Source of the DNA: Deltaproteobacteria bacterium | GTDB taxonomy: Bacteria > Desulfobacterota > SM23-61 | Assembly: GCA_026388915.1 (NCBI GenBank) | Contig: JAPLIW010000424.1 | Span: 1-32,079 of the forward strand | Length of the DNA stretch: 32,079 nt | Direction: 5' to 3' | Shown: positions 1-32,079 of the stretch, piece by piece | Layout: the number at the start of each line of letters is the position of its first letter | Numbering within the stretch: position 1 is the first letter of the stretch | Made by a program: the position numbers and the translations under genes | The notes under the pieces: generated by a model | What the model was told of the DNA's origin: nothing | Databases searched by the model: none | The model's input: the letters and a program-made list of their open reading frames with translations, nothing else

Positions 1-765
1 GGGGAAATGGCTACTGGGGTAGTTCACCGGTTGACTCGCTCCGGCATCCGCGTCTGCATCACCGAAATTCCCGAGCCCCTGGCGGTACGGCGGGAGGTGG
101 CCTTTTGCGAGGCGGTCTTCGACGGTCGGAAAGAGGTAGAAGGACTCGTCGCCCGCCGGGTGGCCGATACAAAGGAAATCCTGGAGGCTTGGGAAGAGGG
201 AATGATCCCCCTCCTGGTCGACCCGGAATGTAAAATCCGTGAAGTGCTGAAGCCGCAGGTGCTGGTGGACGCCATTATGGCCAAGAGAAACGTGGGAACC
301 CGGATGGGGGATGCTCCCCTGGTGATCGGCCTGGGCCCCGGGTTCTGCGCCGGAAAGGATGTTCATCTGGTGGTGGAAACCAACCGCGGGCACAACCTGG
401 GGAGGGTGATCGAGGAAGGGGAGGCGGAACCGAACAGCGGCATTCCCGGGGAGATTGGGGGATATACCTGGGAAAGAGTTTTGCGGGCGCCGGGAAGCGG
501 AAGATTGCTGGGAAGCAAGAAAATCGGAGACCCGGTAAAAAAGGGGGAAGGGGTTGCCCGGGTGGAAGGGGCCGTGGTGGAGGCCGGGATCGATGGGGTC
601 CTTAGGGGCATCCTTAGGGACGGCCTTTCAGTCCATCAGGGGATGAAAGTCGGGGACATCGATCCCCGGGGGATTCGGGCCCATTGTTTTACCATTTCCG
701 ACAAGGCCCGGGCTATCGGAGGAGGGGTCCTGGAAGCGATTCTGATGGGGTATGACCAACTCTAG
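1..765 (+). CDS. yqeB: Selenium-dependent molybdenum cofactor biosynthesis protein YqeB (5' end truncated by the window edge)
   Basis: Frame is open from base 1 (GEMATGV, the tail of the RGxGEMA motif). Contains VRREVAF, DAIMAK, IGLGPGF, VETNRGHNLG, ERVLRAP, KVGDIDPR and ISDKARAIGGGVLEA, typical of YqeB. Confidence 0.9.
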   Translation, partial: GEMATGVVHRLTRSGIRVCITEIPEPLAVRREVAFCEAVFDGRKEVEGLVARRVADTKEILEAWEEGMIPLLVDPECKIREVLKPQVLVDAIMAKRNVGTRMGDAPLVIGLGPGFCAGKDVHLVVETNRGHNLGRVIEEGEAEPNSGIPGEIGGYTWERVLRAPGSGRLLGSKKIGDPVKKGEGVARVEGAVVEAGIDGVLRGILRDGLSVHQGMKVGDIDPRGIRAHCFTISDKARAIGGGVLEAILMGYDQL

Positions 766-777
766 GAGAAAGAGTCG

Positions 778-1566
778 ATGCAAGATCTGTACGAGGAGAT
801 TGTAAGAATCAAAGAGGAAGGAAAGAGGGGAGTCCTGGCAACGGTCGTCCGCACGCAAGGCTCGACGCCGCGGGAAGTGGGGGCGAAAATGCTGGTTCAT
901 GAAGACGGCTCGATCTCGGGGACCATCGGAGGAGGGCGTCTGGAGGCGGCGGTCATAAAAGAGGCCTTGGACACGCTGGCCACGGGAGAACCCCGCACGA
1001 TTCACCATGATCTGACCGGCCCGGAAGCCTCCGAGGTGGGGATGATCTGCGGGGGGACTCTGGAAGTCTACCTCGAACCCATCCTTTCGGGCCCCAAGGT
1101 CTTTCTTTTCGGGGGGGGCCATGTATCCCTACCCGTGGCCCGGCTTTCGAAAATGGCGGGTTTCCGGGTGGCGGTGATCGACGACCGGCCTGAATTTGCC
1201 AACCGGGAACGGTTTCCCGAAGCGGAAGAGGTGATTGCCGAGGAATTTCCCTCGGCCCTGAAAAAATTGAAGACCCACCGCGAGAGCTACCTGGTCATCC
1301 TTACCCGGGGCCACGCCTACGATCAAGAGGTTCTGGAGTGGGCTTTGGGGACGGCGGCCCGCTACGTCGGCATGATCGGAAGCCGGAAGAAAGTCCAGAC
1401 GGTTTTCAGCAACCTGAAGGAGAAGGGCGTATCAGCGGAAAAGCTGAATTCCGTCCATTCGCCCATCGGCCTGGACATCGGGGGCAAGACCCCGGAAGAG
1501 ATCGCCGTGAGCATCGTGGCGGAAATGATCCAGGAAAGGCGCAAGGGGAAGGGCAGGGGGGTATGA
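778..1566 (+). CDS. xdhC: XdhC/CoxI-family molybdenum hydroxylase maturation factor
   Basis: GSTPREVGAKM, GTIGGG, GMICGG, FGGGHV, DDRPEFA, TRGH, YVGMIGS and PIGLDIG..TPEEIAVSI motifs. Confidence 0.92.
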   Translation: MQDLYEEIVRIKEEGKRGVLATVVRTQGSTPREVGAKMLVHEDGSISGTIGGGRLEAAVIKEALDTLATGEPRTIHHDLTGPEASEVGMICGGTLEVYLEPILSGPKVFLFGGGHVSLPVARLSKMAGFRVAVIDDRPEFANRERFPEAEEVIAEEFPSALKKLKTHRESYLVILTRGHAYDQEVLEWALGTAARYVGMIGSRKKVQTVFSNLKEKGVSAEKLNSVHSPIGLDIGGKTPEEIAVSIVAEMIQERRKGKGRGV

Positions 1567-2618
1567 TTTCGGCCATCATCCTGGCGGCCGGCGAATCCCG
1601 GAGAATGGGGAGACCCAAGCTGATCCTGGACTGGCAGGGGAAAACCATCCTGCAGCATGTTCTTGACGCGCTGCGGGGTTCTCCCGTGGGCGAAGTGGTT
1701 CTGGTCCTGGGACACGAAGCCGAGCGGATTCGGGGGAGGATTCAGGCTCCGGGGGTCAAGATCGTCATAAACCCCGATTATCGGGAAGGAATGAGCACTT
1801 CTCTCCGTAGGGGCATCCTGGCGGCAGACCCGGACACCCAGGCCTTTCTGGTGGTCCTGGCTGACCAGCCCGGAATCAATCCAAAAATCATCGATGAGTT
1901 AATCCTGAATTTCCGCCAAGCCTTTCCCGGGAAGAACATCGTCGTCCCGGTGATCGAACGAAAAGGGGTCATCGTAACAACCACCACCAAAATCTGGGAG
2001 CCCGCGCCCTCTCCTTCTTTTTCCTTATTCTGTTCCTCTCAGTTTCCCCTGGTAAAGGAATGGGTTACCGGAAAGCTGGGAAGTGTTCCTTATCTGGTCG
2101 TTGCCCGGGAGAAGTTGAACAACGGAAAACTGCGGGGAATTCCTCCCGCATGGATTGAAGAACTCGGATCCTTACCCGGAGTCTCCTTCTTAATTACCGA
2201 AGCGGACGGGGCTGCGGGCCGCTCCCTCAAGGCCGCCCGGGAGGACGAACCCGTTCTGCCGGCCAATTCCAGCCTCCTGGTTCCGGTGGTGGGCATGGAT
2301 GCCTTAGGCTGTCCCTTGGACGACAAGCATGTATTCCGGGCGGATTTGGCCGCCCGTCTTCTCGGCGTGAATCCGGGAATCGAAATCACCGAAGAAGTCA
2401 TAGCCCGTCTTTTAGTGCATATTCTGAGGGACACTCCCCCCAAAGCCAGGGTAATCCCCTTTCTCAACAAGGTCGATCTCCCCGGATGTCTGGAGAAGGG
2501 CAAAAGCCTGGCCAGATATCTCTTATCCTTCAAACCTCCGGGTATTCAGCGGGTGGTCCTGGGTCATGCCCGACAATCTCCGCCGGTGAAAGAAATCATC
2601 GAAAAGCCAAAAGCCTGA
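1563..2618 (+). CDS. In-frame chimera of a MocA-like Mo-cofactor nucleotidyltransferase (aa 1-130) and N-terminally truncated YqeC; possibly a pseudogene
   Basis: ATG at 1563 overlaps the xdhC stop (ATGA). N-part has ILAAGESRRMGRPKL, NPDYREGMSTSL and LADQP. After NIVVPV (ends 1952) it switches to YqeC motifs TTTTK, EADGA..LKA..EP, VVGMDALG and NKVD. The ORF-track start at 1338 is a spurious extension. Confidence 0.8.
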   Translation: MISAIILAAGESRRMGRPKLILDWQGKTILQHVLDALRGSPVGEVVLVLGHEAERIRGRIQAPGVKIVINPDYREGMSTSLRRGILAADPDTQAFLVVLADQPGINPKIIDELILNFRQAFPGKNIVVPVIERKGVIVTTTTKIWEPAPSPSFSLFCSSQFPLVKEWVTGKLGSVPYLVVAREKLNNGKLRGIPPAWIEELGSLPGVSFLITEADGAAGRSLKAAREDEPVLPANSSLLVPVVGMDALGCPLDDKHVFRADLAARLLGVNPGIEITEEVIARLLVHILRDTPPKARVIPFLNKVDLPGCLEKGKSLARYLLSFKPPGIQRVVLGHARQSPPVKEIIEKPKA

Positions 2619-2644
2619 AGATTGAATCAGAGGACTATTCTTTT

Positions 2645-2675
2645 AATCCGCAATCCGCAATCGGAAATCCGAAAT
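2645..2675. repeat. Heptamer tandem repeat (AATCCGC-type, about 4.5 units)
   Basis: aatccgc aatccgc aatcgga aatccga aat. Confidence 0.8.
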
Positions 2676-2825
2676 GCCAACGAAGATTTCTTCTTGACCC
2701 TGACCCGCCGGTCCCCATATACTTTCCAGGAGAGGAAATCTTGAATTAAAATCAAGTCTGCTGAGTACCTTGAGAACTGAGCAGAGGTCGGTTATGGCAG
2801 ACCGGTCTGCGTTGGAGAATAGAAG

Positions 2826-3218
2826 ATGGAAAAAACATCCCGTGTCTTCAAGATCAAAGAGATGAAACCGGTGGACCGCGGTCCCGGTTTGAGGGGCTGG
2901 CCGCTGGTAACCGGCGAAATCGGTTCGGAACATCTGACCACCGGAATCACCGAATTCCAGCCGGGGGCCTTCCTGGCCATGCATATTCACAACTGCGAAG
3001 AGCAGGTCACGGTCATCGAAGGAAAAGCCACGGCGGTCATTGATGGAATCTCCCATCAAGTAACCGCTCCGGATACGACATTCATATTCCCGGGCGTGCC
3101 CCATCGGTTCATCAACACCGGCGACAAACCCATGAAGATTATGTGGGTGTACACGACCACCCAGGTGACCCGGACTTTCGTGGACACGGGGAAAAAAGAA
3201 GATTACTTGAAAAAATGA
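2826..3218 (+). CDS. Cupin domain protein
   Basis: Two cupin metal-binding motifs: PGAFLAMHIHNCEEQVTVIEG and IFPGVPHRFIN. Upstream GGAG RBS. Confidence 0.88.
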   Translation: MEKTSRVFKIKEMKPVDRGPGLRGWPLVTGEIGSEHLTTGITEFQPGAFLAMHIHNCEEQVTVIEGKATAVIDGISHQVTAPDTTFIFPGVPHRFINTGDKPMKIMWVYTTTQVTRTFVDTGKKEDYLKK

Positions 3219-3314
3219 ACCAGTTTCGCCGGTTATATCTCTGCGCTCTTTTACTACTAACGTGCAGATTCTTTAAATTCTGCAAAGAAAATTTTCTTTA
3301 GGCAACGATTCTCT

Positions 3315-3362
3315 GAAATCCCCCCAACCCCCCTTTATCAAAGGGGGGCGAGGGGGGATTTC
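3315..3362. repeat. REP-like C-rich/G-rich palindrome
   Basis: gaaatcccccc-aa-ccccccttt-atc-aaagggggg-cga-ggggggatttc. Confidence 0.75.
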
Positions 3363-3421
3363 TGGGATGACGGGTGTTGATATGAAAAATTTTGCGGTTT
3401 GTTAAGATTTTTTTCTCGATC

Positions 3422-3456
3422 TTTATCCGCGTTTATCCGTGTTCATCCGCGTCCCA
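3422..3456. repeat. Decamer tandem repeat (3 units plus tail)
   Basis: tttatccgcg tttatccgtg ttcatccgcg tccca. Confidence 0.8.
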
Positions 3457-3508
3457 TTAGGTCTTTTGTCTTTAAGTCTTTGGCGAATATAAAAGAGGCT
3501 ACCCGATC

Positions 3509-4564
3509 ATGGAATACGTTCGACCTTCCATTGCTGCGATGAAAGGCTATGTGCCGGGAATCCAGCCGGACCCCGCTCAGAAATACATTAAGCTCAACAG
3601 CAACGAGAACCCCTATCCGCCGTCTCCGCGGGTGAGAGAAGTCCTTCAGCGGCTGCATTACGATGATTTGCGGATCTACCCCGACCCGATGAGCCTTGAA
3701 CTCCGGGAAAAACTGGCCCGCCTCCATGGCTTCTCGGCAGAACAAATCATCTGCGGAAACGGTTCGGATGACATCCTGAACATGATCGTGCGGACTTTTG
3801 CCCAGCCCGGCGAAGCCATCGGTTTCTATGAGCCTACTTTCCCGCTGTACAAAGTGCTGGGCGTAATTCAGGGGGTCCGGAACCTGGCCATTCCGGTTAC
3901 CGAGCCCTATGACCGGCCCCCGGACCCGCCTTCGGAAGTAAAAGTCTTTTTCCTGGCCAACCCCAACTCCCCGGTGGGATTCCTGTACCCCCTTTCCTTG
4001 GTCCGGGACCTGGCCCGGAAGGTTCGGGGAGTCTTCGTGGTTGATGAGGCCTACGTTGAATTCGCCCCGGAAAACGCGCTGAGCTTTGTCCGGCAGGTGG
4101 AAAACGTGATCGTGGTTCGCACGGTCTCCAAGTCTTACTCCCTGGCCGGTGTGCGGCTGGGGTATGCCATCGGAAGGGAGACCCTGGTCCAGGAAATGTT
4201 CAAGGTGAAAGACCCTTTCAACGTGAACCGTTTGACCCAGGCAGTGGTGTCGACGGCGCTGGAGGATCAGGATTACTTCCGAAAAAATATTTCCCGGGTC
4301 GTGGGAACCCGAGACTGGTTTAGCCGGGAGGCGCGGGCCCTGGGATACCGGATCATTTCTTCTCAGGGGAACTTCGTGTTCCCTCAACCGCCCCAGAAGG
4401 GGAGAGGAATCAAATTTTTCCAAACCCTCTTCGATCGAAAGATTTTAACCCGCCACTATGATGTAGAGGGACTGCGGGACGGGGTTCGGATGTCCATCGG
4501 CACCCGCGAGGAGATGGAGATCACCCTTCAGGTGATGAGCGACATACTAAAAATACTGAAGTAA
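3509..4564 (+). CDS. hisC: Histidinol-phosphate aminotransferase family protein
   Basis: IKLNSNENPY, GNGSDD, ANPNSP, VDEAYVEF, RTVSKSYSLAGVRLGY (PLP lysine), GNFV and RMSIGT. Confidence 0.85.
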   Translation: MEYVRPSIAAMKGYVPGIQPDPAQKYIKLNSNENPYPPSPRVREVLQRLHYDDLRIYPDPMSLELREKLARLHGFSAEQIICGNGSDDILNMIVRTFAQPGEAIGFYEPTFPLYKVLGVIQGVRNLAIPVTEPYDRPPDPPSEVKVFFLANPNSPVGFLYPLSLVRDLARKVRGVFVVDEAYVEFAPENALSFVRQVENVIVVRTVSKSYSLAGVRLGYAIGRETLVQEMFKVKDPFNVNRLTQAVVSTALEDQDYFRKNISRVVGTRDWFSREARALGYRIISSQGNFVFPQPPQKGRGIKFFQTLFDRKILTRHYDVEGLRDGVRMSIGTREEMEITLQVMSDILKILK

Positions 4565-4593
4565 CGGAAGGTTAGAAAAGAAAAAATTCCCAC

Positions 4594-4628
4594 CCAATAT
4601 TCTATCATTCCAACATTCCACTATTCCA
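4594..4628. repeat. Octamer tandem repeat (about 4 units)
   Basis: ccaatatt ctatcatt ccaacatt ccactatt cca, directly upstream of the GAGGAG RBS of the next gene. Confidence 0.7.
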
Positions 4629-4643
4629 TTTTGAGGAGATTAT

Positions 4644-5828
4644 ATGGCCATTTCAACGAAAATCCAGGGTTACATGGAGCGGGCCTCCTGGATCCGAAAG
4701 ATGTTCGAACAGGGATTGGAGTTAAAAGCCAAAATCGGGGCGGACAAGGTTTTCGATTTCAGCCTGGGAAACCCGAACCTGGAGCCGCCGGAGAAAGTGC
4801 GGAAGACGATCCTGGAAGTCATCGGAGACGAGCGCCCCGGGAAACATGCTTATATGCCCAACGCAGGGTTGAAAGAGACCCGGGAGGCAGTGGCCGGGTT
4901 CCTTGCTAAGGAACACGGGGTTCCCATGACCTGGGAGCAGGTGATCATGACCTGCGGGGCCGGCGGAGCCCTCAACGTTGCCTTGAAAACCATCCTGGAC
5001 GCCGGGGATGAAGTAATCGTCCTGTCCCCCTATTTCGTCGAGTATCTGTTTTATATCGATAATCATAACGGTGTCGGTAAGTTAGCTAAAACAAATGAAG
5101 ATTTTACTTTAAATTTAAAGGAGATTGAGGCGACCATCACTCCCAAGACCAAGGCCATCATTTTGAACTCGCCCAACAATCCATCGGGCCGTATTTATGA
5201 TGAAAAAAGTTTAAGGAATTTGGGAGAACTGTTTGAAACAATTAAACAAAAAAACAATCAAACAATCTATCTCTTATCCGATGAACCCTACAGCAAGATC
5301 GTTTATGACGGAGCCAGGGTTCCGAGTATTTATCAGGCGTACACAGAGAGCATCATTGTCACTTCATACTCCAAGGATCTTTCTTTGCCCGGAGAGCGGA
5401 TCGGCTACCTGGGTGTGAATCCCCGGATGGAAAATTGGAAACAAGCTGTCGACGGCCTCACTTTCTGCAACCGGATTTTAGGTTTTGTGAACGCCCCGGC
5501 TTTGATGCAACGCATCCTTGTCAAGCTTCAGGGGGTATCGGTCAACGTGGCCGAGTATAAATGGAAGAGGGATAACCTGTGCCGGGGATTGGCTGAGGCC
5601 GGGTATTCCTTCGTCAAGCCGGAGGGGGCGTTTTATCTGTTTCCCAAGTCTCCCATCGCTGACGATGTTAAGTTCGTGAATATCCTCCTACAGGAGAATA
5701 TTCTCGGGGTTCCCGGGACAGGCTTTGGAACTCCGGGACATTTCCGTCTCGCATACTGCGTGGAAGACCGGGTCATCGAAGGGTCCCTTGAAGGCTTCCG
5801 CCGGGCTATCCAGAAGGTCTCTCGTTAA
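4644..5828 (+). CDS. PLP-dependent class I aminotransferase (aspartate aminotransferase-like)
   Basis: SWIRKMFE, FSLGNP, GAGGALN, NSPNNPSG, SDEPY, SYSKDLSLPGERIGY and PEGAFYLF. GAGGAG RBS. Confidence 0.9.
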   Translation: MAISTKIQGYMERASWIRKMFEQGLELKAKIGADKVFDFSLGNPNLEPPEKVRKTILEVIGDERPGKHAYMPNAGLKETREAVAGFLAKEHGVPMTWEQVIMTCGAGGALNVALKTILDAGDEVIVLSPYFVEYLFYIDNHNGVGKLAKTNEDFTLNLKEIEATITPKTKAIILNSPNNPSGRIYDEKSLRNLGELFETIKQKNNQTIYLLSDEPYSKIVYDGARVPSIYQAYTESIIVTSYSKDLSLPGERIGYLGVNPRMENWKQAVDGLTFCNRILGFVNAPALMQRILVKLQGVSVNVAEYKWKRDNLCRGLAEAGYSFVKPEGAFYLFPKSPIADDVKFVNILLQENILGVPGTGFGTPGHFRLAYCVEDRVIEGSLEGFRRAIQKVSR

Positions 5829-5903
5829 ACATACTCACGCCCTGCCAAGCATGAAAGGGGCCTGGCTTTTGCCCTCCTTAAGAAATTACTTTAGGGCCCT
5901 ATA

Positions 5904-5931
5904 ACGTCTGATAATATATATTATGTAAACT
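5904..5931 (+). other. dif: dif site (XerC/XerD chromosome dimer resolution site)
   Basis: ACGTCTGATAA-TATATA-TTATGTAAACT has the 11-6-11 layout. The spacer and right arm match the B. subtilis dif as I recall it, and the right arm is close to the E. coli XerD arm TTATGTTAAAT. It is AT-rich and intergenic. Confidence 0.85.
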
Positions 5932-6154
5932 AGAAGAAGAAAAAATCTGTGAGCCTGGGCCAGGACCCGGGGATTAGGCGGTACCCTTTAACCTCCCCCT
6001 CCGCAGGCCAATGAAAGTCACGTTTCCTGGGTGATCCGAAAAAAAAGACAATCTCTGCCAAATCCACTTGAACCACCATAATTTCCTTAAGGTAAACTCC
6101 CGGCTCTGCCGGGGGATCTATTAGAGTTTGAAATTTCCGGGATGCTTGAGTTGT

Positions 6155-6414
6155 GGCCCGGGGGCAAGGAGTTTCTGGGCAAAAAGCATCGGCCGGCCTG
6201 GCCCTTTCCTTGGAGGCTTCGACCGGCTTCCGCAGGATGCGGCGGGTCGATCGGGCGTGCCAAATTCGGAATTCGGAATGTGGAATTCGGAATTTCTTGT
6301 TTTTTTTTTCATTCCGCATTCCGCACTCTACATTCCGCATTTCCATTGCCCGCCTAGCCCATGAAATGGAAGCCGCCTCATGATTTTTGCCCAGAAGCTC
6401 CTTGCCCCCGGGCC
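6155..6414. repeat. 35-bp inverted repeat (33/35 identical) enclosing nested hairpins
   Basis: 6155-6189 reads ggcccgggggcaaggagtttctgggcaaaaagcat. The reverse complement of 6380-6414 reads ggcccgggggcaaggagcttctgggcaaaaatcat. Confidence 0.9.
6262..6342. repeat. Heptamer-repeat hairpin element (CGGAATK / ATTCCGC arms)
   Basis: Left arm aattcgg aattcgg aatgtgg aattcgg, then a T-rich loop, then right arm attccgc attccgc actctac attccgc. A related copy lies inverted at 22981-23054. Confidence 0.85.
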
Positions 6415-6532
6415 TGGCATCCGCCCGAAGGCCACCTTTCGGTGTGGCGCCCATTTCAATCCGCTTTGAGCGGTTCACTCTTTTTCATACCTCCGGCTCT
6501 GCCGGAGGTCATGATTGGAGGGGAAATTGCCC

Positions 6533-6562
6533 TTGACACTCTCCTCCCCTATTTGTTAACCT
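6533..6562 (+). promoter_or_regulatory. Putative sigma70 promoter of the ABC transporter operon
   Basis: TTGACA (6533-6538), 18 nt, TAACCT (6557-6562) with an extended -10 TG. Confidence 0.55.
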
Positions 6563-6597
6563 TTTAAAGATTTATTGCCGAAAAAAGGAATTGGAGC

Positions 6598-7326
6598 ATG
6601 ATTGAATTCAAAGCGGTCCATAAATGGTTCGGCTCAATCCATGTCCTGAACGAAATTGACCTCTTTATCAAGCCGGGAGAAGTCGTCGTGGTCTGCGGGC
6701 CCAGCGGTTCGGGCAAAAGCACGCTCATCCGGTGCATAAACCGCCTGGAACCGATCCAAAAAGGCAACATTATTGTGGACGGCATTTCCCTCCAGGACCG
6801 CAAGACCAACCTTGCCAAACTGCGGGCCGAAGTGGGGATGGTTTTCCAGCAGTTCAACCTCTATCCCCACAAAACCGCTTTGCAAAATATCGTGCTGGCC
6901 CCGATGAAAGTGCGCAAACAGTCCCGGGAGGAGGCCGAGAGGATCGCCAAGAACCTGATGGCCAAAGTCGGCATTCCGGATAAAATCGGGAGCTATCCGG
7001 CCAACCTCTCGGGCGGCCAACAGCAGCGGGTGGCGATTGCCCGCGCCCTGGCCATGCAGCCCAAAATCATGCTCTTCGATGAACCCACTTCCGCCCTGGA
7101 CCCGGAGATGATCAACGAAGTCCTCGAGGTTATGACCAACCTGGCCCGCGAAGGCATGACCATGATTGTGGTCACCCATGAAATGGGATTTGCCCGGAGG
7201 GTCTCCCACCGCATCATCTTCATGGATGAAGGTCGGATCGTCGAAGAGGGCTCCCCCGACACTTTCTTCTCCCAGCCCAAGAGCGACAGAACGAAGGCCT
7301 TTTTGAGTACCATCTTGACTCACTAA
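6598..7326 (+). CDS. Polar amino acid ABC transporter ATP-binding protein (GlnQ/GltL-like)
   Basis: Walker [46 protein letters not shown] and VTHEMGFA. Confidence 0.95.
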
Positions 7327-7367
7327 ATCACCCGTCTAAGAAAAACCCCTAAAGGAGGTAAAAAGAG

Positions 7368-8228
7368 ATGAAACGATTCGGACTCGCTTTGATTTTGTCC
7401 CTTATTATTTTGAGCCTTGCGGCCTCCGCCCCGGCTCAGACCCAGTCCACCCTGGAAAAGATCAAAAACTCGGGTGTCTTTACCATCGGGGTGCGCAACG
7501 CCTCCGCCCCCTTCTCTTTCATCAACAAACAGAATGAAAGAGCCGGCTTCTCCAATGACCTGGCTGAGCTGGTTCATAAGGCCATCGAGAAGAAACTGGG
7601 AAAGCAGATCAAATTGGAGATGAAGGAAACCAGCCCGGCCACCCGGATTGCGCTGCTCACCAGCATGTCGGTAGACCTGATTACTGAAACGATGACCGAC
7701 ACCCGGCCCCGAAGGGACAGCGTCGATTTCAGCCTTACCTATTTTGTAACCGGAGCCGACTTCATTGTTAAGAAGGGAAGCCCCATTAAAGGGACCAAGG
7801 ATATCGCCGGGAAACGAATCGGCACCCAGCAGGGGTCGACCAATGAGCGGGTCCTGAGGGAGAAATACACCCAGGCCCAGCTGGTCACCTTCCCGGACCA
7901 GGCCGCTGCTTTCATGGCTCTGCAGCAGGGAAAGCTCGACGCTTACTGTAATGACGCGATTCAGCTCTGGGGGTTGAAGTATAAATCCGCCACTCCCGAC
8001 CAGTGGGTTGTCGTGGGAGACTGGATCAGCTACGAACCCTACGGGTTCGCGATGCGCAAGAATGACTCCGATTTCCGCGCCGTGGTAAACAACGCCCTGA
8101 TGGAAGCCATCGAGGGAGGAGAGTACTTCAAGCTCTATGAGAAATGGTTCGGGACCAAGAGCGACGTGCCCTACCCCATGAACCAGACCTTTAAGACCTT
8201 CCTCCTTTACCAGGTAGTTCCCAAATAA
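7368..8228 (+). CDS. Polar amino acid ABC transporter substrate-binding protein (family 3, GltI-like)
   Basis: Signal peptide, IGVRNASAPFSF, RIALL, VDFSLTYF, QQGST and EPYGFAMRK.D..F. AAGGAGG RBS. Confidence 0.9.
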   Translation: MKRFGLALILSLIILSLAASAPAQTQSTLEKIKNSGVFTIGVRNASAPFSFINKQNERAGFSNDLAELVHKAIEKKLGKQIKLEMKETSPATRIALLTSMSVDLITETMTDTRPRRDSVDFSLTYFVTGADFIVKKGSPIKGTKDIAGKRIGTQQGSTNERVLREKYTQAQLVTFPDQAAAFMALQQGKLDAYCNDAIQLWGLKYKSATPDQWVVVGDWISYEPYGFAMRKNDSDFRAVVNNALMEAIEGGEYFKLYEKWFGTKSDVPYPMNQTFKTFLLYQVVPK

Positions 8229-8246
8229 TAGGCACCAGGAAAAGAC

Positions 8247-8271
8247 TCCGGGGAGGCAACTCCTCCCCGGA
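8247..8271 (+). terminator. Intra-operon stem-loop after the binding-protein gene (mRNA stabiliser or partial terminator)
   Basis: tccggggagg-caact-cctccccgga, a perfect 10-bp stem followed by ttt. Confidence 0.6.
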
Positions 8272-8304
8272 TTTGGGTCCGGGATGATTTTTGGATTTCT
8301 AGGC

Positions 8305-9030
8305 ATGACCTATGAGTTCAAGTGGTCCGTTCTGTGGGCCCAGCCGCATCTTACCTGGCTCATCGACGGGCTCCTGACCACCCTTCGGCTGGCCTCGATC
8401 AGCTGGTGCATCGCCGTTCTTCTGGGGATTGTCTTCGGGGCCATGCGGACCGTCCCCTTCCGGCCGGTCCGGGTCGTGGCGACCGCCTACGTGGAGTTCT
8501 TCCGCAACGTCCCCCTGCTGGTGTGGCTTTTTTTCTGGTATTTCGGAGCCCCGGAAGCCTTTCCCGAACCGGTCCGCCAATGGTTCATTCACCACGGGAT
8601 TGAATTCTGGTCCGCGGTTGCGGGCATCAGCGTCTACCACGGGGCCAGGTTTGCGGAGGTCATCCGGGCGGGGATCCAAGCCATCCCCAGGACCCAGCTC
8701 GAAGCCGGGCTTTCTTCCGGGCTCTCGGTGGCCGCCACCTATCGGCTGATCATTATCCCCATCGCCCTGCGCCTCATCGTTCCCCCGGCCACCAACGAAT
8801 CTTTGAACCTTCTGAAGAACACCTCCTTGGCCATGACCATCGGCGTAGCCGAGCTTACTTTCGCCGCCCGCCAGATCGAGACCTACACGGCCAAGGCCGT
8901 GGAAGCCCTGACCTCGGCGGCCTTGATCTACCTGGTCCTCTGCCTGTCGATTTCCAGCGTCATGAACTGGCTTGAGGGAAAATTCGCCATTCCCGGGCTC
9001 ATCGCCCGGGGGACGAGGGCCGAACATTGA
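8305..9030 (+). CDS. Amino acid ABC transporter permease (alternative start at 8284)
   Basis: YVEFFRNVPLLV, AEVIRAGIQAIPRTQLEAG (EAA loop) and LLKNTSLA; hydrophobic. Confidence 0.92.
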   Translation: MTYEFKWSVLWAQPHLTWLIDGLLTTLRLASISWCIAVLLGIVFGAMRTVPFRPVRVVATAYVEFFRNVPLLVWLFFWYFGAPEAFPEPVRQWFIHHGIEFWSAVAGISVYHGARFAEVIRAGIQAIPRTQLEAGLSSGLSVAATYRLIIIPIALRLIVPPATNESLNLLKNTSLAMTIGVAELTFAARQIETYTAKAVEALTSAALIYLVLCLSISSVMNWLEGKFAIPGLIARGTRAEH

Positions 9031-9716
9031 GCTTTGACTGGGGCGCCATCCTTGCCAATGCCAAATTTCTCCTGGTCCAGGGCCTGCTGGGGTTCGGGAT
9101 TTACGGGGGGGGAACGCTCCGGCTCGCCATTCCCGCCATCCTGTTCGGATTCGTGATCGGGATCATCCTTGGCTTGGCTCGTCTGGCCCAGCGTCCCTGG
9201 ATCCATTACCCGGCCGTGGTCTATATCGAATTCATCCGCGGGGTCCCCCTGATTATCGTTATTTTCTATTTCTGGTTTCTGGTTCCGGTCCTGATCGGCC
9301 GCCCCGTTCCCGAGTACTGGGTGGCGCTGACGGCTTTTGTGGTCTTTGAAGGGGCCTACATCGGGGAAATCATCCGGGCCGGGATCCAGTCCGTGGCCAA
9401 AGGACAGGTCGACGCGGCCACCGCGTCCGGGCTTAATTACGCCCATACCATGATCCATGTGATTCTGCCCCAGGCGGTCCGCAACATGATTCCTTCGCTG
9501 GTCACTCAGTTCATCGTCCTTTTCAAGGATACCTCCCTGGCCTCAATCATCGGCATGATGGACCTGACCAAGGCGGCCCAGACGGTGAGCGAGAGGGAGA
9601 TCAAGCCCTTCGAAATGTACCTCTTCATCGCTGTCGTGTACTGGTGCTTTACCTACAGCATGTCCCGTTTCGCCCAGTGGCTGGAGACCCGCATGTCTCC
9701 CGACCGGGTTCGCTGA
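9027..9716 (+). CDS. Amino acid ABC transporter permease
   Basis: YIEFIRGVPLII, GEIIRAGIQSVAKGQVDAA, ILPQA and LFKDTSL. TTG start overlaps the upstream stop. Confidence 0.92.
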   Translation: MSFDWGAILANAKFLLVQGLLGFGIYGGGTLRLAIPAILFGFVIGIILGLARLAQRPWIHYPAVVYIEFIRGVPLIIVIFYFWFLVPVLIGRPVPEYWVALTAFVVFEGAYIGEIIRAGIQSVAKGQVDAATASGLNYAHTMIHVILPQAVRNMIPSLVTQFIVLFKDTSLASIIGMMDLTKAAQTVSEREIKPFEMYLFIAVVYWCFTYSMSRFAQWLETRMSPDRVR

Positions 9717-9851
9717 AAGCTTTTCCCCCTACCACAAAAATTCAAAGAGTTCCGGCAGGTTGCCCTGCCCAATTTATGCCTTGGCAAGAAGGATATAATT
9801 CTATAAGAATTCTATTCTTGCGGAACGAGGGGGAGTGAATTCCGGACTATC

Positions 9852-10353
9852 CTAAGCTCCTAGTAAACAAGAGCCAAGTATTTCCACTGCCGGCTGGTAA
9901 AACTGTTTCATGAAAATCTCCGGATTGAGGTAAAGCTCATTTTCCACAAATCCGGACCCTCTCCGGAGCTTTCGGGCAATGATCACCTGCGGGATTTTCA
10001 GCAGAAGCAAGTCTCCTTCCTTCATGTGCTGGCGATAGCTTTTGAGGACATGGAAATTCTGGGTGGCCTTACCATCTTTCTCCAAAAGTAGGCGATAAAA
10101 GGTGGAATCAATTTCCAGGAGGCGGAAATGCTCGAAGTACTCAGTTACACTTTCAACCGGGAGGGTTTCTTCGTTGAAGGTTTTGTCCCCGACTTTATGG
10201 CTCCTGCGGGTAATCCCCTTTTTCGTATCGCCCTTCTGAATAAATCTGCCCGATCCATCGGGCATAACGATCACTGGCCGTTCCGATGAGAATGCCCGGA
10301 TGAAGGTTGCGAAAGCGATATGGATTCGATTCTAAATCAGCGGCCGTTCTCAT
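9852..10353 (-). pseudogene. DUF72 (YecE/YunF-like) pseudogene: frameshifted and 3'-truncated
   Basis: ATG 10353 gives MRTAADLESNPYRFRNLHPGILIGTASDRYARWIGQIYSEGRYEKG. One extra base in AAAAAGGGG (10215-10223) shifts the frame to ITRRSH...EYFEHFRLLEIDSTFY. It stops at 9852, short of a full DUF72 barrel. Confidence 0.75.
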
Positions 10354-10376
10354 CTCTTTCCTCAACGCCCCCCAAG

Positions 10377-10574
10377 CTAGCCTTCTATTATTTTCTTAAC
10401 CCGGCCAATTTCACCGCCCTCTAAGCGGACTTTAATGCCATGGGGGTGAGTCGGAGATTTTGTTAGAATGTCCTTCACTATGCCTTCCGTTAGTTTCCCG
10501 GAACTTTGGTCTTTCTTTAACACGATCAAAACCCTTACCCCTGATTTTATATCCCTGCGATTTGTACCGTTCAT
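10377..10574 (-). CDS. ywbE: YwbE family protein (DUF2196), 65 aa
   Basis: MNGTNRRDIKSG.RVLIVLKKDQ.SGKLTEG.VKDILT.SPTHPHGIKVRL..G.IGRV. ATG overlaps the upstream stop. Confidence 0.88.
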   Translation of the reverse strand: MNGTNRRDIKSGVRVLIVLKKDQSSGKLTEGIVKDILTKSPTHPHGIKVRLEGGEIGRVKKIIEG

Positions 10575-11047
10575 AATCCCGCTTTCATTGCCCCCTGCTT
10601 CCTGGTACGTAGGGCTTGGATCGTTTCGTCGAGGCGCTGGAGGAAACGGGAGCGGTCTCGTTTCCCGAAGGGAGCTGGCCCCCCTGTTAGGGTCCCGAGA
10701 TCGCGGAGGTGGGACAGAAGCCCCCGGCTCGCGAGGGCTTCGCCGATGCTTTCCTTGGTGAAAATGCGACCCGACGGACCGAGCACCCGGGCATCCTTTT
10801 CCAAGCACCGAGAAGCCAGGGGGATATCCCCGGTGATCACGATATCATTCTCGCTCACATGCTCGACAATCCAATCATCGGCCGCGTTGAACTGCCCATC
10901 CACAATAACTACTTCGAGCCAGTCCTTCTGCGGGGTCCTCATCCGCGAGTTCGAAACCAAGGTGACCTTGAGCCCATAGCGCTTGGCCACACGATAGACT
11001 TCCTGCTTTACCGGGCAGCCATCCGCATCGATAAAGATGTCTAACAA
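10571..11047 (-). CDS. yaiI: YaiI/YqxD family protein (DUF188, PIN-like)
   Basis: IFIDADGCPVK, AADDWI, VITGDIPLA and GGPAPF..RDRSRFLQ.LD. Confidence 0.9.
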   Translation of the reverse strand: MLDIFIDADGCPVKQEVYRVAKRYGLKVTLVSNSRMRTPQKDWLEVVIVDGQFNAADDWIVEHVSENDIVITGDIPLASRCLEKDARVLGPSGRIFTKESIGEALASRGLLSHLRDLGTLTGGPAPFGKRDRSRFLQRLDETIQALRTRKQGAMKAGL

Positions 11048-11059
11048 GCATGGACCTTT

Positions 11060-11158
11060 CTATGCGAAGATAGGGGCGAGGGAGTACCGGGCACCTTTTA
11101 CACCGACAATTACGTGGTAGAGGGCACCGCGGAAATAAACTTTCGGTCTTCGAGCCAT
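11060..11158 (-). pseudogene. N-terminal stub of a Y1/HUH (RAYT-like) transposase
   Basis: 32-aa ORF MARRPKVYFRGALYHVIVGVKGARYSLAPIFA. The first ~18 aa fit the MARxPRxxFPGALYHVxxRGN start of Y1_Tnp/RAYT proteins. Confidence 0.6.
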
Positions 11159-11311
11159 GGGCGCTTTATTCCGCAGCAAGCATAATTGGTCAGTACTTTA
11201 TTATAATAGCCTGACCTGTCCCAAGACGGACTTGAGTTGACAGCGCAGGGAGAGAAAGGAGTGTAGGGGCAGTCCAGGGACGGTGTTTTTTGCAAATTCC
11301 TCAATGATATC

Positions 11312-11388
11312 TGGTGGCGGTGCAGGGATTTGAACCCCGGACACTGCGGATATGAGCCGCATGCTCTGACCACCTGAGCTACACCGCC
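11312..11388 (-). tRNA. tRNA-Met (CAU), elongator type, CCA encoded
   Basis: GGCGGTGTAGCTCAGGTGGTCAGAGCATGCGGCTCATATCCGCAGTGTCCGGGGTTCAAATCCCTGCACCGCCACCA. Paired G1-C72 excludes the initiator. G2-C71 and C3-G70 favour Met over Ile2. Confidence 0.93.
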
Positions 11389-11411
11389 ACGCGCTTGAAA
11401 GGGTATTAAAA

Positions 11412-11441
11412 TTTATAATTCGATTTTTGGTGGGTTGTCAA
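11412..11441 (-). promoter_or_regulatory. Putative sigma70 promoter of tRNA-Met
   Basis: TTGACA (11441-11436), 18 nt, TATAAA (11417-11412). Confidence 0.5.
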
Positions 11442-11460
11442 CAGAAAAGAGAGCAAAAAC

Positions 11461-11528
11461 AGCTCATAGCTGATAGCTCAAGGCAAAAGCTTTAGGACCA
11501 TGAGCTACGAGCTATGAGCCATGAGCTA
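11461..11528. repeat. Heptamer-repeat hairpin element (AGCTCAT / ATGAGCT arms)
   Basis: agctcat agctgat agctcaa gg ... cc atgagct acgagct atgagcc atgagct. It overlaps the ttcA stop codon. Confidence 0.85.
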
Positions 11529-12263
11529 TTTGATCAGCAGATAATCCGGCTTCACATGCATCATGGCCTTGAAGATGTTTTCCTTGACCCCCCGGTGATC
11601 CTTGTCCAATTTCTTGATCAAATCTTTTATGTACTCCCTCTTGGTGTGATTCGCCGTGGGGCATGGATTTTCCATGACCGGGAGCTCCGCCTCCCGCGCG
11701 AACCGCTTCAACAGGTGCTCGTCCGTGTAGGCAAAGGGCCGGATGAGAAAGAACTCCCCTTGAAAATAAGACTGATAGGGGATCATGGTGCTGATTTCCC
11801 GTCCGAAAAATATGTTCAGAAGAAGAGTTTCGATGACGTCGTCCTTATTGTGAGCCAGGGCCAATTTATTGCATTTGTAATCCCGGGCCAGTTCAAAGAG
11901 CTTCCGGCGGCGCAGCCGGGAGCAGAGAAAGCAGGGGCTGGCCTTGCGGTTGTAATCGCTGTGCGACAAAAGGCCGATGTTCGATTTTTCGATGCGGTAA
12001 GGGACCCCCTCTTTCTCGAAGTAGTCCTTCAGGATCTGTGCCGGCTGCCCGTTCGTCCCCTCGAATCCCAGGTCCACATAGACGGCGAGAACGAATTCCG
12101 GCCTGGGCACGAAAAGAAGGGGGCCGGTGATCAGCTTTAGCAGCGTCAAGCTGTCCGCCCCGCCCGAAACCCCCACCAATACACGGTCTCCTTCCGCGAG
12201 CATTCCGTGTTTGAGAACCGCCTGCTCGAATCGTTTCCGGAGGTGAAGATAGAGCTTGCTCAT
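11526..12263 (-). CDS. ttcA: TtcA-family tRNA thiolase (PP-loop ATPase)
   Basis: PP-loop SGGADS, SPCFLCSRLRR, LAHNKDD.IET and LIRP. ATG 12263 follows an AAGGA RBS. Confidence 0.8.
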   Translation of the reverse strand: MSKLYLHLRKRFEQAVLKHGMLAEGDRVLVGVSGGADSLTLLKLITGPLLFVPRPEFVLAVYVDLGFEGTNGQPAQILKDYFEKEGVPYRIEKSNIGLLSHSDYNRKASPCFLCSRLRRRKLFELARDYKCNKLALAHNKDDVIETLLLNIFFGREISTMIPYQSYFQGEFFLIRPFAYTDEHLLKRFAREAELPVMENPCPTANHTKREYIKDLIKKLDKDHRGVKENIFKAMMHVKPDYLLIK

Positions 12264-12314
12264 TTCCTTTCGCCACAGAGCGCCTAACGCGGCCGGCGAC
12301 AATCAAAAACAATG

Positions 12315-12470
12315 AACCGCAGAGCACGCAGAGACCGCAGAGGTCATTCCCCCCAAAAAACCGTCAAATCTAAGGTAATCTTTGCAATTTATTTACCCAT
12401 CTTACCTTGTACCTCGGGACTTGGGCCCTTAACCATTATCACCTCTGTGTCCTCTGCGAACTCTGTGGTT
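12315..12470. repeat. Nonamer-repeat inverted element (CGCAGAGNN arms)
   Basis: aaccgcagagcacgcagagaccgcagagg (12315-12343) pairs with cctctgtgtcctctgcgaactctgtggtt (12442-12470). Confidence 0.85.
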
Positions 12471-12527
12471 AAGTTTTAATATTCTTATCATACCCCAAAT
12501 GCGCTGAATCAGGTCAAGAATTCGGGG

Positions 12528-13676
12528 TCATCGGTAGCCGAGCAGTCGGTAGGTAAGCAGAAAAAGCTTCCAGCCTTCCGGCAGGTAAAAAGAAAATAGA
12601 TTTCCCGCGGTCAGTGGTTTTTCTTCAGGGTCTATGTGGGAAAAGGTTTTTAGGATCTTCATGCACACCTTTTCCGAATGCGGAGCGGCCTGGGCCAGCC
12701 GAAGAGTTTCCGTAAAAGGGATCAAGTCGTCATCTTCCCCGTGGGCCAGAATCAGGCTGGCCCGGAGGTCTTTAAACACCGGGGCCACCGCCAGGGCATT
12801 CATGGAAGATCGGATCGCCGGGGGTAATTTCCGGATAAAGGACTCAGTCTGAGAAGGATCGGCATGGGAGAGGAGGTCCAGCACGTTCCTCCCCTCCCCT
12901 CCCAGCTGGGATAAAAATGAGTCGATGGGCGCGCGTTCGTCCCGCAGTTTGACCTTCAGGATCTTTCTCAAGACGGCTCGGTCTTCCGCAGACTCGACCC
13001 AATCGAGGTTATTGGCCAGGAAGACCCATTTGCCGTATTCCTGGGGCTTGCGGAAATAGCGATGCCCCTGGAATTCAAAATGGCCGGTGGCGATGAAAGA
13101 AAGGACATTCCTCAGGTCGTAATACCCCCCGAAGGAGACCACAAACCGAACCTTCGCGCGAATCTCCGGGCGGCAGGCGGCGATGATCGTGGGGCCGGCT
13201 CCGTAGCTGAACCCGAAGAGACCGCAGGAGTCCGCCCGGACCTCCTGCCGGGAAAGCAAGTGAGAAAAGGCCGCCTTGATTTCCTCTATATCCGAGGGGG
13301 CGATGCGAAAGGCCCTCATTCCTTTCAGGTCGGGGACGAAGACCACGAACCCCGCCCGGCAGAGCATCGAGGCAAAGCGTTTCAACCGGGGGTCATCCTT
13401 CCCGGTGTCAATGACCCCGTGATTCAGCAGAATTCCGCCCCTTTTCCCTTCGGGGTGGGGAAGATAGAGGTCGGCTTTCATGAATCCCATCGGGCCTTCC
13501 CAAGAGACTTCCTTTACTACCGGGCGGGGAGGGGTTTTTTCCAACCATCCTGGTTTTTCGAAATTCAGAAGTTCGCTTAAGAGCAGAACACTCCTGAAGG
13601 TCCTCTCGCCGTAAAGGAGGGAGAGAAAAGCCCCTAAAGCCAGGCCCAAAAACAAAGCGAGGGTTCTTTTCTTCAC
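12528..13676 (-). CDS. Alpha/beta hydrolase with N-terminal signal/anchor
   Basis: Hydrophobic N-terminus, LLNHG, nucleophile elbow GFSYGAG, HGEDDDLIP (Asp) and FSH (His). Confidence 0.8.
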   Translation of the reverse strand: MKKRTLALFLGLALGAFLSLLYGERTFRSVLLLSELLNFEKPGWLEKTPPRPVVKEVSWEGPMGFMKADLYLPHPEGKRGGILLNHGVIDTGKDDPRLKRFASMLCRAGFVVFVPDLKGMRAFRIAPSDIEEIKAAFSHLLSRQEVRADSCGLFGFSYGAGPTIIAACRPEIRAKVRFVVSFGGYYDLRNVLSFIATGHFEFQGHRYFRKPQEYGKWVFLANNLDWVESAEDRAVLRKILKVKLRDERAPIDSFLSQLGGEGRNVLDLLSHADPSQTESFIRKLPPAIRSSMNALAVAPVFKDLRASLILAHGEDDDLIPFTETLRLAQAAPHSEKVCMKILKTFSHIDPEEKPLTAGNLFSFYLPEGWKLFLLTYRLLGYR

Positions 13677-14503
13677 TTTGAGCCCAGAAGGCGAGCCAGG
13701 GTACAGAACTTTTCCAGATTCAAAGTCTCACCCCGGGCCAGGGGGGAAATGCCGGCTATGGACAAAGCTTCCTTGATCAGAGGGGCGGGAAAACCTCCCA
13801 GCTGGAGAGCCTTACCCAGGGTCTTCCGGCGGTAGGTGAAAGCCGAACGTACGACCTTTCCCAGGTTCTTTTCGTCCTCCACCACGACTCTTGGCTTGGG
13901 GAGAACCCTGAATTTCACCACGGCAGAGTGCACTTTGGGCGGGGGGAGAAAGGAATTGGGCTTCACTTGAAAGGCAATCTTCACGTCGCTGTAAAGCTGG
14001 GACCAGACGCTGAGGGGCCCGTAGTCCCCGGTGCCCGGTTGGGCCGCGAGTCTTCGGGCCACCTCGAGCTGGAGCATCAAAACCAATAAGGAAAAGCATT
14101 CCCTTTCTTTCAACAGACGAAAGATCATGGGGGTGGAAATCTCGTACGGGAGATTGGCCACCACCTTGATTTTTCGTTTCCACCGGCGAAAGGGAGCGCC
14201 AAAGTCAAACTGCAGGGCATCCGCCCAGACGACCTCCACCGTGTCCCCGCCGGAGAACCGGTCTTTCAAAGCATCCGCGAGGGAGGAATCGATCTCCAGG
14301 GCATAGACCTTTTTCACCCGCCGGGCCAACGGCTCGGTCAGACTCCCCAACCCGGCCCCGATCTCCACCACCACATCCTCAGGCTCGAGCGACGCTGCTT
14401 CGATGATCTTGCGGAGGATGTTGGGGTCGTGGACAAAATGCTGGCCCAGGCTCTTCTTCGGCCGGATATGCAGCTCTTTAAGTTGTTTTTGAAGAGAAGT
14501 CAA
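13673..14503 (-). CDS. rsmA: 16S rRNA adenine dimethyltransferase RsmA/KsgA
   Basis: PKKSLGQHF, EIGAGLGSLT, LEID, VANLPYEIS, MLQLEVA.R, F.PPPKV.SAV and RRKTL. Confidence 0.95.
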   Translation of the reverse strand: MTSLQKQLKELHIRPKKSLGQHFVHDPNILRKIIEAASLEPEDVVVEIGAGLGSLTEPLARRVKKVYALEIDSSLADALKDRFSGGDTVEVVWADALQFDFGAPFRRWKRKIKVVANLPYEISTPMIFRLLKERECFSLLVLMLQLEVARRLAAQPGTGDYGPLSVWSQLYSDVKIAFQVKPNSFLPPPKVHSAVVKFRVLPKPRVVVEDEKNLGKVVRSAFTYRRKTLGKALQLGGFPAPLIKEALSIAGISPLARGETLNLEKFCTLARLLGSK

Positions 14504-15014
14504 TTTTCTCCAATCGCCTTCTTCGCCTTTCGCGGTAAAGCAGGACGATTTTCTTGGTCATGAAGTAGGTCGGGATCACCGCAAGCGATCCGACGACGAT
14601 CCCCCCGACGAGGAGGGGGTAATAGATTTCCCAGCCCAGATTGAGAACGTAGGAGGCGGAAAAATCGGCAGAGACCAGGGAGGGCCCGCTGGCGCCGGTG
14701 ATCGCCTGCCCCACCCTGTAATCCAGGATATAAATGAAGGGAAGGAAAAAAGGATTCGCCACCTGGCCTCCCAGGGCCGCGGCCAGTTTGCTTTTGCCCA
14801 GAAGAAAGGCGATGAAAACCCCCAGGACCAGATGCAACGGGACCGTGGGAGTAAAGCCGATGGCGACGCCGATGGCCATCCCCCCGGCCACTTCTTCCGG
14901 CTCCCCGCGCAGCCGCAGGATCCGGAGGTAGAGGAGACGAAACCGCCTCTTCCATCGGGCTCCCAGGCTTTTTGAATTCCCGTTTTTTTTCGCTTCCCTG
15001 TTTTCCATCCCCAT
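14478..15014 (-). CDS. DUF2062 family membrane protein
   Basis: LRGEPEEVAGGMAIGVAIGFTP and ANPF..PFIY..DY.VG; hydrophobic helices; overlaps the rsmA start. Confidence 0.8.
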   Translation of the reverse strand: MGMENREAKKNGNSKSLGARWKRRFRLLYLRILRLRGEPEEVAGGMAIGVAIGFTPTVPLHLVLGVFIAFLLGKSKLAAALGGQVANPFFLPFIYILDYRVGQAITGASGPSLVSADFSASYVLNLGWEIYYPLLVGGIVVGSLAVIPTYFMTKKIVLLYRERRRRRLEKIDFSSKTT

Positions 15015-15020
15015 GACGGA

Positions 15021-16025
15021 TTATCTTATACCCATACGGGAATAGGCGTTCAAAGTCAAGTCCGCGCGAAAGCCTTCCTGGAGGAGGTGGAACCCGGCCA
15101 CGCCGATCATAGCCGCGTTGTCCGTGCACAGAGCGGGAGCAGGAAAGCATACCTCCATGCCGGATTCTTTTCCCTCCTGAGATAACTTCTCCCGCAGGCG
15201 GGAATTGCAGGCCACTCCTCCGGCCACGACCACTTCGCGGATTCCTTCCTGGCGCGCCGCCCGAAAGACCTTGGAGACCAGGGTATCCACCACTGCTTCC
15301 TGAAAAGAGGCGGCCACATCCCGGACCTGAGAGGGAGTCAGTTTCCCCCCCAATCCCTTTACGTAGTTCAAAACGGCGGTCTTCAGCCCGCTGAAACTGA
15401 AGTCGAGAGAGTCCGGTTCCAGCAGGGTCCGGGGAAACGCAATGGCCCTCCGGTCCCCTTCCCTGCTCAGCCGGTCGATGATTTCTCCCCCGGGGTAACC
15501 CAGCTCCAGAAGCTTGGCCACTTTATCGAAGGCCTCCCCGGCAGCGTCATCCCGGGTTCGGCCGATGAGGGCCATCCGGGTCCGGGACTCCACCCGGAAG
15601 AGGCTCGTATGGCCTCCCGACACCACCAGCGAAATGAATGGAAATTTCAGGCCGGAAAAGTCAAGAAATATGGCCGCCACATGGCCCAGGATATGATTGA
15701 CCCCCACGATCGGAAGGTTGAGAACGTAGGCCAGGGATTTAGCCGCGGCGATGCCCACGAGGAGAGAACCCACCAGGCCCGGCCCCTGGGTGACGGCGAT
15801 CCCCTCCAGGCCCGCCAGGTTGATTTCCGCTTGGGAGAGGGCTTCCTGGATAACCGGCAGGATAGCTTCCACATGGTGACGGGAAGCCAGTTCCGGAACC
15901 ACTCCCCCGTATTTCCGGTGGATGGAAACCTGGGAAGCGACGACGCTGGACCGGACCTTTTGCCCATCCTCCACCACTGCGGCCGCAGTCTCATCGCAGG
16001 AGGATTCAATTGCTAAAATGTTCAT
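15021..16025 (-). CDS. tsaD: tRNA N6-threonylcarbamoyltransferase TsaD
   Basis: ILAIESSCDETAAA, GGVVPELASRHH, GPGL.GSL, NH..GH, VSGGHT, DDAAGEAFDK, FSFSGLKT, GGVACN and CTDNAAMI. Confidence 0.97.
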   Translation of the reverse strand: MNILAIESSCDETAAAVVEDGQKVRSSVVASQVSIHRKYGGVVPELASRHHVEAILPVIQEALSQAEINLAGLEGIAVTQGPGLVGSLLVGIAAAKSLAYVLNLPIVGVNHILGHVAAIFLDFSGLKFPFISLVVSGGHTSLFRVESRTRMALIGRTRDDAAGEAFDKVAKLLELGYPGGEIIDRLSREGDRRAIAFPRTLLEPDSLDFSFSGLKTAVLNYVKGLGGKLTPSQVRDVAASFQEAVVDTLVSKVFRAARQEGIREVVVAGGVACNSRLREKLSQEGKESGMEVCFPAPALCTDNAAMIGVAGFHLLQEGFRADLTLNAYSRMGIR

Positions 16026-16232
16026 TCGAGGGTCAGTGGTTCAAACGCTCCCGGGGGATTGGAAGACCGCAATCGAGCAGCGGATCGATTGAGCGGATAT
16101 TCACAGAATATCATATCGATGGCGGAACCGGAAGCCCACTGGGTAGGAAAACTCCTCCCCTTCCGGGCTTGGGGCGAAAGGGACATCTCTTGCCCGGCGG
16201 GAGAAACTCGATGCGTCCGGTAGAAAAGCCGA

Positions 16233-17444
16233 TTAGCCCAGAACCGCGGCCATCTTGAAGATGGGCAGGTACATGGCGATGACCAGGGCTCCGATGGCGG
16301 CCCCCAGGAAGACCATGAGAACCGGCTCCAGCAGCGAAGTCAGGGCGGAGACCGCCGAATCCACCTCGTCGTCGTAAAAATCGGCGATCTTCGACAGCAT
16401 GGAATCCAGGGCCCCGGTCGATTCCCCCACCGAGATCATCTGCACCACCATGGGCGGGAAAATGCCGCTGGCCCCCAGAGGTTCGGCGACCGTTTTCCCT
16501 TCCCCGATGCTGACGCGGGTCTTCAAAATGGCTTTCTCGATAATCTTGTTTCCCGAGGTACGGGCCACAATGTCCAATCCCTCCAGGATGGGAACTCCGC
16601 TGGAGAGCATAGTGCTCAGGGTGCGGGTGAACTTGGCGATGGCCACCTTTTTAACCAGCATCCCGAATACGGGAAGCTTGAGAATACAATCGTCTATTCT
16701 CTCGTGCCCCTTTTCGGTCCGGTAATAATAGCGGAAGCCGAAGCCAAGAACGACGAGGAAGAGCCCGATGGCCCACCAGTAGGCGCGCAACATATCACTG
16801 AGGTTGATCACCAGCTGGGTGAACGCCGGGAGGGTTCCCCCCATGTCGGCAAACATCTTCTGGAAGACCGGGATGACGAAGAGTAAGAGCGATCCGACAA
16901 CCAGCAGGGCGACGCAGAGTACGACCCCCGGGTACACCATGGCCCCCTTGACCTTTTTCTTGAGGTTCATCGTCTTTTCGATATAGACCGCCAGACGGTT
17001 CAGGATGGTGTCCAGAATTCCTCCCGCCTCTCCCGCGGCCACCAGGTTGCAGAAGAGATCGTTGAACACCGTGGGGTGCTTCCGCAGGGCGTCGGCAAAA
17101 GTCGATCCGGCTTCCACATCGCCCTTTACCCGGAGAAGGACCTCTTTAAAAAAGGGGTTGTCCTGCTGGCTGGAGAGGATTTCCAGGCACTGGACCAGGG
17201 GCAGTCCGGCGTCGATCATGGTGGCAAACTGACGGGTGAAGACCACGATCTCTTTTTCCCGGACCCGGTTCCTCCAGGGTAACTTGATTCCTCTCAGGAT
17301 ATCCTTCGGTTTGGGCGCGATCTTGGTGGCCAGAATCTGCTGGCGGCGGAGGATCATTCTCACGGCGCCTTCGTTGCTCGCCTCCATCTCCCCCTTTTCG
17401 ATCGTCCCCTTGCGGGATTTTCCTTCCCAAACATATGCTCCCAT
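16233..17444 (-). CDS. pilC: Type IV pilus platform protein PilC (T2SS F family)
   Basis: FTRQFATMIDAGLPLVQCL, AGEAGGILD..L.RLA, AMVYP, SSGVPILEGL, VGESTGALD.ML and AMYLPIF. Confidence 0.95.
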   Translation of the reverse strand: MGAYVWEGKSRKGTIEKGEMEASNEGAVRMILRRQQILATKIAPKPKDILRGIKLPWRNRVREKEIVVFTRQFATMIDAGLPLVQCLEILSSQQDNPFFKEVLLRVKGDVEAGSTFADALRKHPTVFNDLFCNLVAAGEAGGILDTILNRLAVYIEKTMNLKKKVKGAMVYPGVVLCVALLVVGSLLLFVIPVFQKMFADMGGTLPAFTQLVINLSDMLRAYWWAIGLFLVVLGFGFRYYYRTEKGHERIDDCILKLPVFGMLVKKVAIAKFTRTLSTMLSSGVPILEGLDIVARTSGNKIIEKAILKTRVSIGEGKTVAEPLGASGIFPPMVVQMISVGESTGALDSMLSKIADFYDDEVDSAVSALTSLLEPVLMVFLGAAIGALVIAMYLPIFKMAAVLG

Positions 17445-17480
17445 TGGCGTCCTCCGATTATGATCCGGGCGGTTTCTCGG

Positions 17481-19178
17481 TTAATCCTCCACCGTGACCT
17501 TCAGGACTTCTTCTACGCTCGTGACCCCTTCCTTGAGCTTCTGCAGTGCCGCCTGCCGCAAGCTTTTCATCCCCAGGCTGACGGCCTCCTTCTTGATTTC
17601 CCCGGCTGAAGCCCCCTGGAGGATTTGCTCCCGGACCTCTTCGCGGACGGGGAGAACTTCATATAGGGCCACGCGCCCCTTGTAGCCGGTGTTGCTGCAG
17701 CGGGCGCATCCCGCCCCCTTGTAACAGGTAAACCCCTGGAGTTCCTCGGAAGGAACTCCCAGATTCAGGAGCATCTGGGGAGAGACCTGGACCACGGTCC
17801 TGCAGGCATCGCAAACTTTCCTTGCCAGTCTCTGGGCAACGATCAGATTCACCGCCGAGGCCACCAAAAAGGGCTCGATGCCCATGTTCAGCAGACGGCT
17901 GATGGTGGCGGGGGCGTCATTGGTGTGGAGCGTGCTCAACACCATATGCCCGGTCAGGGCGGCCTTGATGGCGATTTCAGCGGTCTCAAAGTCCCGAATC
18001 TCCCCCACCATGATGATGTCCGGATCCTGGCGCAGGAAGGAACGGAGGCAGTTGGCGAAACTCAGCCCGATTTCCTCGTGGATCTGGACCTGGTTGATTC
18101 CCATGAGGTTGTACTCCACCGGGTCCTCGGCGGTGGAAATATTTTCGGATATCTGGTTCAATTCGGTCAGGGCCGAGTAGAGGGTCGTGGTCTTCCCGCT
18201 TCCCGTCGGCCCGGTCACCAGGACCATGCCGAAAGGCTTGTGAATGGCGTCGCGGAACTCCAGGAGGGGTTTTTCTTCGAACCCCAGCTTGGTCATGTCC
18301 AGCTGCAGGCTGGATTTGTCCAGTAACCGCATGACCACCTTTTCCCCGAAGAGGGTGGGCAGGACGGATACGCGGAAGTCCATCTCTTTATCTTTCCCGT
18401 ATTTCACCTTGATCCGGCCGTCCTGGGGAAGGCGGCGTTCAGCGATGTCCAGCTTGGACATGATCTTCACGCGGGAAGTGATGGCATTCTTGAGCTTCAG
18501 CGGGGGCTTCATGAACTCATACAGTACCCCGTCCACCCGCAGGCGGACCCGGAAGACTTTTTCATAGGGCTCGATATGGATGTCGCTGGCGGCCCTATTG
18601 ATCGCCTCGTTCAGAACCAGGTTTACCAGCTTCACCACCGGAGCATCTTCGACCGCCTGCTTCAGCGCGCTGACGTCGATGTCCTCCGAGTCCTCCAGAA
18701 GATCAATCGTTTCCCCTTCTTTGATGCCATCCATGATATCGTTGAGGGCATCGGAGGGGTCATAGAGCCGGTCAATGACCGTCTTAATGGCGCTTTCCGT
18801 GGAGACGAACACCTCTACATGGCAGCCGGCGAGAAATTTGATATCATCGATGGCCAGGATATTAGAGGGGTCGCTCATGGCAACCCGAAGGGTGGACCCG
18901 ACTCGTTTGATGGGAATCGCCTGGTATTTAAAAATCACGTCGGCCGGGATCATCTTCATGGCGTCCGGGTCGATCTGGATTTCATTCAGATCGATGGCCG
19001 GGACGCCGTAATGGCGGCTGAGGAAAGAAACCAGGGTCTTTTCACTTATGTATCCCAGCTTTACCAGGCCGGAACCCAGCTTGCTTCCCGAGAGTTTTTG
19101 ATCCTGGAGGGCTTTTTCCAGTTGTGCGGGGGTAATTAAGCCATTGCTGACCAAAAGGTCACCCAATCGGCCGGCCAT
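17481..19178 (-). CDS. pilB: Type IV pilus extension ATPase PilB
   Basis: MshEN-like RLGDLLV..GLI start, ASDIHIEP, LDIAERRLPQDG, Walker A GPTGSGKT, RQDPDIIMVGEIRD, STLHTN and a CxxC..CxxC Zn motif. Confidence 0.96.
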   Translation of the reverse strand: MAGRLGDLLVSNGLITPAQLEKALQDQKLSGSKLGSGLVKLGYISEKTLVSFLSRHYGVPAIDLNEIQIDPDAMKMIPADVIFKYQAIPIKRVGSTLRVAMSDPSNILAIDDIKFLAGCHVEVFVSTESAIKTVIDRLYDPSDALNDIMDGIKEGETIDLLEDSEDIDVSALKQAVEDAPVVKLVNLVLNEAINRAASDIHIEPYEKVFRVRLRVDGVLYEFMKPPLKLKNAITSRVKIMSKLDIAERRLPQDGRIKVKYGKDKEMDFRVSVLPTLFGEKVVMRLLDKSSLQLDMTKLGFEEKPLLEFRDAIHKPFGMVLVTGPTGSGKTTTLYSALTELNQISENISTAEDPVEYNLMGINQVQIHEEIGLSFANCLRSFLRQDPDIIMVGEIRDFETAEIAIKAALTGHMVLSTLHTNDAPATISRLLNMGIEPFLVASAVNLIVAQRLARKVCDACRTVVQVSPQMLLNLGVPSEELQGFTCYKGAGCARCSNTGYKGRVALYEVLPVREEVREQILQGASAGEIKKEAVSLGMKSLRQAALQKLKEGVTSVEEVLKVTVED

Positions 19179-19213
19179 ACGCTATCTCTCCACAATTATA
19201 TTGTTTTCAAAAA

Positions 19214-19242
19214 AATATAGAAGGCTATCAGGGTCTTGTCAA
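19214..19242 (-). promoter_or_regulatory. Putative sigma70 promoter of pilBC
   Basis: TTGACA (19242-19237), 17 nt, TATATT (19219-19214). Confidence 0.65.
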
Positions 19243-19350
19243 GAAATTTCCAATCTTGTCTAAAGCATTATCGTCACCGGGCAGAAGAATCTGAAATCTT
19301 ATCCATACCTTTACTACCTGCATGGGCAGGCCGAAGAGGATATCTTTCTA

Positions 19351-19379
19351 TTGACAACCCTTTGGAAAGAGAGTACTTT
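19351..19379 (+). promoter_or_regulatory. Putative sigma70 promoter facing the pgpA-cinA-recA operon
   Basis: TTGACA (19351-19356), 17 nt, TACTTT (19374-19379). Confidence 0.55.
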
Positions 19380-19552
19380 TTCTCCTTGGTTGAAAATTTG
19401 CACCCTATCACGGCAAATAAAATTACCCTGCCCAATGGGGGTATACGGGATAAATCATTTTAACTTCGCTATAAAGAAAAATAAAGGCCATATCGGGGGG
19501 GTTGGGGATTTTTTATCCTTTTCGCGTGCTAAGCGCTGGGAGGTAATGAAGT

Positions 19553-20020
19553 TTGAATCGCTTGATTATCGCCATGGCTTCTGTCGGCTATGCAGGTTTT
19601 TCTCCCCGGGCGCCGGGAACCGCGGGAACGGCGGTGGGGATTCTGGTCTATCTTCTTTACTCCTCCTTCCCTCCCCTGCTCTATTTCCTCAGCACGGGGG
19701 CTTTTTTAATCCTGGCCTGCTGGATTTCGGAGCGGGCCGAGGTTCTGCTGGGCCAGAAAGACAGCCCGAAGATTGTCATCGATGAAGTCACCGGCTATTT
19801 GATAACCATGGCTTTTGTCCCCTGCACCCCATCATCGATGGTGATTGGATTTCTTTTTTTCCGGGTTTTGGATATAATAAAACCGCCCCCTGCAAATTGG
19901 ATCAACCGGGAGATGAAGGGCGGCTGGGCGGTTGTTCTGGACGATGCGGTGGCCGGAGGGTACGCGAATGTTCTCCTCCGTCTGACTGCTGTTTTTTATC
20001 CGGGCCTTTTCCTTGTCTGA
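19553..20020 (+). CDS. pgpA: Phosphatidylglycerophosphatase A
   Basis: G.SPRAPGT.GT, KDSPKIVIDEV.G, FFRVLDIIKP.P and GG.AVVLDD.VAG. TTG start after GGAGG. Confidence 0.93.
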   Translation: MNRLIIAMASVGYAGFSPRAPGTAGTAVGILVYLLYSSFPPLLYFLSTGAFLILACWISERAEVLLGQKDSPKIVIDEVTGYLITMAFVPCTPSSMVIGFLFFRVLDIIKPPPANWINREMKGGWAVVLDDAVAGGYANVLLRLTAVFYPGLFLV

Positions 20021-20055
20021 ATCGATCACGCCGAAGGCTCAAGAGGAGTCATTCC

Positions 20056-21318
20056 TTGCGCGTCGAACTTATTACCATTGGGAACGAACTGACTTCCGGG
20101 GAAGTGGTGGACACCAACGCGGCGTTCATGGCTGAACTCCTGTCGGAAGCCGGCCTGGAGGTGGTTTTCATCACCACCACCGGGGATGAGGCCCTGCGCA
20201 TCGAGGATTCCCTCCGCCGGGCGCAGGAGCGCGTTGAGGTCATCATCGTGAGCGGAGGCCTGGGGCCCACCAAAGATGACATCACCGCGAGTTCTGCGGC
20301 CAAGGCCATGAAGCTTGATCTGGTTCTAAACCGGGAGGTCCTGGAGAATCTGAAGAAACGCTTTGCCGAAGGGGGAATGGAAATGCCGATTTCCAACGAG
20401 AAGCAGGCTTTTTTCCCCCGGCAGGCCGAAATCATTCCCAACCCCATGGGTACGGCCTGCGGTTTCATCGTCCGGCGGCCGGGCAAGGTCTTTATCTTTC
20501 TCCCCGGCGTCCCGCGAGAGCTGAAGGTTTTGATGAGAGAAAAGGTAATTCCCTTCCTGGAGAAAGAAAGAAAGGAAAAGGTCTTGGTGCGCTCTCGCAC
20601 CCTGAAAGTCTTCGGCTTCACCGAATCCGCCATCGCCGATTTGCTGAAGGATGTGAGACCCCAGGATTTTTCCGCCACCCTGGCGTACCTTCCCCGGTAT
20701 CCCGAGAATCATGTGAAGATCATCATCCGGGGACGGGTTGCCGAAGAAGCGGAAGATAACCTCCGGAAGCTGGAAAGCCTGATCCGCGAAAAACTCCAGG
20801 GGCGGGTCATCGCCGTTGACCGGGAGACTCTGGAGGAGATCGTCGGTCAACTCCTCCGTGCCGAGCGGGCGAACCTGGCCGTGGCTGAATCCTGCACCGG
20901 GGGGCTCGTGGCTCGTCGCCTGACCCAAATCGCCGGCAGTTCCGATTACTTCGAGAGATCCGTGGTCGTCTACAGCAATGCCGCCAAGGTTCAAATGCTG
21001 GGGATTCCGGGAGATTTGATCGACCGCGTCGGCGCGGTGAGTGCGGAAGTGGCGGAGAAGATGGCCGAAGGCGTGCGCCGGGTCAGCAACGCCACTCTGG
21101 GATTGGCCATTACCGGGATTGCGGGACCCGCGGGCGGATCGGAAGAAAAACCGGTGGGCACGGTCTTCATCGCCCTGGCGAGCCCCAAAGGAACCGTGTC
21201 CAGGCGATACCCGTTCATGGGTGACCGGGACCAGATTCAGACCATTTCCGCCTACACGGCGATTGACTGGGTGCGAAGGTATTTTTTGAATTTGATACCG
21301 GCTTTCAAGAACTTGTAG
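20056..21318 (+). CDS. cinA: Competence/damage-inducible protein CinA (MoCF-like domain plus PncC NMN deamidase domain)
   Basis: TTG 20056 after GAGGAG. ELITIGNEL..G..VDTN, SGGLGPT.DD.T, LPGVP.E, AESCTGG, GSS.YF, GAVS and ITGIAGP.GG...KPVGTV. Confidence 0.94.
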   Translation: MRVELITIGNELTSGEVVDTNAAFMAELLSEAGLEVVFITTTGDEALRIEDSLRRAQERVEVIIVSGGLGPTKDDITASSAAKAMKLDLVLNREVLENLKKRFAEGGMEMPISNEKQAFFPRQAEIIPNPMGTACGFIVRRPGKVFIFLPGVPRELKVLMREKVIPFLEKERKEKVLVRSRTLKVFGFTESAIADLLKDVRPQDFSATLAYLPRYPENHVKIIIRGRVAEEAEDNLRKLESLIREKLQGRVIAVDRETLEEIVGQLLRAERANLAVAESCTGGLVARRLTQIAGSSDYFERSVVVYSNAAKVQMLGIPGDLIDRVGAVSAEVAEKMAEGVRRVSNATLGLAITGIAGPAGGSEEKPVGTVFIALASPKGTVSRRYPFMGDRDQIQTISAYTAIDWVRRYFLNLIPAFKNL

Positions 21319-21340
21319 GACCGGGTTTCCAACCCGCCCT
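21315..21340 (+). repeat. GTAG-type REP-like element overlapping the cinA stop
   Basis: GTAG followed by the imperfect palindrome gaccgggtt-tcc-aacccgccct. Confidence 0.5.
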
Positions 21341-21353
21341 CACGGCTATTTTT

Positions 21354-21926
21354 ATGGACGACATTCGATCTTTCATCGCCATTGAAGTTCCCCAGGCCCT
21401 GAAATCGCGGATGGATGAGCTCCAGCGGGAGCTCCGCCGGACGGAGGCGGATGTGAAATGGGTGCGTCCGGAGGGGATTCATCTGACTCTCAAGTTTCTC
21501 GGCTCCATCCGCCAGGAGGATGTAGAGCGCATTTCCCAGTCCATCGCGCCGGCGATCGCGGGGTGGGAGCCCTTTGAGGTGCGGGTGCAGGGCATGGGCT
21601 GTTTCCCCAATCCCCGCAACCCCAGGGTCGTCTGGCTGGGGATGGACCGGGGAAAAGAAATTCTCACGGCGCTGCAACAGGCGGTGGAAAAGAAGATGGC
21701 CGAGCTGTCTTTCCCGGCGGAAGAGCGCCCCTTTTCTCCCCACCTGACGCTGGGAAGGATCCGGTCTCCCAGGGGCAAAGGAGGATTGGCCCAGGCGATT
21801 GACAAACATCGGGGAGCGGAAGTGGGAACTTTTCAGGTCCGGGAGGTTTTTCTCTTCCGGAGCGAACTCCGTCCTTCCGGAGCGGTTTACACGAAACTAA
21901 AAGAATTCCCGATGCGGCGAGATTAA
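21354..21926 (+). CDS. thpR: RNA 2',3'-cyclic phosphodiesterase (2H family)
   Basis: RSFIAI, two HxT motifs (HLTLKFLG, FSPHLTLGR), PRVVW.G and S.L...G..Y. Confidence 0.93.
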   Translation: MDDIRSFIAIEVPQALKSRMDELQRELRRTEADVKWVRPEGIHLTLKFLGSIRQEDVERISQSIAPAIAGWEPFEVRVQGMGCFPNPRNPRVVWLGMDRGKEILTALQQAVEKKMAELSFPAEERPFSPHLTLGRIRSPRGKGGLAQAIDKHRGAEVGTFQVREVFLFRSELRPSGAVYTKLKEFPMRRD

Positions 21927-21960
21927 AATTTTTCCCAAAATATTCCCCTAAGGAGGATCC

Positions 21961-22977
21961 ATGCCAGCGGAGAGCCCGAAAGAGAAAGCCATTGAACTGG
22001 CCGTCAGCCAGATCGAACGCCAATTTGGCAAGGGATCGATCATGCGTCTGGGGACGGACGCCGTGCTCCCGGAGATACCGGTCATCTCCACGGGCTCTCT
22101 GGCCCTGGATATAGCCCTCGGCGTGGGCGGGGTGCCCCGCGGGCGGGTGGTGGAGATCTACGGCCCGGAAGCCTCGGGCAAGACCACGCTGGCCCTTCAT
22201 ATCGTCGCCGAAGCCCAGAAAAAGGGGGGGATTGCGGGTTTCATCGACGCCGAGCATGCCCTGGACGTAGCCTATTCCCAGAAGCTGGGGGTGAAGACCG
22301 ATGACCTGCTGATCTCCCAACCCGATACCGGGGAACAGGCACTGGAGATTACCGATATGCTTGTGCGGAGCGGGGCCATCGACGTCGTGGTCGTCGACTC
22401 GGTGGCTGCTCTGGTTCCCAAGGCGGAACTGGAGGGGGAGATGGGCGATGCCCACATGGGGCTGCAGGCCCGCCTCATGTCCCAGGCCCTGCGGAAACTT
22501 ACCTCCACCATCAGCAAATCCAACACCTGCGTCATCTTCATCAACCAGATCCGCATGAAGATCGGCGTTTTTATGGGCAATCCGGAGACCACGACCGGCG
22601 GAAATGCCTTAAAATTTTACGCCTCGGTTCGTCTGGATATCCGGCGCATCGGAACCATCAAGGACGGGCAGGAGGCCATCGGAAATCGGACCAAGGTCAA
22701 GGTGGTGAAGAATAAAATGGCCCCTCCCTTCCGGGAAGTGGAGTTTGACATCATGTACGGGGAAGGGATTTCCCGGGAAGGGGACCTGGTGGACCTGGCG
22801 GTGGAAAAGGAGATCATCCAGAAGAGCGGGGCGTGGTTCTCCTTCGACGATGAGCGGATCGGACAGGGCCGGGAGAATGCCAAGGTTTTCCTGAAAGAGC
22901 ACCCGGAGACCGCCCGGGCTATTGAAGAAAATCTCAGAGAAAAATTGGGGCTGGTGAAAAAACCAAAGGAAGATTAA
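21961..22977 (+). CDS. recA: Recombinase RecA
   Basis: [50 protein letters not shown] and [14 protein letters not shown]. Confidence 0.99.
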
Positions 22978-22980
22978 ACG

Positions 22981-23054
22981 AAATGCGGAGTGCGGAATTC
23001 GGAATGCGGAATGAAAAAATGAAGCTTGAAATTCCGCATTCCGCATTCCGAATT
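22981..23054. repeat. Heptamer-repeat hairpin element between recA and recX
   Basis: aatgcgg agtgcgg aattcgg aatgcgg aatg ... aa attccgc attccgc attccga att; same family as 6262-6342. Confidence 0.85.
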
Positions 23055-23075
23055 AGAAAAGTCCCTTACCCTTCT

Positions 23076-23567
23076 ATGCCGACCCAGCGATCGAAGTCTC
23101 CGGAAAGCGCAGAGACGTCCGCCATGCGCCTTCTGGGCAGGCGCGATTACAGCCGTCAGGAGCTGCTGCGCAAGCTCATCGGGAAAGGATTTTTAGCCGG
23201 AGAGGTGGAGGGGGTCCTCGTAAAATTCGAGAGCCTTGGACTCCTGGATGATCGAAAATTGGCCCAGCGCCTGGTTGACTATTATTCTGGGGAGAAGCTC
23301 TGGGGTCCGCAAAAGGTTTTACAGAAATTGGTTCAAAGGGGGATCCCGGCTGAGTGTGCCCGGGACCTGGTCGACGGGGAAGAGGAAAGCGGGAAGGCAC
23401 CGGAACGACTTCGAAAGGTTCTGCATCTTAAATCGAAAAGCCAAGACCTCCATTCTCTGTCGCCTCAGGGAAAGCGACGGCTGGCCAACTACCTCCGGCA
23501 GAGGGGGTATGGCTGGAATGATATCTGGGAGGCCTTGCAGGAAATCGGAGGTTCGGTAGAAGAATGA
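23076..23567 (+). CDS. recX: Regulatory protein RecX
   Basis: AMRLLGRRDYSRQEL..KL, GLLDD, WGP.KV..KL..RGI and YLRQRGY; lies between recA and alaS. The start is uncertain; the track's 22983 start translates the repeat. Confidence 0.88.
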   Translation: MPTQRSKSPESAETSAMRLLGRRDYSRQELLRKLIGKGFLAGEVEGVLVKFESLGLLDDRKLAQRLVDYYSGEKLWGPQKVLQKLVQRGIPAECARDLVDGEEESGKAPERLRKVLHLKSKSQDLHSLSPQGKRRLANYLRQRGYGWNDIWEALQEIGGSVEE

Positions 23568-26212
23568 TGACCGGAAGCGCGGTACGCCAGAAATTTCTGG
23601 ATTACTTCAAGAGCAAAGGGCATGCCATCGTGAGCAGTTCCTCACTGGTTCCCCAGAAGGACCCTACCCTGCTCTTCACCAATGCGGGAATGGTCCAGTT
23701 CAAGAATTACTTCACCGGCGAAGAAAAGACCCCTTTTCCCCGCGCTACGACCTCGCAGAAGTGCGTGCGTGCCGGGGGAAAGCACAACGACCTGGAGAAC
23801 GTGGGTTACACCGCCCGCCATCATACCTTCTTCGAAATGCTGGGAAACTTCTCCTTCGGCGATTATTTCAAAGAAGGGGCCATTGCTATGGGATGGGAGT
23901 TCCTCGTGGATATCCTGGGCCTGCCCCCGGACAAGCTCTGGGTTACCATTCACGAAGGGGAAAAATCCCTGGGAATCGGGGCGGATGAAGAGGCGCGGAA
24001 ACTCTGGAGAAAATACGTCCCGGAAGAAAGGATCCTCACTTTTCCCAGCAAGGATAATTTCTGGCAGATGGGAGACACCGGCCCCTGCGGCCCCTGCTCG
24101 GAGATCGTCATCGACCAGGGTCCGACAGTGGGATGCGGGCGTCCGGAGTGTGCCCCGGGCTGTGACTGTGACCGGTACCTGGAGCTGTGGAACCTGGTCT
24201 TCATGCAGTTCGAGCGCTATGCCGACGGCACGATCAAGCCCCTGCCCAAACCGAGCATCGACACCGGCATGGGCCTAGAGCGGATTACGGCGATCGTTCA
24301 GGGGGTGGAGAGCAATTACGACACGGACCTCTTTACCCTCATCTTGAAGGCGATCGGGGGATCCTGCGGGAAAAAATATGATCCCCCATCCCCGGCGGGC
24401 GTTTCTTTCCGGGTGATCGCCGATCATGCCCGCGCGGCAACTTTCCTGATCAGCGACGGCGTCCTCCCTTCCAATGAAGGGCGGGGCTACGTGCTGCGCC
24501 GGATCATGCGCCGGGCCATGCGGCACGGCAAGAAACTGGGAATCCACGAGCCCTTCCTCTTCCGGCTGACCGATGAAGTGATCGCCCTCATGCAGGATGC
24601 CTATCCGGAACTCGTAAGTCACCGGGAAATGGTCAAAAACATGATCTCCAACGAGGAGGAGCGCTTCTCCGAGACCCTGAGCACGGGGCTTCGCCTCTGG
24701 GGCGATGAAATCCGCAAACTGAAAGAGCGGAAATCGAAGGTCATTCCCGGAGAATTGATCTTCAAGCTCTATGACACCTACGGGTTCCCCCTGGACCTGA
24801 CCGAAGAGATCGCCCGCGATGAAGGGTTTCCCCTGGATAAAAAAGGATTTGAAGAAGCCATGGAAGCCCAGCGGGAACGAGCCCGGGAATCCTGGAAGGG
24901 TTCGGGGGAAGAAGCTTTGAAGGAGGTTTACAAGTCCCTGGCGGCCCTCAAGCTGAAGACTGAATTCGTGGGCTATGACCGCCTGGAGACCGAGGGAAAG
25001 ATTCTGAAGATGTTCAAAGGCGAGGCGGAAGTGGAGAGCGGAAAAGAAGGCGAAGAGGTGGAAGTGATCACCGACCGAAGCCCCTTCTACGGAGAAGCGG
25101 GGGGCCAGCAGGGAGACCAGGGGATTCTGTCCGGCAACGGATCCCGGATGGAGGTTTTCCGCTCGAGCAGACCCCTGCCCGACGTGATCGTCCATCACGG
25201 GACCATCCAATCCGGAGCCTTCCGGGTGGGAGACACCCTCAAGCTGCGGGTGAATGCCGAGAGCCGGGGCAAGACCGCTCTCAACCACACGGCCACCCAT
25301 CTGCTGCAGGCCGCCCTGCGGCAGGTGCTGGGGGACCACGTCAAACAGGCCGGGTCTCTGGTGACTCCCGACCGCCTCCGTTTTGACTACACCCACTTCT
25401 CCCCCCTTTCAGAGGAAGAAATCGACCGGGTCGAGGAGATTGTGAATTCCCGGATCCGGCAGAACCTGCAGGTCTGTGTGTCCCATATTCCCTATAAAGA
25501 GGCCGTTCAGAAAGGGGCCATGGCCCTTTTCGGCGAAAAGTACGGGGATGTCGTCCGCCTGGTCCAGGTGGGGGAAATCAGCGCGGAACTCTGCGGAGGC
25601 ACCCATACGACCCGCAGCGGGGATATCGGTCTTTTCAAGATCCTGTCCGAGACCGGAGTGGCTTCCGGGGTACGGCGGATTGAAGCGGCCAGCGGAGAGG
25701 GGGCCTGGAAAGCCCTCAAGAAAGAAGAGGCTGAGCTTCGGGCGATATCCGATCTGGTGAAAGCGAAGCCGGGAGAGGTGGCGGAGAAGGTCCAGCGGAT
25801 TCTGAAACAGCAGAAGGATCTGGAGAGGGAATATCAGGTCCTCCAGGTTAGAATCGCTTCGGGGAAGACCAAAGACCTGATCTCCTCGGTCCGGGAAGTC
25901 AAGGGCGTTCGGGTTTTGTCCGCCCGGGTGGAGACGAAAGACCCGAAGAGCCTGCGGGAGGCGGCCGACCGTCTGAAGGACCAGATCAAGTCAGGCATCA
26001 TTCTGCTGGGCGCCCAGGGAGACGGGAAAGTCATGCTTCTCTGCGCGGTGACCCCGGACCTGGCCGGAAAGTACCCGGCCCAGAAACTGGTTAAAGAAAT
26101 TGCTCAGATCGTGGGGGGGACCGGAGGAGGGCGGGCCGACATGGCCCAGGCCGGCGGTACGAAAGTCGAAGCGTTGGCGGAGGCGCTGGAAAAAATCTAC
26201 TACCTCATTTAA
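23564..26212 (+). CDS. alaS: Alanine--tRNA ligase
   Basis: DPTLLFTNAGMVQFK, RHHTFFEMLGNFSFGDYFK, GPCGPCSEI, IDTGMGLER, NHTATHLL, ELCGGTH and GGGRADMAQAGG. Confidence 0.99.
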   Translation: MMTGSAVRQKFLDYFKSKGHAIVSSSSLVPQKDPTLLFTNAGMVQFKNYFTGEEKTPFPRATTSQKCVRAGGKHNDLENVGYTARHHTFFEMLGNFSFGDYFKEGAIAMGWEFLVDILGLPPDKLWVTIHEGEKSLGIGADEEARKLWRKYVPEERILTFPSKDNFWQMGDTGPCGPCSEIVIDQGPTVGCGRPECAPGCDCDRYLELWNLVFMQFERYADGTIKPLPKPSIDTGMGLERITAIVQGVESNYDTDLFTLILKAIGGSCGKKYDPPSPAGVSFRVIADHARAATFLISDGVLPSNEGRGYVLRRIMRRAMRHGKKLGIHEPFLFRLTDEVIALMQDAYPELVSHREMVKNMISNEEERFSETLSTGLRLWGDEIRKLKERKSKVIPGELIFKLYDTYGFPLDLTEEIARDEGFPLDKKGFEEAMEAQRERARESWKGSGEEALKEVYKSLAALKLKTEFVGYDRLETEGKILKMFKGEAEVESGKEGEEVEVITDRSPFYGEAGGQQGDQGILSGNGSRMEVFRSSRPLPDVIVHHGTIQSGAFRVGDTLKLRVNAESRGKTALNHTATHLLQAALRQVLGDHVKQAGSLVTPDRLRFDYTHFSPLSEEEIDRVEEIVNSRIRQNLQVCVSHIPYKEAVQKGAMALFGEKYGDVVRLVQVGEISAELCGGTHTTRSGDIGLFKILSETGVASGVRRIEAASGEGAWKALKKEEAELRAISDLVKAKPGEVAEKVQRILKQQKDLEREYQVLQVRIASGKTKDLISSVREVKGVRVLSARVETKDPKSLREAADRLKDQIKSGIILLGAQGDGKVMLLCAVTPDLAGKYPAQKLVKEIAQIVGGTGGGRADMAQAGGTKVEALAEALEKIYYLI

Positions 26213-26251
26213 AAGCAAAGACCAAGGAGCGGAGAGCAGGGAGCGCTGCCT

Positions 26252-26989
26252 TTATGATTGTTTCTTCTTCTTGGCTTCTTTCTCCTCTTTTTCCTTTCGC
26301 TTTTTCTCTTCTTTGGCAATCTTTTCCCGGCAGGTCGGCAGGAGGGGATTGATCTTTCCCTCGAGGCCCACATCCGGGTATTTCTTTAAAATCTCCTCGA
26401 AGCGGCCCAGGGCGGCCTTGTAGTGCCCTTTCCGGTAGTAGAAATGCCCGATGTAATACTCATGGTCGGCAAGCTGGCGCCGGCAGATCTGCATCCGGGT
26501 TTTGGCGTCGGAGGTGTATTTGCTCTGGGGAAAATTTTCGACGACATAACGAAACTGTTCCAGGGCTTTCTCGGTTACGGTCTGATCCCGGTCGATCGAG
26601 AGCATTTGTTTGGAATGACACATCCCGACCTGGTAGATGGCGTAAGGGATCTCCGGATGAATGGGATGGAGTTTCTTAAAGTCTTCATACTGGACGATGG
26701 CCTCGGCGTAATTCTTGTCGAAATAGAGGGAATCGGCCAGGCGGAGTTCGGCCAGGGGGGTGTAGGTACTCAGCGGAAAGTCCTCCTTGAACTTCCGGAA
26801 AGCCTCGGCCGAGCGTTCATATTTTTTCTTTTCCAGCAGACGGAGACCCTCTTCATACGCCATCTGCGGCGTCCTCTCCGGCTCCTTTTTCTCAAAAAGA
26901 GCACACCCGCCAACCCAGAACAGCAGAGAGAGGGCGACGAAGATCACAAACGAAGAAAAGCTTGTTTCTTTACCTTTCGACCTTCTCAT
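26252..26989 (-). CDS. bamD: Outer membrane protein assembly lipoprotein BamD (ComL/YfiO)
   Basis: Lipobox VGGC, TPR pattern (FP.S....AELRLAD, F..LHP.H, DRDQ, LA.HE..IG.FY, AA.GRF) and a Lys/Glu-rich tail. Confidence 0.92.
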   Translation of the reverse strand: MRRSKGKETSFSSFVIFVALSLLFWVGGCALFEKKEPERTPQMAYEEGLRLLEKKKYERSAEAFRKFKEDFPLSTYTPLAELRLADSLYFDKNYAEAIVQYEDFKKLHPIHPEIPYAIYQVGMCHSKQMLSIDRDQTVTEKALEQFRYVVENFPQSKYTSDAKTRMQICRRQLADHEYYIGHFYYRKGHYKAALGRFEEILKKYPDVGLEGKINPLLPTCREKIAKEEKKRKEKEEKEAKKKKQS

Positions 26990-27033
26990 ACCTCAATTCA
27001 TTTCCTGCGCTTTTTGAGAAAAGATCCAATTCC

Positions 27034-27062
27034 AATATATATTCCCCACCCTCTGCTGTCAA
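27034..27062 (-). promoter_or_regulatory. Putative sigma70 promoter of bamD
   Basis: TTGACA (27062-27057), 17 nt, TATATT (27039-27034). Confidence 0.65.
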
Positions 27063-27130
27063 TCGGAAGGTATTCCGCATTCCGGTAACTTTTCCATTCC
27101 GCCCTTCGTATTGGAGGTTTTTGGTACTTG

Positions 27131-27226
27131 CCTCAAGCGAAGCGCTCCTCAACTCACGCCCATGGCGTGACGCTCCTCGAGTCCCGCCTCAGGCGGGACG
27201 GTCCTCAAGACCCGAAGGGTCGGTCC
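27131..27226. repeat. Array of four (T)CCTCR hexamers, each followed by a different mini-hairpin
   Basis: cctca[agcgaagcgc]tcctca[actcacgcccatggcgtgacgc]tcctcg[agtcccgcctcaggcgggacgg]tcctca[agacccgaagggtcgg]tcc. Confidence 0.85.
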
Positions 27227-27244
27227 ATTTCTATTCCGCATTCT

Positions 27245-28048
27245 CTAGAACTTCATCCCTGGAAGGTTCAGGGAAGCGGTGTTGCCGCCGTCCACCGGAA
27301 GGGACTGGCCGGTTATGTAGCTGGCCTCGTCGCTGGCCAAAAACAAAATGGCACGAGCGACCTCTTCGGGTCGGCCGTAGCGCCGCAGCTCACAGCGACT
27401 GCCCAGTTTGCCAAACTTGCCCCTCTGGCGGGCCAGCTCAAAGATAGGCCGGGTCATCCCCGTTTCGATCAGGCCCGGGCAGACCGCGTTGACCCGGATA
27501 TTATAGCCGCCCAGGTCGCAGGCGGCCGTTTGAGTAAAGTTGATCAAGGCGGCCTTGCTGGCGCTGTAGGCGTTCGTCCCCGCACCGGATCGGATCCCGG
27601 CAACCGAGGCCGTGTTCACGATGGAACCGGTCTCCCTTTCCTTCATGTGCCTGGCGGCGTATTTCGTCGCATAAACCGCCCCCAGCACATTCACGGAGTA
27701 AACTTTGTGCCAGTCGTCCCCGTCCTCGTGTTCCAGATCTGCCAGCGCCCCGGTAATCCCGGCATTGTTGCAAAGAATATCGGTTTGGGAATAATTTTTT
27801 AGGGCCAGGTCGATCAATTCCTTCACTTCGGCTTCCCTGGCGACATCGGTCTTTTTGATAATTCCCTCGCCATTTTCCTTCTGCACTAGGACCATGGTTC
27901 TTTTCAACCCCTCTTCGTTGACATCGGCCAAAACCAGCCTGGCTCCTTCCCGGGCAAAAAGAACCGCTGCAGCCTGCCCGATGCCGTCGGCCGCCCCCGT
28001 AATAATGGCCACCTTCCCTTCCAGACGCCCTTTTCGCTCCCGGCCCAT
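27245..28048 (-). CDS. Short-chain dehydrogenase/reductase (probably NAD-preferring)
   Basis: TGAADGIG, Asp at the end of beta-2 (LADV), NNAG, catalytic YSASK, IRVNAVCPG and ITGQ...VDGG. Confidence 0.93.
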   Translation of the reverse strand: MGRERKGRLEGKVAIITGAADGIGQAAAVLFAREGARLVLADVNEEGLKRTMVLVQKENGEGIIKKTDVAREAEVKELIDLALKNYSQTDILCNNAGITGALADLEHEDGDDWHKVYSVNVLGAVYATKYAARHMKERETGSIVNTASVAGIRSGAGTNAYSASKAALINFTQTAACDLGGYNIRVNAVCPGLIETGMTRPIFELARQRGKFGKLGSRCELRRYGRPEEVARAILFLASDEASYITGQSLPVDGGNTASLNLPGMKF

Positions 28049-28054
28049 GACTAT

Positions 28055-28149
28055 CTACCTCCCTTCAAACCGCGGGGATCGTTTTTCATGGAAAGCCTGC
28101 AACCCTTCCTGATGGTTCCGGGTCAGGCGGCAGAGGACCTAGCGTTCAT
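28055..28149 (-). pseudogene. Enoyl-CoA hydratase/isomerase deletion remnant
   Basis: 28138-28055 reads VLCRLTRNHQEGLQAFHEKRSPRFEGR*, the crotonase C-terminal EG..AF.EKR.P.F.GR signature. An out-of-frame ATG at 28149 follows the upstream SDR stop. Confidence 0.75.
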
Positions 28150-28153
28150 CCCT

Positions 28154-28909
28154 TCACAAAATGCCCCCGTCCATGTGGATGATCTTGCCGGTGATGTAGG
28201 AGGCTTTGTCGGAGGCGAGGAATACGGCGAGGTGGCCAAGGTCTTCCGGGTTGGCGATTCTTCCCAGGGGGGTCAGCTTCAACCGGGCCTTCACCACCTC
28301 TTCCCCCATGGCCTTCATGAGCCGGTCGCCCATGTCGGTCTTGACGATGCCGGGGGCGATGGCGTTGACCCGGATGCCCCGGGGCCCCTCTTCCTTGGCG
28401 AGAACTTTGGTGAACGCTTCCAATCCGGCCTTGGAAACGGCATAAGGAGAATGTCCCGCCTGCAGAATGCTGGCGGCGATGGAAGAGATGTTGATGATGT
28501 TCCCCTTTTTATTCCGGTGCATGTATTCCAGGACGGTTTTGGAGCAGAAGAAGGCCGCGTTGAGGTTAGTGGAAAGGACACGGCTCCATTCCTCCACCTC
28601 TGTCTTTTCCACGAAGTTTCCGCGGGAGGCGATCCCCGCGCTGTTTACCAGAATGTCGATCCGGGCGAAGGCCCGGAATGCCTGCCTCATCAAATCCTGG
28701 GCAGCGTCAAAGTTCGACACGTCCCCTCGCACGGCGATTGCCTTTCGGCCCATGCCTTGGATCCGGCTGACCGTTTCTTCCGCTGCCTTTTCATCCTTCC
28801 GGTAATTGATCGCCAGATCCGCACCGGCTTCAGCCAGCGCCAGAGCGATTCCCCTTCCGATTCCCCGGGACCCGCCGGTGACCACAGCAACCTGTCCGAG
28901 CAATTCCAT
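28154..28909 (-). CDS. FabG-like short-chain dehydrogenase/reductase (probably NADP-preferring)
   Basis: TGGSRGIG, INYRK, NSAG, YAVSK, GIRVNAIAPG and DGG. Confidence 0.93.
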   Translation of the reverse strand: MELLGQVAVVTGGSRGIGRGIALALAEAGADLAINYRKDEKAAEETVSRIQGMGRKAIAVRGDVSNFDAAQDLMRQAFRAFARIDILVNSAGIASRGNFVEKTEVEEWSRVLSTNLNAAFFCSKTVLEYMHRNKKGNIINISSIAASILQAGHSPYAVSKAGLEAFTKVLAKEEGPRGIRVNAIAPGIVKTDMGDRLMKAMGEEVVKARLKLTPLGRIANPEDLGHLAVFLASDKASYITGKIIHMDGGIL

Positions 28910-28933
28910 TTTTCTTATGCTCCCCGTTGAGTT

Positions 28934-29164
28934 AAATCCGAATATCGAATTTCGAAATCCGAAACAGATTCAAGGAATATTTTTCTCGCAGAGCCCGCAG
29001 GGATCGCAGAGAAGACCCGCAACTCAATAACCGCTTATATCCTGGCCATTATCTTGGCATTGTATTTAGAAAAATATTTCTGTTTTCCCTATGGCCTCTG
29101 CGGCCTCTAGCGAAGCGGGCGAGAGAAAAGCCTTTGTCTTTTTCGGGTTTCGAGTTTAGGGATT
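28934..29164. repeat. Nested repeat elements: heptamer arms outside, nonamer arms inside
   Basis: Outer arms are aaatccg aatatcg aatttcg aaatccg aaac (28934-28965) and degenerate tttcgggtttcgagtttagggatt (29141-29164). Inner arms are tctcgcagagcccgcagggatcgcagagaa (within 28981-29013) and 29085-29129. Confidence 0.75.
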
Positions 29165-29181
29165 GCGCCCTATGCGGTTTA

Positions 29182-29583
29182 TCAGCTTTTCGGATTTATA
29201 TGGGTCTTCACCCATTCGATGATATCTTCGGTGGAAGCTCCGGGGGTGAAGACCGCCTGAATTCCCTGTTCTTTCAGCCAGGCGATGTCATCCCGGGGAA
29301 TGACCCCTCCCCCAAAGACCTGGATGTCTCCCGACTGCTGGTCTCTTAATAATTCCACAACCGCCGGGAAAAGAACCCGATGGGCTCCGGAGAGGAGACT
29401 CAGCCCGACGGCATCCACGTCTTCCTGGATGGCCGCGGAAACGATCTGTTCCGGCGTCTGGTGGAGGCCGGTGTAAACAACTTCAAATCCTGCATCCCGT
29501 AAGGCCCGGGCCACCACCTTGGCCCCCCGGTCGTGCCCGTCCAGGCCGGGCTTGGCGATCAGAATCCGTATCTTCCGTTCCAT
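29182..29583 (-). CDS. Cobalamin-binding small subunit of an acyl-CoA mutase (IcmB / MCM C-terminal type)
   Basis: [13 protein letters not shown] (DxHxxG), LSLLSGAH and GGGVIP. ATG 29583 follows a GGAGG RBS. Confidence 0.95.
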
Positions 29584-29603
29584 CTCTCCTCCAGACAAAA
29601 ACG

Positions 29604-29656
29604 TTCACCACAAAGGCACAGAGAACTCTCTGTGTCCTCTGTGCCTCTGTGGTGAA
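29604..29656. repeat. Nonamer-repeat hairpin between the mutase subunit genes
   Basis: ttcaccacaaaggcacagag ... ctctgtgtc ctctgtgc ctctgtggtgaa; same family as 12315-12470. Confidence 0.85.
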
Positions 29657-29662
29657 AAGCTT

Positions 29663-31339
29663 TTAAAACATCCCCGGGTCGCGGTAGGTCCCGAAGACCT
29701 CCCGGAAGACATCGCAGATCTCTTGAAGGGTGGCGTATTCCTTGACTGCCGCCAGGATAGTGGGCATCAGATTCTCCGACCCTTTGGAGGCTTTCTTCAG
29801 TTCCACCAGGCAGGCTTGCACCCGGGCATTGTTCCGGGTCCGTTTCACTTCTTTGAGCCGCCCAATCTGCTTCTCTTCCACTTCCGGGTCGATCTTCAGG
29901 TATTCCAGGGGCTTTTCCTCATCCACCTGGTACTTGTTCACCCCCACCACGATCTTTTCTTTCCGCTCGACCTGCTTCTGGTAGGCATAGGCCGCATTGG
30001 CGATTTCCTGCTGCGGATAGCCAAGTTCGATGGCCCGGACGATTCCGCCCAGCTCATCGATCTTGTTGATATACTTCAGCGCCTCTTCTTCCATTTTGTT
30101 CGTCAAAGCTTCCACGAAATAGGACCCCCCCAGGGGATCGATAGTATGGGTGACCCCGGTCTCTTCGGCAATGACCTGTTGCGTCCGCAGCGCGATCGTC
30201 GCGGCCATCTCCGTGGGAACCGCGTATACCTCGTCCAGCGAGTTGGTATGGAGCGATTGGGTCCCCCCCAGGACCGCGGCCAGAGCCTCCATGGTAGTGC
30301 GGATCACGTTGTTGTAGGGCTGCTGGGCGGTCAGGGAGCACCCTGCGGTCTGGGTGTGGAAGCGGAGCATCCAGGAACGGGGGTTTTGGGCCTTGAACCG
30401 TTCCCGCATGATTTTGGCCCATATTCTCCGGGCAGCCCGGTACTTGGCGATCTCTTCGAAGAAGTCGATGTGCGAGTTGAAGAAAAACGAGAGACGGCCG
30501 GCAAAATCATCCACCTTCAGGCCTCTTCCGATGCAGGCTTGCACATATCCGATCCCATCCGCCAGGGTGAAGGCAAGCTCCTGCACGGCGGTCGAGCCGG
30601 CCTCCCGGATGTGGTAGCCGCTGATGCTGATGGTATTCCACTTGGGAACTTCACGAGTGCAATACTCCACCGTATCCACAATGAGCCGGACGGAAGGCCG
30701 CGGGGGGAGCATGAAGGTCTTCTGGGCGATGAATTCCTTGAGCATGTCGTTCTGGATCGTACCGCCGATCTCTTTTTTGCTGACCCCCTGTTTTTCCGCC
30801 ACGGCGATGTACATGGCCAGGAGGATCGCCGCCGGGGGGTTGATGGTCATGGAGGTGGTCACTTTATCCAGGGGGATTCCGTCAAAGAGGATCTCCATGT
30901 CCTTCAGGGTGTCGATGGCCACACCGCACTGCCCCACCTCCCCCCTGGAACGGGGGCTGTCGGAGTCATACCCCATCAGCGTTGGATAATGAAAAGCCAC
31001 GGAAAGGCCGGTCTGCCCCTGGGAGAGGAGGTACTTGTACCTCCGGTTGGTGTCTTCCGCGCTCCCGAAACCGGAGAACATCCTCATCGTCCATAGCCGT
31101 CCCCGGTACATGGAAGCCTGCACCCCGCGGGTATAGGGATACTGGCTGGGAAATCCGATGTCCCGCATAAAATCCATCCGGCCGATATCCTCCGGACTAT
31201 AGAGCTTATCGATCTCCAGGTCTGAAACCGTGGAAAACCTGGACAGCCGTTCCGGGCTCTGCTTCAGCGAAGGCTGGTAGCATTCCTTCTCCCAGGATTC
31301 CTTGGCTTTCACGCTACCTTTGAGTTTCCTGTCCACCAC
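29663..31339 (-). CDS. Adenosylcobalamin-dependent acyl-CoA mutase large subunit, isobutyryl-CoA mutase (IcmA)-type
   Basis: YPYTRG...[59 protein letters not shown] and DPLGGSY. No B12 domain. Confidence 0.93.
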
Positions 31340-31391
31340 CTCTCCCTCCGTTCTACCGCCTGCTCATTTCTCTTACGCTCTGCCCTATGCT

Positions 31392-31736
31392 CTATGCGCG
31401 AGGTGTCTTTTCAATATCGGAAACGCCCCCGGGACGAATGACCAGGCTGGCTTTCGAATTCTTTCGAATTTCTTCTCTTTCCGCGCAGGCCGTGGGGCAC
31501 CCGTTGATGGCCATAAGAAGATCCGACTCTCCCTCCCAGGAAACCCATCGGGCTTCAGCCAATTCCTCCCGGATTTTCCGGGCCACCTCTCCCCGTTCGA
31601 TGAGGGGGTTGCACCCGCCGCAGAATTTGATCGCCAGCCGGGGAGTGAACCTTCCTCCCCTGCCCTCTGTTTCCTCTTCCAGCCAATTGCGGACCCGCTG
31701 GACGGCTTCCCTGGCCAGTTTCTCTTCTTCGCTCAA
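31392..31736 (-). CDS. Small Cys-motif hypothetical protein (KFCGGCNP ... GCPTAC)
   Basis: Four clustered cysteines in two motifs; co-oriented 52 bp upstream of the mutase. TTG start is uncertain. Confidence 0.7.
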   Translation of the reverse strand: MSEEEKLAREAVQRVRNWLEEETEGRGGRFTPRLAIKFCGGCNPLIERGEVARKIREELAEARWVSWEGESDLLMAINGCPTACAEREEIRKNSKASLVIRPGGVSDIEKTPRA

Positions 31737-31861
31737 CCTGAAAGCTTATCTCTTTGCTTATTCCCCCTCCCCCTGGATGAGGGAGGTTTAGGGATAAGTA
31801 AAAAATTGAAACTCCTTGCTGAAACGATCAAAACGAGGGCAATCAAGGTGCCTACCTTCAT

Positions 31862-31979
31862 CTTTTGGAGTGCGCCGGCAGGACGGCGCTTTTCCGAGGC
31901 CAACGGGCTGGTCCGTTCTCTGGCTGGCGCGACGTGTCGCGCCTCCTGAAAGCGGCGACCCGTCGCCGCACTCCAAAAG
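31862..31979. repeat. Inverted REP doublet (REPIN-like, GGAG type)
   Basis: cttttggagtgcg-ccg..cgg-cgcttt ... aaagcggcgac-cc-gtcgccgcactccaaaag. The 13-bp termini are perfectly inverted and each half is itself a hairpin. Confidence 0.75.
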
Positions 31980-32079
31980 CCTATGCTCTCCGCTCTCTGC
32001 TTCTTTATTTCTGGTAGTCGTAGAACCCTTTGCCGGTTTTTCTGCCGAAATGGCCGGCCCGGACAATCTTCCTGAGGAG

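Follow-up and report, generated by a model that had tools for sequence, protein, structure and literature searches.

What kind of element is a row of unlike hairpins strung on one short repeat, and how do such rows arise? The question is raised by positions 27,131 to 27,226 of a 32,079-nucleotide stretch (the window) of a Deltaproteobacteria bacterium genome (GCA_026388915.1, contig JAPLIW010000424.1), where a sequence-only reading had described four hexamer repeats, each loaded with a different mini-hairpin, and had proposed that an enzyme inserts these hairpins one by one. We followed the array through the source genome (G000), two array-rich congeners (G001 and G003), and two array-poor congeners (G002 and G004), with contigs denoted by C numbers; G000 is a fragmented bin of 953 contigs with 8.68% contamination.

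Layout of the array

The array of repeats and hairpins was confirmed, with its sequence as first described. Over positions 27,131 to 27,232, four perfect hairpins are strung on a constant linker, CG(C/G)TCCTC(A/G)AG (Table 1). The alternation over four units therefore stands, but the constant unit is an 11-mer and not a hexamer. Among 130 linkers of the source genome, positions 1, 2, 4–8, and 10 are invariant at 92–98%, and position 11 at 88%. Linker 1 ends in a C at 27,153 (CTCCTCAAC) that deviates from the family consensus G; G was read there in most contigs from four runs, the majority of those contigs being other copies of the family. The window has a single match to the two-linker pattern, and none of 100 shuffles has any. 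DNA folding energies were −7.2 kcal/mol for hairpin 2 and −9.1 kcal/mol for hairpin 3, and 0 of 200 shuffles folded equally well.

Table 1. Parts of the array and its flanks, in window coordinates
Feature	Position	Strand	Sequence or remark
Left flank	27070..27102	+	ATTCCGC-type heptamers (GTATTCCGCATTCCGG ... CCATTCCGC)
Left arm	27103..27130	+	CCTTCGTATTGGAGG weak hairpin, then T-rich TTTTTGGTACTTG
Head half-linker	27131..27137	+	CCTCAAG; arrays begin with TTTTGCCTCAAG
Hairpin 1	27137..27143	+	GCGAAGC mini-hairpin (C-GAA-G); usual first unit of arrays
Linker 1	27144..27153	+	GCTCCTCAAC
Hairpin 2	27154..27170	+	TCACGCC-CAT-GGCGTGA; 7-bp stem, loop CAT
Linker 2	27171..27181	+	CGCTCCTCGAG
Hairpin 3	27182..27198	+	TCCCGCC-TCA-GGCGGGA; 7 bp (8 with closing G-C), loop TCA
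Linker 3	27199..27209	+	CGGTCCTCAAG
Hairpin 4	27210..27220	+	ACCC-GAA-GGGT; closed by G27209 and C27221
Tail	27221..27232	+	CGGTCCATTTCT; half-linker CGGTC and T-rich stretch, right end of element
Right flank	27233..27243	+	ATTCCGCATTC; target-type heptamer, abuts SDR stop codon
SDR gene stop codon	27245-27247	minus	

Several parts of the array recur elsewhere. The stem type of hairpin 2 is the commonest in the family, and hairpin 4 is also the last unit in C721, C926, and G001:C35. The left arm is kept at the unrelated loci G001:C24, G001:C28, and G000:C729; its CCTTCGTATTGGAGG segment is partially complementary to hairpin 4, and in predicted folds the left arm and hairpin 4 form a long-range helix. 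At the other end, the ATTCCGC flank follows the last hairpin at a constant distance in C250, C266, C560, C721, C729, and C926. The heptamers of the left flank are probably target sequence lying outside the element, since the G001 site orthologous to C721 has the heptamer block without the element; the tail is missing at that empty site.

Copy number and distribution of the family

The locus is one copy of a dispersed family, and whole arrays with an identical order of hairpins are found elsewhere. G000 holds about 45 arrays, against 4 in the reversed-genome control (earlier family counts had given 36 matches and 39 places). The two-linker pattern has 46 matches in G000, 49 in G001, and 32 in G003, with none in all three for a control pattern read backwards. 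By the same pattern, the close congeners G002 and G004 have 1 match each, and 12 genomes of the same family are also nearly without arrays. Of 401 genomes sampled from the phylum, only two, G000 and G001, had the three-linker pattern, whereas the 11-nt linker is common to five genomes at 51–55% AlaRS identity, with different hairpins. This patchy distribution points to horizontal spread. No association with phages is shown: five of the six viral-contig matches are coding tandem repeats, and one (L193) is a true small array.

The unit is CCTCRAG, a perfect G-C-closed hairpin, and CGST, and head-to-tail joining of such units yields the 11-nt linker. The composite element comprises a left arm, 2–6 units, and an 11–12-nt T-rich tail, 130–200 nt in all. 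The idea that the inserts are constrained in format was borne out. Stems group in a few related families (TCACGCC, TCCCGCC, TCAAGCC, TCGCGCC, and others), and spacers differ in most of 120 units, the commonest occurring 5 times.

Of the 45 arrays, scored with a crude gene caller, 30 are intergenic, 8 share sequence with a predicted open reading frame, and 7 are at contig ends; certain copies extend into reading frames. Among the 30 arrays that could be scored for orientation, 12 are opposed to both flanking genes, 10 are co-directional with both, 5 have genes converging on the array, and 3 have genes diverging from it, so that array orientation to neighbouring genes is random (12 vs. 10). Units inside one array are all co-oriented, and head-to-head pairs of whole arrays occur in C92, C582, C434, and C439, and also in G001:C8.

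In so fragmented a bin, with 10 of the 45 arrays within 300 nt of a contig end, the arrays might be products of chance or of faulty assembly. This explanation is refuted by the identical array at the orthologous G001 locus, by contigs from four independent runs that cover the array piecewise (they end inside it, and none spans the whole), and by controls that are all near zero.

Gain, loss, and turnover of units

The copies at G001:C24, G001:C28, and G000:C729/C721 agree in left arm, hairpin order, and tail but lie between unrelated flanks, and G001:C20 carries two 133-nt copies that are 94% alike and 11 kb apart. Copies also differ in presence between orthologous sites. The orthologous sites of G001 and G002 lack the C721 copy but retain an intact heptamer block; the C519 copy is missing in G002 and the C729 copy in G003; and G001:C8 has a head-to-head array pair of 200 nt of which there is none in G000:C406. 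In 3 of 3 comparisons of filled and empty sites with a conserved flank, AT(T)CC directly follows the tail; such junctions often lie within blocks of ATTCCGC heptamers. These three are the only clean comparisons, the remainder being replacements or mosaics. Copies associated with ATTCCGC have a left flank of (A/T)TCCGC or a close variant, for example TCCCGC. The one extra heptamer at C721 may be a 7-bp duplication or a case of heptamer copy-number variation.

Inserts unique to this locus, a lack of empty alleles, or a match to a known repeat class had been named beforehand as signs against a new element. Instead, inserts occur at other loci in the source genome and its relatives, empty and differently filled orthologous sites exist, and no known Rfam family or REP class matches.

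Single units differ as well. Between G000:C92 and G001, whose flanks are 86% identical, there is an exact 24-nt difference of one hairpin plus linker, and hairpins are swapped with fully compensatory changes while the linkers are kept. At C582, additional units are present at the tail end. GCGAAGC encloses a further hairpin of 22–24 nt (CCCTGAACC...GGTTCAGGG), bordered on either side by CGAAG, in C560 (twice), C458, and C547, in the named-record loci L037 and L052, and in the G003 copy of the locus studied here. The linker-flanked one-unit difference, the tail-end units, and the nested hairpin would all fit a dedicated enzyme that inserts single mini-hairpins into the linker, duplicating the linker, such that the array grows like an inverted CRISPR. 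We nonetheless regard this unit-by-unit loading as improbable. Whole arrays at unrelated loci have an identical hairpin order, the stems belong to few related families and are not independent inserts, and deletion between direct linker repeats explains the one-unit difference equally well. At the locus itself, contigs of the four other runs, from which rare variants drop out, contain no allele with another number of units; one of these runs has an extra ATTCCGC heptamer after 27,071. The supposed solo insertion also speaks against loading: the 10-mer AGCGAAGCGG at 29,109–29,118, thought to interrupt another repeat, belongs as a conserved module to a second repeat family: of 12 aligned copies, 11 contain CTC(T/G)AG-CGAAGCG-GGCGAGAG and one a diverged version of it. 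What stands of the enzymatic proposal is a single-stranded-DNA mechanism of the HUH type, as leading candidate; loading of hairpins one by one is unneeded by the data, although the exact one-unit difference leaves room for it.

Strand, candidate enzymes, and related systems

On the linker strand, the 87 triloops of G000 include 39 of the form GNA and 4 of the form TNC, and the 120 triloops at other loci include 58 and 7, respectively; tetraloops at other loci (n = 52) are GNNA in 18 cases and TNNC in 2, and the 39 tetraloops of G000 are without this bias (2 vs. 3), all these counts being non-independent because array copies share descent. The linker-strand loops obey the single-stranded-DNA mini-hairpin rule, C-GNA-G, and not the RNA-hairpin rule. 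The claim that GCGAAGC is an exceptionally stable DNA mini-hairpin holds and generalises to GNA. A paper on such hairpins gives d(GCGAAGC) a Tm of 76.5 °C and states that sequences of the rule GCGNAGC/GCGNNAGC are less stable as RNA than as DNA; in its account, mini-hairpins mark the sites of primase recognition and of single-strand initiation and are resistant to SSB and nucleases (PMC13037366). Of 32 contigs scored for GC skew along the array strand, 21 had negative and 11 positive values (p = 0.07, not significant). G-T and A-C mismatches have no strand asymmetry, and the RNA fold of the whole element gives z = −2.7 for each strand alike, which is uninformative on strand. Nearest-neighbour DNA folding does not distinguish the strands, the special stability of GNA being invisible to the method (GCGAAGC = 0 kcal/mol).

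The loop rule bears on two other readings. In the first, the element acts at the RNA level: transcribed hairpins would stabilise or terminate mRNAs like REPs, or the reverse strand, CUYGAGGASCG, would bind ribosomes or CsrA through Shine-Dalgarno-like or GGA motifs. We consider this unlikely, even though, in the 12 arrays opposed to both neighbours, the distance of the tail from the stop codon of the upstream gene is −15 to 97 nt in 11 and 719 nt in one, and AGGAG/AGGA can be read in the reverse linker. With orientations of 12 vs. 10, half of the copies would present the complementary motif; the loops follow the GNA/GNNA rule of DNA, and many, for example GTCA, are neither GNRA nor UNCG. An intrinsic terminator would show a GC hairpin with a U-run right after it on the transcribed strand; within the array at this locus no terminator-like site was called on the minus (gene) strand, and the sole such site that the element contains falls in its left arm, where a hairpin and T-run lie on the + strand. 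The distribution of CsrA at first favours an RNA role, the protein being present in G000, G001, and G003 and not found in the array-poor G002 and G004, and 4 of 5 distant genomes with arrays have it, compared with 13 of 38 relatives without arrays. However, G000, G001, and G003 form one clade in the AlaRS tree (support 90/89), so the co-distribution of CsrA and arrays within the genus is a single event, and csrA lies within a flgK-flgL-csrA-fliW cluster of flagellar type. Clade structure and flagellar gene context account for the CsrA link. A sponge of the CsrB/RsmZ type, a discrete small-RNA gene rich in GGA motifs, would likewise have CsrA and the GGA of the reverse-strand linkers in its favour, but the arrays occupy about 45 loci in both orientations and csrA is of the flgL-csrA-fliW type.

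In the second reading, which we judge very unlikely, the arrays have a host function at the DNA level and their mobility is secondary; they would be SSB-free hairpin sites, priming sites, or nucleoid-protein platforms, roles of the kind suggested for BIMEs and, at single-strand origins, for mini-hairpins. The strand-specific loop bias is in keeping with such a role, as are the SSB- and nuclease-resistant mini-hairpins at primase and single-strand initiation sites (PMC13037366) and the nucleoid roles of linker-bearing REP clusters in E. coli (PMC4550694). Against it, G002, G004, and the 12 same-family genomes do nearly without arrays, copies are gained and lost between species, and some enter reading frames.

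We searched for a gene partner among the Y1_Tnp matches, of which G000 has 10. In the 300-nt flanks of the eight that were inspected, there were other hairpins and no array, nor did these flanks in the fragmented assembly reveal an autonomous TnpA-encoding element with matching ends. One of the 10 Y1-bearing contigs holds an array, 3.3 kb off, and two G003 Y1 genes lie 0.6–0.9 kb from arrays, separated from them by other sequence and bearing inverted repeats of their own. The predicted co-occurrence with RAYT/TnpA genes flanked by the same hairpins was accordingly not found among the inspected Y1 genes of G000 and G003. Across five related genomes, Y1 matches (10, 7, 3, 13, and 2) loosely track arrays (46, 49, 1, 32, and 1), which, with five related genomes, does not amount to a test. 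For PF05635, none of 11 inspected loci and contigs carries an array, and the gene is equally common in array-poor genomes.

The explanation that we favour, with a probability of about 0.55 for the whole of it, unit turnover included, is that the segment belongs, as a single copy, to a mosaic repeat that is non-coding, restricted to a lineage, and present in high copy number. The element would be non-autonomous, similar to REP/BIME or MITE, and an enzyme with its gene elsewhere would move it in trans, in single-stranded DNA form. The leading candidate is an unlinked HUH/Y1-type transposase that would act like those of IS200/IS605 or RAYT. The hairpins would be made for the CCTC strand, on which they would fold as DNA mini-hairpins (C-GNA-G). 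Units would turn over mainly through exchange at the 11-nt linkers, identical in the many copies, by recombination or template switching, and this exchange may also maintain the perfection of the hairpins. The copy studied here would sit passively between the SDR stop codon and a bamD promoter-like site.

Known repeats resemble this element in different respects. REP/BIME clusters and REPIN doublets of Proteobacteria are high-copy extragenic clusters of GC-rich palindromes, often just past stop codons, and are accompanied by RAYT transposases; REPs vary between close species, in some cases form inverted pairs, and probably act in single-stranded form. The arrays resemble them in these respects and are likewise high-copy and extragenic (45 vs. 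4 in the control; 30 of 45 between predicted genes). A REP of the RAYT system, however, is an imperfect palindrome with a family-conserved stem and a conserved 5′ tetranucleotide of the GTAG type, whereas here the stems vary, the 11-nt linker is constant, there is no GTAG-type 5′ tetranucleotide, and no inspected Y1/RAYT gene is flanked by arrays. BIMEs have palindromic units of alternating orientation with defined linkers; in the arrays, units are co-oriented and only whole arrays pair head-to-head. Miniature elements of IS200/IS605 (PATEs), on the IS608 model, have end hairpins, move as strand-specific single-stranded DNA, and insert beside a fixed 4–5-nt target without duplication. The arrays share with them hairpins near both ends, one end beside AT(T)CC, and a fixed short distance from terminal hairpin to end. 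The loop asymmetry (39 vs. 4; 58 vs. 7) would favour strand-specific single-stranded hairpins here too, the GC skew remaining at p = 0.07 and the mismatches symmetric. They differ in having 2–6 interchangeable hairpins instead of one per end, and no autonomous copy with matching ends was found.

The BOX elements of pneumococci, boxA-(boxB)n-boxC, are similarly modular, internal units in varying number lying between a fixed head and a fixed tail, and are dispersed, non-coding, and MITE-like; their internal units are near-identical 45-mers, whereas units here are 16–28 nt long and their hairpins differ within one array. CRISPR arrays alternate a constant with a variable part, too, but their repeats are 23–50 nt long, their spacers are unique and not palindromic, and they form one or a few long arrays accompanied by cas genes. 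Here the constant part is an 11-nt non-palindrome, the variable part is a palindrome of 5–17 nt from related families, and about 45 short arrays of 2–6 units (2–5 internal linkers) are dispersed over the genome. The layout does not fit CRISPR, and the only CRISPR-DR match is at chance level (E = 8.1) and outside the array.

Rfam models at gathering score matched nothing but tRNAs in the window and in 15 array-bearing loci, and matches at E ≤ 10 were at chance level. The same design is found in hairpin-and-linker arrays of gut Clostridia, the Gut-1 RNA motif (RF01706) among them, which are multi-copy and intergenic, have tiny variable hairpins on a constant 7–10-nt linker, and differ in linker, phylum, and habitat (Weinberg 2010, PMC2864571). 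The Gut-1 model had 0 matches in the whole genome at E ≤ 1, none in positions 26,900–27,400 at E ≤ 10, and none at gathering score in the 15 array-bearing loci. Our literature search found no paper on repetitive extragenic palindromes in Desulfobacterota and, among the matches listed, no description of an intergenic repeat of hairpins on a constant linker. Geobacter genome papers report other multicopy sequences and heptamer blocks, and their supplementary alignments may contain similar arrays (PMC2700814, PMC2996986). The arrays are an undescribed family of a familiar bacterial repeat kind and are not CRISPR-like.

At this locus, the segment would be a passenger and no regulator of the SDR or bamD genes. 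More generally, bacterial intergenic regions are shaped in part by short palindromic repeats, which also interrupt metagenome assemblies. The features of the family and the look-alike arrays of gut Clostridia suggest a wider class of single-stranded-DNA elements. A bolder version, to which we give little credence, is that such arrays form a cross-phylum class of mobile element in which the linker would be the recognition and cleavage site of a candidate recombinase that moves whole arrays and adds or removes single units, with the accompanying tandem heptamer blocks (ATTCCGC and others) as footprints of repeated insertion and excision; if this were true, the identical linker at 51–55% AlaRS identity would mark the horizontal spread of the enzyme. 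Three features go beyond the textbook picture of REP and RAYT: an invariant linker with freely varying perfect hairpins, one linker common to very distant sediment lineages, and loops that follow the mini-hairpin rule of DNA and not that of RNA.

Hairpin arrays as a dispersed repeat family

The array lies within a 255-nt gap separating two minus-strand genes, and it is composed of variable perfect hairpins joined by a constant linker, CG(C/G)TCCTC(A/G)AG. The sequence-only reading had described it as four mini-hairpins between hexamer repeats. The two long hairpins folded as DNA with -7.2 and -9.1 kcal/mol, values equalled by 0 of 200 shuffles, and a two-linker pattern occurred once in the window and in 0 of 100 shuffles; this bears out the description, apart from the constant part, which is an 11-mer and not a hexamer. 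A strong, near-consensus sigma-70-type promoter-like site (11/12 matches) lies between the element and bamD, and the sequence around it recurs with few differences at the orthologous loci of two congeners, G001 and G003. The window copy thus lies past the SDR stop codon and before the bamD promoter, and its strand is opposite to that of both genes.

Features at and around the window array
Feature	Position	Strand	Detail
Short-chain dehydrogenase (SDR) gene	27245-28048	minus	Pfam adh_short_C2, E = 2e-66
BamD/YfiO lipoprotein gene (bamD)	26252-26989	minus	E = 9e-42
Promoter-like site	27062-27034	minus	TTGACA-17-TATATT
Window array, order of parts			half-linker CCTCAAG / GCGAAGC / GCTCCTCAAC / TCACGCC-CAT-GGCGTGA
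Window array, continued			CGCTCCTCGAG / TCCCGCC-TCA-GGCGGGA / CGGTCCTCAAG / ACCC-GAA-GGGT / CGGTCCATTTCT
Heptamer blocks	27070-27102, 27233-27243, 28938-28965		
Second high-copy repeat	28970-29140		about 150 nt; inverted ends TCTCTCGCAGAG ... GCGAGAGA

The hairpin array is a member of a dispersed repeat family, not a single locus. A 151-nt stretch gave 36 matches in its own genome (G000) and 39 places by more sensitive BLAST. Scanning G000 for linkers with up to two mismatches, 16-60 nt apart and with hairpin spacers between them, yielded 45 arrays containing 130 linkers and 85 spacers; the reversed genome, used as a control, yielded four. Across the 130 linkers, invariance is 92-98% at positions 1, 2, 4-8, and 10 and 88% at position 11, with C, G, or A at position 3 and A or G at position 9. 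In 71 of the 85 spacers, the ends form a perfect stem of 3 bp or more. Because the closing G of a linker base-pairs with the opening C of the one that follows, the true repeat unit can be written CCTCRA-[G hairpin C]-GST. At their heads, arrays carry T-rich sequence and GCCTCAAG, followed most often by GCGAAGC, and they close with CGGTC and a T-rich stretch. No Rfam family matched the window or 15 other array loci.

We also compared contigs from four independent sediment and peat runs over the window locus. Summed depth was about 5-10 in the flanks and climbed to 57-253 over 27136-27207, and contigs break off at 27178-27183; the repeat is thus abundant in the sampled communities and breaks assemblies. 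One run carries an extra ATTCCGC after 27071, a heptamer copy-number polymorphism. These contigs, which cannot show rare alleles, revealed none with a different number of units. No RNA run was found to contain the stretch.

Composite elements and their turnover between species

Elements at unrelated loci have in common the left arm (CCTTCGTATTGGAGG followed by T-rich sequence), the hairpin order, and the T-rich tail (contigs C24 and C28 of G001 and C729 of G000; also G000:C721, whose left arm differs), so that what has been dispersed is a composite of 130-200 nt. Two 133-nt copies on G001:C20, 94% alike, lie 11 kb apart in different flanks, and head-to-head inverted array pairs occur on four G000 contigs (C92, C582, C434, and C439) and on G001:C8. 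Tandem heptamer blocks of several kinds (ATTCCGC, GTAACGA, CAGGAAT) regularly accompany the arrays.

Besides the three window sites, heptamer blocks are found in many G000 array flanks, where further kinds (GACCGCT, CTCCGCT, and others) occur, and also beside some Y1 genes (C786, C682). A hairpin module, CCCTGCAC...GTGCAGGG then CCCTGAACC...GGTTCAGGG, occupies ATTCCGC-block sites on contig C643 of congener G004 and in the left flanks of G000:C250 and C926. Its second hairpin is also nested within GCGAAGC units, making these intergenic sites mosaics of several module types.

At the window site, the four-hairpin array of G001 (88% identity over a 1.7-kb query across the locus) is the same but for one substitution. 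The G003 array at this site carries a hairpin nested within unit 1 and a large insertion in unit 2 and lacks unit 3, and congener G002 has neither the SDR genes nor the array. On G000:C721, left arm, array, and tail sit between AATCCGC and ATTCCGC. This copy is missing from the orthologous site in G001 and G002, where ...CCCCTACA runs straight into the ATTCCGC block, which indicates that the heptamer block is the target and not part of the element. G000:C406 lacks the 200-nt head-to-head pair of G001:C8, and G003 lacks both the C729 copy and the accompanying heptamers. G002 also lacks the C519 copy, and there the two genes nearly abut; in G000 (C519, 8031-8111) the neighbouring right reading frame runs into the array and gains a C-terminal extension, while the G002 gene terminates at the point corresponding to the start of the array. 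In all three comparisons with conserved flank, the tail immediately precedes AT(T)CC, and ATTCCGC begins at a constant distance past the last linker in six G000 copies. When 36 arrays of congeners and two named records with the same repertoire were tested, 20 had both flanks on one G000 contig, and three of these 20 sites were near-empty in G000.

Single units also turn over. Between G000:C92 and its G001 counterpart (86% flank identity), the difference in length is exactly one hairpin-plus-linker, 24 nt, and several same-position hairpins differ by paired, fully compensatory changes or by two-arm stem length, with linkers unchanged. Independent compensatory mutation could produce such pairs, but exchange with other copies via identical linkers would explain them more easily, because so much paired change is found at so low a divergence. 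At C582, units near the head are conserved and those at the tail end differ.

Strand of the loops and distribution across hosts

On the CCTC (linker) strand, GNA triloops outnumber TNC triloops by 37 to 4 of 77 in the strict set, 39 to 4 of 87 in G000, and 58 to 7 of 120 at other loci, and GNNA and TNNC tetraloops stand at 18 to 2 of 52 at other loci and 2 to 3 of 39 in G000; these counts overstate independence because the copies share descent. GNA and GNNA loops are closed by a C-G pair, and many array tetraloops, such as GTCA, are not GNRA. The bias is the DNA mini-hairpin rule, GCGNAGC and GCGNNAGC. According to one source (PMC13037366), d(GCGAAGC) has a Tm of 76.5 C, is nuclease-resistant and markedly more stable than its RNA form, and DNA mini-hairpins mark priming sites on single-stranded phage DNA. 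Scored with a crude purpose-made gene caller, 30 arrays had an assignable orientation relative to flanking genes: 12 opposed to both, 10 co-directional, 5 between converging genes, and 3 between diverging genes. The other 15 either overlap a predicted ORF (8), which read-through as at C519 may explain, or have no gene on one side (7). Array orientation relative to flanking genes is random. Together, the strand-specific loop rule and the indifference to transcription direction point to single-stranded DNA. Weaker tests gave no signal: along the array strand, GC skew was negative in 21 of 32 contigs and positive in the other 11 (p = 0.07), mismatch types had no strand asymmetry, and nearest-neighbour folding is blind to GNA stability.

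The two-linker pattern occurs 46 times in G000, 49 in G001, and 32 in G003, once each in G002 and G004, and in none of 36 genomes of other genera (family and phylum sample); a backwards-read control pattern had a single match among these 41 genomes, in G037. Of 401 genomes sampled from the phylum, two, G000 and G001, contain a three-linker pattern. An AlaRS tree groups G000, G001, and G003 in a single clade (support 90/89) that excludes G002 and G004. A wider scan with one genome per species gave at least 110 loci and at least 116 matches. Among the matches listed, 27 are flanked on each side by a hairpin spacer: 24 belong to records labelled delta-proteobacterial, Desulfobacterales/-aceae, Candidatus Desulfatibia, or Syntrophobacterales, one belongs to a Methanosarcinaceae bin, and two are plain tandem repeats from other phyla. 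Most of the other 89 listed are coding repeats of high-GC organisms. Thirteen named records have the same linker with their own hairpin sets, and five of these genomes (G404-G408) carry 5-17 pattern matches each (controls, 0). Their AlaRS proteins, one of them split, are 51-55% identical to that of G000, compared with 74% for an array-free genus of the same family. The same linker in distant hosts and its absence from nearer ones argue for horizontal spread. Viral contigs gave six hits, including one true small array (L193, a 27.6-kb record of a viral-contig collection).

Candidate partners, related repeats, and proposed mechanism

Y1_Tnp hits were present in all five genomes of the genus (10, 7, 3, 13, and 2 in G000-G004). 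Arrays flank none of the Y1_Tnp genes inspected, and the RAYT-like genes have inverted repeats of a different kind. A Y1-domain family of about 330-350 aa has its own flanking inverted repeats of the GGGGACGTTGGTTCTAAGT type (G003:C286, 14018-15067; G000:C733) and is multi-copy in G003 and G001. PF05635 genes were rejected as partners, being equally common in array-poor genomes and not near arrays at the 11 loci and contigs inspected. Within the genus, the genomes with CsrA are precisely the array-rich ones; among distant array-bearing genomes, 4 of 5 have it, versus 13 of 38 array-free relatives. We give this link little weight because csrA sits in a flagellar-type flgK-flgL-csrA-fliW cluster and the array-rich congeners form one clade. 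Near-identical flgL-csrA-fliW clusters on two G000 contigs (C644, 1178-1420; C768, 3019-3261) probably reflect strain heterogeneity (bin contamination, 8.68%).

The genus is very rich in repeats. The second high-copy family in the window gave 82 BLAST rows in the genome, often tandem (e.g., C255, C166, C685, and C173); it has internal C-GCA-G and GCGAAGC mini-hairpins, and its conserved CTC(T/G)AG-CGAAGCG module resembles the first unit of the linker family. A dispersed repeat of about 265 nt (G000:C519, about 8665-8930; locus record L004, 2135-2400) occurs tens of times in G000, G001, G003, and G004, with no copy among the matches listed for G002; for another of about 180 nt (G000:C729; locus record L003, about 968-1148), copies number in the tens in G000 and G001 and are fewer in G003 and G004. 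The heptamer blocks beside arrays are paralleled in Geobacter metallireducens, whose genome is reported to have many multicopy intergenic sequences, tandem heptamer blocks included (PMC2700814).

In its behaviour the element resembles both REP/BIME elements and IS200/IS605-derived miniature elements, but it falls short of the tests that define each group. The Gut-1 covariance model had no match at the window locus (E <= 10) or in G000 (E <= 1); on the architecture of Gut-1, the main text of Weinberg 2010 (PMC2864571) offers nothing further than table rows. The arrays belong to a known kind of bacterial repeat; a limited literature search turned up no description of the linker family itself. 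In the mechanism we favour, whole composite elements would be mobilised in trans as single-stranded DNA, next to AT(T)CC, and units would turn over through linker-mediated recombination; the single-stranded-DNA and HUH steps are those we infer. The arrays are a real, well-defined repeat family, and it is close to certain that they represent a dispersed repeat that is gained and lost.
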